Shown: positions 1-64,000 of the stretch, in pieces | Layout: every line of letters begins with the position of its first letter | Numbering within the stretch: position 1 is the stretch's first letter | Assembly: GCA_965203175.1 (NCBI GenBank) | Contig: OZ241867.1 | Coordinates: forward strand, 4,608,001-4,672,000 | Direction: 5' to 3' | Length of the DNA: 64,000 nt | Origin: Candidatus Latescibacterota bacterium | GTDB lineage: Bacteria; Latescibacterota; UBA2968; UBA8231 | Translations under genes and position numbers: made by a program | The notes under the pieces: generated by a model | Databases searched by the model: none | What the model was told of the DNA's origin: nothing | The model's input: the letters and a program-made list of their open reading frames with translations, nothing else

Positions 1-1691
1 TATTCCCACCGACCGCTTCCGGCAAACCTAAGCTCACCTCATTGCCCGCCTCATACAACTGGTCGTCTATGACCTGAGCGTGGAAGCTGGGCATACCATG
101 CACCACGATCGTGAATTCCAAAACGGCCGGCGCATCGCCATCCTGATCCGTCACCTGATACGTCAACGCATACCCCTCGCTCTCAGCAGCATACGTCGCA
201 TCCGCCGACAGCGTACCTGAAATCGTCCGCGTCGCGCTATCATAGCTCAGACCCTCCGGCAACTCCCCAGCCAACTCATACGTCACCTCGCCGTTGCCAC
301 CCGAAGCCGAGGGCAACACCCAAGGATCGATCGTCTGCCCTTCGGCAAAAGTGACTTGACTCGACACGGCTTCGTCAAAGCGGGGGATACCATCCACCCG
401 AATCGTGAACACCAACGGGGCCGGCTCTTCGCCATCGACATCCGCCACCCGATACGTCACCGTATACCCGTCAAAGGTATACCACGCAAACTCCGGCGGC
501 GTACCCGAAATCGTCCGAGTCCCCGGATCAAACGACAGCCCCGCAGGCAACTCCCCATCCAAGCGATACGTCCTCGCCACATTCCCACCTTCCGCCTCCG
601 GCAACTCCAAGCTCACCGCCTCGCCCGCCGTATACGGCTGGTCGTCCTGCTCCCGGACGAAGCTGGGGATGCCATTCACCCGAATCGAGAAGGTCAACGT
701 CACAGTATCGCCATCCACATCCGTCACCCGATACGTGAACCCATAGGACTCATCATACGTCACATCCGTCGGCGGCGTACCTGAAATCGTCCGCGCCACG
801 CCATCAAACGAAAGACCCGCAGGCAACTCCCCTTCCAACGTATACGTCAAACCGTTATTCCCACCGACCGCCTCCGGCAAACCTAAGCTCACCTCATTGC
901 CCGCCTCATACAACTGGTCGTCTATGACCTGAGCGTGGAAGCTGGGCATACCATGTATCACAATCGTGAATTCCAAAACGGCCGGCGCATCGCCATCCTG
1001 ATCCGTCACCTGATACGTCAACGCATACCCCTCGCTCTCAGCAGCATACGTCGCATCCGCCGACAGCGTACCTGAAATCGTCCGCGTCGCGCTATCATAG
1101 CTCAGACCCTCCGGCAACTCCCCAGCCAACTCATACGTCACCTCGCCGTTGCCACCCGAAGCCGAAGGCAACACCCAAGGATCGATCGTCTGCCCTTCGG
1201 CAAAGGTGACCTGACTTGACACGGTTTCGTCAAAGCGAGGGATACCATCCACCCGAATCGTGAACACCAACGGGGCCGGCTCTTCGCCATCGACATCCGC
1301 CACCCGATACGTCACCGTATATCCGTCAAAGGTATACCACGCAAACTCCGGCGGCGTACCCGAAATCGTCCGAGTCCCCGGATCAAACGACAGCCCCGCA
1401 GGCAACTCCCCATCCAAGCGATACGTCCTCGCCACATTCCCACCTTCCGCCTCCGGCAACTCCAAGCTCACCGCCTCGCCCGCCGTATACGGCTGGTCGT
1501 CCTGCTCCCGGACGAAGCTGGGGATGCCATTCACCCGAATCGAGAAGGTCAACGTCACAGTATCGCCATCCACATCCGTCACCCGATACGTAAACCCATA
1601 GGACTCATCATAGGTCACATCCGTCGGCGGCGTACCTGAAATCGTCCGCGCCACGCCATCAAACGAAAGACCCGCAGGCAACTCCCCTTCC
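1..1691. repeat. Near-identical tandem direct repeat, 855-bp period (3 Ig-like domains, 285 aa)
   Basis: TATTCCCACCGACCG starts at 1 and 856; shadow ORFs 405-746 and 1260-1601 translate identically; only scattered substitutions. Confidence 0.95.
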
Positions 1692-3064
1692 AGGGTATAC
1701 GCCAACGCTACATTCCCACCTTCCGCCTCCGGCAGCTCTAAGCTCACCTCATTGCCCGCCTCGTACAGATGATCTTCCTCCTCCCGGACGAAGCTGGGCA
1801 TAGCAGCTATCACAATCGTGAAGGTCAACTCAGCCGAATCGCCATCGGAATCCTCCGCCCGATACGTGAACGGATATGACGCGTCATACAACACATCAGC
1901 CGGCGGCGAACCCGAAATCATCCGAGTCGCCGGATCAAACGACAGACCCGCAGGCAACTCCCCGATCAAGCTATACGTCAGAGCGTCGGTGGACCGACCC
2001 ACTGGCAACTCCCAAGGCTGTTTTATCTCTTCGCCTGCAGTAAAGGTTGTTTGACGCGCAGCGACCGCCGCGAAGGTCAGCTCCACATAGATCGTAAAGG
2101 TCAATTCCTCGGCGTCGCTCTCCTCCATATTGGTATCGGAATCTTCGACCCGGTAGGTCATTTCATACGTCCCGGCTATGGTCGGCGTACCCGAAAGCGT
2201 TCGAGCCTCGGCATCAAACACCAGACCCTCCGGCAACTCCCCGACCAAGCTAGTTGACACAGATGACAAGCTATATCTCGGAGGTTCCTCATACTCTCCC
2301 ACCGAAGCCGGAGGCAATTCCAGAACTCCTATATCATCGCCTGTCCGGTACGACTGATCAGGAATCGTCGCCCCCTCAAAGCTCGGCCTTGTATCGACTT
2401 CTAGCTCGAATGTCAACGTGGCCGTATCGCCGTCGGCATCCATTACTTCGTAAGTCATCAAGGAAATAGCCACTTCCGAAGGCGTACCCGAAAGCGTCCG
2501 CGACCCGGCATCAAACGCCAATCCCGGCGGCACAGGCCTTAAACTATAGGTCAAATCGCCGTTGCCACTCAAAGCCGCAGGTAATTCCAAAGCGTCTATC
2601 GCCACCCCGGCCGAGAACATCTGATCGGCAACCGTCGCACCGTCAAAACTCGGAGCTACATCCTCTTCTTCCACTGAAATATTGAATGTCAAGCTGGCCG
2701 TGGCACCATCGGCATCCGTCACTTCGTAGGCCATCAGGTAAAAGACCTTTTCCGGGAAGGTGACAACATCCGAAGGGGTGCCCGAAAGCGTCCGAGTCGC
2801 GGCATCAAACGCCAATCCCGGCGGCAAGGGACTCAGAGCATATGTCAAATCGCCACTGCCACCTGTAGCCTCAGGTAGCACCAGATCCCCTATCGCCACC
2901 CCGGCCTCGTACATCTGGTTGGCAACCGTCTCCCCTTCAAAGCTCAGCGCATCTTGGGCTTTGGCCTCCGAAGCCAACATCAAAGTAGCCGCCAGAAAGA
3001 GCATACTCAGGCCGAACAGCGATCTATTCCAAACAAGCTTGTTACTAACTACACACCCGCTCAT
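1..3064 (-). CDS. Large secreted surface protein with about 10 tandem Ig-like (He_PIG/cadherin-like) domains; partial, runs off the left edge
   Basis: ATG at 3064 with GGAGG upstream; translation MSGCVVSNKLVWNRSLFGLSMLFLAATLMLASEAKA-QDALSF (signal peptide), then ~95-aa repeats with LPxGLxFDxxTRTxSGTP and DxDGD motifs. Plus-strand ORFs here are antisense shadows. Confidence 0.88.
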   Translation of the reverse strand, partial: MSGCVVSNKLVWNRSLFGLSMLFLAATLMLASEAKAQDALSFEGETVANQMYEAGVAIGDLVLPEATGGSGDLTYALSPLPPGLAFDAATRTLSGTPSDVVTFPEKVFYLMAYEVTDADGATASLTFNISVEEEDVAPSFDGATVADQMFSAGVAIDALELPAALSGNGDLTYSLRPVPPGLAFDAGSRTLSGTPSEVAISLMTYEVMDADGDTATLTFELEVDTRPSFEGATIPDQSYRTGDDIGVLELPPASVGEYEEPPRYSLSSVSTSLVGELPEGLVFDAEARTLSGTPTIAGTYEMTYRVEDSDTNMEESDAEELTFTIYVELTFAAVAARQTTFTAGEEIKQPWELPVGRSTDALTYSLIGELPAGLSFDPATRMISGSPPADVLYDASYPFTYRAEDSDGDSAELTFTIVIAAMPSFVREEEDHLYEAGNEVSLELPEAEGGNVALAYTLEGELPAGLSFDGVARTISGTPPTDVTYDESYGFTYRVTDVDGDTVTLTFSIRVNGIPSFVREQDDQPYTAGEAVSLELPEAEGGNVARTYRLDGELPAGLSFDPGTRTISGTPPEFAWYTFDGYTVTYRVADVDGEEPAPLVFTIRVDGIPRFDETVSSQVTFAEGQTIDPWVLPSASGGNGEVTYELAGELPEGLSYDSATRTISGTLSADATYAAESEGYALTYQVTDQDGDAPAVLEFTIVIHGMPSFHAQVIDDQLYEAGNEVSLGLPEAVGGNNGLTYTLEGELPAGLSFDGVARTISGTPPTDVTYDESYGFTYRVTDVDGDTVTLTFSIRVNGIPSFVREQDDQPYTAGEAVSLELPEAEGGNVARTYRLDGELPAGLSFDPGTRTISGTPPEFAWYTFDGYTVTYRVADVDGEEPAPLVFTIRVDGIPRFDEAVSSQVTFAEGQTIDPWVLPSASGGNGEVTYELAGELPEGLSYDSATRTISGTLSADATYAAESEGYALTYQVTDQDGDAPAVLEFTIVVHGMPSFHAQVIDDQLYEAGNEVSLGLPEAVGGN

Positions 3065-3099
3065 AATTGACCCTCCAATGAGAGATTTAAGTTTTAAGT

Positions 3100-3177
3100 T
3101 TAAGTTGCAACTTTGTGCGCTAGACCGCCGCCTCGCCGCTCTAAGGCCGCAACCACCTCCATCACCACCCCACTCAT
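3100..3177 (-). CDS. Putative 25-aa small ORF upstream of the surface protein
   Basis: MSGVVMEVVAALERRGGGLAHKVAT* preceded by AGAGGGAGG; ends 35 nt before the surface-protein ATG. Confidence 0.3.
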   Translation of the reverse strand: MSGVVMEVVAALERRGGGLAHKVAT

Positions 3178-3346
3178 GAATTCCTCCCTCTTAAGCGACC
3201 CTTACAACAATAGCTTAATTGAAGAGCGTGTAGAGAAGCCTGAGATCATTATTACGTACTCAATACAAAATACGCATCTAATATCCAGGATGCAAGAGGT
3301 AGTTTCTGAACCATATGGCCTATCAGCACCTAGGCATGTAGAAAGG

Positions 3347-3817
3347 TCAAGATCTTGCAAAAAGAGGAAGATCTTGACGCAACTCGGCTTCCAATTTGGA
3401 GTGGCAAGAGGGACAAACCGAAATTAGATGTTCCAGCTTATTGGCCTCTACATTGGAAGAGAAACTGCGATAGGGGATCTTGTGATGCACGTCAAGCTGG
3501 CGCCCCAGTTCCTCTTCGCTGACTCCGCATACCTGACAAATGAAGCCATCGCGCGTCCGCGCCTTTAGCGCTTGGAGTTCCCAATTGGCCCCCCGCCTTT
3601 TGGAAGTCTCCCCTAAGCAAACCTCTAACGATGGCACAGCTTCTGTCCAATCACGGCGACAAGATGCATCGCAAAAATGCAACTGAGCTTGGCCCGCATA
3701 CCAAGCCGGAACCTCGATCTCTAGCCGACAGTATGCACAGTTCGTAGCAACCTGCTCATTGCCGCCAGCAGGACATCGCTCGCCAAAGTCAAACCCCATT
3801 TGATCGCTAGAAGACAT
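3347..3817 (-). CDS. HNH endonuclease with N-terminal Cys-rich Zn finger
   Basis: CAYC...CDASC, then RDGFICQVC...DVHH...N...CPSCH. Confidence 0.8.
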   Translation of the reverse strand: MSSSDQMGFDFGERCPAGGNEQVATNCAYCRLEIEVPAWYAGQAQLHFCDASCRRDWTEAVPSLEVCLGETSKRRGANWELQALKARTRDGFICQVCGVSEEELGRQLDVHHKIPYRSFSSNVEANKLEHLISVCPSCHSKLEAELRQDLPLFARS

Positions 3818-3990
3818 GATAGACCACAGGGCTAATTTTTTTATACGAGATTCTAGTCCTTACCATATACTCTCGCCTCTTTTTGAAGCTACCTAACAAG
3901 GAGCCGAATTAAATAGCCTAGAAACCCCGCCTTGCCCCTTCTCCCCACTTTTATATATTTATTAAACGATTTTACCAAAGGAGCGCAAAA

Positions 3991-4245
3991 TTGCCCAAAC
4001 TCAAGTCTGCCAAAAAACACCAAGCCACTAGCGCCAAGGCCTACGCACGCAACCGCGTTCTTCGCTCGCGGATGCGCACGGCCCTTAAAAAAGTCCGTCA
4101 AGCTCCAGACAAAGCCTCGGCCGAGATCGCTCTACAGGCAGCGATTTCGACTGTCGACAGGACCACTAGCAAAGGTATCATTCACAAAAACACCGCTGCT
4201 CGCTACAAGTCGCGGCTGAGCCACCTCGTACAAACGATAGCTTAG
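3991..4245 (+). CDS. rpsT: 30S ribosomal protein S20
   Basis: SAKK...RN...SRMRTALKK...KGIIHKNTAARYKSRL; TTG start after AAGGAG. Confidence 0.97.
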   Translation: MPKLKSAKKHQATSAKAYARNRVLRSRMRTALKKVRQAPDKASAEIALQAAISTVDRTTSKGIIHKNTAARYKSRLSHLVQTIA

Positions 4246-4254
4246 TATTTCCCT

Positions 4255-5172
4255 TCATTCAAAGGCACGAGTACTCAAGTAGCGCAACCCGTTGTCGCAG
4301 AGGATAGTCGCGACTCGAGCAGTAGCCCCCAATTCTTGAGCAACTTGGACGGCGATATAAGCGTTGGCTCCTGCTGAAATCCCCACCAAAAGCCCCTCCT
4401 CTCGTGCCAAGCGGCGGGCCATTTCATAAGCGTCGTCGTCGGCGATGACTCGCACCTCGTCGATAACTTTGAGGTTGAGAACCGACGGAACAAAACCCGC
4501 ACCTATGCCCTCTATATAACTGAATCCAGCCTCTCCCCCTGAAAGCACAGGCGACCCAGCCGGCTCAACACCAATGACTCTCACTGCGGACAGAGCCTCC
4601 TTGAGTACCTCGCCGACTCCAGTCAATGACCCCCCGGTACCCACACCAGCCACAAAGGCATCAACTCGGCCATCTAACTGTTCCAAAATCTCACGGGCGG
4701 TCGTACGACGGTGTATCTCAGGGTTCGCGGCATTCATAAACTGCTGTGGCAAAAAGTAATCTGGGTTCTTGCGCTTGAGCTCAAGTGCCTTGTCGATAGC
4801 GCCGCGCATACCTTCGGCTGCTGGCGTCAACACAACTTCGGCACCATAAGCCTGCATCTGTAAGCGGCGCTCGCGGCTAGCCGTATCGAACATGGTGACA
4901 ATGAGCTTGTAGCCCTTGTAGGCAGCCACCATGGCCAAGCCAATGCCGGTATTGCCGCTAGTTGGCTCAATAATCGTGCCGCCCTCGACCAACAGCCCCT
5001 GCTCTTCGGCGGCTTCGATCATCGCCAGAGCGATGCGGTCCTTGACACTACCACCGGGATTGGTCGCTTCCAACTTGCCCCACACCTCGGCGGCATTCTC
5101 CCCGACGACTCGGCTGAGGCGGACCATAGGAGTGGCCCCGATTAACTCTAGCACATTGTGGGCGCGCTTCAT
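4255..5172 (-). CDS. cysK: Cysteine synthase A (PLP-dependent)
   Basis: NPGGSVKDRIA, PTSGNTG, GVGTGG motifs. Confidence 0.92.
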   Translation of the reverse strand: MKRAHNVLELIGATPMVRLSRVVGENAAEVWGKLEATNPGGSVKDRIALAMIEAAEEQGLLVEGGTIIEPTSGNTGIGLAMVAAYKGYKLIVTMFDTASRERRLQMQAYGAEVVLTPAAEGMRGAIDKALELKRKNPDYFLPQQFMNAANPEIHRRTTAREILEQLDGRVDAFVAGVGTGGSLTGVGEVLKEALSAVRVIGVEPAGSPVLSGGEAGFSYIEGIGAGFVPSVLNLKVIDEVRVIADDDAYEMARRLAREEGLLVGISAGANAYIAVQVAQELGATARVATILCDNGLRYLSTRAFE

Positions 5173-5212
5173 CCTGCACCGAACCTAACGCTAGCCACCT
5201 GTGCGACGGCCT

Positions 5213-5491
5213 TCAACTGCCGCCAGCAATGGCCGGGACGATGGAGACGCTATCGCCGTCGTTAAGGGGCGTGTCTTTTCCATCGAGGAAGCGAATATCT
5301 TCGTCGTTGACGAAGATATTAACGTAGCGACGTATCTCGCCGCCCTCATCAAGCAGTTTCTCGGCCAAACCCGTGTAAGTGTCTTCGAGTCCATCTACCA
5401 ACTGACTAATAGTCCCCGCCTCAAGTTCGACCTCGGCCTGATTGTGGGTCAATTTCCGCAACGGCGTGGGAATGTGAACAGTAACCGGCAT
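5213..5491 (-). CDS. cysO: MoaD/ThiS-family ubiquitin-like sulfur carrier (CysO-like)
   Basis: MPVTVHIPTPLRK...YVNIFVNDEDIRFL...VPAIAGGS; GGAGG RBS before ATG 5491. Confidence 0.88.
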   Translation of the reverse strand: MPVTVHIPTPLRKLTHNQAEVELEAGTISQLVDGLEDTYTGLAEKLLDEGGEIRRYVNIFVNDEDIRFLDGKDTPLNDGDSVSIVPAIAGGS

Positions 5492-5575
5492 TTCATCCTC
5501 CATGTGGTTAATTTAAGCGGCCCTGCCGCCTGCATTCTACTTATTCATTTCATTCATTATCCAATAGCGGTTTTA

Positions 5576-6070
5576 TTAAACTATTTCAACACCCGTTTCG
5601 ACGTAGCGATTACCGTCCCAAGCAAAACATTTGTAGCCTTGCACTTCCCGCTGGCTGCCTGCTTCTTCGCCGCATACTGAGAGCACCAGATACATCGCGT
5701 CTGGGTCGTCTGGATCGTCTCCCGCCTCTCGGCTGTTGAATATCCAAGTATGCCTCTCGTCTTCAGCCGAGAAATAGGCCGCGCAATCAATATGGGAATG
5801 GTAGCAACCCGAGATCCGGCCACCAGCCCTTTCGACCGCTTCCGCAATGAGTAGCTGTTCGCCTGCATCGATCAGATAAGCCGTGCTTGCATCCCGGGGA
5901 TAGTGCTTGGGATCTTCTTCGTGCCGCTGCTGCTGTACATTAGTACAAGCACGGACAGTGGTCATCCCACCCGGCACCTTCTCGACCAACAGACCGCAAC
6001 ACTCATGTGGGTACTCGGCCAAGGCTTGGGCGCAAATCCGTTCAAAATCTCTGCGGGCGACGCGCAGCAT
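5576..6070 (-). CDS. mec: JAB/MPN (JAMM, M67) metallopeptidase, Mec-like
   Basis: PHECCG plus YHSH-x7-SAED JAMM motif; sits between cysM and cysO. Confidence 0.88.
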   Translation of the reverse strand: MLRVARRDFERICAQALAEYPHECCGLLVEKVPGGMTTVRACTNVQQQRHEEDPKHYPRDASTAYLIDAGEQLLIAEAVERAGGRISGCYHSHIDCAAYFSAEDERHTWIFNSREAGDDPDDPDAMYLVLSVCGEEAGSQREVQGYKCFAWDGNRYVETGVEIV

Positions 6071-7003
6071 TCAGCTATCCTTTCGCTCAGTAATGGCATC
6101 GAGGGCCAGCCGCCACATAGGCGTACTCATGTACTTGTCGCCGCCATCACAAAACACCGTCACCACCACTCCTGTATCTAGTTGGCGAGCAACTTCCAGC
6201 GCGGCCCAATAAGCCCCACCCGAAGACTGGCCGACAAGAATCCCCTGCTCGACCGGCAGACGCAGTGTAGTATCATAGGCATCATCGGTATCTATCGGTA
6301 TTTTGTAGTCAAGGAGAGTCTCATCGTAGATACCGGGGACAATTGAACTCTCCATGTGCTTAAGGCCCTCAATGCCATGAAACGGCTCGGCTGGCTCAGC
6401 GGCAATGATCTGGATTGCCGGATTGAATTTCCTAAGACCTCGACCGGTGCCCATCAGCGTCCCGCTAGTGCCGATAGTGGCGACAAAATGAGTAACGCGG
6501 CCTTGGGTCTGCTCCCAGATTTCGGGCGCAGTAGTATCGCGGTGGGCGTACCAATTCGCGGGATTATTGTATTGGTCAGGCTTGAAGTACCGTTCGGGAT
6601 TGGCTTCGTATATTCGCCGCGCTTCCCGTATGGCCCCGTCGGAAAGCTCCCCTGGGTCAGTGTATACCACTTCGGCACCATAGGCTGCAAGAATGGCCTT
6701 ACGCTCGCGGCTGACATTGGCGGGCATGGCTAATTTTACCCGATAGCCCTTAGCAGCACCGATCATAGCGTAGGCAATGCCGGTATTTCCAGAAGTGGAA
6801 TCCAAAATGACCTTGCCCGGCCCCAGTGACCTGTCTTGCTCGCCATCCTCGATCATCCGCCGCGCCGGCCGGTCCTTGACCGACCCTCCGGGATTGAAAA
6901 ACTCCAGCTTGGCATAAACTTCCACTCGCGGTGGAATCGCCGGATCCCTCAGCCGCAAAAGCGGCGTATCACCAATCTGCTCGACGACCGATAGGCCTGT
7001 CAC
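6071..7003 (-). CDS. cysM: Cysteine synthase B / CysM-like
   Basis: NPGGSVKDRPA, TSGNTG, IGTSGT, IEGLK motifs; GTG start. Confidence 0.85.
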   Translation of the reverse strand: MTGLSVVEQIGDTPLLRLRDPAIPPRVEVYAKLEFFNPGGSVKDRPARRMIEDGEQDRSLGPGKVILDSTSGNTGIAYAMIGAAKGYRVKLAMPANVSRERKAILAAYGAEVVYTDPGELSDGAIREARRIYEANPERYFKPDQYNNPANWYAHRDTTAPEIWEQTQGRVTHFVATIGTSGTLMGTGRGLRKFNPAIQIIAAEPAEPFHGIEGLKHMESSIVPGIYDETLLDYKIPIDTDDAYDTTLRLPVEQGILVGQSSGGAYWAALEVARQLDTGVVVTVFCDGGDKYMSTPMWRLALDAITERKDS

Positions 7004-7020
7004 AAAAATCTCCCCCTACG

Positions 7021-7094
7021 ATTAAAAGAACCAAAATCCACCATGTCAACTAACCCTGCGCTTTCTTGACACCTTCCAAGCTGCCTTCTACTTT
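7021..7094. promoter_or_regulatory. Back-to-back sigma70-type promoters for the cysM operon (-) and aspS (+)
   Basis: Minus: TTGACA(7049-7044)-17-TTTAAT(7026-7021). Plus: TTGACA(7066)-17-TACTTT(7089). Confidence 0.65.
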
Positions 7095-7141
7095 ATTTTT
7101 TTCTCACCTGCAATCTAATCTTAATCATTTAGGTGTAATTT

Positions 7142-8926
7142 ATGGAAGAACCGAGCGAAAGCTTGGGCGACTGGGAGCGCACGCACGACTGCGGCACTCT
7201 CACAGATAAAGACATCGGGCAGCGCGTACTGCTAATGGGCTGGGTCTGGCGCCGCCGCGACCACGGCGGCGTTATTTTTATCGATCTCCGTGACCGCTAC
7301 GGTATTACCCAAATCGTCTTCAACCCACAGAGTGACCCCACTGCCTATCAGCAGGCCGATCACTTGCGCAGTGAGTACGTCATCGCCGTACAAGGCGAAG
7401 TCGAAGCCCGCCCCGAAGGCATGGTCAACCCTCAATTGCCCACCGGGGCGATTGAGGTAAACTGCGATCAGCTACGCCTCCTCAACCGCTGTCGGACCCC
7501 ACCTTTTCTCATCGAGGACCAAACCGACGCTGGAGAGGAAATTCGGCTCAAGTATCGCTATTTGGATCTGCGGCGGCCTCGTGTCCAAGGCAATTTGCTA
7601 CTCAGGCACCAAGGCTACCAAATCGTACGCCGCCTGCTCGACGAACGCGGCTTTATCGAAGTCGAAACGCCGTTTCTGACCAAAAGCACTCCCGAAGGGG
7701 CCCGAGATTACCTCGTCCCCAGCCGAGTCCATCCCGGACAATTTTTTGCTCTGCCCCAATCGCCTCAAACCTACAAGCAACTCTTGATGATCGCGGGCTA
7801 CGACCGCTACTTCCAGATCGTCAAGTGCTTCCGCGACGAGGATTTGCGCGCTGACCGCCAGCCCGAATTTACCCAAATCGACATTGAAATGGCCTTCGTG
7901 CGCGAGGATCACGTCATGACCATTGCCGAATATCTGACCCGCGCCCTTTTTGCTCAGTTGCGGCAAATCGATTTACCCAATCCCTTTCCGCGACTCACTT
8001 ACCGCGAAGCCATGGAGCGCTTCGGCTCCGATAAACCCGATCTGCGCTTCGGCCTAGAGATCAAAGATGTAGCGGCAGCAGCACGCTCTTCCCAATTCCA
8101 AGTCTTTCATTCCGTTCTTGATAGTGGAGGTCAAGTAAAAGGCATAACTGCCAAGGGCTGCAGTGGGTTCTCACGCGGACAAATTGATGATTTAATCGCC
8201 TTCGCCCAAGGATTAGGTGCCAAGGGTCTTAGCTGGATCAAACACACCGACGCTGGCCTTGAATCCTCCATCGTCAAATTCTTTCCCCAAGCCGCTCAGA
8301 CCCAGTTGATCGAGGCTCTCGAATCCGCCCCTGGAGACCTGATGCTTTTTGTCGCCGACCAGCCCAAGCAGGTCGCCCAGATTCTCGGGGCACTGCGCTT
8401 GGAGCTGGCTCAGCGCCTTTCATTAGTACCCGAAAATTCCTGGCAGCCCCTTTGGGTCAGTCAATTCCCACTGCTAGAACGCGATGAGGAAACCGACCGC
8501 TTTACAGCCGTGCACCATCCCTTCACAGCTCCCCTAGAAGAGGACTGCGCCCTATTGGATAGCGCCCCTGCCGAGGCTAGGGCGCGAGCCTATGACTTGG
8601 TCCTCAACGGCAATGAAATTGCCGGGGGCAGCATACGAATTTTCCAGCGCTCAGTACAAGCCCGTCTCTTTCAACTCTTAGAGATCGGCCCAGAAGAAGC
8701 CGCGGCCAAATTCGGTTTCCTGCTCGAAGCACTCGACTACGGAGCCCCGCCGCACGGTGGTATTGCCTTTGGCTTTGACCGACTGATCGCCTTGCTCGCC
8801 GACGAAGATTCAATCCGCGATGTCATCGCCTTTCCAAAGACCAATAAGGCCGTGGGCTTGATGGAAAACACCCCTTCTTCCGTCGATTTGGGCCAGTTGC
8901 GAGAATTGGGTATTCGGTATGCTTGA
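7142..8926 (+). CDS. aspS: Aspartate--tRNA ligase
   Basis: RDHGGVIFIDLRD, LPQSPQ, FRDEDLRADRQPEFTQID, GAPPHGG. Confidence 0.98.
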   Translation: MEEPSESLGDWERTHDCGTLTDKDIGQRVLLMGWVWRRRDHGGVIFIDLRDRYGITQIVFNPQSDPTAYQQADHLRSEYVIAVQGEVEARPEGMVNPQLPTGAIEVNCDQLRLLNRCRTPPFLIEDQTDAGEEIRLKYRYLDLRRPRVQGNLLLRHQGYQIVRRLLDERGFIEVETPFLTKSTPEGARDYLVPSRVHPGQFFALPQSPQTYKQLLMIAGYDRYFQIVKCFRDEDLRADRQPEFTQIDIEMAFVREDHVMTIAEYLTRALFAQLRQIDLPNPFPRLTYREAMERFGSDKPDLRFGLEIKDVAAAARSSQFQVFHSVLDSGGQVKGITAKGCSGFSRGQIDDLIAFAQGLGAKGLSWIKHTDAGLESSIVKFFPQAAQTQLIEALESAPGDLMLFVADQPKQVAQILGALRLELAQRLSLVPENSWQPLWVSQFPLLERDEETDRFTAVHHPFTAPLEEDCALLDSAPAEARARAYDLVLNGNEIAGGSIRIFQRSVQARLFQLLEIGPEEAAAKFGFLLEALDYGAPPHGGIAFGFDRLIALLADEDSIRDVIAFPKTNKAVGLMENTPSSVDLGQLRELGIRYA

Positions 8927-8963
8927 AAACGTACAGGCGGGGTAAGATTTTCACTTGTACTGC

Positions 8964-8991
8964 TTGACATCCACTCTAGGTCGCCTATATT
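8964..8991 (+). promoter_or_regulatory. sigma70-type promoter for the lipoprotein-LysM operon
   Basis: TTGACA-16-TATATT. Confidence 0.55.
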
Positions 8992-9059
8992 TGTGCCAAT
9001 ATCCCGTATATTAATTAAGATCACTGTTTGATCCTTAAGCTAGGTGGAGGAACTACTTA

Positions 9060-9344
9060 ATGAGCTGTCTTTCCACTTTGTCCACTTTGAGATACTTAGG
9101 CGTTGCCCTAGCGGTAGTCGCCCTGTCTCTCGTCACTAGCTGCTCGCGTGTTCCTTCACAAGAGGACATGGAATACCTAGAACAACGGCGCCAAGCTACT
9201 CTGGCTGCCGAAGCAAAAGTAACCGAGCTACAGGCCAAAAAAGCACAGCTCGAGCGAGACCTCGCCGAGCGGCAAGCCACCAAAAAAGCATTAGAAGCCA
9301 AACTAGCCGCTACCAAGAACAACCTCGCCAACCAAGCTAAATGA
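9060..9344 (+). CDS. Small coiled-coil lipoprotein
   Basis: Hydrophobic signal ending in LVTS-C; Ala/Lys/Glu/Gln heptad pattern; GGAGG RBS; C-terminal Lys. Confidence 0.8.
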   Translation: MSCLSTLSTLRYLGVALAVVALSLVTSCSRVPSQEDMEYLEQRRQATLAAEAKVTELQAKKAQLERDLAERQATKKALEAKLAATKNNLANQAK

Positions 9345-9358
9345 GAAAGGGTTCGACC

Positions 9359-10189
9359 ATGAAGAAGTTGTCCGTTGGTGGGTTGGCTTTAGCACTGCTA
9401 GTCCTAGCGAGCGAAAACATTTCTGCTCAAGAGCAGCAGATGACCTGTGAGGAATACATGGCTCTGGGGCAGGAGATCGTCAACCGCGAGGCCGCGGCCA
9501 ACGCCCAGACCGAAGAACTAATCGCCCAGATTGAATCACTTAATATGCAGATTGCCCAGCTCGACCGGGCCAACGCCGACCTCAATGCCCAGATTCTCGC
9601 AGCAATCGGCCACTCCGAATCTGAAGTCATGGCCTTTGGGCGCGAACTCGACGCTATTATCGCCCAGCTCGAAGGTCTGATGGCACTGGCTCCAGAAGTA
9701 CTCATTATGCGTCGCGGTGAAGTCACCGCCATCGAATCCCGAGCTGCCGAGCTCAGGCAGAGCAACATAGCCGCTCTGCCCGAAATGATGGACAAGCTAG
9801 CTACCATTGACCAAATGCTCGCCGATCTCAAAGCGCGCATAGCCCAACCCGTAGTCATTGACTACAAGGTTGAGCGGGGCGACAACTTGTGGAACATCGC
9901 CAAAAAAGACCGACTCTACGACGATCCCTATATGTGGCCCCGCATCTACCGGGAGAACAAGGGTCAAATCAAAGACCCGGATTTAATCTACCCCAACCAA
10001 GTCTTGGGCGTGCCGTTCGGGGTAGCTGAAAATCAGTACTTGGTCACTCGAGGAGACTTCCTTTTCAAAATTGCCGCCGAGCTTTACAACAATGCTGGCA
10101 AATGGCATAAAATCTACGAGGCCAACAAGCAGCAAATCGTCGCGCCAGATTTAATTTTTCCTGCTCAAGTCCTCGACATCCCTCAGTAA
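9359..10189 (+). CDS. Exported coiled-coil protein with two LysM peptidoglycan-binding domains
   Basis: Signal peptide; YKVERGDNLWNIA...IYPNQVL and YLVTRGDFLFKIA...IFPAQVLDIP. Confidence 0.9.
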   Translation: MKKLSVGGLALALLVLASENISAQEQQMTCEEYMALGQEIVNREAAANAQTEELIAQIESLNMQIAQLDRANADLNAQILAAIGHSESEVMAFGRELDAIIAQLEGLMALAPEVLIMRRGEVTAIESRAAELRQSNIAALPEMMDKLATIDQMLADLKARIAQPVVIDYKVERGDNLWNIAKKDRLYDDPYMWPRIYRENKGQIKDPDLIYPNQVLGVPFGVAENQYLVTRGDFLFKIAAELYNNAGKWHKIYEANKQQIVAPDLIFPAQVLDIPQ

Positions 10190-10225
10190 TTAAAAATACT
10201 TGATTTAAATAAATTTTAAGACTTA

Positions 10226-10280
10226 AAGGGGTTTGATTCCTTCCCGAGGGCTTTAAGGGAGGGATTTCAAACCCCTTTTT
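10226..10280 (+). terminator. Probable rho-independent terminator
   Basis: AAAGGGGTTTGA...TCAAACCCCTTTTT long inverted repeat with U-tract. Confidence 0.75.
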
Positions 10281-10305
10281 GTATTTTTGTCCAACTACCA
10301 GGGCT

Positions 10306-11262
10306 ATGAAGGACATTTCCATCGCCGGCATCGATTGCCGCTCCCTCTTCGGGCGCAACGATCAGCACCTAGCACATCTCGAAAAGAGATACGGCATCCG
10401 CCTAGTTGCCCGCGGTGACAAGCTTACTCTTAAGGGATCCGCTGCTTCGGTGCGCGAGGCTGATGGCTTTCTCAGTCACCTCATAAAACGCATGCGCCAC
10501 GGTCCGCCCCTCAAAGCAGCCGAGCTAGAGGACTTGATCCACTCTAGTCCGGCCCTGCCTAAGGGCGACCACGGCACCCTTTTGAATCCCATAGCCCACA
10601 CCTATAAGACAGCCATCTGTGCCCGCACCGAGGGCCAAGCAAAATATCTCGCAGCCATCGACAACAACGACGTGGTCTTTGGCATTGGCCCAGCGGGTAC
10701 CGGCAAGACTTACCTAGCAGTAGCCATGGCTGTTGCCGCACTGCGGCAAAAGCAAATATCTCGTATCCTGCTCGCCCGGCCCGCCGTCGAAGCCGGTGAG
10801 AAGCTCGGTTTCTTGCCCGGCTCTTTTGAGGACAAGGTTGACCCTTATTTGCGCCCGCTCTACGATGCGCTACAGGATCTCATGGAACCCGAGCGGCTGC
10901 GGCGGATGCAGGACATGAAAATTGTCGAAGTCGTACCCTTGGCTTACATGCGTGGTCGCACCCTTAACGATTCGTTTATTATTCTCGACGAAGCCCAAAA
11001 TACTACACCGCAGCAGATGAAGATGTTTCTCACCCGGCTGGGTAGTCACTCAAAGGCCGTAGTTACTGGCGATATTACCCAGACCGATCTCAGCGATGAC
11101 CAGCCTTCGGGCTTGATCGTCGCGCCCAAGATTCTGACCGGGATCGCCGGCTTGGCCTTTGTTCGGCTCAACGAACGGGATGTGGTGCGCAACCCGCTCG
11201 TGCAGAAGATCATCAAAGCCTATGACAGCTATGGGGAAGCCCACGACTCGGCCGATTCATGA
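10306..11262 (+). CDS. phoH: PhoH-like ATPase (YbeZ)
   Basis: GPAGTGKT, RPAVEAGEKLGFLPG, YMRGRTL, DEAQN. Confidence 0.95.
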   Translation: MKDISIAGIDCRSLFGRNDQHLAHLEKRYGIRLVARGDKLTLKGSAASVREADGFLSHLIKRMRHGPPLKAAELEDLIHSSPALPKGDHGTLLNPIAHTYKTAICARTEGQAKYLAAIDNNDVVFGIGPAGTGKTYLAVAMAVAALRQKQISRILLARPAVEAGEKLGFLPGSFEDKVDPYLRPLYDALQDLMEPERLRRMQDMKIVEVVPLAYMRGRTLNDSFIILDEAQNTTPQQMKMFLTRLGSHSKAVVTGDITQTDLSDDQPSGLIVAPKILTGIAGLAFVRLNERDVVRNPLVQKIIKAYDSYGEAHDSADS

Positions 11263-13499
11263 ACGCGCTTAACTTCAAGTGGGTTGGTTTCAAACGCCGT
11301 AGCAATCAGCCCAAACCTTGGCACCCGCATAGTTTGAGGGTGTTCCATATCGCTTTGGCAGGCCTAGTCATCGGCCTGCTCACTTACCTATCGCCCTACC
11401 AGCGTCCCTACAATGTCACCCAGCTACGCGTCGGTAGTGTGGCCCAAGAGCGCATCGAAGCTCCTTTTCTCTTTAACGTGCCCAAGAGCGAGGCCGAATT
11501 GGAGCACGAACGCCAAGCAGCGACTGCCGAGATACCCACCATCTTGCACCGCGGTCCCTTAATTCAAGAGCGACAGCTAGCTCAGCTAGACTCGGTCTTT
11601 GCGGTGATGATCCCAAGAATCCGGGTCCAGATGGCCGACTCGCTCAAGCAACGCGAACTCCAACGTGAACTCCCCCAAGTTATCGGTTCGCTCTCGCTCG
11701 ATGCCCTTTCGACTCTCATCGACGTCCTCTCCACAGCCAGCGAGCCCTATGTGCACGACTTCCAAGCCATCTGTCGGCAGATTTTGGCCAATTACTATAC
11801 CGCGGGCATCATTGCCTCTAAACAACCGATTCTCCTAAGTCCCTCGACCCAAGTCCGCCTCGGAGACCGGGAACAACATATAGAAACTCTCTATAGCGAA
11901 GAAAAGCTCAAACAAGGCGAATTGATCTCGCGCATCCAAACTTATCATACGATCGCTGACCGCGACGCTGTCCAAGCCGTACACGAACTCCTAAGCATCT
12001 TTGTAGTCCCCAACCTGACCATTGACGAGCCGGAGACCACTCGCCTCAGAAACGCGGCACGGCGCGGCGTGGCCAGCATTAAGCGGATTTATGCCCAAGA
12101 CGACCTCATTGTCGACAAGCATGCCACCGTCACAGAAGAGCACGTCGACGCACTCGACGCACTGGCCGCCCAAATTGCCCAAGAACAAGCCCAGCATCCG
12201 ATCAAGCGCCTGATCCAAGTGGCTGCGGCCGCGACAATTTCCGGGCTTCTGATCTTCGTCTTCGGCTACTTCCTCGCCACGCACGAACGCGCTGTTTTTG
12301 ACCAGCCCGGCCAGCTCGTCCTATTAGCCATCTTGATCGTTGCCATAGCCGCCGCGGCCTCCTATATCAAAACGCATGACCTTCCCCCCTACTGGGTGCC
12401 AATTCCCCTCGCCGCTATGCTAGCGACGATACTATTGACGCCGCAAATTGGCTTGGTACTCTCGTTTGTGCTCGCGCTCTTTGTCGGCAACCTCTTTGCC
12501 AACTTCTACGTGGCCATAACCTGTGCCCTAACAGCGGCTATAGCCGTCTATGCGGTGCGGCACGTGCGCCACCGCAATCAGTTCTATCGCCCCATGATCT
12601 TCCTGCCGATCTCTTACGCGTTGCTCATCGCGGCGGCGGATCTGTTGCGCTTCTTCCCGGTCGAACAAATATACGCTCATATCCTACCCGGCATCGTCAT
12701 CGGCGCGGCTGCCCCCATTCTCACTATCGGCCTGTTACCGATCTTTGAAAGCCTTTTTCATATTACCACGGACATCACCCTGCTGGAGTTGTCAGATCCG
12801 AACCGGACCTTGCTCCGCCAATTGGCCATCCGGGCACCGGGGACCTATACCCACAGCCTGATTATGGCCAACCTCTCCGAGAGCGCCGCCGAGTCCATCA
12901 CCGCTAACCCTCTTTTGGCCCGCGTCGGCTGCTATTACCACGATATCGGCAAGGTGAGCAAGCCTGAGTACTTCAGCGAAAATCAGGGATTGCAAGGCGG
13001 ACGCAATCCCCACGATCATCTGATGCCCTACCTGAGTATGCTCATTATCGCCTCGCATGTCCGCGAGGGGCTCGAATTGGCCGAGGAACACGGCCTCCCC
13101 CAATCCATCTGCGACCTAATCTCCCAGCACCACGGTACCACCGTCATCGAGTACTTTTACGAGCGTGCCGTAGAATTGGGTGACCGGAGCGTGCGCGAGG
13201 AAGATTTCAGGTACAACGGTCCCAAGCCCCAGACTAAAGAGGCCGGAATCCTGATGTTGGCCGACTCAGTCGAAGCGGCAGCCCGCACCCTCGCCGAGCG
13301 CACGCCCAGCCGGATGCGCCAGTTAGTACACAAAATTATCCAGCAGAAATTCACCGCTGGCGAACTCGACGAGTGTGCTCTGACCCTACGGGATTTGCTC
13401 AAAATAGAGGACAGCTTCATTCGCGTGCTGATGGGCGTCCTACACAGCCGGATGGAATATCCTTGGCAGAAGGCCAATCGCAAATGGAGTACCGTATAG
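11259..13499 (+). CDS. 7TM-HD (HDIG) phosphohydrolase, PgpH-like
   Basis: Extracytoplasmic domain, TM block, APGTYTHS, YYHDIGK, HHGT, LADSVEAA. Confidence 0.9.
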   Translation: MNALNFKWVGFKRRSNQPKPWHPHSLRVFHIALAGLVIGLLTYLSPYQRPYNVTQLRVGSVAQERIEAPFLFNVPKSEAELEHERQAATAEIPTILHRGPLIQERQLAQLDSVFAVMIPRIRVQMADSLKQRELQRELPQVIGSLSLDALSTLIDVLSTASEPYVHDFQAICRQILANYYTAGIIASKQPILLSPSTQVRLGDREQHIETLYSEEKLKQGELISRIQTYHTIADRDAVQAVHELLSIFVVPNLTIDEPETTRLRNAARRGVASIKRIYAQDDLIVDKHATVTEEHVDALDALAAQIAQEQAQHPIKRLIQVAAAATISGLLIFVFGYFLATHERAVFDQPGQLVLLAILIVAIAAAASYIKTHDLPPYWVPIPLAAMLATILLTPQIGLVLSFVLALFVGNLFANFYVAITCALTAAIAVYAVRHVRHRNQFYRPMIFLPISYALLIAAADLLRFFPVEQIYAHILPGIVIGAAAPILTIGLLPIFESLFHITTDITLLELSDPNRTLLRQLAIRAPGTYTHSLIMANLSESAAESITANPLLARVGCYYHDIGKVSKPEYFSENQGLQGGRNPHDHLMPYLSMLIIASHVREGLELAEEHGLPQSICDLISQHHGTTVIEYFYERAVELGDRSVREEDFRYNGPKPQTKEAGILMLADSVEAAARTLAERTPSRMRQLVHKIIQQKFTAGELDECALTLRDLLKIEDSFIRVLMGVLHSRMEYPWQKANRKWSTV

Positions 13500-13936
13500 A
13501 TAGGCCCCTTCACATAGTCCAAGACGCGGACCTCGCCCCTCTGCATACAGACGCGCTCGTAGCCCTGCACCAGATCGCTGCGCAGGTCGCCTGCGTCCAC
13601 GCGCTTCCAGACGCGGTACAGCTAGTCCTCATCGACGACGACTACATGAGCGACCTCAATACCATCTATCGCAGCAAGGAGGGCACGACTGATGTCTTGT
13701 CTTTCGACTTAGGTACCATACCTGGTCAGCACAGCAGTGGCGAAGTATACATTTCTCTACCCCAAGCGCAGCGGCAAGCCGCCGCGCTCTGCGTCCCTCC
13801 CTTAGTGGAGCTAGCCCGACTGTTGGTACATGGCCTACTTCACCTAGCGGGCTGGGTACACGACACGCCCGAACAACTAGCTGCGATGGAACGCGAAACA
13901 GACCGCTTCCTTACTACAGCCTCCCCCTCTCTCTAA
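13484..13936 (+). CDS. ybeY: rRNA maturation RNase YbeY
   Basis: TTDVLSF and HGLLHLAGWVH; start reassigned to ATG 13484. Confidence 0.93.
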   Translation: MEYRIDRPLHIVQDADLAPLHTDALVALHQIAAQVACVHALPDAVQLVLIDDDYMSDLNTIYRSKEGTTDVLSFDLGTIPGQHSSGEVYISLPQAQRQAAALCVPPLVELARLLVHGLLHLAGWVHDTPEQLAAMERETDRFLTTASPSL

Positions 13937-13973
13937 GCAGCCTTGGCCGGCCGCCTTACCGAAAGGAGCCTTT

Positions 13974-15305
13974 TTGGAACCCCCACAAGTTGTTGACTTA
14001 TCCTCCGTTGCGTACGCCACGCTAGGCGGTGCAATCAGCCTCGTCTGGCTCTTTTTGGTAGCTAGCTACGAGACTACCTTCGCTATTCTCTCCAAATCCG
14101 TGCTGGAGAAAATGGCTGAAAGTGGCGTATCGCATGCGCGCGCCATGCTCCGCATCTACGAGCCGCGTCTGCGTCTGCGTCTGATGACTCGCCTCGGCGA
14201 GGCCATCGGCGTCACTGTCCTCGCCCTCTCCCTATTCTTTCTCGTGGAGACCCTCCTAGTACCGTACGCCCTTTCGAGCTATATCTCTGTAGCAGTAGCC
14301 TTATTCGGGGCGCTAGGACTTTTCATGATCGTGGCTACGCCCCGCCGCATTCGCTTTGACGAGGAGGGCGACGAAGCACGCATACCTGTCGTCGCCTTGG
14401 CCTATGCGCCGGTACACGCGCTGCTCCTACCTTTGACCAACCTCCTCGAACTCCTCAGCAGTTTTGACTACAGCGACGAGGACTTTCGCGCTGAAAAGGA
14501 AGAGGAACTGCGTAGCATCGTCGAGGCAGAAGGCGAGTCTGGCGTACTAGAGGAAAGCGAGCGCGAGATGATTGAGAGCGTCTTTGGCTTCCACGACCGC
14601 ATCGTCCGCGAAGTCATGGTCCCTCGCGTCGACATGGTCGCCATCGATCAATCGGCCTCTCTGCAAGATTTGCTCGATCTCATTAGAGACAAGGGCCACT
14701 CGCGCCTGCCCATCTACCGGGAAAGTCTCGACCACATCCAAGGACTGGTGTACGCCAAAGATCTGCTGCAGATCTTGGTGTCCCGGCCCGAAGTCGATCT
14801 GGCGACGCCCATAGACCAACTACTGACCAGTCAACAAGAGGGCGACTTGCGTTTTACCCACGAGCCCTATTACATCCCTGAGACCAAGAAAATCGACGTC
14901 CTGCTCAACGACCTGAGAGCCAACAGAATTCGCCTCGCCATCGTCCTCGACGAATACGGCGGTACAGCTGGCTTAGTCACCACCGAGGATCTCGTCGAGG
15001 AAATCGTTGGGGAGATCCAAGACGAGTACGACGAGGAAGAGGAGTTGCACCACTGGCAGGTCCCCGGCGAGGTACTCATCGCCAATGCCCGTATCGACAT
15101 AGACGATCTCAACGAGTTGCTTTCCACTGATCTGCCGAGAGCGGGCTTTGAAACTCTTGGAGGATTTATCTATGACCACTTGGGGAGCATCCCCGCGGAG
15201 GGCTTAGTCTTCACGGTCAATCATCTAGAGCTCGACATCCTCAAGGTGGAGGGCCAGCGCATCGCCCAAGTCAAACTCCGGCGCTTGACACCCGTTGCCG
15301 ATTGA
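13974..15305 (+). CDS. Hemolysin/CorC-HlyC family (CNNM-CBS) protein
   Basis: N-terminal TMs, VREVMVPR, HSRLPIY, DEYGGTAGLVTTEDLVEEIVGEIQDEYD. Confidence 0.92.
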   Translation: MEPPQVVDLSSVAYATLGGAISLVWLFLVASYETTFAILSKSVLEKMAESGVSHARAMLRIYEPRLRLRLMTRLGEAIGVTVLALSLFFLVETLLVPYALSSYISVAVALFGALGLFMIVATPRRIRFDEEGDEARIPVVALAYAPVHALLLPLTNLLELLSSFDYSDEDFRAEKEEELRSIVEAEGESGVLEESEREMIESVFGFHDRIVREVMVPRVDMVAIDQSASLQDLLDLIRDKGHSRLPIYRESLDHIQGLVYAKDLLQILVSRPEVDLATPIDQLLTSQQEGDLRFTHEPYYIPETKKIDVLLNDLRANRIRLAIVLDEYGGTAGLVTTEDLVEEIVGEIQDEYDEEEELHHWQVPGEVLIANARIDIDDLNELLSTDLPRAGFETLGGFIYDHLGSIPAEGLVFTVNHLELDILKVEGQRIAQVKLRRLTPVAD

Positions 15306-15310
15306 GAGGG

Positions 15311-15339
15311 TTGCGTCCGCCTATCCCATCCTTTACATT
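15311..15339 (+). promoter_or_regulatory. Promoter for tRNA-fMet
   Basis: TTGCGT-17-TACATT, 17 nt before the tRNA. Confidence 0.55.
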
Positions 15340-15356
15340 AAGTACAAATAGCTTGT

Positions 15357-15433
<77 letters not shown>

Positions 15434-15438
15434 CCTTT

Positions 15439-15470
15439 TCAGGGAGTCGCTTGCGGCTCCCTGATTTTTT
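15439..15470 (+). terminator. rho-independent terminator after the tRNA
   Basis: TCAGGGAGTCGC-TT-GCGGCTCCCTGA followed by TTTTTT. Confidence 0.85.
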
Positions 15471-15472
15471 CT

Positions 15473-15799
15473 ATGCCTATCTACAATAAGGTTCCCGACA
15501 ATCCCACCACCACCTCGGCCGAGCGCATCCGTCTCGACGAGCGCTTTGTATCTCTGCTCGTCACCGAAGACGCCCAAGATCGCCTCGAAGCCCAAGAATT
15601 GCGCCAACTCGTCCACCGCGCCCTACAAGCCCTTTCCGACGACGAGATGCGCGTTATTCAGCTTCGCTATCAGTACAAAAAATCGCCCGGCCAAGTCGCG
15701 TCGCGCTTGGGCCTTTCTCGCGACGTAATGGCTGCGCTCGAACAGAGCGGGTTAGAAAAATTGCGCCAAGGGCTCGAGGATTGGCATCGAGGCGTCTGA
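15473..15799 (+). CDS. Small protein with sigma70 region-4-like HTH
   Basis: ALQALSDDEMRVIQLRY...VASRLGLSR...LEQSGLEKLR; no region 2. Confidence 0.7.
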   Translation: MPIYNKVPDNPTTTSAERIRLDERFVSLLVTEDAQDRLEAQELRQLVHRALQALSDDEMRVIQLRYQYKKSPGQVASRLGLSRDVMAALEQSGLEKLRQGLEDWHRGV

Positions 15800-15800
15800 A

Positions 15801-17312
15801 TTGCAGCAGCGGCTCTTTCCTCTGCTGGCTCCGGCCTTACTCTCGGGCCTGCTCTTCGTAGTTAGCATCCCCAAATTCGATCAGTATTACTTCGCTTGGA
15901 TTTGCCTGCTGCCGCTTTTTTTGGCACGGCACTGGCTGCCTGCCCAAAGCCACTTCACCCTCGGGCTAATCGCCGGTCTCGCCTGGTCCAGCGGACGCAC
16001 CTACTGGATCACCGAAACCCTACAATTATATGGTGCCCTCTCTTGGGCGAGCGCCGCAGCGACGAATGCGCTGCTCATCGCATACATGGCCCTGTATCTA
16101 GCCTGTTTTATTGCAGTGTGCCACCGTCTAAACTTTTCTTCTCCGCTCTTTGCTTGGTCGGCGGCCGGCGTCTGGATCCTTTTAGAGTGGGCGCAAAACT
16201 GGATGTTGAGCGGCTTTCCCTGGCAGCTACTGGGCTACTCGCAGTACCTCAACCTCCCCTTCCTACAATGGGCTGCCATAACCGGCGTCTATGGTCTGAG
16301 TTTCCTCATCGTCCTCTTCAACGCCGCGCTGGCCCAAGCCCTCTTGCACCGCGCCTTCATCCGCTATTTGAGTCTGCCGCTTTCGCTGCTGGTCGCCGTT
16401 CATCTATGGGGCTTCTACAGGCTGCAAGACGTGCCGAATCCGCCACCCACCCTGAAGGTCGGCGTGGTCCAAGGCAATATCCCCCAAGACCGCAAGTGGA
16501 AGGAGAACCGGTTGGCCTGGACGGCTCGGCACTACGCCGCACTTACCCGGGACTTGGCGGTTGCGGAAAAACCAGAGCTGATCATCTACCCCGAGACGGC
16601 TCTGCCGCTCTATTTTGGCGACCCCTTATACTCAGCTTATGTCGATTCGATAACCGCCTTAGCGCCAAAGTTAGATACACCCATGTTGGTCGGCAGCCTC
16701 AAGGGGGATTCGCAAAACCACACAGCTCCAGTCTATAACCGGGCTTTCCTGCTCAACGCTCAAGGGGAAGTAGTGGATTACGCCGATAAAGTGCACTTGG
16801 TGCCTTTTGGCGAGTTTCTGCCCTTCCCATCCATCTTTCAGTATTTGGGAGGACTTACGGCAGAAAGCGGCATCTTCGCCCACGGGGAAAGGCACAAAGT
16901 ACTGCGGTTGCCGCGCAGCGATACTTCGTTCGGGGTCTTTATCTGCTACGAGTCTATCTTTCCGGAAATTACCCGCGCGCTGATGGCCCAAGACCCGGAC
17001 TTTCTGATCAACACCACCAACGACGCTTGGTTTGGCACCACCGCGGCTCCACACCAACACTTTGCGCAAGCTGTCCTGCGGGCCGTAGAAAGTGGGCGCG
17101 CCGTAGTCCGCGCCGCCAATACCGGCATTTCCGGTTTAATCGAACCGAACGGACGCATAGCCCATCGCACGCCGCTTTTTACCACCGTAGGCTTTGCCAT
17201 AGACGTGCCTTTGCACCGTGGACAGACGATCTACACGCGCTGGGGGGACTGGCCGCTCCTGCTCTGCGCCCTCGCGCTAACGCTGGCTGCAGCCCGCAAA
17301 AATTGGAATTAG
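15801..17312 (+). CDS. lnt: Apolipoprotein N-acyltransferase
   Basis: GFPW, VQGNI, YPE, KVHLVPFGE, ICYE, TNDAWFG, RAANTGIS. Confidence 0.96.
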   Translation: MQQRLFPLLAPALLSGLLFVVSIPKFDQYYFAWICLLPLFLARHWLPAQSHFTLGLIAGLAWSSGRTYWITETLQLYGALSWASAAATNALLIAYMALYLACFIAVCHRLNFSSPLFAWSAAGVWILLEWAQNWMLSGFPWQLLGYSQYLNLPFLQWAAITGVYGLSFLIVLFNAALAQALLHRAFIRYLSLPLSLLVAVHLWGFYRLQDVPNPPPTLKVGVVQGNIPQDRKWKENRLAWTARHYAALTRDLAVAEKPELIIYPETALPLYFGDPLYSAYVDSITALAPKLDTPMLVGSLKGDSQNHTAPVYNRAFLLNAQGEVVDYADKVHLVPFGEFLPFPSIFQYLGGLTAESGIFAHGERHKVLRLPRSDTSFGVFICYESIFPEITRALMAQDPDFLINTTNDAWFGTTAAPHQHFAQAVLRAVESGRAVVRAANTGISGLIEPNGRIAHRTPLFTTVGFAIDVPLHRGQTIYTRWGDWPLLLCALALTLAAARKNWN

Positions 17313-18106
17313 GAATCGCGCCTGAATACTACCGGGCAATGCGTCGGGTCATCAATAAAGGCCGTCAGGCCCTCCCGCTTGTCGTCCACTGGGCGGGAGC
17401 GCTCGGTGCGCATGTGAACGGCCAAGCTCCGCCGCGGGCCCGCAGAATAATTGGGACCACTCCCGTGTAGCGTCAGGCAGTGGTGAAAGCTCACGCCCCC
17501 TTTGGGCAGGACCGCTGCTACTTCAACCCACTCGTCGCTAGCCTGTACGGTCAGCTCTCGCTTCTGTTCGGCTAGGTCTTGGCCGTAGAAGTCGCTGCCC
17601 GGCAGCAATCCCCACTGATGCGAGCCGCGCACAAAGTGCATCGGCCCGTCCGCCGAGCCGACCTCGCTCAAGGCGATCCAAGCCGTAAATAGCTCGCTGC
17701 CCTCTTCCCAAGCCCCCCAATAGTTGCGGTCCTGATGCCATCCCACATGAGTTCCGCTAGACCCTGCGCCCGCGACCGGAGGCTTGTACAGCAATTGCAC
17801 CCACCAAACTTGGACCCACTCGGCCCCACAGACTTCAGCGGCCAAAGCCCCGAGGGCCGGATGTTTGATCAGATCCATAATGGCCCGATTGGCGATTTGG
17901 GGCTTCTCAATTTTGCACAGCCGCTGCGGATCGTCGCCCGGGCTCCAAGCCGAAGGCCGAGGCGGCACCCCGGTATCGTACTCGCCCCGCCGCACCGCAT
18001 CCATTCCCTCCACAGCGCGATCAACGGCGTCTAAGGGCCATACGGCTGCGTCGTGGATGTAAAATCCATCCCGCACATACGCCGCTTTGGGGCTTTCGCT
18101 TATCAT
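17309..18106 (-). CDS. Phytanoyl-CoA dioxygenase (PhyH) family Fe/2OG enzyme
   Basis: WHQD, GSH, HHCLTLHGSGPN..R; start at ATG 18106 after AGGAGG. Confidence 0.9.
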   Translation of the reverse strand: MISESPKAAYVRDGFYIHDAAVWPLDAVDRAVEGMDAVRRGEYDTGVPPRPSAWSPGDDPQRLCKIEKPQIANRAIMDLIKHPALGALAAEVCGAEWVQVWWVQLLYKPPVAGAGSSGTHVGWHQDRNYWGAWEEGSELFTAWIALSEVGSADGPMHFVRGSHQWGLLPGSDFYGQDLAEQKRELTVQASDEWVEVAAVLPKGGVSFHHCLTLHGSGPNYSAGPRRSLAVHMRTERSRPVDDKREGLTAFIDDPTHCPVVFRRDS

Positions 18107-18114
18107 CGTCCCTC

Positions 18115-19221
18115 CTAAGCCGGACAATCGGGAATATCGACCCACCGCCGCTCGGCTGCGGCCTGGAGGATGGAGTCGGCCACAGCCTGCGCCCGCATCC
18201 CGTGATAAAACGAGGGCACGCAATCGCGTCCCTCGCGGATGGCGCTGACGAATTCCCAAGCTTGGTCGTAGCGGAAGGTCTGCACGGGATCGCCGACGGA
18301 CGGATCGCGCGGCGCATTGGGCCGCTTGAGGAACTCGGCGGGCACGGACTGACTCTGATAGGGCTCGCCGCGAGGCGCGAAGAGCACTTCGTGTGGCGCG
18401 TGCAGGCGATAGACGACCGAAGCATCCTCCCCGTTGAACTCGGCTAAGTCGTGGTCTCCCTTCGGGCCGTAGCCCTTGCTCAACTTGCCCATCTCGAAGA
18501 CGCCTGTAGTGCCACTTGCAAACTCGGCGATCCACGCGATCCAATCTTCGACGTCCTGCGGTGGGCACGGCTGGCCTTCGCGGGTCTGATCTCTTGGCAC
18601 CAACTGCTTGGCCGCGCTGCACACAGCCTCTATCGGCCCCAGCAGATCTTCGGCAAAATCAATGCGGTGAATGCCCATATCGCCCAGTTCGCCCGACCCG
18701 GCGTATCGCTTGTATTGCCGCCAGCCAATAGCACGCTCTCCCCAGTCTTGCAGACGCTGGAATCGAGCGTGGCGAATCGCCCCTAAGGCCCCGGTCTGCA
18801 CCAAGTGGCGGATGTAGTTCATGGCTGGTACAAAACGATAGGTAAACGCCGTCATGTGACGACACCCCGATGCCTTGCCTCGGGCGTATATTTCCTGGGT
18901 TTGGGCAAAGTCCATACCTAGGGGCTTCTCACACAGCACATGGCAGCCAGCGTCTAAGGCTTGGATGATCAACTCGTAGTGATAGACGTTGGGCACGGCG
19001 ATGCAGACCGCATCCGGGGCCACCGCATCTAAGAGCGCGTCCAGCCGGTCAAAAGTGTCGGCAATACCCCACTCCGCTTGCCGCTTTTGCCGCAGCGCCT
19101 CGTCTGGCTCGCAGATCCCAGCGATATCGACCCCGGAAACTAGCCGCAGTCCAGGATAGTGTACTCCCGCACAGACGCCGCCTGTGCCCACCAGCCCTAC
19201 GCGCAGTGTAACTTGGTTCAT
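18115..19221 (-). CDS. Gfo/Idh/MocA oxidoreductase
   Basis: VGLVGTG, HVLCEKP, GDMGIHRID. Confidence 0.9.
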   Translation of the reverse strand: MNQVTLRVGLVGTGGVCAGVHYPGLRLVSGVDIAGICEPDEALRQKRQAEWGIADTFDRLDALLDAVAPDAVCIAVPNVYHYELIIQALDAGCHVLCEKPLGMDFAQTQEIYARGKASGCRHMTAFTYRFVPAMNYIRHLVQTGALGAIRHARFQRLQDWGERAIGWRQYKRYAGSGELGDMGIHRIDFAEDLLGPIEAVCSAAKQLVPRDQTREGQPCPPQDVEDWIAWIAEFASGTTGVFEMGKLSKGYGPKGDHDLAEFNGEDASVVYRLHAPHEVLFAPRGEPYQSQSVPAEFLKRPNAPRDPSVGDPVQTFRYDQAWEFVSAIREGRDCVPSFYHGMRAQAVADSILQAAAERRWVDIPDCPA

Positions 19222-20147
19222 ACGACCTCTTTCATCTGCATTTGCATTTGCCTCTCTGTCTCGGCCAGCTTATCGACGAGCGCGTGTAACCTCGGCAGAT
19301 CCTCAGCGGCCACATCCTCGGCAAAAGGTATAACCGGCCCTCCAGCCAGCCCAAACCGCTCCATAGCCGCGTGCAGCGCCGAGCCACTATAGCGCGCCGC
19401 CCGCTCACCGCGCAAATCCTCAAACGGCACCATCTGCTGCCGAATCTCCTCCGCCCCAGCGCGATCCCCCGCCGCAAAGCGCTCTAGAAGCGTCAGGCTC
19501 ATGCCGGGAACAAAGTTGGCCATCCCCGAGCTAAATCCAACCGCGCCAGCAGCCATATAGTCGATGCAGGGATCCTCGGCCATGCCACAGACCATGGCCG
19601 CGTCCTCCCCAGCGCCAGCGACGATCCTCCGGAACGCCTCCAAGTCGTCAACGGCGTATTTAAGCCCCACTACTTCGTCTAGCTGACATAGCGCCACTAC
19701 TTGCTCGACTGGCATAATATCCAGACGGCGTTGATACAGTATTGTAGGCAACTGGGTCTTCTCGGCAATGTCGCGCAAGCCGACGGCAACGCCCCTAGCT
19801 GAGGCCGGCCCGACGATGGGCATAATCATCACCCCGGCGACGCCCAAAGAGCGGGCAATCCGCCCCATTTCCAGCGCCCGACCATACCCCGGCCCGATCC
19901 CCGGCACCACCAACGCCTCTCCGACGGCCGCCTCCACAAAAGCCCCAACGACGGCCTCGTATTCGTCTAAGGTCATATCGTACACCAGCCCTGTACCGCA
20001 CGCTGGCATAATAAAATCGACGCCCCGCTCACAGAGGAAGCGCACATTGCGGCCAATTCCCGCCAAGTCAATGCCCCGCTCTGCATCGCGGGGCGTGATC
20101 GCCACAACCAGCACGTTGTGGCACTGTTCTTGTTGCAACATCTGCAT
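19218..20147 (-). CDS. DHDPS/class I aldolase family (KDG dehydratase-like)
   Basis: AITP, CGTG, ILYQR, GLKYA (Schiff-base Lys). Confidence 0.85.
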   Translation of the reverse strand: MQMLQQEQCHNVLVVAITPRDAERGIDLAGIGRNVRFLCERGVDFIMPACGTGLVYDMTLDEYEAVVGAFVEAAVGEALVVPGIGPGYGRALEMGRIARSLGVAGVMIMPIVGPASARGVAVGLRDIAEKTQLPTILYQRRLDIMPVEQVVALCQLDEVVGLKYAVDDLEAFRRIVAGAGEDAAMVCGMAEDPCIDYMAAGAVGFSSGMANFVPGMSLTLLERFAAGDRAGAEEIRQQMVPFEDLRGERAARYSGSALHAAMERFGLAGGPVIPFAEDVAAEDLPRLHALVDKLAETERQMQMQMKEVV

Positions 20148-20162
20148 AGTATTCTCCTTTTG

Positions 20163-20534
20163 CTAGGCCCAGACGGTCTCGGTGGAGGTCGTGGCGTGTT
20201 TATTGTAGTGCTCTATGTAATCCTCGCGCGGCGGACTGAAGATGTCGAGGATTTTGGCCGGGCCTTCTTCGACGATCCCCCAGTGGACCACGTTCGGCGG
20301 AATCAAGAATGCGTCTCCCGGGCCGGTGACGCGCTCCTCTGACCCAATGCGAAAGCGAAAGCGCCCGGCGAGCACCAAGCCGGCCTGTTCGTGCGGGTGG
20401 CTGTGCTCGGGCACTTCGCAGCCTTCTTCCATGTCCAGAAACGACAGCATCAGCCGCTCGCCAGCAACCAAGCCGCTGTTGATTTGGGGAAAAAGCTCCA
20501 CAGCCGCAAGTTCTGCGGGATTGATAAAGGGCAT
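20163..20534 (-). CDS. Cupin domain protein
   Basis: PEHSHPHEQAG...IPPNVVH...DIFSPPREDY. Confidence 0.9.
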   Translation of the reverse strand: MPFINPAELAAVELFPQINSGLVAGERLMLSFLDMEEGCEVPEHSHPHEQAGLVLAGRFRFRIGSEERVTGPGDAFLIPPNVVHWGIVEEGPAKILDIFSPPREDYIEHYNKHATTSTETVWA

Positions 20535-20545
20535 AGTCTCCTCTC

Positions 20546-21877
20546 CTATTCGACAAAGCTCCGCAACCAAGCATCGCCGCGATAGCGCGGCCACAGCGTA
20601 ACAAAACGGCCGACCATCAGGCCGCTATAGGCCATCCAAGCACCGGCCAATTCCCAATCCAACCAGTATATAAAAACCAACGCCGAAGGCAAAAACACCC
20701 CAAAGGTGGCCAGCGCCATCGCCTTGAATAGGTACCCCATATCGCTAGCGCCGATGAAAATTCCGTCAAAGACGAAGACCACGGCGTTCAGCGGTTGGAG
20801 CAGCGCGATGAGTACGTAAAGCGCGCCGACCTGTTGTACAACTTCCCGATGCGGAGTAAACAGCGCGGCAATAGGCTCCAAGGCCGCAAAGTAAGCCAAG
20901 CCAAATCCCGCTCCCAGACCCAACCCCCAGCAGATGATCCGCCAAGCGAACTGCCGAGCCTCGACAAAAAGGTGTGCTCCTAGGCAGCGGCCGACCAGCG
21001 TCTCAGCCGCGTGGGCAAAGCCGTCAACGGCGAAGCTAGTCAGCCCCCAGACCTGCAAAATCACGGCATTGGCAGCCAGCGGTGCTTCGCCCATCCGCGA
21101 AACCATGCCGAGCGTGAAAAAACCGGCAAATTGCAAACAGAGGGTGCGGCCAAAGAGGAAGGCGTTGGTCTGCATCAAGCGCTTCATCGCGCGCAAATCC
21201 CACAGCCTTGTAGGCCACTCCCGCAGATAGGAGCGATAGCGGGAGAACAACCAAAAAACCCCGGTGATCAGCGCCGCCACATTGCCCAGCACAGACGCCC
21301 AAGCCGCCCCTTCGACGCCTAGTTTAGGAGCGCCCAGCTTGCCGTAGATAAGCACATAGTCGGCGCCGATGTTGACCAAGTTGGCAACGGTCATGACCCA
21401 GAGAGGTGCTATGACATTGGCGGTCCCGAGGAAAAAGCCGTTGAGCGTCATAATACTCAGGGCCAAAGGCGCTTCCCAGACCCGGATGGCGAAGTAGCGT
21501 ATGCCCCAGTGCTGGACTTGGGGAGACCCACCAGCCAACTCAAACCCAATCCGGCTGATCCAGCCGCTAGCCGCCACGATCCCCATGCCGAGGCAGACGG
21601 CCACAATAAGCGAGCGGTAGAGTACCCCTGCGCTCTGACGTCGATCCCCTGCCCCGCTGTACTGGGCCACCAGTGCCGTGGTTCCCATCCGCAGAAAGGC
21701 CAAGCACCAGAATATGCCATTGAAGATCAAACTCGCCGTGGAGACCGCGCCCATAAAGGCCACTTCCGGCAAATGGCCGATCATCGCAGTGTCGGCGATA
21801 CCGATCAGCGGCGTAGATAGGGCAGTAAGGATACTGGGAACGGCGAGGCTGAGAATCCGGCGGTCGAGTGAGTTCAA
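20546..21877 (-). CDS. MATE efflux transporter, DinF-like
   Basis: PLIGIADTAMIGH, FLRMGTT, about 12 TM segments. Confidence 0.92.
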   Translation of the reverse strand: MNSLDRRILSLAVPSILTALSTPLIGIADTAMIGHLPEVAFMGAVSTASLIFNGIFWCLAFLRMGTTALVAQYSGAGDRRQSAGVLYRSLIVAVCLGMGIVAASGWISRIGFELAGGSPQVQHWGIRYFAIRVWEAPLALSIMTLNGFFLGTANVIAPLWVMTVANLVNIGADYVLIYGKLGAPKLGVEGAAWASVLGNVAALITGVFWLFSRYRSYLREWPTRLWDLRAMKRLMQTNAFLFGRTLCLQFAGFFTLGMVSRMGEAPLAANAVILQVWGLTSFAVDGFAHAAETLVGRCLGAHLFVEARQFAWRIICWGLGLGAGFGLAYFAALEPIAALFTPHREVVQQVGALYVLIALLQPLNAVVFVFDGIFIGASDMGYLFKAMALATFGVFLPSALVFIYWLDWELAGAWMAYSGLMVGRFVTLWPRYRGDAWLRSFVE

Positions 21878-22179
21878 TCCTCCGCCTCAGGTCGCCAACC
21901 AAACCGTTTCAGGTCGATGCGTTGCGCTGTAAAAACGACGCCCTCGCTGGCCAAAAGCTCGTATTGCACCAGATGACTACTGCCGCTGCGCGGCGAGACC
22001 TTGCCTTGGGCGTTGATGATGCGGTGCCAAGGCAGATCCGACTCCCCGGGCATTCCCGCCAAGGCGAATCCGACCTGCCGCGCGCGTCCCGGGTAACCGG
22101 CCAAGGTGGCGATCTGCCCGTAGGTGGCTACCTTGCCGTAGGGCACGCAGGCGATGGTCTCGTAGAACGCCCGGCGCAT
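21874..22179 (-). CDS. Alkyltransferase-like protein (ATL, MGMT family)
   Basis: PYGKVATYGQIA, ARQVG, PWHR in place of catalytic PCHR. Confidence 0.88.
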   Translation of the reverse strand: MRRAFYETIACVPYGKVATYGQIATLAGYPGRARQVGFALAGMPGESDLPWHRIINAQGKVSPRSGSSHLVQYELLASEGVVFTAQRIDLKRFGWRPEAED

Positions 22180-22186
22180 GGAGCTT

Positions 22187-22411
22187 TCAGCAGTTGGGGG
22201 CCGCGGCCTCATCGCGCCCTTCCAAAAAGTCTAGGGCCTTGGTATAGCTGCGCTTCTCCAAATAGTGGCGCAACATCGGCGGGGCTTCCTTGCCCAACTC
22301 TTGGCCAAGTTCGTCTAGTCGCCGCAGATGCGTGGCAATTGACTCGCCCTCACCGTTGTCGATAGCCGCCATCAACGCTTGTAGTTCGGTGTGCAATTGA
22401 TCTAGTGCCAT
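22187..22411 (-). CDS. Small hypothetical protein
   Basis: 74 aa, tightly packed in operon; LRHYLEKRSYTKALDFL helix. Confidence 0.7.
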   Translation of the reverse strand: MALDQLHTELQALMAAIDNGEGESIATHLRRLDELGQELGKEAPPMLRHYLEKRSYTKALDFLEGRDEAAAPNC

Positions 22412-22414
22412 AGC

Positions 22415-23137
22415 TTAGGCCGCCATGATGAGGTAGGAAAGCCACTCGGCGTGCGGGTTGCGAATCGCGTAGCGCGTACCCGGTGGCAGGTGGATCATAT
22501 CTCCTTCCCGAATCTCCTGCGCGTCGCCATCGGCTTCCAAGACACCGCAGTTTTCCAGCACGTAATAGACCTGCTCCAGCTCTTCGCAGCATCGCTCGAC
22601 CGTCTGTCCGCGCGGCTGTACAGCCTCCCGATCAATACAGCGAAACCCCTGCGTAAAGCCCACGTCCTCCTCGCCGACCGGACCTAGCTGGTGCCAGCGC
22701 ACTGCACCCGCGCCGTCGCCCATCGCCGGCACATCGCGCCAGTTGCGGATGGCAAAGTCGCCGCTGTTGGCCGCGATCCTTTGGCTGATCACGTGGTGTT
22801 CAAGCCAGTCATCGCTGGTGTCGTTAAACATCTGGTGGTGGATGCCCGATGGCAGGTACACCGCATCGCCCTCCTGCACGGGGAAGCGCTCTTTGTCAAA
22901 GAGCACGTGGCCACTGCCTGAGAGTATGTAGTACACCTGTTCGAGGTTTTCGTGCTTGTGATAATCCGAATTCTTGCGGCCTTGAAGCGCATGGCGGGCA
23001 AAGCCCTGTAGGCGCTTTAGACAATTGCGTGGATCGGGATCGTCGTCGCCATCGCGGTCGCGCAACCCGCCCCAATGCACGGCGCTCAGGTGGGCTATGT
23101 TGGGTTGGACGTCGCGCCAATTGATGATGTACACCAT
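22415..23137 (-). CDS. Bicupin protein
   Basis: Two repeats of LEQVYY(I/V)L...GD..(Y/H)LP.G; only the first has HKH. Confidence 0.85.
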   Translation of the reverse strand: MVYIINWRDVQPNIAHLSAVHWGGLRDRDGDDDPDPRNCLKRLQGFARHALQGRKNSDYHKHENLEQVYYILSGSGHVLFDKERFPVQEGDAVYLPSGIHHQMFNDTSDDWLEHHVISQRIAANSGDFAIRNWRDVPAMGDGAGAVRWHQLGPVGEEDVGFTQGFRCIDREAVQPRGQTVERCCEELEQVYYVLENCGVLEADGDAQEIREGDMIHLPPGTRYAIRNPHAEWLSYLIMAA

Positions 23138-23157
23138 CTCTTATTCCTCCTGCATGT

Positions 23158-23949
23158 CTATAAAGCGACGATCTGGCGCATTCGCGCACCGAGATCAATG
23201 AGTTCCTCGCGGCTGCCGCCCACTTCGTGGATCAGCGTGGAATCGTATCCCACCGCCTTCAACTCGGCCATGACCGCCGGCCAGTCCGTATCCCCTTCGA
23301 GCAGGTTGACGAAGCTGTGTTCACTACGGCGGAAATCTTTGAAATGAACCTTCTTGATACGCGGCCCCAACTCGCGGATCCAGTGCTCCGGGTAACCGTA
23401 GGCCATCATGTTGGCCGTGTCGAGGTAGATACCCACCCACTCGCTGCCGATTTCATCGACAAAAAGCCGGGCTTCGCGCGGACTGAGCAGAAACTTGTTC
23501 CAGACGTTTTCCAAGCCAATGGCCGCGCCCATTTCCTCGGCCAGGGAAGCCGTGTCGCTCAGCGCGTCCCGCAACCCATCCCAAGCCTGCTGATAGGTAC
23601 CCTCGACCTCTAGCTGCCCCGGGTGCAACAGCACTCCATCGACTGACAGCGCACCGGCGATCTCGAGCGAGCGCCGCAAGCACTTGAGGCACCGCTCGCG
23701 TTCATCGGCATCGCGGCTGAGCAGATTGCCGCGCTCTTGATACCAAACGATGACGCTGCCGATTTCAACACCGGCATCTTCGCACTGTTGTCCAACCTGC
23801 GCGATCTCGTCGGCGCTCATGCTCGGATCCAGGTCCTTGCCCTCGGCAAAGACCAACTCCACGGCTTGGTAGCCAGCGTCCTCGCACAACCGCAGCGTGT
23901 CCTCCAGCGCCATGTTTCCCAAAACGATCTGCGTGATTCCTATTTTCAT
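23158..23949 (-). CDS. Sugar phosphate isomerase/epimerase (TIM barrel)
   Basis: LENVWNKFLLSP, DTAN, HFKD, IHE. Confidence 0.9.
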   Translation of the reverse strand: MKIGITQIVLGNMALEDTLRLCEDAGYQAVELVFAEGKDLDPSMSADEIAQVGQQCEDAGVEIGSVIVWYQERGNLLSRDADERERCLKCLRRSLEIAGALSVDGVLLHPGQLEVEGTYQQAWDGLRDALSDTASLAEEMGAAIGLENVWNKFLLSPREARLFVDEIGSEWVGIYLDTANMMAYGYPEHWIRELGPRIKKVHFKDFRRSEHSFVNLLEGDTDWPAVMAELKAVGYDSTLIHEVGGSREELIDLGARMRQIVAL

Positions 23950-24046
23950 CGCACACCTCTATTGAATATATCTAACGCGCTCAGTATGTTATGAGCCATC
24001 GCATTCGGCCCGCAATTCGCATAACCCCTTCAACGAGGAGAACAAA

Positions 24047-24976
24047 ATGGCAAAGAAAAAATCTACCAAACGCAAAAAGGGCAAAAAGGACTTTCGGATC
24101 GGCTTTGTCGGCGTCGGGCGCATGGGAGCCAACATGGCCCTCAACCTCAACGACAAGGGCTTCAATATCTCGGCTGTATTCGACGCCAACGGCCGCGCAG
24201 CCCGCAGCCTAGCCAAAGGACTTGATTGCGCTGCTCCCAAAACTCTGGCCGAGGTTACGGCCCTCTCCGACGTGGTCATCACCGTGGTCACCGACGACGC
24301 GGCCATGCGCTCGATTTTTTCCACTTCTGGCGATTCGCTGCTGACCGACGCCAAAGGCACGACCTTTATCAACTGCGCCACCATCTCCCCGGCTGTCCAC
24401 GTCCAAGTCGAAGAGCGCGCCACTGCAGTCGGTGCTTCTTCCCTCGAAGGCTGCATGGCCTCTAGCATCACCCAAGCCCGCCAAGGCACGCTGTACCTGA
24501 TGTGTGGCGGCAAGCGCAGCGTCTTCAACCGCGTCCAGCCCATCCTCGACGCCCTGAGCGTCGATCTGCGCTATATCGGCTCGGCTGGCCAAGCAGCTCA
24601 AGTCAAGGCCCTCGTCAACATGGTCATGAACATCAATACCGCCGGCTTAGCTGAAGGGTTGGGCCTAGGCCAAGCCCTCGGACTGGACCTGAAGATGCTA
24701 ATGAAGGTATTTTCCCAGACCGGTGCCAATTCGCGAGTCTTGGAGACCGACGGCGAGGACATGACCATCCGCGACCACGAGTGCTATTTTTCCTCGGACC
24801 ACGCAGCCAAGGACTCCGGCATTGCCCTCGCACTGGCCCGCCAGAATAAGCTCAGTCTGCCGCTGGCGCAGGCAACCAAGCGCCAGTACGACAAAATGAA
24901 AAAACTGGGCCTCGGCGACCTCGACAAATCGGGCATTGCCGAGCTGACCTTTCCCGGCCGCAAAGGCTCCAAGTAG
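24047..24976 (+). CDS. NAD(P)-dependent beta-hydroxyacid dehydrogenase
   Basis: IGFVGVGRMGANMA, KALVNMVMN, AKD. Confidence 0.9.
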   Translation: MAKKKSTKRKKGKKDFRIGFVGVGRMGANMALNLNDKGFNISAVFDANGRAARSLAKGLDCAAPKTLAEVTALSDVVITVVTDDAAMRSIFSTSGDSLLTDAKGTTFINCATISPAVHVQVEERATAVGASSLEGCMASSITQARQGTLYLMCGGKRSVFNRVQPILDALSVDLRYIGSAGQAAQVKALVNMVMNINTAGLAEGLGLGQALGLDLKMLMKVFSQTGANSRVLETDGEDMTIRDHECYFSSDHAAKDSGIALALARQNKLSLPLAQATKRQYDKMKKLGLGDLDKSGIAELTFPGRKGSK

Positions 24977-24988
24977 AAACCATTTTCC

Positions 24989-25018
24989 GAGGGGCAGGTC
25001 GCCGCAGACCTGCCCTTC
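24989..25018. terminator. Hairpin between convergent genes
   Basis: GAGGGGCAGGTC-GCCGCA-GACCTGCCCTTC. Confidence 0.65.
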
Positions 25019-25024
25019 TCCTCG

Positions 25025-26032
25025 CTAGATCCGCCCGTGCCGGATGTCCACCATTCGCTGGGTCAGTTCAAACCGCAGCCCTTCTCCACTAAAAAATCGC
25101 ACGAACTCATCAACCATTATCGAGAAATAGCGGCCAAACGTCTCGGGCGCATACCAAGCTACATGGGGACTGACAAAAGCGTTGGGCAAGTGGCGCAAGC
25201 GGCTGTCTTTGGGCAGCGGCTCTGGGTCGAAGACATCGAGGCCGGCGATTAGCTCGCCCCGTATGAGCCGCTGCGTCAGTTCCTCGTAATCCACGACCGG
25301 CCCGCGACAGCAATTGATCAGGATGCGGCCGCGTCCCAGCAAATCGAGCTCCCGCGCTCCGATCATTTTTTCGGTTTTAGGCGTATGTGGAACTTGGACG
25401 ACGAGGATGTCGGCGTGTTGCAACACCTCGTCGAGCGAGCCGCGCACAATGCCCAACTCGGCGGCCACTTCCTCGGGCAAATACGGGTCCGCGACGCGTA
25501 GATCTACCCGAAAGGGACCTAGTAATTCGACCAACCGCTGCCCCACGTGCCCGCAGCCGACCAACCCGACCTTCTTGCCAGTCAATTCGCCGTGGACAAA
25601 ATCGTCGTTGCCCGCCCGCGCCCATTGCTCCTCACCCGCCATCATCTGCCGATAGACCCCGGCCCTATTGCGCAAACACAACAGCATCAGGGCCAAATCC
25701 CACTCGGCCACCGGCGCAGCCGAAGCGATATTGTCGGTATCCACGGCCAGCACTCCGTGCTCCCGAGCAGCCGCCAAGTCGATGCCCGTACCAAAGCGAT
25801 CCCCACTGACACCGGTGATCCGCAAGTCGGGAGCCCCTGCAAACACAGCCCGCGTCAACTCGGGCAGCCGACCTCCGAGGCGGATCACGCCTTCACAGCC
25901 AGCCAACGCCTCGATAAAAGCCTGTTCAGACAGGCGCTCCGTCGGCTCGACGACCTCGACCACTTGCCCTAGACGCGCCAAGTCCTCCGGCTGCGCATAA
26001 CCATGTGGATCCACCAACACCTTAGCTTTCAC
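25025..26032 (-). CDS. D-2-hydroxyacid dehydrogenase family
   Basis: GLVGCGHVG, INCCRG, LDVFDPEP, SPHVA. Confidence 0.9.
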   Translation of the reverse strand: MKAKVLVDPHGYAQPEDLARLGQVVEVVEPTERLSEQAFIEALAGCEGVIRLGGRLPELTRAVFAGAPDLRITGVSGDRFGTGIDLAAAREHGVLAVDTDNIASAAPVAEWDLALMLLCLRNRAGVYRQMMAGEEQWARAGNDDFVHGELTGKKVGLVGCGHVGQRLVELLGPFRVDLRVADPYLPEEVAAELGIVRGSLDEVLQHADILVVQVPHTPKTEKMIGARELDLLGRGRILINCCRGPVVDYEELTQRLIRGELIAGLDVFDPEPLPKDSRLRHLPNAFVSPHVAWYAPETFGRYFSIMVDEFVRFFSGEGLRFELTQRMVDIRHGRI

Positions 26033-26043
26033 ATTCTAGCTCC

Positions 26044-27072
26044 TCATTCCGACCGCGTGGCGAGCCATTCGACGGCGGCTTGCCGCCGCGCCTTTGGCGT
26101 AGTCGCACCCGCTGGCAAGCGATGCAATTCCCAAGCGATCTCGTGCGTCAAAGTCTCGCCCACCTGCAAATAGACCCAAGGGCTTAACAGTTCTAGCTCG
26201 GTGTAATCCGGGCAGGTATAGACCTCGGCGCTCAGGCCCCCGTCCGGGTAGCGCTGGGTCCCATCGCGGCGAAAGAACTCGGCCATGACCACATCGCCGA
26301 CAATGCCTGCCAGCCAGCGGTCCGAGTCGGCCCCGGTCTTCTGCGCCTCCTCCGGGTCGGGCACAAAAATGCCAATGTCGCCCTCGATAGTGAAGTTGCG
26401 CATAGCCGCGCCCTCGGCAAAGCCAAAGGGATGATAGCGCAGATCGAAGTGGCTGTGTGGGTTGAGCGGATAGAGGGTCTGCTCGGGCGGCTGGATCTGG
26501 GTGACGTTCCAGATGGTGTAGCGCAACGGCTCGACCTTGGCATCGGCCAGCTTTTCGATCCGCTGATGAATTTCCACGCGTGTACCCTGTTCCGCCAAGC
26601 GGATTTCGCGTACGCTGCGCGCCCCATTGTACTCGCTCACCGGACTGGAGATCACCACCCCCTCGGGCAGCAACTCAACCTCGTGTACCGCGCCGTCGAA
26701 AGCGTGGTCGGGCGGCCAAGAGTGGCCGTTGATTTTGACAAACTCGCTCTGCTGATTGGGCCAGACCTTGTCGCCGCCAAAGTTGGTCCATACGTACTGG
26801 TCTTCCTCATCGACGTTGGGTTGGCCGTCGGGCAACACCTGACCGTGGAACTCGGGATCGGACCAGAGGATGTTTTCGCCTCCGATGAACCCGTAGTGCA
26901 TGATGCGACCAACGGCCGGAACCACGACTACGCGCACATCGGGATTGGCAATTTCAATCGATCTCGCCCAACCCTCATACTCGGTTTCCTCAACTGTAAC
27001 TTGGGCCATCACGGGCGCAGCCAGCGCCGCCAACATAACGCACTGCAACAATTTCATTTTCTGCTTCCTCAT
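26044..27072 (-). CDS. Exported hypothetical protein (DUF4380/mutarotase-like)
   Basis: Signal peptide; GRIM, NFGGDKVWP, ELELLSP. Confidence 0.7.
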   Translation of the reverse strand: MRKQKMKLLQCVMLAALAAPVMAQVTVEETEYEGWARSIEIANPDVRVVVVPAVGRIMHYGFIGGENILWSDPEFHGQVLPDGQPNVDEEDQYVWTNFGGDKVWPNQQSEFVKINGHSWPPDHAFDGAVHEVELLPEGVVISSPVSEYNGARSVREIRLAEQGTRVEIHQRIEKLADAKVEPLRYTIWNVTQIQPPEQTLYPLNPHSHFDLRYHPFGFAEGAAMRNFTIEGDIGIFVPDPEEAQKTGADSDRWLAGIVGDVVMAEFFRRDGTQRYPDGGLSAEVYTCPDYTELELLSPWVYLQVGETLTHEIAWELHRLPAGATTPKARRQAAVEWLATRSE

Positions 27073-28244
27073 CTGAGCGCCGAAACCCCGCCGCCTTTGA
27101 GAGCACGGGCGACTTCTTTTTCGACATCATCTCGCGAGACCATGGTAGTGTCGCCAATGCACTCCTGCACCAAGATGCCGTGGGCGGCTCCCCACTGCAC
27201 CGCATCGGCGGCCCCCCGACCGTCGAGCAACGCCGCGATCACACCCGAGGCAAAGGAATCGCCGCCGCCAGTGCGATCGGCGATTTCAATATTTTCGCGC
27301 ACGGCCGCCTGGTAGATTTCGCCCTCCTCGACATCGAAGAGCACTGCGCCCCAGTTGATGCGATCCGCGGTCAGCGCGCCGCGCAACTGGGTGCCGATGT
27401 ACTTGAGGTTCGGATAGTCGTTGGCGACTTGGTGCAACATCTTGGTGTATATCGCCAACCACTGATCGAAACTGGCGTCTTTGGCCACCTTTTCGGTTTC
27501 GTAGCCCAGCGCGTCGTCAAAGTCGTCCTGATTGCCGACGAGGAACTCAACGTGCGGCACAATAGAGCGATTGATCTGGCGGGCGCGTTCTTTGTCCGGC
27601 TCCACCTTGGAGCGGTAGTTGAGGTCAAAAGAGCGGCCTGCGCCGTGCTCGCCGGCTTTCTGCATGGCCTCTAGCGCCAGCGCGGCCGTCTTCTCCGAGA
27701 GCAAGGTGTAAATCCCGCCGGTACTAAACCACCGCGTTCCCAACTCGCCGAAGAGGTGGTCCCAATCCACATCGCCAGGCCCGATTTCTCGCACTGGGGC
27801 ATGGGCGCGATAGTACTCGGTCACCGAAGGCAAGAGGCCCTTACCGGCCCAAGTAAAGTTGATCCCGTTGTGCAAAGTCCCCTTGGCGTCGGTGCTAAAT
27901 TGTCCCTTACCGCTGTTGTTAAACCAGATGATATGACCAGTGTCCAGTCCAGCTTCGCGCAGTTGGTTTTCAATGTTGCGGCCAATCCCGTCGTCCACAA
28001 GAGCCGTGATGACGGCGGCGCGCAAACCAAAGCAATAACTCAAGCCCTCGGCGACGTTGGTCTCGCCACCCCCGTGCCAGATCCGGGCGGTGCGCGCCCG
28101 GGCCGTGGGCACTTGGCCAGGATCGATGCGCATGAGGACTTCGCCTAGAGCGATGGCGTCGTAGTGGGTCTGGTCTGCTGATTTGAGTTGGATGGTCATA
28201 CTACCGTCTTCCTCCTTGATTGTTTGTATAATTTTCTCGGTCAT
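27069..28244 (-). CDS. PfkB sugar kinase (KdgK-like)
   Basis: GGGETNVA, FDLNYR, DRTGGGDSF; start set at the ATGA overlap at 28244. Confidence 0.88.
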   Translation of the reverse strand: MTEKIIQTIKEEDGSMTIQLKSADQTHYDAIALGEVLMRIDPGQVPTARARTARIWHGGGETNVAEGLSYCFGLRAAVITALVDDGIGRNIENQLREAGLDTGHIIWFNNSGKGQFSTDAKGTLHNGINFTWAGKGLLPSVTEYYRAHAPVREIGPGDVDWDHLFGELGTRWFSTGGIYTLLSEKTAALALEAMQKAGEHGAGRSFDLNYRSKVEPDKERARQINRSIVPHVEFLVGNQDDFDDALGYETEKVAKDASFDQWLAIYTKMLHQVANDYPNLKYIGTQLRGALTADRINWGAVLFDVEEGEIYQAAVRENIEIADRTGGGDSFASGVIAALLDGRGAADAVQWGAAHGILVQECIGDTTMVSRDDVEKEVARALKGGGVSALR

Positions 28245-29107
28245 AGCTGCACCCGCACTCGGCTCTTTTTCACCAGAGATTTCTCCAGCGCTTCCAACAC
28301 TGCCACCGGCCCCAGCATGGTCTGTGCGGTCTCGTCGGTTTTGCCCGTGCGGAACATGGCGCAAAAATCGCGGATGCCGCTCAGATACGAGCTTTCGTCG
28401 AATGTGATCGGCTCGTCCATGCGGCCCTTTTCGCCGATGGCGCTCAAGTGGAAACCGGGCGCAGCCCCCCCCACCAAGTTCAGGGTAGCTACGCAGCCGT
28501 CGCGGTACGTGAGGATGGCCGTGTGGTTGGCCCCAACTCCGCGATGGATCTCGGCCCAGCGTATGTCCGGGCCGAGCAGGCGCAGCACCATATCTACTTG
28601 GTGAATACCGTAAAAAAAGACGCCGCCCCACTTCGACTTGATGTCGCAGGAGCCAGTGGAGACCAAGGCCTGAATGGGGCCGAGCTGGCGCATCTTTTTG
28701 GCAAAGGCCCGGTACGAAGCCTGTTTGGGCAGCGTAGAAAAAGAACAGACCGGCACGTCCAACTCCGCAGCCCGCGCCAAAAAGCGCTTCCCCTCGGCCT
28801 GGCGGTAGCAAAACGGCTTGTCTATAAAAAGCGGGATCTTGGCCTCTAGAAGCGGTCGGGCCGCTGGCAGGTGCTCCTTGCCGTGGCGGTGATCGACCAC
28901 CGCCGCATCGACTTGGCCGATCAGCTCTTCAGGCGTGCGAACGATGTGCGGGATTTGACCGGCGGCAGCAGCAGCTTGCGCGTATTGGGCGGCCTCACCC
29001 CACACGTGGGTCACTCGCACCCCGCGCACCCTTTTTTCGACGTTGAGTACCTTGGCAATAGCTGCCGTGTGGCTGTTTTCCGCCCCAACGATGCCGATGT
29101 TTAGCAT
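28241..29107 (-). CDS. Gfo/Idh/MocA oxidoreductase
   Basis: IGIVGAENSH, FIDKP, FYGIH. Confidence 0.87.
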   Translation of the reverse strand: MLNIGIVGAENSHTAAIAKVLNVEKRVRGVRVTHVWGEAAQYAQAAAAAGQIPHIVRTPEELIGQVDAAVVDHRHGKEHLPAARPLLEAKIPLFIDKPFCYRQAEGKRFLARAAELDVPVCSFSTLPKQASYRAFAKKMRQLGPIQALVSTGSCDIKSKWGGVFFYGIHQVDMVLRLLGPDIRWAEIHRGVGANHTAILTYRDGCVATLNLVGGAAPGFHLSAIGEKGRMDEPITFDESSYLSGIRDFCAMFRTGKTDETAQTMLGPVAVLEALEKSLVKKSRVRVQL

Positions 29108-29108
29108 C

Positions 29109-29933
29109 TTACTCTTCCCCAAAATTCCACAACTTCAACACCGTCTTGCCCATCACCCACTCCAGATCCTCCGGCGCGATGAACTTCATCTCGTCGCGCA
29201 CCACCGTTAGGGGCTGGGAGTATTCGGCCAGCGACAGGCACACCGGCCAATCCGTGCCCCACATAATGCGCTGCGGCCCAAAGGTTTGATACACTTCCTC
29301 GACCATCCCGTGCGTATCGGCCCAGGGATAGCCTTGCTTGGACAGCGACCAAGTGTGGCTGATCTTGACGTACACGCGGGGGTAGCGGGCCATATCCATC
29401 AGCAATTGCCGCTCTTCTGGGTTGTCGGGATGGGCGCTGGCCATGTGGTCGATGCAGCAATCCACGTCCGGATAGCGGTCGAGAATCCGCGCCAAATCCG
29501 GCATCCGACTCGCTCCGGTCAGGATCAGCATCGGTATCCCCAAATCCTGGGCGCGTGCAAAAATCGGATCCATCCCCGGCCCCTTGAACCAATCGCCGCT
29601 TGCATCCCGCGACGGCGAGAGCCGCATCCCGTGCAGGCCGTGCTCCTCCGTCCACATCGACATGTGGTCGGGCGAGGCTGGGTCTTCGGGATTGATGCGT
29701 CCTACGGCCATGAAGCGGTCGGGATATTGCTTGATGACGTGGGCAACATAGCTGTTGTCCCAGCGGTAGTGGATGACCTGTACCAGCACGGTCTTTTCCA
29801 CCCCGTTGGCGTCCATCAGCGCCAGGAGTTCCTCGGCGGTGTGGTCTTCGGCGGGCGGATTGGGGTTTTCCGCTGGCCAAGGAAAGGCCGGATCGTTGAT
29901 CCATACGTGTACGTGAGGGTCGATAATGCGCAT
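29109..29933 (-). CDS. Amidohydrolase_2 family (sugar lactonase-like)
   Basis: IDPHVHVW, IDHM, WGTDWPV. Confidence 0.9.
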   Translation of the reverse strand: MRIIDPHVHVWINDPAFPWPAENPNPPAEDHTAEELLALMDANGVEKTVLVQVIHYRWDNSYVAHVIKQYPDRFMAVGRINPEDPASPDHMSMWTEEHGLHGMRLSPSRDASGDWFKGPGMDPIFARAQDLGIPMLILTGASRMPDLARILDRYPDVDCCIDHMASAHPDNPEERQLLMDMARYPRVYVKISHTWSLSKQGYPWADTHGMVEEVYQTFGPQRIMWGTDWPVCLSLAEYSQPLTVVRDEMKFIAPEDLEWVMGKTVLKLWNFGEE

Positions 29934-30076
29934 TGAGCATCCTTTCTGAAAAGTGTCGGCGATAACATGCGAAAAAGGGCCGCGCCCGTCCAGCGATGCA
30001 CCGCTTGCGAGGCCGCGTCCAGCCGCCTAGATTGACCGTCACCTTTCTTCACTCTATGGCCCACAGGAGACCTGTC

Positions 30077-31645
30077 TTGTTCGACTTGATCATTCGCAAC
30101 GGCACCATCATCGACGGCACCCGCGCCGACCGCTATCCCGCGGATATTGGCCTCCGCGCCGACCGCATTGCGGCCATCGGCGATCTCGGCGACACCGAAT
30201 CACAGCACAGCATCGACGCCCAAGGCAAAATCGTCGCCCCGGGCTTTGTCGATGTCCACAACCACTCCGACGGCTGGCTCTTGCAAAAGCCCAACTTCCT
30301 CCCCAAGACCCTCCAAGGCTTTACCACTGAAGTTCTCATGGCCGACGGCATCTCCTATGCCCCAGTTGACACCACCACTCGTGCCCACTGGCTCTACTAC
30401 ATGCGCTCCCTCAACGGCCTAATGCAAAGCCACTATTCAGGCTGGGAAAGCCTCGCCGATTACATGCAGCTACTCGATGGCCGCACCGCGCAAAACACCA
30501 TCACCCACCTCCCCTACGCCCACCTGCGGGCCATAGCCTGTGGCTGGGACCGCCGCGTCCCCGACGATGTGCAGATGGAAGAGATCCTCGCTGGAGTCGA
30601 GCGCGGCATGGCCGAAGGCGCGGTCGGCATGTCAACCGGACTCGATTACATCGCCGAATGCTTTGCCACCACCGACGAACTCGTCGAAGCCTGCACCGCC
30701 ATGGCGGCCCAACAGGGTCTCTACGCCACCCACGTGCGCTACAAAAAGGGCACTCTCGCTGGCGTGCAAGAGGCCGTCGAGATCGGACGGCGCGCCGGGG
30801 TTCCAGTCCACATCTCCCACTTCAAGGGCACCTCTCCCCAGCAGATCGACGAACTGCTATCGTACGTGGATCAAGTCGCAGTCAACGAGGTGGACTTCAG
30901 CTTCGATGTGTACCCGTATCTGCCCGGCTCGACCATGCTCAACTTCATGTTGCCCTATGAGGTGTGGGAGGACGGCCCATTGGGCGTCTTGCCCAAACTC
31001 AACGATCCCGTAATCCGCCGCCGCTTCGCCCGCGTCCTCGACCGCTACGCCAACCCCCTCAACCGGATGACCATTGCCTGGCTGCCCGGGCGGGACAACG
31101 CCCGCTTTATCGGCCGCACCTTAGACGAATACGTCCAACAGGCCGGTGCCCCCCCAACCGACGCGCTCTGCGATCTGCTGATCGAGGAAAATTTGGCGGT
31201 CCTCCTCGTCTTTCACCACGGCGACGACGCCTTGGTGCATCCCTTCTTGTCGCATGAAAAATACATGCTGGGCAGCGATGGGATTTACTTCCCCGACGGC
31301 GCGGTTCACCCGCGTTTATACGGATCGGCAGCCCGCTTGTTGGGGCCTTGCGTGCGCGACCACAAACTTTTCTCGCTCGAAGACGCGGTGTACAAGCTAA
31401 GCGCCCACCCGGCATCGCGGTTTGGACTAACACAACGGGGTCAAATTACCGAAGACTTCTACGCGGACTTAGTCGTCTTTGACGCAGCCACTGTTGCGGA
31501 CCGCGCCACCTACTCCGACCCCCACCAGTACTCGATCGGCGTCGAGCACGTCCTCGTCAACGGGGTTCCCATCGTCCGCAACGGATGCGCAGTCGAAGAC
31601 TTAGGGCCGATTTGGCCGGGCCGCTACCTGAAGTTCAAGGCCTGA
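30077..31645 (+). CDS. N-acyl-D-amino-acid deacylase family amidohydrolase
   Basis: APGFVDVHNHSD, HISH, GSDG, HPRLYG, ADLVVFD; TTG start after AGGAGA. Confidence 0.9.
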   Translation: MFDLIIRNGTIIDGTRADRYPADIGLRADRIAAIGDLGDTESQHSIDAQGKIVAPGFVDVHNHSDGWLLQKPNFLPKTLQGFTTEVLMADGISYAPVDTTTRAHWLYYMRSLNGLMQSHYSGWESLADYMQLLDGRTAQNTITHLPYAHLRAIACGWDRRVPDDVQMEEILAGVERGMAEGAVGMSTGLDYIAECFATTDELVEACTAMAAQQGLYATHVRYKKGTLAGVQEAVEIGRRAGVPVHISHFKGTSPQQIDELLSYVDQVAVNEVDFSFDVYPYLPGSTMLNFMLPYEVWEDGPLGVLPKLNDPVIRRRFARVLDRYANPLNRMTIAWLPGRDNARFIGRTLDEYVQQAGAPPTDALCDLLIEENLAVLLVFHHGDDALVHPFLSHEKYMLGSDGIYFPDGAVHPRLYGSAARLLGPCVRDHKLFSLEDAVYKLSAHPASRFGLTQRGQITEDFYADLVVFDAATVADRATYSDPHQYSIGVEHVLVNGVPIVRNGCAVEDLGPIWPGRYLKFKA

Positions 31646-32014
31646 TTAGTACTTGCTCATCTGCCCGCCGTTCCAACACTCGGCCGTCTCGCCTTTGGGG
31701 TTGAGGAGCGTAGCCGAGAGCTTGCCCAGCTTGACCCAGACCGTCTTACCAACGTAGATCCAGCACCAAGAGCAATGCTCTTTGGGGTCGAGCAACCAGA
31801 CGTCTCCGTCCGGCAACCGCACCAACAAGCCCCCCTCGGCAAAGCGGCGCATCAGGTGCGCCTCCACATAGCCCCCCTCGGCCAAAAGCTGCGCGGCTTT
31901 GGGCGAGGGTTCCGGGGATGTTGTAGCCGGCGCGGCGATCAGCGCACAGCCCCCGATTAACACGGCGCAGATGACCGCCCCATGCAGCTTATGTATTACA
32001 GCGAGTGCCGACAT
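31646..32014 (-). CDS. Exported hypothetical protein
   Basis: 122 aa, hydrophobic N-terminus, CSWC motif. Confidence 0.6.
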   Translation of the reverse strand: MSALAVIHKLHGAVICAVLIGGCALIAAPATTSPEPSPKAAQLLAEGGYVEAHLMRRFAEGGLLVRLPDGDVWLLDPKEHCSWCWIYVGKTVWVKLGKLSATLLNPKGETAECWNGGQMSKY

Positions 32015-32149
32015 CTTCTATCTTTGTTTAGGCTTGATGCTGTTTTCTTAGCCTCATTAAGTATTTAGTACTCTAGGGCCAGCAATGTATTTATACTGTA
32101 GTAGATTACGGAATAGAAATATTTTTGTTTTCTTCTCAGGTTAAGGAGA

Positions 32150-32533
32150 GTGAGTAATATGCGTTCTGGGATATTTACAAAATACAAGAATGCTCCTAAG
32201 TCTGAAGAAGCATTGGAGAGATGTAAGCGTTCAGTAGAAGATCATTTTTCTCTTTTAGAGATGAGAGTTCGTGTAATCGGTGCAGAAGATAGCAAAAATT
32301 GTGGAGAGGACTTCGTATGCCTATCAAGGGTGATAGAAAGAATGAAAGAGGAAATAGAGGAATTGAATAAATCGAAAGAAACACGCATGCGTCTGTGTAC
32401 GGACGCTTATAATAATTACAGAAAATGGTATCGTAGTACTTGGTGGACTGTTTGGAACTTGGTAAGGATTATGTTTGTGGTGTTGCCTCCCTCTCTATAC
32501 GCAATAGGGATATACGCAGGATGGTGGAGTTGA
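32150..32533 (+). CDS. AT-rich orphan protein with C-terminal hydrophobic tail (paralog 1)
   Basis: AAGGAG RBS, GTG start; ends PPSLYAIGIYAGWWS. Confidence 0.7.
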   Translation: MSNMRSGIFTKYKNAPKSEEALERCKRSVEDHFSLLEMRVRVIGAEDSKNCGEDFVCLSRVIERMKEEIEELNKSKETRMRLCTDAYNNYRKWYRSTWWTVWNLVRIMFVVLPPSLYAIGIYAGWWS

Positions 32534-32844
32534 GACAACCATGGCACTCACCGCAGAGTTAGCTAACATAAGAGACCGATATGAAGTAAAGCGGTTATAT
32601 ATACGTAGGAATGTGGTTGATAGGATGGGAGCCGCTCTACCTAACCACAAACTTATACGGGAAATATGCAAAGATGCTGAACAACAATTGTGTCGCCTTG
32701 CCGATGAGGAGTTCAGAGAACGGCATCGTTGCAGGATACGTTATATACCTTTGCTAAAAAAAATAAAAGAAAATGAACTTGTATCATTCAAATGGTTAGA
32801 GGTGTGTGTAGGAGCACCACAATCAGTGTTTTTTATAGGAAAGA

Positions 32845-33892
32845 TGTAAAATAAGCTCGATTTCGCCTGACAGTTTTGACATTTTTATTTTACCATCAGG
32901 AAGGAGTTGAGCATGACCCAAGAAGAGCGAGATATACGCCGTAAAATCAAGGTCTTAGAGCATGCCTGCTCAAGTGGCAATGTGTCCAAGACCTGCCGTT
33001 ACTTCGGGATCTCCAGAGAGACCTACTACTGCTGGCGAAGGCGCTACCAGCAGTACGGAGAAAAGGGCTAGTCAATCGGCGGCCAGGCCCTCGGAACCCG
33101 CCTTGGCGTACGGCCCCGGAGATCGAGAAAAAAGTCCTTCACCTGCGACGTACTTATCACTTCGGAGCTCAGCGCATTGCTTGGTTCCTACAACGGTATC
33201 ACGGGGTGGAAATCTCCGAAGGAGGTGTGCGCGGCACCCTCACTCGGCATGGACTCCAAAGGCTGCCGAGTAGCGTCAACAAACGCACGATCATGGCCAA
33301 ACAGGTCGTGAAGCGGTATCAAAAGCAAGTACCGGGGCACCACGTGCAGATCGACGTCAAGTTTCTCTCCTTCCCTGGCTCAATTAAGCGATACCAATAC
33401 ACCGCCGTCGATGACGCTACGCGCGTTCGAGCCTTAAAGATCTACCGGCGTCACACCCAGGCGAACGCGATCAAGTTTGTCGATTACATCCGGTCCCAGT
33501 TCCCGTTCCGGATTCGCATGATCCGCACCGACAACGGCCACGAATTTCAGGCCCAGTTCCATTGGCACCTGAAGGATCTGGGCATCGACCACGTATATAT
33601 CAAGCCGTACTCACCGCGGCTCAACGGCAAGGTGGAACGTTCCCATCGTACCGACGAGACCGAATTCTACCAACTGCTCGAATATAAGGGCGATGTCGAC
33701 CTCGAGACGCGTCTTTCCGAGTGGCATCAGTATTACAACCTGCACCGGCCTCACACCGCCCACGAGGGAAGAACGCCTTTTGAAGTCCTACATGAGAAAC
33801 TCAAAGGCCAAAATCATGGACCTTGAAGTGAGGTCAAACAACGACCTGAAATACCCACGTAATCTTTGTCAGGCGATCCTCGAATTGTTACA
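32845..33892 (+). mobile_element. IS481-family insertion sequence (1048 bp)
   Basis: TGT...ACA ends; imperfect IRs 32845-32872 and 33867-33892 sharing TGTAA and TCGCCTGACA; 5-bp direct repeat AAAGA at 32840-32844 and 33893-33897. Confidence 0.88.
32913..33826 (+). pseudogene. IS481 DDE transposase split by a -1 frameshift near 33062-33071
   Basis: HTH ORF MTQEERDIRRK...GEKG* (32913-33071) continues in -1 frame LVNRRPGP... to IDVK, TDNG, NGKVER. Confidence 0.85.
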
Positions 33893-33953
33893 AAAGATGG
33901 CAGGCTGGTGGTAGTTCTACCTCTCTGAGAGGGTGACGGTCACCTCCCAGCCG

Positions 33954-34505
33954 TTAGAATACTTCCGCAAGCGGCATCTTCCACCCAGGTACCACATCGC
34001 CGCCGTCGAGCATGTCTCCTTCGGCGAGAATACAAATATTGTCGGGAGCGCGGTACACCGTTGCGGTGCGTTGGTGGGGGTCAATCACAACGACCATCTG
34101 CGTACCCGCCCGCAGCCAGTCGGACACTTTTTCTTCTATCTCGCTGTAGCGATCATTTGGCGAAATGACTTCAACAGCGAGGTCGGGTGCGCCAGGGAAA
34201 AAACCTCGTTCTTCTGCGGTAGCCTCAGCGCATTCCCGCGATACAAAGCTGACGTCGGGCGCACGGACCGTATCGGGCGCAGTGTCGATGATGAAGCCGG
34301 TCTCGGCTGCATAGGTTTCGCCCAAGCCATTGTTTGCAACAAATGCTTCTAGACAGCTACCGATTTTTGCAGCAATGCGTCCATGCTGTCGGCCGGCAGG
34401 TGCCATCTGGCGCAATTCTCCTTGTACGAGTTCGCAGCGATAGCCATTGTGCGGCATCGCCAACAGCTCATCGGCAGTCATCTGGGCAACCGTTTGTGCG
34501 GCCAT
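33954..34505 (-). CDS. Uma2 family PD-(D/E)xK endonuclease-like protein
   Basis: ELVQGEL, RAPDVSF, APDLAVEVISP. Confidence 0.93.
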   Translation of the reverse strand: MAAQTVAQMTADELLAMPHNGYRCELVQGELRQMAPAGRQHGRIAAKIGSCLEAFVANNGLGETYAAETGFIIDTAPDTVRAPDVSFVSRECAEATAEERGFFPGAPDLAVEVISPNDRYSEIEEKVSDWLRAGTQMVVVIDPHQRTATVYRAPDNICILAEGDMLDGGDVVPGWKMPLAEVF

Positions 34506-34536
34506 AATAGAAGCTTTGCTATCGGAGTTAGATTTG

Positions 34537-34565
34537 ATACTAGCCTAACGCCCAACCCAAGTCAA
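34537..34565 (-). promoter_or_regulatory. sigma70-type promoter for Uma2
   Basis: TTGACT-17-TAGTAT on the minus strand. Confidence 0.55.
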
Positions 34566-34646
34566 CCTTTTTCGTTAGCGAAGCATCAGTCCCCTCAGTA
34601 CTCGCTTCGTGGAAAAGCTGCCCTAAAGCGGGTAATAAAATCCGCG

Positions 34647-35873
34647 CTACCCTCTTGGAATCCGCCAGTAGGTCAGAGCCCGCCAACTCCATTCCAACGG
34701 GCCGTAGCGGAAACGCCTCAGCAACAGCGGAGACCACCAGAGCAGGATGCCCCACACGGCAATGACAAGGATGACCTGTTGCCAACGGTCAACGCTCCCG
34801 AATAACCCAAATCCATGCCCAAAAAAAATAGTCGTGCAGATCAGCGTTTGCGCGATGTAATTGGTAAACGCCATCTGACCCGCAGCGGCCAAGCGCATCT
34901 GTAACGCAGAAAACCATCCGCGTCGAACCGCCAGCATAGTGAGGCCGACGTATCCAAATGCCATAGCAAGACTACCCCAATAGTTGAATTGCGAACCCAG
35001 AAACATCGAGCGATCCCAGCTCCATCCGACCGCAAAATTCCACCATGCACCCACAGTAACGACCGGCACGCCAACACCGAACCCAATGAGCGCGAGATAG
35101 CGATAGAATACATCGCTGCGGACCGCACTCAGGATGTGCAAGCGGTAGCAGGCCATGCCCATTAGCATGATGCCCGCAGATTGCCAGAGAAGTCTGATTG
35201 GCAGGGCCGTCGTATGCATTCCCAGCGTATCGGTGCTTCGCTGCGCCTGCTGTGTGAACCATCCGCCGCGGTAAGCGAGCAATTCCGCATCAATTTGGGC
35301 CGCGTCCGGTGCCCACACCGCTACGATTTCCGCCACGTCTTTATCGGGGATAAACTCTGTTGTCATGCCTATAGCGGTGTAGAGAACACTCGCCACTGAA
35401 AAGACAGCGAGGCCGATGACCACCAGCGTGCGTGGCGAGCGGTTCCGCAAAAAAAAGATGACCAAGCCGCAAAGCGCATACGTGACCAATATATCGCCCG
35501 ACCACAGGAAATAGGCATGTACAAGTCCGAAGAGGAGCAGCCAGAACATGCGCCGGTAGTGCAAGCCGGCGGAGCGACCACTGCGAGCTTCTACGCGATC
35601 CGCAAACAGGCAGATGCCCGCGCCAAAAAGAAGCGAGAACATCGACAAAAATTTCTGGTCAACAAACAGGTAGCTAACCAACCAGGTAAAAAAGTTGATA
35701 CCGCTGAGATCGCCGTATGCCGTGGGGTTAAAGTACGCGGCTGTAGGCATTGCAAACGCCTGGATGTTCATGACCAGTATACCAAGCACGGCGAAGCCGC
35801 GTAGCACATCCAAGCTCTCGATGCGATCCGATGCCTCAACTGGACTGTTTAGAGCGCATTCCCCGCCTCTCAT
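34647..35873 (-). CDS. DUF418 (YeiB-like) membrane protein
   Basis: RIESLDVLRGFAVLGI, FSLLFG, GQMAFTNY, GPLEW. Confidence 0.9.
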   Translation of the reverse strand: MRGGECALNSPVEASDRIESLDVLRGFAVLGILVMNIQAFAMPTAAYFNPTAYGDLSGINFFTWLVSYLFVDQKFLSMFSLLFGAGICLFADRVEARSGRSAGLHYRRMFWLLLFGLVHAYFLWSGDILVTYALCGLVIFFLRNRSPRTLVVIGLAVFSVASVLYTAIGMTTEFIPDKDVAEIVAVWAPDAAQIDAELLAYRGGWFTQQAQRSTDTLGMHTTALPIRLLWQSAGIMLMGMACYRLHILSAVRSDVFYRYLALIGFGVGVPVVTVGAWWNFAVGWSWDRSMFLGSQFNYWGSLAMAFGYVGLTMLAVRRGWFSALQMRLAAAGQMAFTNYIAQTLICTTIFFGHGFGLFGSVDRWQQVILVIAVWGILLWWSPLLLRRFRYGPLEWSWRALTYWRIPRG

Positions 35874-37057
35874 ATAATCCCCTCAGCCCGCAACGCCTCG
35901 ATCTCCTCTTCCGTCAGTCCCAAGACACCGCTTAAGACCTCCTCGGTGTGCTGCCCCAACAAGGGCGCTGGCCCGCGCAACTCGACCGGCGTCGCGGAAA
36001 AACGCAGCGGCGAGTTGGGCACTGTCTGCCGACCCGCGACCGGATGCTCCAGTTCGACGATCATATTCCGCGCGGCCACCTGCTCGTCGCCAAAAACCTG
36101 CCCTACATTGCACAACGGCCCACTCGGCACTCCGGCCTCAGCTAGTATAGAGCACCATTCATCAACGGTTTTCTCGGATAGCACCTTTTCCAACACCGGC
36201 TCCAATGCCGCGTGATTCTCGGTGCGGAGCGCATTACTGGCAAAGCGCGGATCGTCGGCCAACGCGCCAAGGCCCAAGGCGTCACAGAGCTGACGCCAGA
36301 GCCTATCATTGCCTGCGGCAATGACGATGTGCCCATCGCGGGCAGCGAAGAACTGGAAAGGAGTAATGGCCGGATGCCGCGACCCGAGCGGCCGAGGCAC
36401 TTCGCCGGATACGGCATAGCGGGCGAGGGCGTTTTCCAACAGCGCCACCTGACAGTCGAGCATGGAAATATCGACTTGCTGTCCCTCGCCAGTGCGCCGT
36501 GCCCGCTCCAAGGCCGCGAGGATGCCAATCGCCCCAAAGAGCGCCGCGCTCAAGTCGGCAATCGACGAGCCAACCCGCACCGGCGGCCCATCGGGCTGCC
36601 CGGTGATGCTGGCCAGCCCTCCCATCGCCTGAATGAGTACGTCGTACGCGGGCCGCTGCGCGTACGGGCCAGTCTGGCCAAAACCCGAAATCGACGCGTA
36701 CACCAAGCGCGGATACAGCGAGTGTAGGTCCGCGTATCCCAATCCAAAGCGATCCATGCTACCGGGACGAAAGTTCTCAATCAACACGTCGCACTCGCCA
36801 ACCAAACGCCGCGCCAAATCTTGGCCCTGCGCCTGCCGCAAGTCGATCGTCGCGCTCTTTTTGCCTCGGTTGACGCTGGCAAAGTACGCGCTCTCGCCGT
36901 TTTGAAACGGCCCGAATCCCCGTGCCTCATCGCCCGTGCCCGGCAGTTCGACCTTGATCACTTCCGCGCCCAAGTCGGCCAACACCATGGACGCATACGG
37001 CCCGGCCAACACCCGCGTCAAGTCGAGCACCCGCACGCCGTCCAATAAATGTTCCAT
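35870..37057 (-). CDS. Family III (CaiB/BaiF) CoA-transferase
   Basis: DLTRVLAGP, LADLGAEVIKVE, NRGKKS, ENFRPG. Confidence 0.94.
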   Translation of the reverse strand: MEHLLDGVRVLDLTRVLAGPYASMVLADLGAEVIKVELPGTGDEARGFGPFQNGESAYFASVNRGKKSATIDLRQAQGQDLARRLVGECDVLIENFRPGSMDRFGLGYADLHSLYPRLVYASISGFGQTGPYAQRPAYDVLIQAMGGLASITGQPDGPPVRVGSSIADLSAALFGAIGILAALERARRTGEGQQVDISMLDCQVALLENALARYAVSGEVPRPLGSRHPAITPFQFFAARDGHIVIAAGNDRLWRQLCDALGLGALADDPRFASNALRTENHAALEPVLEKVLSEKTVDEWCSILAEAGVPSGPLCNVGQVFGDEQVAARNMIVELEHPVAGRQTVPNSPLRFSATPVELRGPAPLLGQHTEEVLSGVLGLTEEEIEALRAEGII

Positions 37058-37058
37058 T

Positions 37059-38765
37059 TCAATCTCCTCGGGGCGCGGCGAGCAAACCGGCTCCTTCGCC
37101 GGGCACGGCCATCGCTAGCTCCGGCTCATGGCCCAGCTCCGTTCGCAACATCTCTGCAAACGCGGCACGGCGTTCCCCATCGACGAACGTACGGTGGACT
37201 AACCCACCGATGTTGCCGCCCCAACCAGCGCCCAGCCGCTGCACGGCCCCCGCCGTTGGTCCTTCGGCAGTGAGAAACCGATTGACCACCCGCACAGTCC
37301 GATCATAGGCCGGCGTCATCCGCCCGTAGCCCCCCGGCAAAAAGCGCAGTTGCGCTCGCTCCTCCCCGCGCTCGGCTCGCTCTACAAGCTGAGCCAAAAC
37401 TTCGTCTTCGACTTCTCGGTCCAGATCGCCGTCGTGCGAAATGCGGATCAATTCCAAGGCCGTGGCCATATCGCCCGCATCGAGGTATGAGAGCATACCA
37501 GCCACCCGGTCCTGCTCGGCCAAGCCATAGATGCAGCGCCGGCGAATAAACAACGGCGTGTCCTCGGACAGGAGTTGGAACTTGCCGGCGACCTCCCGCT
37601 GGCACATGGCGTCGAAATGCTCCCCGACTCCGGCTGCTTGCGCTTCGGCAGCTAACTCTGCCAAGCTGGTCTGCCGAGGCAACTGGCCCAAGACCCGGTA
37701 CAGCTCCGCAAGCGACAACCCGAGTGGCTCTGTCGCAATATCCCGGATATAACGGATGCGTTCGCACACGTCGCTGCTTTTACCTAGCTGCGGCAAAATC
37801 AACTCGCGGGCAATAAACGCGCCAAGCGGATAGGCTATGACCGTCTCTTCCTTGACGGCCTCGTCGTATTCGCGCTCGACGCCGCTGTCGAGTACTAAAG
37901 CTGCATACTCGTCGGGCAACGCAGCCTCTCCTTGCACGCGGGCCGGAAAGACGCCGACGCCGACCAGCTTGCCCGCCCGGCCCAAGATCATTCCTCCGTG
38001 GTCAGCTGTGCCGCCGCGAGTGCCGCGCATCCACTCCGAGGTGCCCAGCCCATCGACCAAGTCCGCTTCGGGCATATCGCACCGCGGGTCCAATCCGTGA
38101 ACCCCCATCGTCACCAGTGCCGTCGCCACCACCAGCGCCGAAGACGAGCTCATGCCTCCGCTGGGCGAGACACTGCTCCACACCAGCCCATCGAAACCGC
38201 CCAAGTCCAAGCGATCGCGGAAATAACTCTCCAAGTACACGAGCTGCCCCTCCACCAGCACCGACCAATCGCGGGCCAAGGCGCTACCCGTGTGCTCTAG
38301 GCGCTGGCGGCACACTTGACCTGCGTAGTCCATCAGCGCCTGCCGCTCGGCTACGCGGGTCTTCGGCAGAATAGTCTCCAAGTCTATTTCAATGGGCTTG
38401 AAGCGATCGGCGGGCGCACCTGGGCTGCGCAGGAAACTGGCGAGCCGCACCCGCCGGCTGGAGGCCGCCCGCGCCACGACCAACGTATCCGCGCCGCGCA
38501 CCCCCATCCGCACCGAGGGCATGCCTCCGTAGTCAATGTGCATACCCATGACGTTCATCTGTCCAGGACAGCGCGCCACGACCACGCAGCCCCCACTGCC
38601 GTAACGAGCGGCAAAATGCCGCAGGGCCTCCAAGTAATTGGCCCGCCAAGCCGTCACCTGCTCCCGCCCGTAGATCCGCTCGAACTCGCAGTCGAAGCGG
38701 CCCCGCTCAATGGCGTCCTGCCACTGGACTATACTAGCTGTATAGGGATTGTTAGAGCGCACCAT
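37059..38765 (-). CDS. GHMP kinase, divergent galactokinase-like
   Basis: PGQMNVMGMHIDY, PSGGMSSSSA, GAGWGG. Confidence 0.8.
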   Translation of the reverse strand: MVRSNNPYTASIVQWQDAIERGRFDCEFERIYGREQVTAWRANYLEALRHFAARYGSGGCVVVARCPGQMNVMGMHIDYGGMPSVRMGVRGADTLVVARAASSRRVRLASFLRSPGAPADRFKPIEIDLETILPKTRVAERQALMDYAGQVCRQRLEHTGSALARDWSVLVEGQLVYLESYFRDRLDLGGFDGLVWSSVSPSGGMSSSSALVVATALVTMGVHGLDPRCDMPEADLVDGLGTSEWMRGTRGGTADHGGMILGRAGKLVGVGVFPARVQGEAALPDEYAALVLDSGVEREYDEAVKEETVIAYPLGAFIARELILPQLGKSSDVCERIRYIRDIATEPLGLSLAELYRVLGQLPRQTSLAELAAEAQAAGVGEHFDAMCQREVAGKFQLLSEDTPLFIRRRCIYGLAEQDRVAGMLSYLDAGDMATALELIRISHDGDLDREVEDEVLAQLVERAERGEERAQLRFLPGGYGRMTPAYDRTVRVVNRFLTAEGPTAGAVQRLGAGWGGNIGGLVHRTFVDGERRAAFAEMLRTELGHEPELAMAVPGEGAGLLAAPRGD

Positions 38766-41004
38766 CCACGCTCAGGGAGATGCGGCGCAAGGGACGTATC
38801 TGGCGCTCGATCGTCGCGTAGTAATACTGCAGCGCGTTGTCCACTCGCAGGTTGATCTGCAGGGGCCCTAGCTTGTGGCTCAACTGCACATCGAGCAAGT
38901 AAATGGGTACATAGTCGCGCCCGCATTCGGCAAAGAGGCCGGATACCCTTTCAAAACGGCTGAGGTATTGGAAGTTTACTCGCCCGCTCGTGGGGCCACG
39001 CTTCCCTTGAAGGCCCAGATTGAGGACGTGGCGCGACCGGTAAGGCAGCGGCGCTTGATCGCCGTAATCGCCGTGACAATAAGGCGGCAGCACTTGGTCC
39101 GCATCGAGAAACTCCACGCCATCGATCAAGGTATAAGCCGCCCTAGCTCCTAGGCCCAGTGGCAAGGCAACTAGGAGCTCGCTTTCAAACCCGCCGACCC
39201 GCGCCTGCGCCAAGTTCATAAAGCGGGCTATGGGCACGGTTCCTCCAGCATAGGGGTCTGGACGCGCCTCAATGAGTCCTCGGTATTCGTTCCAAAACAG
39301 CGCCATATCCAAGGCCAACCACCTCGCCAGCTCCTGTTTGACCCCCACCTCGCTAGACCAAGCCCGCTCGGGATCTAGGGCGGGATTGGGACAGACGCGA
39401 ATACCAGAGGCCTCGGCCTGGGAAAAGACTTCAATCACCGCAGGCACGCGAAAGCCCCGACCGAGCGAAGCCCGCAGCGCGGTCGTCTCCGACAGTCGGT
39501 AGGAAAAGCCGGTCTGGGGACTGAATTCCCCGGTGCTTTTACTCGCGACCGACGGTACCCCGCACGGCCCTTCTGCCAACCCAGAGGCCTCGGAGAGCCG
39601 ACTCCAGTCGTAGCGCAACCCAACCGTCCACTCGGCCAGCGGACTAATTTCGTACACGCCTTGGGCGTAGCCGGAGACGGTCATCAGGGAACGCGTACCG
39701 AGAAAATCGCTGGGCGAGCGCACCAGATCAGCTATTGAGGCCAGCCCCAGCGTCCAATTCCAACCGCCCAATCCCGTGTAGTCGAACTGACCTTCGCCCG
39801 AAATTTTGTGGCCAGCCGAGGCCAAGCCCCCAGCCGCTGCGTTGTTGGTAAAATCCGTGCGGTAATACCCCAGCTTGAGCCGGTAGCCCAAATCACTGTG
39901 TACCAATCGGTAATACTCAGAATTGAGGTGCAACTTCCACGAGATAGTATGGGCCGATGCGTCGTTTTCGGGCACGGCTAGCGGATGACTGCGGTCGCGC
40001 CACTGGATGAAAACCCCGTGGTCGTCCAGAGCCCAGTTGCCCATCACGCGCCAATAGCTCGTCGGCGAAAAGCGATGCACGGCCTTGGCGTAGAGGTGGT
40101 AGCGGCGATTATCGCCGTTTTGGTGGTACCCCGTGCCCCGGTTGTGGCCCCCGCTCAGCGCCAAGCCGGTCCGACCCAAAACTCGATTGTGACTCAAGTC
40201 AAACCCGACAAAGTGCATCGGCGACTCGCGCCAACGCCACTGGCTATACGCCGGCTGGCTATACAGCCCGCTGAGCAGCCGAAAGCGGGTGCCCGGATCG
40301 CGCGCCGGATCGCGGGTAAGCACGTTGATTACCCCGCCCAAAGCCCCCGTGCCGTACAGGGCCGAGCCAGCTCCTTTGACCACCTCTACGCGCTCGACTT
40401 GCTGCAGGGGTATGGCATCCCACTTGATGTCGCCCACATCCGACGACAGCATTGGAAATCCATCCACCAGCATCAGCAGCCGACTGCCCGTGCCGCGACT
40501 GTAGCCGCTCGATCCGCGGACGACGGGCTGGTTACCTACTTGGCTGATGCCCGAGACATAGCGCAGGGGGCCTGTCAGCGAGAAGGCATTGTGATCGCCG
40601 ATGCGCTCGGCATCGGCGACTGAGATGCTAATGGGAGCTTGGGCAAAGGTCTGAGAGCGGCGGGCAGCGGAGACGATTAGTTCGGGAACTTCGACAGCCG
40701 TAGGTTCGAGGGCGACAACGCGCTCCTCCTCCCCGGGCGCAACGCCGCGCAGGGTGTGCGAGCGATAGCCAATATGCGAACAAAGCAGATCGTATTGGCC
40801 GGGCGGCAAGCCTTCGATTTGGCAGTAGCCCTCTTCGTTGGCGTATCCCCCAAATTCCGTCCCCAGCACTGCCAACGTCGCTCCGGACAGCGGGGTTTGG
40901 TCGCTGGCATCGAGGACGCGGACGACGATATCAGCGGCCGAACTCGGCCAAGAGTTCAGCAGGCAAAACGCGCTCGCACAGAGCAGTACTAAGCTCGGTC
41001 TCAT
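38752..41004 (-). CDS. TonB-dependent receptor with N-terminal carboxypeptidase-regulatory-like domain
   Basis: SHIGY, VERVEVVKGAGSALYG, GGVINV, LDPE; start uncertain. Confidence 0.9.
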   Translation of the reverse strand: MRPSLVLLCASAFCLLNSWPSSAADIVVRVLDASDQTPLSGATLAVLGTEFGGYANEEGYCQIEGLPPGQYDLLCSHIGYRSHTLRGVAPGEEERVVALEPTAVEVPELIVSAARRSQTFAQAPISISVADAERIGDHNAFSLTGPLRYVSGISQVGNQPVVRGSSGYSRGTGSRLLMLVDGFPMLSSDVGDIKWDAIPLQQVERVEVVKGAGSALYGTGALGGVINVLTRDPARDPGTRFRLLSGLYSQPAYSQWRWRESPMHFVGFDLSHNRVLGRTGLALSGGHNRGTGYHQNGDNRRYHLYAKAVHRFSPTSYWRVMGNWALDDHGVFIQWRDRSHPLAVPENDASAHTISWKLHLNSEYYRLVHSDLGYRLKLGYYRTDFTNNAAAGGLASAGHKISGEGQFDYTGLGGWNWTLGLASIADLVRSPSDFLGTRSLMTVSGYAQGVYEISPLAEWTVGLRYDWSRLSEASGLAEGPCGVPSVASKSTGEFSPQTGFSYRLSETTALRASLGRGFRVPAVIEVFSQAEASGIRVCPNPALDPERAWSSEVGVKQELARWLALDMALFWNEYRGLIEARPDPYAGGTVPIARFMNLAQARVGGFESELLVALPLGLGARAAYTLIDGVEFLDADQVLPPYCHGDYGDQAPLPYRSRHVLNLGLQGKRGPTSGRVNFQYLSRFERVSGLFAECGRDYVPIYLLDVQLSHKLGPLQINLRVDNALQYYYATIERQIRPLRRISLSVDGAL

Positions 41005-41443
41005 GGTCCAACACAGCGAAATTGATCTCAATGTCGATACCGGTAGCGACCTCTCCGGGGCCGACTTCTACCGGCGAAGGGAGGTCGGCGTCGGGTAGGT
41101 GATAGCAGCCCAAAAGCGAGGTAAAGTCCCAGAATAGGTCCTCCTGGCGCCAAGCCACGATAATCCACTGATAGACGCCTTCCCCGTCTAAGGGAACGAA
41201 ATAGTCATAGGACTCGACTCCGAGCGCGACCTCGGTGTCCCAGCCGTTGATGCGAAAAAAATCGGCAAGCGAAGCCGGCGGTTCGCGATAGACGGCCACG
41301 GCCACCTGCCCCACGTTCGCGGGCCACTCGCCGACAAAGTGCAGCCGACCGGCGATTCCGGTCTGCCCAGTGGCCTCGGCATCGAGACCGCGGTCGCAGC
41401 CCCAGCACAAGGCCAGAGCTGCGACCAAAAACCAAAATGGCAC
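40931..41443 (-). CDS. Putative lipoprotein
   Basis: LCWG-C lipobox-like signal; 3' end overlaps the TBDR start. Confidence 0.7.
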   Translation of the reverse strand: MPFWFLVAALALCWGCDRGLDAEATGQTGIAGRLHFVGEWPANVGQVAVAVYREPPASLADFFRINGWDTEVALGVESYDYFVPLDGEGVYQWIIVAWRQEDLFWDFTSLLGCYHLPDADLPSPVEVGPGEVATGIDIEINFAVLDHETELSTALCERVLPAELLAEFGR

Positions 41444-41449
41444 GGCCTA

Positions 41450-41953
41450 CTAGCCAGCAGCAGCGGCAGCAGCAGCCGAGAGTTCGGCAACATCAAATTC
41501 TGCGCCGTCAATGGTTATCGTTCCGGTAGCAGATAACTCGGTACCTTCGACTGCAATCGCCATATCGAGCACTAGTTCGGCGTCATGTGATCCAGAAAGG
41601 GTAACTGTCCCGGTCAGCGGAATGGGCGTCTCAGTCACCCCGACGTTCAAGATGCCGTTGATTATCAACGCACCGTCGGGCGAGAAATCCTGCAGCGTCC
41701 ATTCGTTGCCCGCGATTTCCACCGAGCCACCGCCCTCTCCCTCCACTGACGTCCCACCGACCGCCACGGCGAAGAAGACATTCGTAAAACTGGTGACCAG
41801 CGTACCGTATAGGCCGACGATTTCGGGCGTTAGCTCAGCCACCGCTGGCTCGGGCTCCACTGGTGCGGCTTCGTCGTCGTCGCCACCACAGGCGGCCAGC
41901 ACCAGAACGCCGCACAGGACCAAGGCCGTGGTTTTATCCAGCCATTTGCGCAT
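41450..41953 (-). CDS. Putative acidic lipoprotein
   Basis: LAA-CGGDDD lipobox; AGGAGG RBS. Confidence 0.8.
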   Translation of the reverse strand: MRKWLDKTTALVLCGVLVLAACGGDDDEAAPVEPEPAVAELTPEIVGLYGTLVTSFTNVFFAVAVGGTSVEGEGGGSVEIAGNEWTLQDFSPDGALIINGILNVGVTETPIPLTGTVTLSGSHDAELVLDMAIAVEGTELSATGTITIDGAEFDVAELSAAAAAAAG

Positions 41954-42025
41954 GATACTATCCTCCTAAAGGGATTAAGTGCGCCAAGCGCCTGCGACGC
42001 ACAGGATGGTAAATAGTTGCCTCGC

Positions 42026-43132
42026 TCAAGAAGCAGTTTCGCTCCCTCGAACGTAGCGCTCCAGAGCTTTTTCGTCCAGTACGCAACCCAAGCCCGGCTG
42101 CATGGGCGTGGGCACGTACCCATCGACAAAAGGAATCGGCTCGACGATCAGGTCGTCTTCGCGAGTCCAGCTCCCCACAAAATCCGAAGCCATCGTGCAG
42201 TTGGGCGCAGCCGCGGCCGCGTGGACGTACGCGGTATCAACAATGCCCAAGTCATTGCCCGACCCGTGCCAGCAGCGCAGGCCCGCCGCTGCCGCTACGG
42301 CCGCGTTCTTCTGAAAGCCCACGAGGCTGCCGCCCAAGTTCAGACAATCGACGACCTCGGCCTTGATGGCGCGGATGATAGCTGGCCCGCTCCCCACGTG
42401 CATGGCCACCGGCAGATTGATGGCCTCGTGGATCTGAATATAGCCTTCCAAGTCGGATTTAGGGATGGGATCCTCAAAGACCTCGACATTGCCCACGGCC
42501 TCTAGCTGCTGCGCCAACTCGATGGTCTGCTCGGCCGTGTGGAAGCGCTCGTTGGGATCGACCGTCACCTTGAAATCCACGCCGCCCACCTCGCGCATGG
42601 CCTGGAGCCTCTCGACCATCGGCTCCTCGATCTTGCACTTGATCTTGACGCCTTTGAACCCGTGCTCAAGCGCCCGCGCGACCGCCCGCTTGCCGTCTTC
42701 AGGCGTCTGGTGGCCCATCCAGTAGTCGGCGCGCACCCGGTCGCGCACCGCGCCGCCCAATAGCGCGTGTACCGGCACTTGGCGAGCCTTGCCCACCAAG
42801 TCAAAAATCGCCATCTCAAAGGCGTCGTACGCCGGCCCAGTTCCCACCGTCGGCAGTTCCTCCGTACCGTCGTGCCGATCAGCAAAAATATCCTGCAAGG
42901 TCAGTTGCTCGGGATCTTTGCCCAAAAGCTGGGCCGCTCCTTCCCGGACCTGGTCTATCGGCACGCCGCGGCCAGTCTCGCCCAAGCCCACCAATTCAGT
43001 ATCCGTATTCAGGCGCACGATGTGCTTGGGCACTTGGTCCCACCCGGTTTCGGCGACCCATTCCGGGCTGTGTACCCGACCGGAGATGGTCGGCACCACT
43101 ACGGTCCAAATATCGACAGCCGTTATTTTCAT
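42026..43132 (-). CDS. Mandelate racemase/muconate lactonizing (enolase superfamily) enzyme
   Basis: MKITAVD, KIK, VDPN, FEDP, PGLG; ATGA overlap with the upstream gene. Confidence 0.88.
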   Translation of the reverse strand: MKITAVDIWTVVVPTISGRVHSPEWVAETGWDQVPKHIVRLNTDTELVGLGETGRGVPIDQVREGAAQLLGKDPEQLTLQDIFADRHDGTEELPTVGTGPAYDAFEMAIFDLVGKARQVPVHALLGGAVRDRVRADYWMGHQTPEDGKRAVARALEHGFKGVKIKCKIEEPMVERLQAMREVGGVDFKVTVDPNERFHTAEQTIELAQQLEAVGNVEVFEDPIPKSDLEGYIQIHEAINLPVAMHVGSGPAIIRAIKAEVVDCLNLGGSLVGFQKNAAVAAAAGLRCWHGSGNDLGIVDTAYVHAAAAAPNCTMASDFVGSWTREDDLIVEPIPFVDGYVPTPMQPGLGCVLDEKALERYVRGSETAS

Positions 43133-44193
43133 GGGATAAAACTCGTCTTTCCATCGACGGTCAGCGCAAACTCCGCCAATAGCTGTGCGGTGTGGTCCAA
43201 ATCGGCCAAGGACGCGATCTCGACTGGCGTGTGCATGTAGCGCTGCGGCACGCTGACCAAGCCAGTGGCCACCCCGGCCCGACTGAGTTGGATGGCGTTG
43301 GCGTCCGTGCCCGTACCTCCCGGCTCGGCTTGGATCTGATAGGGAATTTTCTTCTTCTCTGCTACCTCCACCAGTCGCTCGTACACGACCGGGCTGGCGT
43401 TGGCCCCGCGCAAAATGACCGGCCCTCCACCCAACTTGCACTCGCCGACTTGGCGTTTATCAATATCTGGATGATCCGTTGCCCAAGTAACATCCACAGC
43501 AATACCCACCAGCGGATCTACCCCATAAGCACTGGTCTTGGCTCCCCGCAACCCCACTTCCTCCTGCACGGTGGCCACCGCATACACCGCGGCGCGGCAC
43601 TTGCGCTTGGCGCGGCTCACCCGCCGCAGCGCCTCGGCGACCACCCAAGCACCGGCCTTATTGTCAATCCCCCGCGACACCACCAGCCCATTGCGCAGTT
43701 CCTCAAAGTTGGCATCGTAGGTCACGGGGTCGCCGATGGCCACTAGTTGCCGCGCCTCGTCCGCGTCGGCCGCGCCGATATCGATCCACAAGTCGTGTTT
43801 GTCCGGTACTTTGGTCCGATCCGCTGCCTTCATCAGGTGAATGGGCTTTTTGCCCAACACGCCCAAGACCGGCCCTTGCGCCGTGTGGACGCGCACCTTG
43901 CGGCCCGGTACGATCTGCAAGTCAAAGCCGCCGATGGTGTCAAAGTACAGATAGCCTTTGTCGTCGATGTAAACGATCTGGAAACCCAACTCGTCGGCAT
44001 GCCCGGCGAACATGATCTTGGGGCGACCGGATTCGTTGTGGATGCCGATGGTATTGCCGTGGACATCGACCTCGACGCGGTCGGCGTACTTTGCCACTGC
44101 GTCCTTCCACACCGCCCGCACCGGCCCTTCGTAACCCGAAGGACCAGGGGCACTGAGGAGATCGACGAGGAACTGCTTGGATGCTGGACGCAT
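43129..44193 (-). CDS. M42 family metallopeptidase
   Basis: PSGYE, GHADE, DNKAG, QEEVG, GTD, RYMHTPVE. Confidence 0.93.
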   Translation of the reverse strand: MRPASKQFLVDLLSAPGPSGYEGPVRAVWKDAVAKYADRVEVDVHGNTIGIHNESGRPKIMFAGHADELGFQIVYIDDKGYLYFDTIGGFDLQIVPGRKVRVHTAQGPVLGVLGKKPIHLMKAADRTKVPDKHDLWIDIGAADADEARQLVAIGDPVTYDANFEELRNGLVVSRGIDNKAGAWVVAEALRRVSRAKRKCRAAVYAVATVQEEVGLRGAKTSAYGVDPLVGIAVDVTWATDHPDIDKRQVGECKLGGGPVILRGANASPVVYERLVEVAEKKKIPYQIQAEPGGTGTDANAIQLSRAGVATGLVSVPQRYMHTPVEIASLADLDHTAQLLAEFALTVDGKTSFIP

Positions 44194-44203
44194 AAATCTC
44201 CTT

Positions 44204-45661
44204 CTAGTCTGATGTCGCAGGTTTACAACAGGCACCAATGGCGCAGACCGCCGTGTTGACGACGAGACCAATCACTCCGGCGTGAAAGCCCCAGATCATC
44301 GGTTTGCCCCCGAAGGTAAACCCCAGTGCCACCGCCAGCCCGCACACCATGCCGAGCAGCGCCGTCTGCGCCGATAGCCGCTTCCAGTACAACCCTAGGA
44401 AAAAGCACGGCACAACCTGGATCAAGACCTCGAACTTCAACTCCAACAGCCGTACCAAGGTCGCGTCGGTACCGATCGCCACCGCGACCAGCACGGCGAC
44501 GATGACCCACGAGCAAATCTTGCCCACCTTCGTCAGCTCGGCCTCCGTGGCCTGCGGCCGGAAATACGGCAGGTAAATGTCTTTGGTGAACATCGACGAG
44601 ATCGACAACAGCGCCGAATCCGCAGTGGACATCAGCGCCGCCAGCACCGCGGCAAAGATCGCCACGACCAGCCAGTAGCCCAGCGCGGACTCACCCATCA
44701 CCAGCGCGCAGAGCCGGGCCAGCACTTGGTCGCTTTCGGCTTTGCTCAGATCGGGCAACACCACCGCAGCCGTCAAGCCGCAAATCAAGGCCACTAGAGT
44801 CGTAGTCAGCGGCATAAAGGCCATCAGGGTCAGCGAGCGCTTGAGCACCGAGACCGAGCGGCTGGCGTACAGCCGTTGGATCGCCTGTGGGTAAATGGCC
44901 GCCCCACAGCCCAACAGCAGCGCGTAGCTTATCCACTTGTTGGCCCCCTCCAGACTCGGCGCTTGGACCTTGGGCGGATCCATTTCGCTCAGTTGGGCCA
45001 CCACATGCCCCAGGCCCCCACCTAGATTCTGCGGGATGAGAAAGACCAAAATGCCGAAGCCCAACAGCAGCACGCCCCCCTGCATAACATCCGTCCACGC
45101 CACCGAGCGCATCCCCCCCAAGGTCTCATAGATGACCATAATCACTGCCAAGCCGATAATGCCGTAGCTGCCGGGAATCGCGCCGTCGGTGATCCCTTCT
45201 ACTGCCGCACCCATCGCCTTGAGTTGGGCCAGCGCGTAGTTGCCCAGTGCGTAGATCATCAAGACCGTACTCAGCAGCGTCAGCACCGCCGAGCGGAAGC
45301 GATGCGTAATATAGTCGCCAGGGGTGATAAACCCCTCTTTGCGCGCCAGCGCGACCAAGCGCGGGGCAAAGAGCATGTAGCCGACGATGATCGAGAACAT
45401 AAAGAGCACCGACGCCGTCCACTCAAAGCCAATGCGATAGGTCTTGCCCGTGTAGCCAAAGAGCGTATTGCCGCTGTACTGGGTCGCGTAGAGCGTCAAA
45501 AAGAGCACCAGCAGACCCATCGAGCGCCCCGCCAGATAGAAGTCGGCCATGCTATTGGAGCGGCGGCGCGTGCGCGCAATCCACCCCACGCCGATCATCG
45601 AGACCAGGTACAGCCCCACCGCGATGAGTGCGCCCGGACCAAACACCATGCCGCCCATCAC
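44204..45661 (-). CDS. Sodium:solute symporter
   Basis: FYLAGRS, ATQYSGN, GGMRSVAWTD, AALMSTADS. Confidence 0.93.
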   Translation of the reverse strand: MMGGMVFGPGALIAVGLYLVSMIGVGWIARTRRRSNSMADFYLAGRSMGLLVLFLTLYATQYSGNTLFGYTGKTYRIGFEWTASVLFMFSIIVGYMLFAPRLVALARKEGFITPGDYITHRFRSAVLTLLSTVLMIYALGNYALAQLKAMGAAVEGITDGAIPGSYGIIGLAVIMVIYETLGGMRSVAWTDVMQGGVLLLGFGILVFLIPQNLGGGLGHVVAQLSEMDPPKVQAPSLEGANKWISYALLLGCGAAIYPQAIQRLYASRSVSVLKRSLTLMAFMPLTTTLVALICGLTAAVVLPDLSKAESDQVLARLCALVMGESALGYWLVVAIFAAVLAALMSTADSALLSISSMFTKDIYLPYFRPQATEAELTKVGKICSWVIVAVLVAVAIGTDATLVRLLELKFEVLIQVVPCFFLGLYWKRLSAQTALLGMVCGLAVALGFTFGGKPMIWGFHAGVIGLVVNTAVCAIGACCKPATSD

Positions 45662-45897
45662 TCTTCCTCCTCGGTATCAATCCAGTAGCGGCGGATCACA
45701 AAAGCCGTCCAAGCGGCCAACAACAGCACCGCCCCCAGCGACACTGCCACCCACAGCGGAAAACCCAGCACCAGCGGCCCCCGATACCCCTCGGGCCAGT
45801 ACCAGGGAACGGCCACCGCATAGAGCAGCAAATAGACGATCCAGATGTAGCCGACCTTGCGCGGCTCAGAGACGAGTTGTTCTTGCGAGTCATTCAT
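45658..45897 (-). CDS. Small 2-TM symporter accessory protein (DUF3311/DUF997-like)
   Basis: PWYWP...VLGFPLW; ATGA-coupled to the symporter. Confidence 0.75.
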   Translation of the reverse strand: MNDSQEQLVSEPRKVGYIWIVYLLLYAVAVPWYWPEGYRGPLVLGFPLWVAVSLGAVLLLAAWTAFVIRRYWIDTEEEE

Positions 45898-45943
45898 AAT
45901 GAGCAAATCAAAGCGCAGACACCGGAGTTGACAAGGCTTGGTC

Positions 45944-47119
45944 CTAAATCCTGTCAAAAGGCACTGTACTCGCCCCCTGCGGCCGGGGTCCGGTGGGACG
46001 GATAGGCATGTTTTCGGGGGCCTGGTACTGCACGTCCAAATGCGGCGTCTCCAGCCGTATATGGCCTTGGTGACGCGAATCCATCAGCGCGTCCAGACCG
46101 CCGCTTACCAGCAGGGTGCGCTCCACCGGGTACTGCGGTTGGCCCGTGAGAAACATCTCCTGGATATTGAGGCCCAAGTAGCTAAAGTGGGGATAGGGCG
46201 GCCCGTGCAAGCGCAGGCCCGTGGCCTGTACCTCGCCGTTGACGCGGGCCGCGTACGACCATTCCTCGACGTACCCGTTCAAGTGCAGCAGGGTGGCTTT
46301 GAAACCATCCCTGTATTCCAGCAGAAAGGCCGCTGGATTTTCGCAGGCTTTCTCCATGGGGTCGGCCGAGGTTTTGCCCACAGCTGCGGCCGCGTCAGCC
46401 AACTCGCGCGACCACAGGCCGTCGGCACCGGCCTGCCACACGGCCTCGCCCTCCAAACACTGCACGGCCACCAGACCTGTCTCACCGCCCCGACGCCGCT
46501 CGACCATGGCCTGCAGGCCCTCAAAGCCGTGATAGCCGTAGGACTCAATGCCGCCAAAGCTGAGCATGAGGGCGTCTTCGATGGGGACATCCCGCTCGTG
46601 TTCGAGCCAAGGGTCACGCCAGCCCAAGGGCACTGAAGAGCCGGCCATAAAGGGGACGTTAAGTTCCACTGCCCGATCGTACATCCACTTGGCGTCACTC
46701 CAGTTGTAGGACAGGTGCTTGTCGCTGAACACCGGCACCGAGCGGCTGGAGGTGGCCATAACGCCGCAGATCTGTTCAAAGAAAAAGCGCCGGGGATACA
46801 GGTGCTGGCCCTTCTCGTTGAAGGCGTACGCGCCGTGTTCGCCAATGGAGATTACGCCGTCGACGGCCAATTTGTCGCCACCCAGACTCAGAGCCGCGGG
46901 GATACTCTGGTACACGGGTATATCGTATTCTTTGGATACTTGTAGGCCGATGTCATTGTCGGGTATCTGGTCCAGGTACATGGAGGCGATATCCACCTGC
47001 GGATCCTGCATGCCCTCGTCCGTGGGAAAACCCTTGATGAACTTGCCGACAATGACATCGGCGTGCGCCGGGACGCGGTATTCGGTAATAATGGCGGCGA
47101 TCTTTTTGCGCTGGGTCAT
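45944..47119 (-). CDS. Hypothetical oxidoreductase-like protein
   Basis: IAAIITEY..HADVI, IGEHG, DKHL, MAGSS, YPVERTLL. Confidence 0.8.
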   Translation of the reverse strand: MTQRKKIAAIITEYRVPAHADVIVGKFIKGFPTDEGMQDPQVDIASMYLDQIPDNDIGLQVSKEYDIPVYQSIPAALSLGGDKLAVDGVISIGEHGAYAFNEKGQHLYPRRFFFEQICGVMATSSRSVPVFSDKHLSYNWSDAKWMYDRAVELNVPFMAGSSVPLGWRDPWLEHERDVPIEDALMLSFGGIESYGYHGFEGLQAMVERRRGGETGLVAVQCLEGEAVWQAGADGLWSRELADAAAAVGKTSADPMEKACENPAAFLLEYRDGFKATLLHLNGYVEEWSYAARVNGEVQATGLRLHGPPYPHFSYLGLNIQEMFLTGQPQYPVERTLLVSGGLDALMDSRHQGHIRLETPHLDVQYQAPENMPIRPTGPRPQGASTVPFDRI

Positions 47120-47298
47120 GGTTGCCTCTCTATGGTTGGATTTGGTTGGATCAAGATAATATCCCGACGGCAGTCCGCAATCGCATTGGGAACTCTGGCC
47201 GCCTCTCTGAAAAACCGGCCGCATTTACTTCGTTGGGTTATTTAGTCTATGATATAGATGTTAAAACCACATAAAATTAGGCCACAGGAGGTTCTTCA

Positions 47299-48297
47299 AT
47301 GACCAGTTCACGCCCCATCAAATGGGGCATCCTCAGCACCGCCAGAATCGGCGTCACCGCCTTCATACCCTCGGCCCGCGCCACACCCGATGCCCAAGTC
47401 CATGCCATAGCCAGCCGCAGCCAAACCACCGCCGACGCCTTTGCCCGCGACCACGATATTCCCGTGGCGCTGGGCAGTTACCAAGCCCTGCTCGACCACC
47501 CGGACATCGACGCCATCTATATCTCGCTGCCCAACTCGCTGCACGCCAAATGGACCATCAAAGCCGCCGAGGCGGGCAAACACATCTTTTGCGAAAAACC
47601 CCTCGCCGTCACCGCAGCCGAAGGCCGGCAAATGGTCGAGGCTTGCCGCAAGGCCGACGTATTGCTCTTTGAGGCTTTTGTCTTCATGCACCATCCCCAA
47701 AGCCGCCGCCTCAAGGAAATCATCGCAGCCGGCGAGATCGGCACCCTGCGCCACATTAACGCCGGCATGACCTTCGTCGTCAACGACCCCAGCAACATCC
47801 GCCTGATTAAAGCGTTGGGCGGCGGCAGCATTTACGACGGCGGCGTGTACCCCATCACCTTTTCGCGCTTTATCGCCGGCACCGACCCGATTAGCGTCCA
47901 GGCGCACATGCGCTTAGACGCGCAAGCCGGGGTGGACGTGGCCACCTCGCTCATCCTCGAATACCTCGACGGCCTCACCGCGACTTTGTACTGTAGTTTC
48001 GAGGGTCGCGGCGGGTCTCATGCTCTCATCACTGGAGATCAGGGACGATTGGTTGTGCCCTCTCCGTACCATCCCGGTGCAGAGAGCAGCTTTGAAGTGG
48101 TCATTGGCTCCGATGAGAGCCGCAGCGAGACTTTCCAGACCGGCACACCACCTTTCCAGCCGGCCATCGACTTTTTCCAGCAATGTATGCGCGGAGAAGA
48201 AACCCCCGCCTATATGGCAGACCACGCCGACGGCACGCTCAGAGTGGTCGAGGCGGCTTTTGAATCGGCCCGCAGTGGGCGGCGGGTGGAGCTGTAG
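47299..48297 (+). CDS. Gfo/Idh/MocA oxidoreductase
   Basis: WGILSTARI, CEKP, GGGSIYDGGVY. Confidence 0.92.
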   Translation: MTSSRPIKWGILSTARIGVTAFIPSARATPDAQVHAIASRSQTTADAFARDHDIPVALGSYQALLDHPDIDAIYISLPNSLHAKWTIKAAEAGKHIFCEKPLAVTAAEGRQMVEACRKADVLLFEAFVFMHHPQSRRLKEIIAAGEIGTLRHINAGMTFVVNDPSNIRLIKALGGGSIYDGGVYPITFSRFIAGTDPISVQAHMRLDAQAGVDVATSLILEYLDGLTATLYCSFEGRGGSHALITGDQGRLVVPSPYHPGAESSFEVVIGSDESRSETFQTGTPPFQPAIDFFQQCMRGEETPAYMADHADGTLRVVEAAFESARSGRRVEL

Positions 48298-48339
48298 GAT
48301 TACTTTCGCAGACCAGCACCAGCCCCGTTACAGATTGAG

Positions 48340-48606
48340 TTACACACGCTGTTTGGCGGGCTGTGCAGGTGTGCCCATCAACATGCCTTCTGCACTGATG
48401 TCTTCATCGATATCCGGCCAGTGAACGCCCTGCCCATCGCCGATAAATTCATAGTTTTCACGCTGAGCGGGGGTTGCCTCGGAAAGCCGCCAGGACCAAA
48501 CGAGTGGCACACTGATTGTTCGACCATCGAACAAGTCAGCGATGATCAAGTCCTCAGTAATCCTGATGGATTTGATGCGAGGTTCCATATTATTCACAGT
48601 GTTCAC
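48340..48606 (-). CDS. DUF2442 protein (putative TA component)
   Basis: DGRTISVPLVWSWRL, GVHWPDIDEDIS. Confidence 0.88.
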   Translation of the reverse strand: MNTVNNMEPRIKSIRITEDLIIADLFDGRTISVPLVWSWRLSEATPAQRENYEFIGDGQGVHWPDIDEDISAEGMLMGTPAQPAKQRV

Positions 48607-48826
48607 GCCAAGCCTCCAAAATTATCACGTAGTTCGATTGGATCAACCGCCGAATTTCATTCAGCTCGTGGGGAGAGAACCCGTAATTTTTGCACAATGC
48701 GATGGGTTCAAGCCAGTATTTGCATGTTCTTTTTTCTCTTCTGACATGCACATGCCGAGGTTCCTGACAGTCAAAGCTGAAAAAGAAGAATCGATACGGC
48801 CCTTGGATGCCGCTAACCCTTGGCAT
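48590..48826 (-). CDS. DUF4160 protein (putative TA component)
   Basis: YRFFFFS..EPRHVHV...KYWL...AW. Confidence 0.88.
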   Translation of the reverse strand: MPRVSGIQGPYRFFFFSFDCQEPRHVHVRREKRTCKYWLEPIALCKNYGFSPHELNEIRRLIQSNYVIILEAWREHCE

Positions 48827-48846
48827 TGTAACCCTCTCAAAATAGG

Positions 48847-48891
48847 GTAGTCTTCATAGGTAAACTTGACTATGGGATTGGGGATAGCCAT
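48847..48891 (-). pseudogene. N-terminal remnant of a Uma2-type gene
   Basis: GGAGAGG RBS then MAIPNPIVKFTYEDY, after which resemblance ends. Confidence 0.5.
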
Positions 48892-48967
48892 GGTCGCCGT
48901 CCTCTCCCTGGTGATGCGTTTCGCCAAGCCCTCCGGGACATTCAGCTAGCAGTCGAAAACCGATTGA

Positions 48968-49138
48968 CTAACCTTTTCGCGTAGCCGGATTTGCCGTATC
49001 TGTTCCGTCTTTGACCGGCGTCAGGCACATCTCGTCGAACATCCTCATGGTCATTTTGTTCAGGACGTCCGCTTCGTGGAGCCCAAGGGCTGTCTCGTGT
49101 ATAGCCGCCAACATCTCGCTTTTGTACTGTTCACTCAT
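48968..49138 (-). pseudogene. Truncated HigA-like antitoxin lacking its HTH
   Basis: MSEQYKSEMLAAIHETALGLHEADVLNKMTMRMFDEMCLTPV, then an unrelated tail and stop. Confidence 0.65.
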
Positions 49139-49251
49139 CGTTTGGTACTTCAAGTAATGAATGCGCTGAGCATTGTCAACACGATAGCGGAATTCTCGTG
49201 CCTGCGGAGGCGGTCCATGACCTCGGCAGGGCACCTGCACCCAAGGCTACC

Positions 49252-49304
49252 TTGACATTGGGGCAGACATACTATACTTTTGTTCAGGTGTAATTTTGGT
49301 TACA
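49252..49304 (+). promoter_or_regulatory. Promoter and palindromic operator for the DUF5131-TcmP gene
   Basis: TTGACA(49252)-17-TACTTT(49275); TGTAA-N6-TTACA at 49289-49304. Confidence 0.5.
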
Positions 49305-49316
49305 TAAAGGTCTCTC

Positions 49317-50993
49317 ATGTCTCGCAAAAGCACTATCGAGTGGACTAACAGCACTTGGAACCCGGTCACTGGCTGCACGAAGGTTAGCGCCGGTTGCGAC
49401 CATTGCTATGCCGAGCGCCTTTCCGAGCGTTTCCGTGGCGTCGAGGGACACCCTTTCGAGTCGGGCTTCGACCTGACCCTTCGCCCCAAACGCCTCGAAC
49501 AACCCATGCAGTGGCGGCGTCCACAGCTCATCTTCGTCAATTCGATGAGCGATCTCTTCCACAAGGACATTCCCACCGACTATATAGAGCGCGTATTCGA
49601 CACGATGGAGCGCGCCGATTGGCACATCTATCAGGTGCTTACCAAGCGCAGTTCGCTGATGCGCCGTTTCGTCCAAGAGCGCTACCGGGGCCAAGCGGCT
49701 CCCCCGCATATCTGGCTCGGCGTGTCCGTCGAAAATCACGCGGCCTTGACGCGCCTCCGGCACTTGCAACAGACCAACGCCTCCGTGCGCTTCGTTTCCT
49801 TTGAGCCGTTGCTCGGTCCAATAGGCGCGGTGGATTTGGAGGGTATTCATTGGGTAATCGCCGGGGGCGAGAGTGGGCCGGGAGCGCGTCCAGTGCGAGC
49901 AGAATGGGTGCGGGCCTTGCGCGACCAGTGTCAGGCTCAGCGCGTCGCCTTCTTCTTTAAGCAATGGGGCGGTCGCACACCGAAAGCGGGTGGGAATACG
50001 CTCGATGGACGGCAATGGCTGGAATATCCAGAAGTGGAGACAGACCAGCAGCTTGAGACACCATTACAAGCTGCTGGTGCTCCAGCCGAGAATGTAAGAA
50101 ACGAGCATCAGGATGTTGGCCCTTGGGCACAGGAGAAACTGGAGTGCCTCCGCAAATATCTCCATGCCTACACAACCATTCTCAGTAAGAGAAAATTCAA
50201 AGGCTATTTCTACATTGACGCCTTTGCGGGACCAGGAACTCTTAAAATCCGCCGACAAAAAACGGACGATCGTGCTCAAAAATTACTTATTGAAGTCTCC
50301 GATTATGTTGCAAAGGATACCGGGGAAGCCGAGTACATAAGCGGATCTCCGCGTGTCGCTCTTGATTTGGAAAGACCTTTTACAGACTACGTATTCATTG
50401 AAATTGATGGAAAGAAGCTAAATCAACTCGAAGAGTTGAAGAACGACTATGAGAGTGAAAACCGACGGATTCACCTGCGCGAGCAAGACTGCAACAACTA
50501 CCTGCGCAAATTAATAAAGGAGACTCAGTGGACTCAGTGGCGGGGTGTCGTCTTTTTAGATCCTTTTGGTATGCAGGTACCTTGGGATACCATTGTCGAA
50601 ATAGGCAAAACCAAGGCCATTGAGATTTTTATCAATTTTCCCGTGGGCATGGCCATCCAGCGTCTGCTCAAGAGAAGTGGGAAATTTACGCCTAAAGAAC
50701 GCAGAAAGATCGACCAATACTTCGGAACCGATGAATGGTATGATCTACTCTACGATTACCGCGAAGATCTGTTCGGCGAAGATAACATCACTAAGGTGCA
50801 AAACTCCGGCGACCTTCTCGTGAAGTGGTATCGCAATCGGCTCAAGGAGGTTTTCGGCTACGTTTCCACTGCACGAGAGATTCAAAACACCCGTGGTCGT
50901 CCGCTATACTATCTCATTTTTGCCGGACCAAATGAAACGGGCGCAAAGATAGCGAATGAAGTGTTGAGACAGGGAGCGAGACGTATCCGGTGA
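49317..50993 (+). CDS. Fusion of DUF5131 (Gp37/Gp68 three-Cys) and three-Cys-motif partner TcmP-like methyltransferase domain
   Basis: IEWT..TWNPVTGCTKVSAGCDHCYAE, FVNSMSDLFH, GGESG, FFKQWGG; then GPWAQEKL, YIDAFAGPG, FLDPFG, LYYLIFA. Confidence 0.88.
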   Translation: MSRKSTIEWTNSTWNPVTGCTKVSAGCDHCYAERLSERFRGVEGHPFESGFDLTLRPKRLEQPMQWRRPQLIFVNSMSDLFHKDIPTDYIERVFDTMERADWHIYQVLTKRSSLMRRFVQERYRGQAAPPHIWLGVSVENHAALTRLRHLQQTNASVRFVSFEPLLGPIGAVDLEGIHWVIAGGESGPGARPVRAEWVRALRDQCQAQRVAFFFKQWGGRTPKAGGNTLDGRQWLEYPEVETDQQLETPLQAAGAPAENVRNEHQDVGPWAQEKLECLRKYLHAYTTILSKRKFKGYFYIDAFAGPGTLKIRRQKTDDRAQKLLIEVSDYVAKDTGEAEYISGSPRVALDLERPFTDYVFIEIDGKKLNQLEELKNDYESENRRIHLREQDCNNYLRKLIKETQWTQWRGVVFLDPFGMQVPWDTIVEIGKTKAIEIFINFPVGMAIQRLLKRSGKFTPKERRKIDQYFGTDEWYDLLYDYREDLFGEDNITKVQNSGDLLVKWYRNRLKEVFGYVSTAREIQNTRGRPLYYLIFAGPNETGAKIANEVLRQGARRIR

Positions 50994-51066
50994 GGTATAT
51001 CTATCGCTCAGCTTATTTGCTTAAACGCCAATACCGCGACACTGGCTCACGCTACAGCCGGCTCCC

Positions 51067-53214
51067 TCACCCCAACACGTACACCGGACTCGACCAAGCC
51101 ATCTGCCCGTCGCACTGAATAGCCTTGACGAAGTAAGCCACCTGCCCCTCCCCCGGCGGCTGATCCACAGTCCCCAAAGTCAATTCCAGCGCTTCCACCC
51201 GCTCGGGATAGCGCTGCACCACCAACTGCATGTCCAAGCCGCCGTAGTCGAAGCGCAGCGGCTTGTGACCCAGTCTCGCCAGATCAATTTCCGTCGTCCC
51301 CACCGCCGACTCGAACGCCAAGCTGCCCATCCGCCCATCGTCCAGCACCAACTCAATGCCGTCGCAATCTCCCGTGGTCTGCGATTGAAAAGTCACGGCC
51401 TGCGGCTCGGTCACGGTGATCCCGTCGGCCGCGGAGTCAAAGCTAACCGTAGTCGCCTCCAAGATGGTCGCCTGAGTGGTGCGGATAACCCCAGACCAAT
51501 CCACCCGCCGCCCGCGCCCGCGCATCCGCGAGCCAGACCACATCAAGCGCAACCTGTTGGAATGCCCCAGATCTCGGAATTCAGGCGGCTGCACTTCGGC
51601 GAGCAATTCCCGATCGCGATACACTTGCAGCGCCTCCAGTGGTGCCGCCCCCACAACCCGAGCGCGAATATCCACCGAGTCCACATTTTCTACCATCGCC
51701 CCCATGAGCGCACCAGCTATCTGTACATCTAGAAGTATGCGCGCTCCAGTCGTACCATAACATCGCCGACTGCACAGAGCCTCCCACACGCCCGCGCGCG
51801 ACAACTCGCCAGCCAACACACAGGTCAAGCCACCGGCAATACCAAACTCACCAGCCCCCGGCCCTTCGGCCCCAGGCCGTCCCTTGTGGCCGTCGCTGTT
51901 GCACATGACCCCGACCATGTGGCCGCAGTCCAGCGCGTCGAACAGCATCCACTCGAACACGCCCCAGCTTGAGACGACCTCCACCAGATTGTGTGCCTCG
52001 GGGTCGAAATACGCCTTGACGTCGGCCCAGCGCCCGCCCACATGCGAGCCGATAATCACTTGGTCGCGCGGCACCAAGCGAGCGAGTCGGGCGAAAAACA
52101 CATCGGCCGGATGCGCGGGCGACACCTCGTCCTCGGGCACGTGCGGGATCTGCCAGTGGCTGTTGCGCACAATGGGCAGCCCCTCGGCAAAGTAAAAGAC
52201 GTTGCGGTCCCCGCCGGCTGGAGAATTAGCCGACCACTCGTAGCCGGGAAAGACGACGAACTCGCCGTCCCGGTGAAAAGCCTGCACCGTCTCGTTGAGC
52301 CGCTGCCAGTCTTGGTCGTCAACCTGGAAATCATTGCCCTGATGCGAGGCGAAATCCACCCTCGCCCAGTCGCGCGCAAAAGTGAAATACTCCTCCTCCG
52401 TGCCTATGCCGACAGTAGCGTCGGACTGAGCGTGCAAATCCCCCCAGTAGCGGTGCCACTGAGGCGCGGTCTCAGAAACGGCAACCGGATTGCTGTGACA
52501 GCGCAAGCCACCCGCCGCCGCAATCAGCCGTCCACTACCCGGAGCGCAAAAGGACACCCTGTACCCCTCGACTACGACCTCTCCTTCCCCTTCCCATTCC
52601 AGTTCAACCGGCCCTGCCACCGCCGTCGGATTGCCCCACATATCCTGCCCTTTGACAAAAACCTCGACCGTTTCCCCCACCACTGCTTGGCTCGGCGCTA
52701 TGCACACCAATTCCACGGCCTCACCAGCGACAACGGGAAACTTGGGCGGATCCGCTACGGCCCGAGCTACCGCAGCATTGGTCGGATCGACAAAAACGCG
52801 GAATTCGTGGGCCGACTCGACAAAGGTCTGCACCCGAATCCCTGGCGAACCACCGCTGCGCTCGCCCAAGACCACGGTCACGGTATCGCCGGGCGCGAGG
52901 GACCCGTCGTACACATCAATCACCACGCACCAGATCATCCACGGCCGCTCGTGACCCTTGGGGGCAAAGCGCGGTGCCAGCTTGGCCGCCCCGTTGGTCT
53001 GCACCGTGCAATAAGCTGGCGCGGCCGGATCGCTGAACTGGGCCGGCTGCATATCGCAGGCGAGACGCTGGGCGATCTTAATGGTGCCGCCCTCGTCAAT
53101 GCCGTAGCTCCCCACAGTCAGGGTCAAGGTCCATTGCTGATAGCTGCCGGCCACTACCGGCGCGCAAGGTTCCAGCATCACCGTTCCCAGCCGTTCCCGC
53201 CATTGCTGTTTCAT
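51067..53214 (-). CDS. DUF3604-like PHP-type metal-dependent protein
   Basis: YWGDLHAQS, PGYEWS, NSDGH, YGTTG, AWSSP. Confidence 0.82.
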   Translation of the reverse strand: MKQQWRERLGTVMLEPCAPVVAGSYQQWTLTLTVGSYGIDEGGTIKIAQRLACDMQPAQFSDPAAPAYCTVQTNGAAKLAPRFAPKGHERPWMIWCVVIDVYDGSLAPGDTVTVVLGERSGGSPGIRVQTFVESAHEFRVFVDPTNAAVARAVADPPKFPVVAGEAVELVCIAPSQAVVGETVEVFVKGQDMWGNPTAVAGPVELEWEGEGEVVVEGYRVSFCAPGSGRLIAAAGGLRCHSNPVAVSETAPQWHRYWGDLHAQSDATVGIGTEEEYFTFARDWARVDFASHQGNDFQVDDQDWQRLNETVQAFHRDGEFVVFPGYEWSANSPAGGDRNVFYFAEGLPIVRNSHWQIPHVPEDEVSPAHPADVFFARLARLVPRDQVIIGSHVGGRWADVKAYFDPEAHNLVEVVSSWGVFEWMLFDALDCGHMVGVMCNSDGHKGRPGAEGPGAGEFGIAGGLTCVLAGELSRAGVWEALCSRRCYGTTGARILLDVQIAGALMGAMVENVDSVDIRARVVGAAPLEALQVYRDRELLAEVQPPEFRDLGHSNRLRLMWSGSRMRGRGRRVDWSGVIRTTQATILEATTVSFDSAADGITVTEPQAVTFQSQTTGDCDGIELVLDDGRMGSLAFESAVGTTEIDLARLGHKPLRFDYGGLDMQLVVQRYPERVEALELTLGTVDQPPGEGQVAYFVKAIQCDGQMAWSSPVYVLG

Positions 53215-53365
53215 TCTAAACTCCTGTCTCCGTTGAATCATCCTCGTAAAAATCTCCGCACGGCCCGCCCGCCTTTCTCCACAGCCTCTTTTTTCCCTAA
53301 CTTAACCGGCATTATAAAAAAATCTGCGCGAAATCGAAATTCGCCCCCGAGAAAGGATTATCAGC

Positions 53366-54322
53366 GTGAAGGTCGTACTGACATATGATATGGGGGAATC
53401 CTTCGTCGAAGAATTGCGAACGGCTTTCCCCGAGTTGGACTTTTACCCAGCGTATGACGAAGCGGAGCAGGTGCAGGAGGTGGCCGATGCGGAAGTTGTA
53501 TTTGGATTGATGAGGCGACCGGTATTTTTGGCGGCAAAAGAACTCAAGTGGTTCCATTTCGTCGGCATCGGCTTCGACCCGATCGTGCGCGACATACCGG
53601 AATTACGCACGGGTGACGTGGCGATGACCAATGCGCGGGAGACGCACGTCGTACCCATGGCCGACCACGTCTTCGCCGCCATCCTCTCGTACGCCCACCG
53701 CATCCCCGAACTGCTCGAAGATCAACGCAACCACCAGTGGAATACCAAGCACTATGAGCGGCGCATCATCGAATTGGCCGGAACCAAGATGGGGGTACTG
53801 GCCATGGGAGACATTGGCCGCGGCGTGGCCACTCGGGCCGCAGCGTTCGGAATCGAAGTGTACGCGGTGGACATCTTACCGATGGAGCCGCCGCCGGGGG
53901 TGTGCGCGGTGTGGCCGGTCGAGCGCTTGGACGAGATGCTCGGGATGATCGACTGGCTGGTGGTAACGGCACCGCGCACTAAAGAGACGACGGGGATGAT
54001 CAATCGACAACGGCTCGCCCTGCTCAAAGAAGGAGCGTTTGTCGTGGTCGTCTCGCGTGGCGGGATCGTCGATGAGGAAGCACTGGCCGAGGGCCTGCAC
54101 GCGGGCCATATCGGCGGGGCCGCGCTCGACGCGACAGAGGTCGAGCCACTGCCGCCCGACAGCCCGCTGTGGGACGCGCCCAACATGCTAATCTCGCCGC
54201 ACACCTCGGCCGAGTCCGTGCAACTGATCGAGCGCCGCAAGGCCATCTTCGTGGAAAATCTGCACCGCTATCTGGCAGGCGAAGCGCTATTGAACGTATG
54301 CGATTTAGAGAAAGGCTATTAA
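53366..54322 (+). CDS. D-2-hydroxyacid dehydrogenase
   Basis: MGDIG, SRGGIVDE, LDATEVEPLP, SPH. Confidence 0.9.
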   Translation: MKVVLTYDMGESFVEELRTAFPELDFYPAYDEAEQVQEVADAEVVFGLMRRPVFLAAKELKWFHFVGIGFDPIVRDIPELRTGDVAMTNARETHVVPMADHVFAAILSYAHRIPELLEDQRNHQWNTKHYERRIIELAGTKMGVLAMGDIGRGVATRAAAFGIEVYAVDILPMEPPPGVCAVWPVERLDEMLGMIDWLVVTAPRTKETTGMINRQRLALLKEGAFVVVVSRGGIVDEEALAEGLHAGHIGGAALDATEVEPLPPDSPLWDAPNMLISPHTSAESVQLIERRKAIFVENLHRYLAGEALLNVCDLEKGY

Positions 54323-55576
54323 ATGACGGCAAAACCCCATCTGCCCCCGTCCCCCATTGACGAAGGCAAAGTAACCGTAACTGCAATCGAATCCGTGCAG
54401 CCGCTCGACCTGTTCCCCGACCTGCTGCTGGTGCGCATCCACACCGACGCCGGACTCATCGGCCACGGCGAAACGTACTACTGCGCCGAAGCCGTACAGG
54501 CCATGCTGCACGACTGGATGGCGCGCCGACTGCTCGGCGAAGACGCGCTGGCCATCGAATCGCACTGGCGCTTCCTCTACGAGCGCGCCGCGAATTTCGG
54601 GGTCCGGGGCACGGAGATCCGCGCCTTGTCGGCACTGGACGTGGCGCTGTGGGACATTCTCGGCCAAGTCTGTAATCAGCCGGTCTATCGCCTGCTCGGC
54701 GGGCCAGTGCGCGACAAAATTCTGGTGTACAATAGCTGCGGCAACCCGCAATACGGGCCGAGCACTACCGGACGCAAAGGCTGGCCGGGCTTTGGCGCCA
54801 TCGGCGAGCCGGGGCCGCTGGGTGATTCGTGGAAGCTGTTCCACGAGCCTGTGGCACTGGCCGAGGAACTGGTCGAACTGGGCTACAGCGGATTAAAGGT
54901 CTGGCCCTTTGACCAAGCGGCCATCCAGTACGGCCCGGCGCGCATTCCGCACCGCGCAATCGAGGAAGGTGTGCAGCCCTTGCGCGAAATCCGAGACAAG
55001 GTAGGCATGGACCTCGACATCTTCGTCGATGGCCACGCGCATTTCCAGCTCCCAGCAGCCCTGCGCATCGCCGAGGCATTGCGCGAGGTCGCGCCGCTGT
55101 GGCTGGAGGACGTAATCAAAATGGACAACCTCGACACGGTCGCCGACTTCCGCCGCCAGAGCCGGATGCCCATTTCCGTGAGCGAGATGCTGTTGAGCCG
55201 CGCCGATTACAACTCCGTGCTGATGCACCAAGCCGCCGATTATGTGATGATCGACCCGACTTGGGTCGGCGGGATTTCTGAGACCGCGCGGATTGCCCAT
55301 CTGGCGCAGACCTATAATGTGCCGGTCAGCATGCACGACTGCACCGGTCCGCTAACGCTATTTGCCGGCTTGCACGTAGGAGCGGCGGTGGCCAACTGTT
55401 GCTATCAGGAAACCGTGCGGGCGCAGATCCAGACGGTGTATCGAGAGTTGATCGACGTCGAGGTGGAAATCAACGGCGGGTATGTGAATCTGCCCCAAGG
55501 CAGCGGTTTGGGCGTCAGGCTAAACCCCGATTTGTTCAAGCCGGAACGACCGGGCTATCGGATTTCGCAAAGTTGA
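54323..55576 (+). CDS. Enolase superfamily dehydratase/racemase
   Basis: SALDVALWDI, KVWP, DGH, LED, SE, HDC. Confidence 0.9.
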   Translation: MTAKPHLPPSPIDEGKVTVTAIESVQPLDLFPDLLLVRIHTDAGLIGHGETYYCAEAVQAMLHDWMARRLLGEDALAIESHWRFLYERAANFGVRGTEIRALSALDVALWDILGQVCNQPVYRLLGGPVRDKILVYNSCGNPQYGPSTTGRKGWPGFGAIGEPGPLGDSWKLFHEPVALAEELVELGYSGLKVWPFDQAAIQYGPARIPHRAIEEGVQPLREIRDKVGMDLDIFVDGHAHFQLPAALRIAEALREVAPLWLEDVIKMDNLDTVADFRRQSRMPISVSEMLLSRADYNSVLMHQAADYVMIDPTWVGGISETARIAHLAQTYNVPVSMHDCTGPLTLFAGLHVGAAVANCCYQETVRAQIQTVYRELIDVEVEINGGYVNLPQGSGLGVRLNPDLFKPERPGYRISQS

Positions 55577-55590
55577 AGGAGAAATTTTCA

Positions 55591-56307
55591 ATGGAAAAGG
55601 TCAGATATTCCGATTTATTGCCGTGTGAGTTTCGCCAGCGGCTAGCGGCTAAGCCGGTTGCGTATCTGCCGCTGGGCACGCTCGAATGGCACGGCGAGCA
55701 TTTGCCCTTGGGCAGCGACGCGATCCAGAGCGAAGGGCTGATGATCGAGTGCGCCAAGCGCTTTGGCGGCATCGTCATGCCACCGATTCACCTCGGGCCG
55801 GATCGGGCGTGGGATCGCGGCAACGGCAAAGTACTCCACGGCATGGACTGCGCCGACAGCACCGATCCCCACCGGCAATTAGACGGTAGCTGCTACTGGG
55901 TGTCGAACGGGTTTTTCGGAATGCTAGTCGATGCGATCTTAGAGCAGATCAAGCGCGCAGGTTTCAAGTTCGTGTTCGCCGATGGACACGGGCCGAGCCG
56001 CAGGGCTTGGCGCGAAGCTATGGCCGAGCGGGAGCAGCGCTTCGGCCTCAAGCTCGCGGGAGTTACGGACGAAGTAGCACAAGAATGGAAAAGCCAGATG
56101 GACCACGCCGCGCACAACGAAACGTCGCTGGTGATGCACTATCAGGAGGAGTTGGTAGATCTCGGACAATTGTCTGCAGACCGGAGCGTGTGGCCGCAAG
56201 GAGTCGGCGGCGAAGACCCGCGCGACGCCAGCGCCGCATACGGGCGGGAGTGCATGGAGCGATCCGTGGAAATTGTCGGGCGACTCATTGCAGAGAGCGG
56301 GATTTGA
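55591..56307 (+). CDS. Creatininase family amidohydrolase
   Basis: PLGTLEWHGEHLPLGSD, GHG, DHAAHNETS. Confidence 0.88.
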   Translation: MEKVRYSDLLPCEFRQRLAAKPVAYLPLGTLEWHGEHLPLGSDAIQSEGLMIECAKRFGGIVMPPIHLGPDRAWDRGNGKVLHGMDCADSTDPHRQLDGSCYWVSNGFFGMLVDAILEQIKRAGFKFVFADGHGPSRRAWREAMAEREQRFGLKLAGVTDEVAQEWKSQMDHAAHNETSLVMHYQEELVDLGQLSADRSVWPQGVGGEDPRDASAAYGRECMERSVEIVGRLIAESGI

Positions 56308-56353
56308 ATACTGTAACCGGCGACTGAGGTCGCCATCCGAGAAAGGATGACGC

Positions 56354-57490
56354 ATGAAAATCACCCAAGTAGAGACCATTCGCTTCAAAAGCATCACCAA
56401 TACCGAGCGCGACTCCGACGGCCACGGCCATCCCGGCCCCGAGCGCGAAACCACCCAGACCTTGCTGCAAATAGACACTGACGAAGGCGTCTCCGGCTAC
56501 TGGTTTGGCGCTAATGCCCAAGCCATAGACAGCATCGTCAAACCCGCCATAGTCGGCGAAGACCCCTTTTACCGCGAAAAAATCTGGCGCGACCTCAACC
56601 ATCGCCAGCGGCTCAATCTGGGCACGCTGTCCGACCAAGTGCTCATGACGGTTGACCTAGCCTTGTGGGATCTGGCCGGACGCGCCTTAGAGCAACCCGC
56701 GTACAAACTGTTGGGCGGCTTGCGCGACAAAGTGCCAGCCTACGCCTCCACCATGTGCGGCGACGACCTCAAAGGCGGCTTGGCCACGCCCGAGGACTAC
56801 GCCAATTACGCCCGGTGGTGCATGGAGCGCGGATACCCCGCCTTCAAATTGCACACTTGGCAGCCGCCCTACGCGGGCGCGCCCGACCCCAAACGCGACA
56901 TTGAAGCCTGCGCCGCCGTGCGCGACGTGGTCGGCCCCGACGTGCCCTGTATGCTCGACCCCTACCACTACTACGACCGCGAGGCCGCCCTATTCCTAGC
57001 CAAGGAATTGGAAAAGCTCGACTATTACTGGATGGAAGAACCCATGGACGAACACAGCATGTCGTCCTACATCTGGCTGTGCGAGCAGACCAGCTTGCCG
57101 ATTTGCGGCCCGGAGACCTGCGAGGGCAAAATGTACGTGCGCGCCGAGTGGATCAAAGCCGGTGCCTGCGACATCAGCCGCTGCGGCGTGGCCGACGTGG
57201 GCGGCCTCACTCCATTGATGAAAACCGTGCATCTGTGCGAATCTTTTGGCATGCGCTGCGAAATCCACGGCGGCGGCCCCGGCAACCTGCACGCCCTGTG
57301 CGCCATGCACAACGGCGAATTCTACGAACGCGGCTTGTTGCACCCCTTCATCGACTTCGACCAGCCCGCCCCTTGGCTCCACGAGCACGGCGAGTTGATG
57401 GACGATCAGGGTTTTGTCCACGTGCCTCAACGACCCGGATTGGGAATGAATATTAACTGGGATTACATCGAAAAGAATAAAGTCGATTGA
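56354..57490 (+). CDS. Enolase superfamily enzyme
   Basis: DLALWDL, FKLH, MLD, WMEEP, PGLG. Confidence 0.9.
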   Translation: MKITQVETIRFKSITNTERDSDGHGHPGPERETTQTLLQIDTDEGVSGYWFGANAQAIDSIVKPAIVGEDPFYREKIWRDLNHRQRLNLGTLSDQVLMTVDLALWDLAGRALEQPAYKLLGGLRDKVPAYASTMCGDDLKGGLATPEDYANYARWCMERGYPAFKLHTWQPPYAGAPDPKRDIEACAAVRDVVGPDVPCMLDPYHYYDREAALFLAKELEKLDYYWMEEPMDEHSMSSYIWLCEQTSLPICGPETCEGKMYVRAEWIKAGACDISRCGVADVGGLTPLMKTVHLCESFGMRCEIHGGGPGNLHALCAMHNGEFYERGLLHPFIDFDQPAPWLHEHGELMDDQGFVHVPQRPGLGMNINWDYIEKNKVD

Positions 57491-57535
57491 GCTAATCGAG
57501 CGGAACTATCTGCGCTGGACCGAACACTACGACAA

Positions 57536-57613
57536 GCACACTGGCCGTATGTGCATGCATTAAATTACGGCGATTAATATACACGGCGACAATGGGTTAG
57601 CTTCTACGGCGAT
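57536..57613 (+). pseudogene. Degenerate copy of the 5' part of the enolase gene at 62651
   Basis: Exact 21-mer TACACGGCGACAATGGGTTAG at 57580-57600 and 62766-62786, with flanking similarity. Confidence 0.7.
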
Positions 57614-57617
57614 CTCT

Positions 57618-58697
57618 TTATTCCGCGTCGCCAGCTCGCTCCCGCTGCCAGTCCTTGCGCCCGCCGTAGTAGTCTCCCTCGTCGAAGAGAGCCGTCGCCG
57701 TCTGCGCGAGGGACCGAGCGTACACAACCATATCCACGAACCGCCCATCGACCCGCAGCCGCCGCTTGAAGCGCGCCTCCTCGCCAAATCCCGCTTCCTC
57801 AAGCAACTGCTTCTGATCATCATCGCAGTCCGCCAAATAGACATGCAGGACCGCGATCTCCAAGGCCGAGCACCGCTCGACGACCGCATTGAGCAAATCC
57901 GCAGCGTGGCCGCTGAAGGCCGGTGCCACGCGAAAGCTCAATATGCCCGCGTGCTGCTCGGCAAAACTCCCCCGCCGTTCGACCGTGGCCAAGCCGACCA
58001 AGCGGCGCTTGGCGTTCTCCAGAGCGAGGCAGAACCCGCGCCGACCTTCTAAGCGCCGCAAGGTCTTCACAAAGTGACTCTCGTAGCGGGTGTCGCGGAA
58101 ACTCTGGCTCAGGTAGTCCTTGATGATCCACCTCGGCTCGGGATGATTGTAGAGCACCGAAGCCCCCGGCAAATCGGCCCAAGTAGCGTCGCGAACCTCG
58201 GCCGGACTGCCGCCGTCGAGGTAGTCGCGATCGAAGTCTTCAGCACCGGGTGCCAAATAGCGCATTCCATCTCCGACGAAATAGCGGAATCCATGGCGCT
58301 CGTACAAGCTGCCGGCATGGGGATTAGCCGTACACAGATAGAGCGCCATCCCCCCGGCTTGCGCGAACTCCTCCACGAGCCGACCAAGCAGGAGCGAGGC
58401 AATCCCCTTACGCCGGTGCGCCTCATCAGTCCAGACGAACTCGACGAGCCCCACCTCGCGCGTATTCGCGGGCGTCTGACAACCCATGTAGCCCACCACC
58501 TCTCCGTCGATTTTCCCCAAGTAGTAGGGCGTGTACAGCCAAGGCCGCAAATTCCCTGCCATCAGGTCGGCGGCAATATCCCCCCACCAGCAGAGGCTGT
58601 GCTCTCCGCCGGGAAAGGGCGGCTCGCACACCTCGATCGCCAGCTTTTCTCCGCTGCGGAGCTGAACTGTCGTCTCTGCACTATTCATCATTTCCAC
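57618..58697 (-). CDS. Tandem GNAT acetyltransferase
   Basis: VWTDEAHRRKGIA...LYERHGF; second domain ending LEEAGF...VDMVVY. Confidence 0.82.
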   Translation of the reverse strand: MEMMNSAETTVQLRSGEKLAIEVCEPPFPGGEHSLCWWGDIAADLMAGNLRPWLYTPYYLGKIDGEVVGYMGCQTPANTREVGLVEFVWTDEAHRRKGIASLLLGRLVEEFAQAGGMALYLCTANPHAGSLYERHGFRYFVGDGMRYLAPGAEDFDRDYLDGGSPAEVRDATWADLPGASVLYNHPEPRWIIKDYLSQSFRDTRYESHFVKTLRRLEGRRGFCLALENAKRRLVGLATVERRGSFAEQHAGILSFRVAPAFSGHAADLLNAVVERCSALEIAVLHVYLADCDDDQKQLLEEAGFGEEARFKRRLRVDGRFVDMVVYARSLAQTATALFDEGDYYGGRKDWQRERAGDAE

Positions 58698-58698
58698 C

Positions 58699-59898
58699 TC
58701 ACAGAATACGAGTAGATGCCGCTGTCTCGGCGTGATCCTGCCGAGACAGCGCCTGCCAGATCGCCGCTACCACAGCCCAGTAAATCGCCGCCTGCACAAT
58801 ACCGGAACTGGGCAAGATCTCCACGTCGTACCCCGGCACCCGCGTCACCGCATCGCCGAAGGGCCACTTTGGCCGGATGACGTAGTCCGGCTGCGGCGGG
58901 CCGTCCAATCCATCCCCAGTGATCACCTCGACGATCCGCGCACCCGCCCGGCGCGCGACCTGGTAGGCTTGCGTAGGCCGCCGGTAGTACCCTAGAAAGA
59001 AGAACAGATCCCCTGACTCCAGCTCGCGCTCGAGTTCGGCCACCGACGGAGACTCCCCATCGAGCCGCGCTAGGCGACGCATGTACAGCGGATCACCTGG
59101 CGCTCCGTGCTGATACACGGGAAAGTGAGAAATCATGCCCGCATGGATGACGCGGCCATCGTTGAGGACTTGAGCGCAGACTGCACCGACGCGGTCAATC
59201 GCTCCTGCCTCCTCCTCGATCAGAGCACGCAGAATCCCTCCGATCGCGTCCAAGTACTCCCCACCCACCTGTCCCGGAGGAATCGCCGGCACTTGGTGCG
59301 TCTGATGGAACCGCGAGCCGACAAACCGGGCATTGCGATCCCTCGCCCCGGCCACCAGCACACTCTGATACATGGCCGGCATCCGCCCAATCCGAGTTAA
59401 GGCGGCCACGATCTCGCCGGTAAAGGTCCACAAAACAACTAAGTTCTGCAGGGAAATCAGCGGGTAGCCCTCACCGCCGAAGGGAGCGGTCACTGCCTCT
59501 GACAGAGGAATTTCGCTCTCCAGGAATAGGTCGGCACCCAACTGTGCATCCGCCCCAGCCCACGAGGCCGGCCCAATGCCGACGATCAGGGCACCCGAGG
59601 CGCGCAGATCCCGCAACAACTCCAACTCCTGGTCCGGCGGGGCACCCGACCAGCCGAGAATCACCGCGTCATTCGCCGACAGCACCGTCTCAGGTGTCCA
59701 CTCTTCGGCCAGCATCAGCCCACCAGAGCGAATGAAGCCCTCCGACGTGAAATCCGGACGCGCGCTGGCCAGCAGTAGTCGTCCGTCCGCCGCCAAGCGT
59801 CCGGCGACCTGATCAGCGGTCTCCGAGATTGCTGGCAGCCGCGGTCTCAAGACCTCAACGCCCGCCAAAAGCGTCGCGAGATAATCCACGCAATTCAC
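58699..59898 (-). CDS. Hypothetical protein, possibly duplicated SIS-like fold
   Basis: Two halves, each with YL...I...A..LxxxGR; C-terminal ILPSSG. Confidence 0.6.
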   Translation of the reverse strand: MNCVDYLATLLAGVEVLRPRLPAISETADQVAGRLAADGRLLLASARPDFTSEGFIRSGGLMLAEEWTPETVLSANDAVILGWSGAPPDQELELLRDLRASGALIVGIGPASWAGADAQLGADLFLESEIPLSEAVTAPFGGEGYPLISLQNLVVLWTFTGEIVAALTRIGRMPAMYQSVLVAGARDRNARFVGSRFHQTHQVPAIPPGQVGGEYLDAIGGILRALIEEEAGAIDRVGAVCAQVLNDGRVIHAGMISHFPVYQHGAPGDPLYMRRLARLDGESPSVAELERELESGDLFFFLGYYRRPTQAYQVARRAGARIVEVITGDGLDGPPQPDYVIRPKWPFGDAVTRVPGYDVEILPSSGIVQAAIYWAVVAAIWQALSRQDHAETAASTRIL

Positions 59899-61214
59899 TC
59901 TGCCGCAGCCAATTCCAAGGCCCGAAGTGCCCCATCGGTCAGGACCCGATCCGCGTCGTCGCGCAGGAAGCGCCCCTGATGGCTCGCCCTCGCATCGAGG
60001 ACCTCGTAGCCCCCGTAGGGCACCTCCTCACTCGTCGGCACGTAGCCGATGGAGCCGTTGGCGTACCCCACGGGCAAGGTCAAGGAGAAAGGCGATGCCT
60101 CGGCAATAGCCAGCCCCGTCTCGACAAAGATCTCTCCCGGCAGGCCGATGAGCGCCACCTCGTCCAAGGCCAAGACCTGCAGTTCTAGGGGCAGACCTGT
60201 GGCCACCGAGCCGCTCTCGCACGCTTCGAGCCGCTCCTTGGCGGCAAAATAGCGGCGGCAGACCTGCCAGCTCCGATGGTGCTCGCCCTTGAGTTGGCGA
60301 AAGGCCGGCTCCCACTGCGCCAGTTCGCGCTCGCACTCCTGCTGCGATGGCATGGGCTGGAGAGGCAACTCAAAGGCATGCTGAGCACAGCGCAACCGGC
60401 CGCCCCGTCTCAGGTCGTCTCGGGCCAACACCGTCTGCAGCACCGCGTCACCGGCTCTGGTGCCGTGGCACCCGGCCAAGTCATAGGAGCCGCGCGGATG
60501 AGGGTTGATATTGCCGGCACAACCGTTGACGAACAGCGCCGTCACGCCCGTCAGTTGGGCCTCGATCAACCGCATAGCGTGGCCCATCCAATCGGCTGTG
60601 AACAGGTAGTTGTCGCTCACGAGGCAGGTCCCGTGAGCCGCGTGTTGGTAAATCACTACCAGCGGACCGCCATCGTCGCGCTCGAACCACACCGCATCGA
60701 CCCAAGGTGCCACCGCTCCGTCGGGATTGACGCCAATGCGGGTCGTGCCATCCTCCTGTCGCTCCCGGCGGTTGACGCCGACCTGCAGCGGATGACGGCC
60801 CGTGCCCCAGCGCACGGGCACCGCCGAGGTGGCCGCCTGCAGAGCAGCGCCGGCCATGTAGTGGCTCGTCGCGTCGATATAGGTAGAGACCTGTTCCTCC
60901 AGCGCCGAAAAGTCAGAGTACATCTGCGGACCGCCGTGCGTGTGCGAGAAGGCGAGGAATACGTGGGCTGCAGGCACCCCCGTCGCCGCGTGCACCAGCT
61001 CGCGCACGCGAGCGATCTGCTCCGCCCGCATGCCGAGCAGATCGTTGGCGATGATCACGGCCTGGGTCGAGCCGTCGTCGAGGAACAAGGCGTGGGTGTT
61101 GAGGTGGTCGTGTACGCCCTCGGCTCCGTGGTCGCGGGCACCGTACCCGCCCATGGGACAGCCGATCGGTGGAGTGATCCGGGCACCGCCGGCTCCGGCT
61201 AGTAAGTCGTTCAT
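59895..61214 (-). CDS. Neutral/alkaline ceramidase-like hydrolase
   Basis: ITPP..MGGY, SHTHGGP, NRR, GCAGNINP, PGE, GYVP, GGYE. Confidence 0.82.
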   Translation of the reverse strand: MNDLLAGAGGARITPPIGCPMGGYGARDHGAEGVHDHLNTHALFLDDGSTQAVIIANDLLGMRAEQIARVRELVHAATGVPAAHVFLAFSHTHGGPQMYSDFSALEEQVSTYIDATSHYMAGAALQAATSAVPVRWGTGRHPLQVGVNRRERQEDGTTRIGVNPDGAVAPWVDAVWFERDDGGPLVVIYQHAAHGTCLVSDNYLFTADWMGHAMRLIEAQLTGVTALFVNGCAGNINPHPRGSYDLAGCHGTRAGDAVLQTVLARDDLRRGGRLRCAQHAFELPLQPMPSQQECERELAQWEPAFRQLKGEHHRSWQVCRRYFAAKERLEACESGSVATGLPLELQVLALDEVALIGLPGEIFVETGLAIAEASPFSLTLPVGYANGSIGYVPTSEEVPYGGYEVLDARASHQGRFLRDDADRVLTDGALRALELAAAE

Positions 61215-61235
61215 CTTCTTCTCCTGCTCTCGTGG

Positions 61236-62522
61236 TTAAGGGCCCTGCAGGACCTTCTCAATGGTAGCGCGCACGATTTTTTCCGACCGACCCGACACAA
61301 AGGCGTCCACCGGCTCATATCCCCCCTCGGCAAAAGAACTCGCCAAGGTTATATACCCAGTCCCCAAATCCCCGTATCCCGCTACGGCGACAAAGGCATC
61401 TGGACGACTCGCCTGCGCATGTAGTTGGTATTCGATAAAGATCTCGCCCGGCAAATGGACCACCGCCACTTGGTCGTTGAGGTGCAAACAAGTGATGGGA
61501 ATGGGTCGCTCGCGGCGGCGCAGATACGTCAACATGAGGGCGGCTTTGCTGTGCACTTTGGCCCCGGAGGCCGACGAGGTGATTTGCGCCAACAGGTTTT
61601 CCTCGTCCATATCCTCCCTCGGCGGCAGCCGCACCGGCTCGACCGTCCAGCGCACGCGCTCCACCGGCTGCCGCGCACTGCCCTGCTCCGCCTCCAACAT
61701 GGCCCGATGGATGCGCTCGGTGAACAATTCCCGGTTGTCGGCTATACCGTCGTTGTACTTGCCCGCAGTGACATTGCCCGCGCAGCCGGTGAAGTATATA
61801 TGCGGTACACCGCTTTCCTCCCTGCGGCGGTTGCGCGCCAAGCCAACGAATTCAGGCGTCACCAGTCCAGTGCCGTCCTCGCTGGTGGGATGGACGGCGT
61901 AGTAGTGCAACAATGCCAGAGCACTCTCCCCCTGATAAAAGCCAATCGTCTTGAGCATGGGGTCGATGATACCTTCGGGAGCTTCCCGCACTTGTGGATC
62001 GCGGCACTGGGTCCAGCGCACCCCAGCCACCTTGCCGTCTGGCCCCATCACTCGCCGATTGGAAGCAATTTTCTCGACTTTGGCCTGCCCCACCGCAATA
62101 TCCGTGCAAGGTTGCAGATTAGTCATGGCCGCACCCGCCGCTTGCGCCACTTCGGCCCGAACCTTTTCGGCCCAGTCGCCAGCCATGATAATATTGGGAC
62201 GGCCGTGGGCGTCGAGAATGTCTTGGGCATCGCGGTCGGGCCAAGGCGTATCGTGGGCGTGGATACAGTGCACGGCCACGCGCTCAGCCTCGGTACCTAC
62301 GGCCCCGGCTAGTTCCCCGCGCCAGCGGTCGTAATCGCCATTGCTCAACTCTGCCCAGTCCAAGGCGCACAAGACTATGGGCGATTGATCGTCCGGCACC
62401 AAAATCAGCCCCAAGGCGGACAGCGGGTCGGCTATCCCCTTGGCCGGTGGATACCACCCCGCACAGAGCGGATGGCCCAGCGGCGGCGTAACGTCGGATT
62501 GAAATGTGGCGAGTTGCAGCAT
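61236..62522 (-). CDS. Ceramidase-like hypothetical hydrolase
   Basis: DVTPP, HAHD, SNRR, GCAGN, LPGE, GGYE. Confidence 0.75.
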   Translation of the reverse strand: MLQLATFQSDVTPPLGHPLCAGWYPPAKGIADPLSALGLILVPDDQSPIVLCALDWAELSNGDYDRWRGELAGAVGTEAERVAVHCIHAHDTPWPDRDAQDILDAHGRPNIIMAGDWAEKVRAEVAQAAGAAMTNLQPCTDIAVGQAKVEKIASNRRVMGPDGKVAGVRWTQCRDPQVREAPEGIIDPMLKTIGFYQGESALALLHYYAVHPTSEDGTGLVTPEFVGLARNRRREESGVPHIYFTGCAGNVTAGKYNDGIADNRELFTERIHRAMLEAEQGSARQPVERVRWTVEPVRLPPREDMDEENLLAQITSSASGAKVHSKAALMLTYLRRRERPIPITCLHLNDQVAVVHLPGEIFIEYQLHAQASRPDAFVAVAGYGDLGTGYITLASSFAEGGYEPVDAFVSGRSEKIVRATIEKVLQGP

Positions 62523-62650
62523 GGTTTTCTCAATACGGGATGATTGCAGGTATTCCGCGCCGCTTAATATACGCGACCTCCTCCTTGACAGGCCACCGCC
62601 TAAGTCAATTATTGGAAGCCCAATCAGTGCTTTTCCAATAGGAGCTTCCC

Positions 62651-63874
62651 ATGAAAATCGCCCACATCGAGCAAATCCCCATCGCTATGCCCCTAGCCAA
62701 GTGCTACGACAACCACGCCGGCCGCATGCGCATGTACGACATAGATCAACATATAGTAGTTAAAGTACACGGCGACAATGGGTTAGTCGGCTACGGTGAC
62801 TACGAAGATAACCCTAGGCCCGTACCCCAAGCCGAGATTGACGCGCTCATCGGCACCAACCCTTTCGACTATCTGCTCAACAATTTCCACATGGGTTTGG
62901 GCATGGCGCTCTACGACCTGATGGGCAAGCACGTAGGCGTGCCTGCGCACAAACTGATGGGGCAAAAAGTGCGCGACGCCGTCCCCTGCGCCGCCTGGAC
63001 CCGCCCCTGTCCCCCCGACGTTTTCGCCGGTGAGATCCAGCGCGCTGCCGATCAGGGCTACCGCGTCTTCAAAATGCACTCGGACGCCCGCTACGACGTC
63101 ATCGAGCAGACCCGCGCCGCGGAAAAGGTCGCACCACCCGGCTTCAAACTACACTGGGATCTCAACCACAACCGCACGCTGGGCACGATCCTACCCATTG
63201 TCGCCGAACTGGAAAAATCGCCGATCGTCGGATTTCTCGAAGACCCGCTGGTGTGGAGCGATATCGACGGCTGGCGCACCCTGCGCGAGAAGACCAAAAT
63301 CCCCCTCGTCATGCACGTCCCCCAATTGGGCGGCATCCAGGAAGTGATTCGCGGAGTCGCCGATATCTACATGATTGGCGGACGCATCGGCGACACCCTG
63401 ACCTCGGGCTTTGCCTATGCCAAAGCCAATATCCAGTGCCTGATCCAGCAAAGCGGCAATACCCTGATGAAGGCCCTCACCCTGCACCAAGCCGCAGTCC
63501 TGCCCACGGCCTCGGCCCATACCATCAACTTAGACGACCAGTTCGAGTCCGATGTCGCTGAAAAAATCCCAGTCGTCGAGGGCTTTTCACCTGTGCCCGA
63601 AGGCCCGGGGCTAGGCGTGGAAGTGGACGAAGAAGCCCTGGCCCAAGCTGCCGCCCGCGCCCACCTGCCCAGGTACGACTACATCGGCGTGGTGCACTTT
63701 GCCGGCGGCCACAAAGCCTACAGCTTGGGCAGCCCGAATATCAACCACCTGACCGGCACCGAAGAAGGCCGCCTCCAGGGCCTCAACTTTGAGTACTGGA
63801 CCGACGACGGCTCAGCCGAATACGCCCGCGTCCTCAAGCGCTTGCAGGAGGAAGGGCCGTTTATCGAGAGCTAG
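62651..63874 (+). CDS. Enolase superfamily enzyme
   Basis: MALYDLMGK, FKMH, DLNH, LEDP, GPGLG. Confidence 0.88.
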   Translation: MKIAHIEQIPIAMPLAKCYDNHAGRMRMYDIDQHIVVKVHGDNGLVGYGDYEDNPRPVPQAEIDALIGTNPFDYLLNNFHMGLGMALYDLMGKHVGVPAHKLMGQKVRDAVPCAAWTRPCPPDVFAGEIQRAADQGYRVFKMHSDARYDVIEQTRAAEKVAPPGFKLHWDLNHNRTLGTILPIVAELEKSPIVGFLEDPLVWSDIDGWRTLREKTKIPLVMHVPQLGGIQEVIRGVADIYMIGGRIGDTLTSGFAYAKANIQCLIQQSGNTLMKALTLHQAAVLPTASAHTINLDDQFESDVAEKIPVVEGFSPVPEGPGLGVEVDEEALAQAAARAHLPRYDYIGVVHFAGGHKAYSLGSPNINHLTGTEEGRLQGLNFEYWTDDGSAEYARVLKRLQEEGPFIES

Positions 63875-64000
63875 AGTCGTACCAGTCCTGCAACGCTGGA
63901 TAGAGCGCCCGATAGCGATCAAAAGCCCGCCGGTAGTATTCGACTCGCTCCTGGTCGCAATGCACGGTCTCAGCCAACTTGACCGTGCTCTGACAGGCAG
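63861..64000 (-). CDS. C-terminus of a probable FGGY carbohydrate kinase (xylulokinase-like), partial
   Basis: ACQSTVKLAETVHCDQERVEYYRRAFDRYRALYPALQDWYDSSSR*. Confidence 0.6.
   Translation of the reverse strand, partial: ACQSTVKLAETVHCDQERVEYYRRAFDRYRALYPALQDWYDSSSR

Follow-up and report, generated by a model that had tools for sequence, protein, structure and literature searches.

A genuine fusion of DUF5131 and TcmP domains behind a LexA-type operator in a variable island of a Latescibacterota bacterium

The pairing of a DUF5131 (Gp37/Gp68) protein with a TcmP methyltransferase-like protein is common, yet no paper in the literature we searched reports a function for it. For any DUF5131/TcmP member we found annotation tables only and no published experiment, in line with the first-pass annotation of this locus, which knew of no demonstrated function. 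The pair corresponds to the candidate systems PDC-M41 and PDC-M30. According to parts of the preprint that describes them, the PDC systems were nominated because they occur inside BREX, DISARM, type I RM and Hma systems (bioRxiv 10.1101/2024.01.29.577857). Other relevant systems are enzymes of known activity. RadicalSAM.org counts DUF5131 as a subgroup (megacluster 5-2) beside spore photoproduct lyase (5-3), as set out in sections of PMC9477430. Genes for SplB-type radical SAM repair enzymes are documented SOS genes (portions of PMC8565304 and PMC3765255). RlmJ, a methyltransferase acting on RNA, does not methylate ssDNA; D164 of its DPPY motif is essential, and its active site is likened to those of DNA m6A methyltransferases (extracts of PMC3814359).

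Here, we describe a gene in which the two halves of this pair are joined. It lies in a stretch of 64,000 nucleotides from a Candidatus Latescibacterota bacterium (the window; contig OZ241867.1), and the features discussed below are collected in Table 1. The ORF genuinely unites in one chain the DUF5131/TcmP module that is widespread as two genes, and both of its halves are recognized by their family profiles. Pfam PF07505 (DUF5131) matches aa 4-238 over the whole domain (profile positions 1-243 of 243; E 1.1e-97; 326.8 bits, cut-off 28.9). NCBIfam TIGR04474 (TcmP) matches aa 269-552 (profile positions 1-261 of 263; E 9.5e-62; 209.3 bits, cut-off 53), with its expected partner PF07505 in the same chain. 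Both components of PDC-M41 are present and adjacent, but in one gene and not two: PDC-M41B lies on aa 3-243 (E 7.9e-103) and PDC-M41A on aa 263-548 (E 2.8e-82). Each family occurs once in this genome, as the fused gene. The three motifs noticed at first sight (Cx6Cx2C, DAFAGPG and DPFG) are found as described. Across 66 fused homologues C20, C27, C30, D301, A302, F303, G305, D415, P416 and G418 are invariant, and the three cysteines are also invariant in an alignment of 34 fused and split homologues.

Table 1. Features of the fused gene and its surroundings (coordinates of the window)
Feature	Position	Strand	Basis or remark
Left core flank, GFO/IDH/MocA oxidoreductase	47299-48297		
Variable island (2.8 kb)	48298..51066	.	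between two conserved core genes
DUF2442, toxin-antitoxin-like pair member	48340-48606	-	Pfam, near full length
DUF4160, toxin-antitoxin-like pair member	48590-48826	-	Pfam, near full length; overlaps DUF2442
90-aa ORF, possible fragment of antitoxin-like gene	48968..49240	-	no family
-35-like hexamer TTGACA	49252..49257	+	sequence reading
LexA-type operator-like element ACTATACTTTTGTTCAGG	49271..49288	+	degenerate CTGAAC-N4-GTTCAG; overlaps -10 hexamer
-10-like hexamer TATACT	49273..49278	+	sequence reading
Fused DUF5131-TcmP gene	49317..50993	+	558 aa plus stop, ORF without internal stop
DUF5131 domain (aa 1-238), radical-SAM-type partial barrel	49317..50030	+	PF07505, domain model, fold search
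Three-Cys motif C20-x6-C27-x2-C30, presumed [4Fe-4S] ligands	49374..49406	+	invariant in homologues
Inter-domain linker (aa 239-266)	50031..50114	+	low pLDDT, low identity
Perfect 12-bp inverted repeat (hairpin) inside linker	50044..50078	+	repeat search; at synteny break
TcmP domain (aa 267-558), class I SAM-methyltransferase fold	50115..50990	+	TIGR04474, Foldseek, VIA
Motif I DAFAGPG (SAM-binding loop, aa 301-307)	50217..50237	+	conservation
Motif IV DPFG (aa 415-418), at DPPY place of RlmJ	50559..50570	+	conservation, profile alignment
Right core flank, DUF3604 gene	51067-53241	-	

In principle, such a single ORF could arise artificially, by misassembly or a frameshift error that merges two genes, or could belong to a pseudogene in decay. 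The base composition shifts precisely at the linker, most relatives are split, and the genome is a single contig of long-read type. However, two studies supply short-read contigs that run through the linker without a gap: record 7 of contig X1 (49940-51109) with 0 differences, and record 16 of contig X3 (49700-51109), from a different study, with 33 substitutions and 0 gaps. Among the matches listed, 110 of 120 homologues have the full-length fused architecture (51-96% identity), and the catalytic-type residues are all invariant. The reading frame of the linker is thus supported independently of the assembly itself, by the bridging contigs and the full-length homologues. We regard an artefact as extremely improbable and the intact ORF, already read as uninterrupted in the first-pass annotation, as confirmed. 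That annotation had named a stop or frameshift in the linker as a refutation; the contigs show no gap there.

Of the whole protein, the linker shows the lowest conservation and the lowest model confidence: its pLDDT is below 50 for aa 241-267 in the full-length model, its identity ranges from 8 to 60% in homologues whose domains are 50-98% identical, and only G254 and P256 are nearly invariant among the 66 fused homologues. It contains no methionine, in agreement with the earlier remark that it has no in-frame ATG. The AT-rich second half was also seen correctly, with a GC of 0.60 in the N half versus 0.47 in the C half and a GC3 of 0.70 versus 0.51. A single recent chimera is not supported as the cause of this break, since all five other fused loci show the same direction in GC3. 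The nearest relatives differ between the two halves, and the comparison supports an exchange of halves between fused alleles. Three related loci (L080, L007 and L008) have their synteny breakpoints no more than 25 nt from the linker hairpin, whose predicted RNA fold has a z of -4.36, with none of 200 shuffles as stable. We rejected this hairpin as a family feature: it is significant in the window only and not in the five other fused loci.

How common is the fused form? The first-pass annotation held that the two families usually occur as separate neighboring genes, and a survey of fused and split homologues, which it had suggested together with the HMM searches, agrees. A split partner lies directly downstream of DUF5131 at at least 56 of 80 species-genome loci (23 with a PDC-M41A-type and 33 with a PDC-M30A-type partner, always in the order DUF5131 then partner), and 5 of the 80 are fused. 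Among loci with both halves, 1 of 37 in metagenomes and 0 of 21 in viruses are fused. The TcmP domain alone counts 3,266 representatives at 50% identity. The fused form is a conserved minority version of the DUF5131/TcmP pair, the PADLOC candidate PDC-M41. One locus (L238) shows that fusion has occurred a second time, independently, and with the other partner class; the longer class, of 380 aa, has a C-terminal wHTH domain. A protein of 552 aa (P0150) was considered as a fusion in the reverse order and rejected, as its DUF5131 domain is absent. Two independent natural fusions are a strong argument, of the Rosetta-stone type, that the two proteins function as a unit.

The proposal that a radical-SAM-like domain is fused to a methyltransferase-like one holds at the level of both HMMs and folds. 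The model of the DUF5131 domain (pLDDT 83, pTM 0.84; pTM of the full-length model 0.49) is predicted to adopt the partial TIM barrel of the radical SAM superfamily, and ranks 1-8 of 48,161 chains compared with it are all radical SAM enzymes (Z 9.5-12.2). The best match is spore photoproduct lyase 4fhc_A (Z 12.2, rmsd 2.9, 192 residues), which leads the next by 1.3 Z and reaches Z 12.8 with the full model; Cfr is also among the matches, at Z 8.1. The cysteine spacing is Cx6Cx2C and not the canonical Cx3Cx2C, and a DUF5131 profile of 34 sequences matched no PDB chain at E <=10. The likeness to SplB/COG1533 is one of fold only, not of sequence-level membership.

For the C half, Foldseek ranks 1-5 are all RlmJ (E 2.7e-5 to 4.9e-5). 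With VIA, aa 265-558 match 2oo3 at Z 14.3 and RlmJ at Z 13.8, with 17% identity; unrelated class I methyltransferases tie with the RlmJ match, scoring within 1 Z unit of it, and Trm1 reaches Z 12.5. The TcmP profile finds only a weak match in the PDB, 2oo3 at E 1.4, in an alignment that sets "FLDP" of the TcmP half on "FIDP" of 2oo3. The DPFG motif had been likened to the DPPY of amino-methyltransferases, and it does occupy the place of DPPY in RlmJ; the DPP(Y/F) of RlmJ itself is not present, only Asp-Pro being common to both. Pfam PF04378 (RlmJ) gives no match to the fused protein at E <=0.01, and one homologue (P0108) has a precomputed PF04378 match. A protein atlas gives RlmJ/RsmD clusters at a score of 0.84, which we take as a lead only. 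The insert after motif I (aa 304-342) is modeled with pLDDT below 50. Trm1 presumably carries a DPFG motif as well; a search of the literature for the two terms together found nothing.

These matches bring up RNA as a substrate. The protein could modify rRNA or tRNA in the manner of RlmJ, its radical-SAM half playing the part of RlmN or Cfr, and the fold of RlmJ (23S rRNA m6A2030), the presence of Trm1 and Cfr among the matches and the names of the atlas clusters are all consistent with it. Still, we consider such a role very unlikely. Housekeeping RNA enzymes are not accessory genes lost in sister genomes, as this one is, and the promoter carries a LexA-type operator. Moreover, the N half is nearer to spore photoproduct lyase than to Cfr by fold, and a wHTH domain occurs in the longer partner class.

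The strongest functional clue, absent from the first-pass annotation and new for this locus, is a promoter overlapped by an element whose sequence suggests an operator bound by LexA. A consensus promoter scan upstream of the fused gene reported no promoter, the hexamer pair being missed because of its 15-nt spacer. The -35 hexamer has the same or a near match in L006, L007, L008 and L080, and the operator-like element is conserved in six related loci (the window, L006, L003, L007, L008 and L080). In the same genome, the element upstream of recA1 is identical at 18 of 20 positions and stands behind its own TTGACA. We built a matrix from the six DUF5131 upstream sites alone and scanned the 13.16 million positions of the genome, of which 13 score >=18 and about 21 score >=17. 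The top site is the window element, itself one of the six used to build the matrix. Rank 2 (25.5) heads an NTase-like ORF followed by uvrA, rank 5 is recA1 (22.0), rank 14 is lexA (17.8), and a second uvrA-like gene scores 17.0. Other high-scoring sites head genes outside the classical SOS response (a Rieske protein, DUF433 and a PRA-PH family pyrophosphohydrolase), and recA2 and the sole Y-family polymerase gene have no matrix site. The window operator is a degenerate half-match, with a left arm CTATAC and not CTGAAC, and as it overlaps the -10 hexamer its likeness to the recA1 element could partly reflect a shared promoter. Within its own genome, the fused gene has what is expected of a member of the SOS regulon, a LexA-type element in the promoter region.

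The same trait is frequent in the wider family. A classical LexA box lies within 150 nt upstream in 78 of 227 DUF5131 loci, which are mutually related and not independent. We counted exact matches to GTTC-N7-GTTC, GAAC-N7-GAAC, GAAC-N4-GTTC and CTGT-N8-ACAG, box types that have been published (parts of PMC3091678 and PMC4234289). Controls gave about 2%, with a mean of 4.3 of 227 in random windows (maximum 10) and 30 of 1866 upstream regions of other ORFs, in control windows that are GC-richer (0.62 vs 0.52) and include spurious ORFs. The position is often similar: 46 of the 78 sites lie at -30 to -21, and the second fusion, L238, has GAACATGTGTTC at -27. In L004 a lexA gene lies 297 nt upstream on the same strand. 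The proteobacterial fused genes L004 and L005 have no convincing box upstream, and in L016 none matched; gamma-type boxes appear at L004 and L005 only with 2 mismatches, and we do not count them as evidence. An operator shared with the recA, lexA and uvrA promoters makes a DNA-damage response at least as likely as anti-phage defense.

The first-pass annotation also took the gene to be mobile, and comparison with sister genomes supports an optional, mosaic island gene. The sequence flanking the island is 91-94% identical to L007 at either side, and at the left side also to L008 and L080; the interior differs, and GC drops to 0.42-0.55. Sister genomes retain the DUF5131 half, with other cargo replacing the TcmP half. 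No convincing direct repeats were found at the island edges. The "TA debris" reported beside the gene stands in part. The 90-aa ORF does look like a fragment: it has no family in Pfam, NCBIfam or PADLOC, and window 48986-49140 has 79% DNA identity to L007 7571-7733, the site of a 66-aa ORF. The DUF2442/DUF4160 pair (48340..48826), on the other hand, appears intact (Pfam E 1.7e-18 and 4.3e-17), with no PADLOC or NCBIfam match. An RNA run contributed two short contigs, one of 271 nt at the 3' end of the gene (50789-51059), which are no proof of transcription.

A mobile gene under SOS control could also serve its vehicle. A mobile element or prophage may use the enzyme to put an unusual mark on its own DNA, which would protect it from restriction in the next host, SOS induction being the signal for excision or transfer. 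SOS control suits the logic of a prophage. Of 50,697 phage records, 180 contain DUF5131, as do 274 of 275 matched viral-contig stretches; several pairs are located no more than a few hundred bases from where the viral stretch ends, and DNA methylases adjoin DUF5131 in some phages. The window island speaks against such a role: it has no integrase, we found no phage genes among the ORFs examined at 45.9-54.3 kb, and the gene keeps its chromosomal position in sister genomes. Of the 21 viral loci that have both halves, none is fused. We regard self-modification as unlikely.

The main rival is anti-phage defense, with the gene as the one-protein form of PDC-M41. The targets of modification or damage would be invading DNA or, as a form of abortive infection, nucleic acids of the cell itself, and the LexA operator would be only the usual wiring of mobile-element genes. 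Indeed, SOS control is common also for mobile-element genes unrelated to repair. Both halves match the PDC-M41 profiles, and the nomination rested on embedding in known systems. Defense-type genes adjoin several loci, which counts against a damage-induced enzyme. In L005 the fused gene lies within a cluster of DUF499, DUF3780, the fused gene, a DUF1156 methylase, a type IIG gene and a PLD-helicase; L003 has an AbiLi-like ATPase, Fic and NYN as neighbors, L009 HEPN, L012 Fic, and L080 a split AAA_15/21 ATPase with ThiF-JAB. Gordonia phages carry the pair in the lysogeny region. The presence/absence variation, the mosaic halves and the faster-evolving C half would also suit a defense gene, and a S. 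meliloti TcmP gene is tabulated together with hna (a table in PMC12445080). Yet the PDC systems are explicitly presented as untested candidates in the preprint sections concerned (bioRxiv 10.1101/2024.01.29.577857). The neighbors of the fused genes vary between loci, a conserved third gene sought across the fused loci was not found, and the protein has no nuclease or other effector domain. A third of the loci have a LexA box at a fixed distance, of several box types, and we know of no such trait in defense systems. By fold, the N half is nearest to a repair enzyme. In a literature search pairing spore photoproduct lyase with phage defense, none of the 12 papers listed of 2,009 contained the lyase term. 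Defense is a possible explanation, but a doubtful one.

We favor a mobile, DNA-damage-induced enzyme acting on DNA, and put the chances of this at about even. It is reasonable to expect a nucleic acid as the substrate, and probably DNA, given the N half similar to spore photoproduct lyase, the active site of the C half, of a type likened to DNA m6A methyltransferases, and the wHTH of the longer partner class. With a promoter overlapped by a LexA-type operator, the gene would be expected to remain off unless damage to DNA sets off the SOS response. The three invariant cysteines would then hold a [4Fe-4S] cluster, and SAM would be cleaved to a 5'-deoxyadenosyl radical. The C half would probably bind a flipped-out base and methylate an exocyclic nitrogen, as suggested by the SAM loop DAFAGPG, an acidic residue (E362) after strand 2 and the retained Asp-Pro of DPFG. 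One half could recognize or methylate a base and the other perform radical chemistry on the same or a neighboring nucleotide, so that a lesion is either undone or altered further. The two steps may act on one substrate, as the first-pass annotation inferred.

Spore photoproduct lyase repairs a thymine dimer directly in DNA. More tentatively, and with considerable doubt, the whole DUF5131/TcmP family could be an unrecognized mobile, SOS-induced system of DNA repair or lesion processing, with the fusion as its natural single-chain form. A radical SAM enzyme similar to spore photoproduct lyase and a base-flipping, RlmJ-like enzyme would together reverse or convert a lesion without light and outside spores. 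If the enzyme is indeed damage-induced and acts on DNA, it would give DNA lesion chemistry a second radical-SAM route in addition to spore photoproduct lyase; if the defense reading is true, it would be a defense enzyme of a new chemical type. The LexA link, in one genome and across the 227 loci, turns a vague "modification or defense" into testable DNA-damage induction and action on DNA. With the fusion, only one gene has to be expressed, and C20/C27/C30, D301 and D415 are clear residues to mutate.

How does the fused gene compare with known systems? It is closest to the TcmP/DUF5131 (Gp37/Gp68) pairs PDC-M41 and PDC-M30, with the same HMM families and invariant motifs. Gene order in the split pairs equals domain order in the fused gene, and the difference is that the former make two proteins and the latter one polypeptide with a variable linker of 28 aa. 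SplB (4fhc) is the best fold for the N half, but the superposition has an identity of only 10-12%, spore photoproduct lyase is about 100 residues longer than the DUF5131 domain, and the Cx6Cx2C of DUF5131 contrasts with the Cx3Cx2C of SplB. DUF5131 is always tied to a partner of methyltransferase fold, unlike SplB. SplB-like COG1533 radical SAM genes of SOS regulons do share with DUF5131 a place behind LexA operators (sections of PMC8565304). RlmJ (4blu, 6qe5, 7p9o; homologue 2oo3) is the top fold for the whole C half, and its GSP and Asp-Pro positions align with the TcmP half. We take its helical subdomain as equivalent to the insert after motif I of TcmP, by inference and not by residue-by-residue superposition. 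The two differ at motif IV (DPPY in RlmJ, DPFG in the fused protein), and RlmJ is a housekeeping RNA enzyme whereas the fused gene is accessory. Operons of the umuDC/rulAB type are mobile, borne on plasmids or islands and controlled by LexA, and they act on damaged DNA. By analogy, theirs may be the kind of biology that best fits the present data, although their protein families and chemistry are unrelated to those of the fused gene.

The first-pass annotation described one uninterrupted frame of 558 codons that joins a DUF5131 domain to a TcmP-like methyltransferase domain, and the protein searches confirm it (see the table). DUF5131 (PF07505) covers aa 4-238 (Pfam, E 1.1e-97), TcmP (TIGR04474) covers aa 269-552 (NCBIfam, E 9.5e-62), and both components of the PADLOC candidate system PDC-M41 are matched, B at aa 3-243 and A at aa 263-548. 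The PHROGs search adds phrog_2045, a family of unknown function. All the motifs quoted earlier are present in the protein, and aligning 66 fused homologues shows C20, C27, C30, C205, D301, A302, F303, G305, D415, P416 and G418 to be invariant. The linker (aa 239-266) indeed contains no Met, is the least conserved of all stretches and has a model pLDDT below 50. The AT-richer second half is also real: GC falls from 0.60 in the N half to 0.47 in the C half (GC3 from 0.70 to 0.51, against 0.73-0.75 in the neighbouring core genes). The DUF5131 half has the higher GC3 in all six fused genes compared (window 49317-50990, L003, L004, L005, L006 and L016), by 0.01 to 0.23 and irrespective of host GC, whereas the mean difference in 27 split pairs is only 0.028.

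Could the fusion be an artefact? We reject this, because full-length homologues are abundant and contigs assembled from two public short-read runs bridge the linker with the frame kept. Record 7 of run X1 spans 49940-51109 with 0 differences to the window, and record 16 of run X3, from a different study, spans 49700-51109 with 33 substitutions and 0 gaps. In the protein search, 110 of the 120 best listed homologues have at least 97% query coverage (545-585 aa, 51-96% identity). The organism's own genome (1 contig, 6.58 Mb) holds one copy of each family, both within the fused ORF.

As stated in the first-pass annotation, the two domains are usually encoded by separate neighbouring genes, and the family is mostly split in the loci surveyed. 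Among the best 80 species-genome loci, five have a single fused ORF (L003, L004, L005, L006 and L016); in 23 a DUF5131 ORF of ~250 aa is directly followed on the same strand by an ORF of ~300 aa of the partner class PDC-M41A, and in 33 the DUF5131 ORF precedes one of ~380-400 aa of the class PDC-M30A. The downstream ORF tested belongs to neither class in 15 loci, two of which (L036 and L046) are probably frameshifted or miscalled, since tblastn still matches both halves, and 4 loci have no downstream ORF of at least 100 aa within 600 nt. The domain order in the fusion is the gene order in the split pairs. The fused form is absent from the 21 viral-contig loci matching both halves and occurs in one of 37 such metagenome loci (L238, 552 aa, 36% identity), where an M30A-type C half shows the fusion to be independent. 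With a threshold of E 1e-3, an exhaustive TcmP-domain search gave 3,266 representatives at 50% identity; in the best 150 of them only P0088 (558 aa) is fused to DUF5131, and three other proteins exceed the ~300 aa of a stand-alone TcmP, the DUF5131 domain being absent from each. Given these counts, the window form is one well-populated clade in a mostly split family. The records with this clade bear the labels Latescibacterota, Ectothiorhodospiraceae and Pseudomonadales, and some fused proteins carry the JGI name "three-Cys-motif partner protein." The DUF5131/TcmP pair, its listing as candidate defence and the presence of fused proteins in databases are already known; the documented clade and the second, independent fusion are new here.

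The gene lies in a variable stretch whose flanks are 91-94% identical in DNA to three Candidatus Latescibacterota records, on both sides in L007 and on the left only in L008 and L080. The DUF5131 half is 88-95% identical in all three, and the homology ends inside the linker, at 50072 (L080), 50076 (L007) and 50097 (L008). The TcmP half is thus replaced at the linker in syntenic sister loci, a further new observation. In L007 the DUF5131 ORF continues into unrelated sequence, reaching 297 aa, and the next genes are an ORF of 449 aa without family and one for a Phd/YefM antitoxin. In L080 a stop after aa 216 makes DUF5131 a pseudogene, with a short remnant resembling the start of TcmP in another frame and further genes beside it (see the table). 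The upstream toxin-antitoxin genes vary as well (Gp49/HTH in L007, BrnT/BrnA in L080), and in other Latescibacterota records the gene after DUF5131 encodes HEPN-TPR (L009), a DDE transposase (L011) or Fic (L012). Two (G001 and G004) of the five relatives' genomes searched have a TcmP elsewhere. In L009, a further split pair with both genes complete lies 4 kb from the solo DUF5131; the partner in that pair reads DGFAGGG and LLDQTGF, versus DAFAGPG and FLDPFG in the window protein.

The linker contains an inverted repeat, perfect over 12 bp and with a loop of 11 nt (RNA fold z -4.36), which is not significant in the RNA folds of 5 other fused loci. In the three sister genomes the homology breaks off at a separate point each, always within 25 nt of the 3' arm of the repeat, as though this were a recombination-prone joint. 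Because the N and C halves differ in their nearest relatives, the halves have been exchanged between alleles near the linker: identities of the two halves are 94.2% and 99.0% in the homologue P0002, 97.5% and 83.2% in P0004, and 97.9% and 78.0% in P0007. Throughout the fused clade, evolution is faster in the C half. A low-depth X1 contig (2.1 versus ~17) joins 49198 to 51071 via 8 other letters, skipping promoter and gene; it is a weak sign that the sample may also contain an empty-site variant. The fused gene is accessory cargo, as is clear from its mobility, its mosaicism and its loss in sister genomes.

Features of the locus, of compared loci and of the own genome (G000), with predicted operator sites ranked by matrix score; bare positions refer to the window
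Feature	Position	Score	Remark
426-aa ORF (-)	45944-47224		kept in sister genomes; no Pfam or PADLOC family found
Variable stretch, 2.8 kb	48298-51066		between GFO/IDH/MocA oxidoreductase gene and DUF3604 gene
DUF4160/DUF2442 pair	within 48298-51066		apparently intact
90-aa ORF	within 48298-51066		without family
Conserved element ACTAYACTTWTGTTCAG(G/T)	49271-49288		overlaps TATACT -10-like hexamer
Fused gene (+)	49317-50993		558 aa
Linker inverted repeat	50044-50078
Defence-like cluster, Pseudomonadales	L005 3942-17677		DUF499 (HmaC-like), DUF3780, fused gene, DUF1156 methylase, type IIG enzyme, PLD-helicase
Syntenic site	L080 8807-12269		split AAA_15/AAA_21 ATPase, DUF6527, ThiF-JAB fusion, beside DUF5131 pseudogene
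Second split pair	L009 12193-14212		DUF5131 + PDC-M30A-like
recA, first gene	G000:C1 6257294-6258373		operator-like site
recA, second gene	G000:C1 258346-259531		no operator-like site
Predicted site, rank 1		28.6	fused gene's own site
Predicted site, rank 2		25.5	64 nt upstream of Pol-beta-type nucleotidyltransferase ORF; uvrA 22 nt after that ORF
Predicted site, rank 5		22.0	recA1, at -64
Predicted site, rank 9		21.2	perfect palindrome CTGAAC-TTTT-GTTCAG (CTGAACTTTTGTTCAG), upstream of short ORF + DUF5916 protein
Predicted site, rank 14		17.8	lexA
Predicted site, rank about 20		17.0	second uvrA-like gene, 1,887 aa, at -64
Top matrix sites besides that of the fused gene	G000:C1 499620, 3804675, 5355768, 1811106, 1387365		include nucleotidyltransferase-uvrA operon (rank 2), Rieske, DUF433, PRA-PH genes and the perfect palindrome (rank 9)

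What could such cargo do? Mobile damage-tolerance genes are known, and the status of accessory cargo would fit one of them and an anti-phage gene equally well. An anti-phage role, which we consider possible but rather unlikely, draws support from the cluster around the fused gene in L005 and from the PADLOC nomination by "guilt by embedding," whose candidates are untested in the authors' own words (bioRxiv 10.1101/2024.01.29.577857). No neighbour of the fused genes is conserved across the loci compared. DUF5131 is frequent in phages (180 records, mainly Mycobacterium and Gordonia phages), and none of these records reaches 80% query coverage. Its place in the Gordonia phages Jablanski and BaxterFox is between the integrase and the immunity repressor, and a TcmP-like gene is convergent to it; self-modification of a mobile element is a reading that we hold to be improbable.

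The region before the start codon suggests another role. Over 200 nt, six loci (window, L006, L003, L007, L008 and L080) have little in common except ACTAYACTTWTGTTCAG(G/T); the hexamer that it overlaps in the window lies 15 nt behind TTGACA. In the own genome, recA1 is preceded by TTGACA...ACTATTTTTTTGTTCAGGTG, which shares 18 of 20 positions with the window element, and lexA by two related, overlapping sites. A weight matrix made from the six DUF5131 upstream sites alone was run over both strands of this genome (13.16 million positions), where 13 sites score at least 18 and 48 at least 15. Its top sites indicate an operator of the GAAC-N4-GTTC type. Against an SOS reading, further high sites head genes for a Rieske protein, a DUF433 protein and a PRA-PH family pyrophosphohydrolase, and the scan finds no site at recA2 or at the sole Y-family polymerase gene. 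Within one genome, the fused gene thus shares its type of predicted operator with recA, lexA and uvrA, which is new here, and the top sites together give a first outline of a Latescibacterota SOS regulon.

Putative LexA boxes are also common in the wider family. We fetched 240 loci, with an N-terminal match in 239 and at least 150 nt of upstream sequence in 227. An exact classical box occurs within 150 nt before the start codon in 78 of the 227 (53 GTTC-N7-GTTC, 10 GAAC-N7-GAAC, 10 GAAC-N4-GTTC and 5 CTGT-N8-ACAG), counts that are not independent events since the loci are related. Random windows from the same loci averaged 4.3 (sd 2.0, at most 10 in 200 replicates) and upstream windows of other ORFs of at least 200 aa gave 30 of 1,866, the control windows being GC-richer than the test windows and including spurious ORFs. 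The box lies at -30 to -21 in 46 of the 78, and the collections contribute 29/79 (genomes), 31/73 (metagenomes) and 18/75 (viral). The Latescibacterota sites fall outside the 78, as they are not exact classical boxes. Among other fused genes, L238 has GAACATGTGTTC at -27, no convincing box precedes those of L004 and L005, and L016 gives no match; in L004 a lexA gene lies 297 nt upstream on the same strand. Nine loci (L014, L065, L077, L086, L087, L097, L099, L144 and L223) have a GAAC-N7-GAAC box at -132 to -134, far upstream of the usual -27, with the consensus GAACMGAGATCGAACR (the spacer differs in L223); this box may be that of a neighbouring gene in divergent orientation. Three LexA box types have been published (PMC3091678, PMC4234289), and SOS regulation of SplB-type radical SAM genes (COG1533) is described in several species (PMC8565304, PMC3765255). 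For Streptomyces venezuelae, a table row names a "radical SAM protein" bound by LexA (PMC9380542). The literature searched yielded no report on the function or SOS control of DUF5131 or TcmP, and the count of predicted boxes over 227 loci is new here.

The best-supported reading, to which we give about an even chance, is that the fused protein is a DNA-damage-induced enzyme acting on DNA. It is favoured because the two domains have twice been tied by fusion, the predicted shape of the radical-SAM half is like that of a DNA repair lyase, the active site of the methyltransferase half is of the amino-methyltransferase type, with a wHTH domain in the sister class, and the promoter carries a predicted operator of the organism's SOS type. 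The full-length model (mean pLDDT 75, pTM 0.49) is confident in the domain cores and not in the linker and the insert at aa 304-342; the DUF5131-only model reaches pLDDT 83 and pTM 0.84. No PDB chain matched DUF5131 at the sequence level. Ranks 1-8 for its model among 48,161 PDB representatives are all radical SAM enzymes, with spore photoproduct lyase first (4fhc_A, Z 12.2, rmsd 2.9 Å, 192 residues), then viperin (Z 10.9), SuiB (Z 10.6), SkfB, lipoyl synthase and others. In agreement with this, RadicalSAM.org tabulates DUF5131 under megacluster 5-2 and spore photoproduct lyase under 5-3 (PMC9477430).

For the C half, the first Foldseek match is E. coli RlmJ (E 2.7e-5), and in VIA the matches over aa 265-558 are led by 2oo3 (Z 14.3) and RlmJ (Z 13.8), with 17% identity and with spermidine synthases and other class I enzymes at most 1 Z unit behind these RlmJ-family matches. 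A profile from 25 TcmP sequences matches 2oo3 weakly (E 1.4), with GSP on GSP and FLDP on FIDP, and the protein atlas adds clusters of RlmJ and RsmD (0.84), a lead only. In the control genomes, the TIGR04474 profile rings in E. coli below its cut-off; this is presumably RlmJ (yhiR) and would be a further hint of kinship. RNA modification by the fused protein seems very improbable to us. The active site of RlmJ resembles DNA m6A methyltransferases more than RNA m6,6A enzymes, and single-stranded DNA was not methylated by RlmJ (PMC3814359). The RlmJ fold is interrupted by a helical subdomain after the first strands, and its motif IV is 164-DPPY-167, D164 and K18 being essential (same source). 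Like RlmJ, TcmP keeps the Asp-Pro of motif IV; it also retains the SAM loop and the acidic E362 after strand 2 (at least 90% conserved), and the nearly invariant K274 in its N-terminal helix would be the equivalent of K18 in RlmJ.
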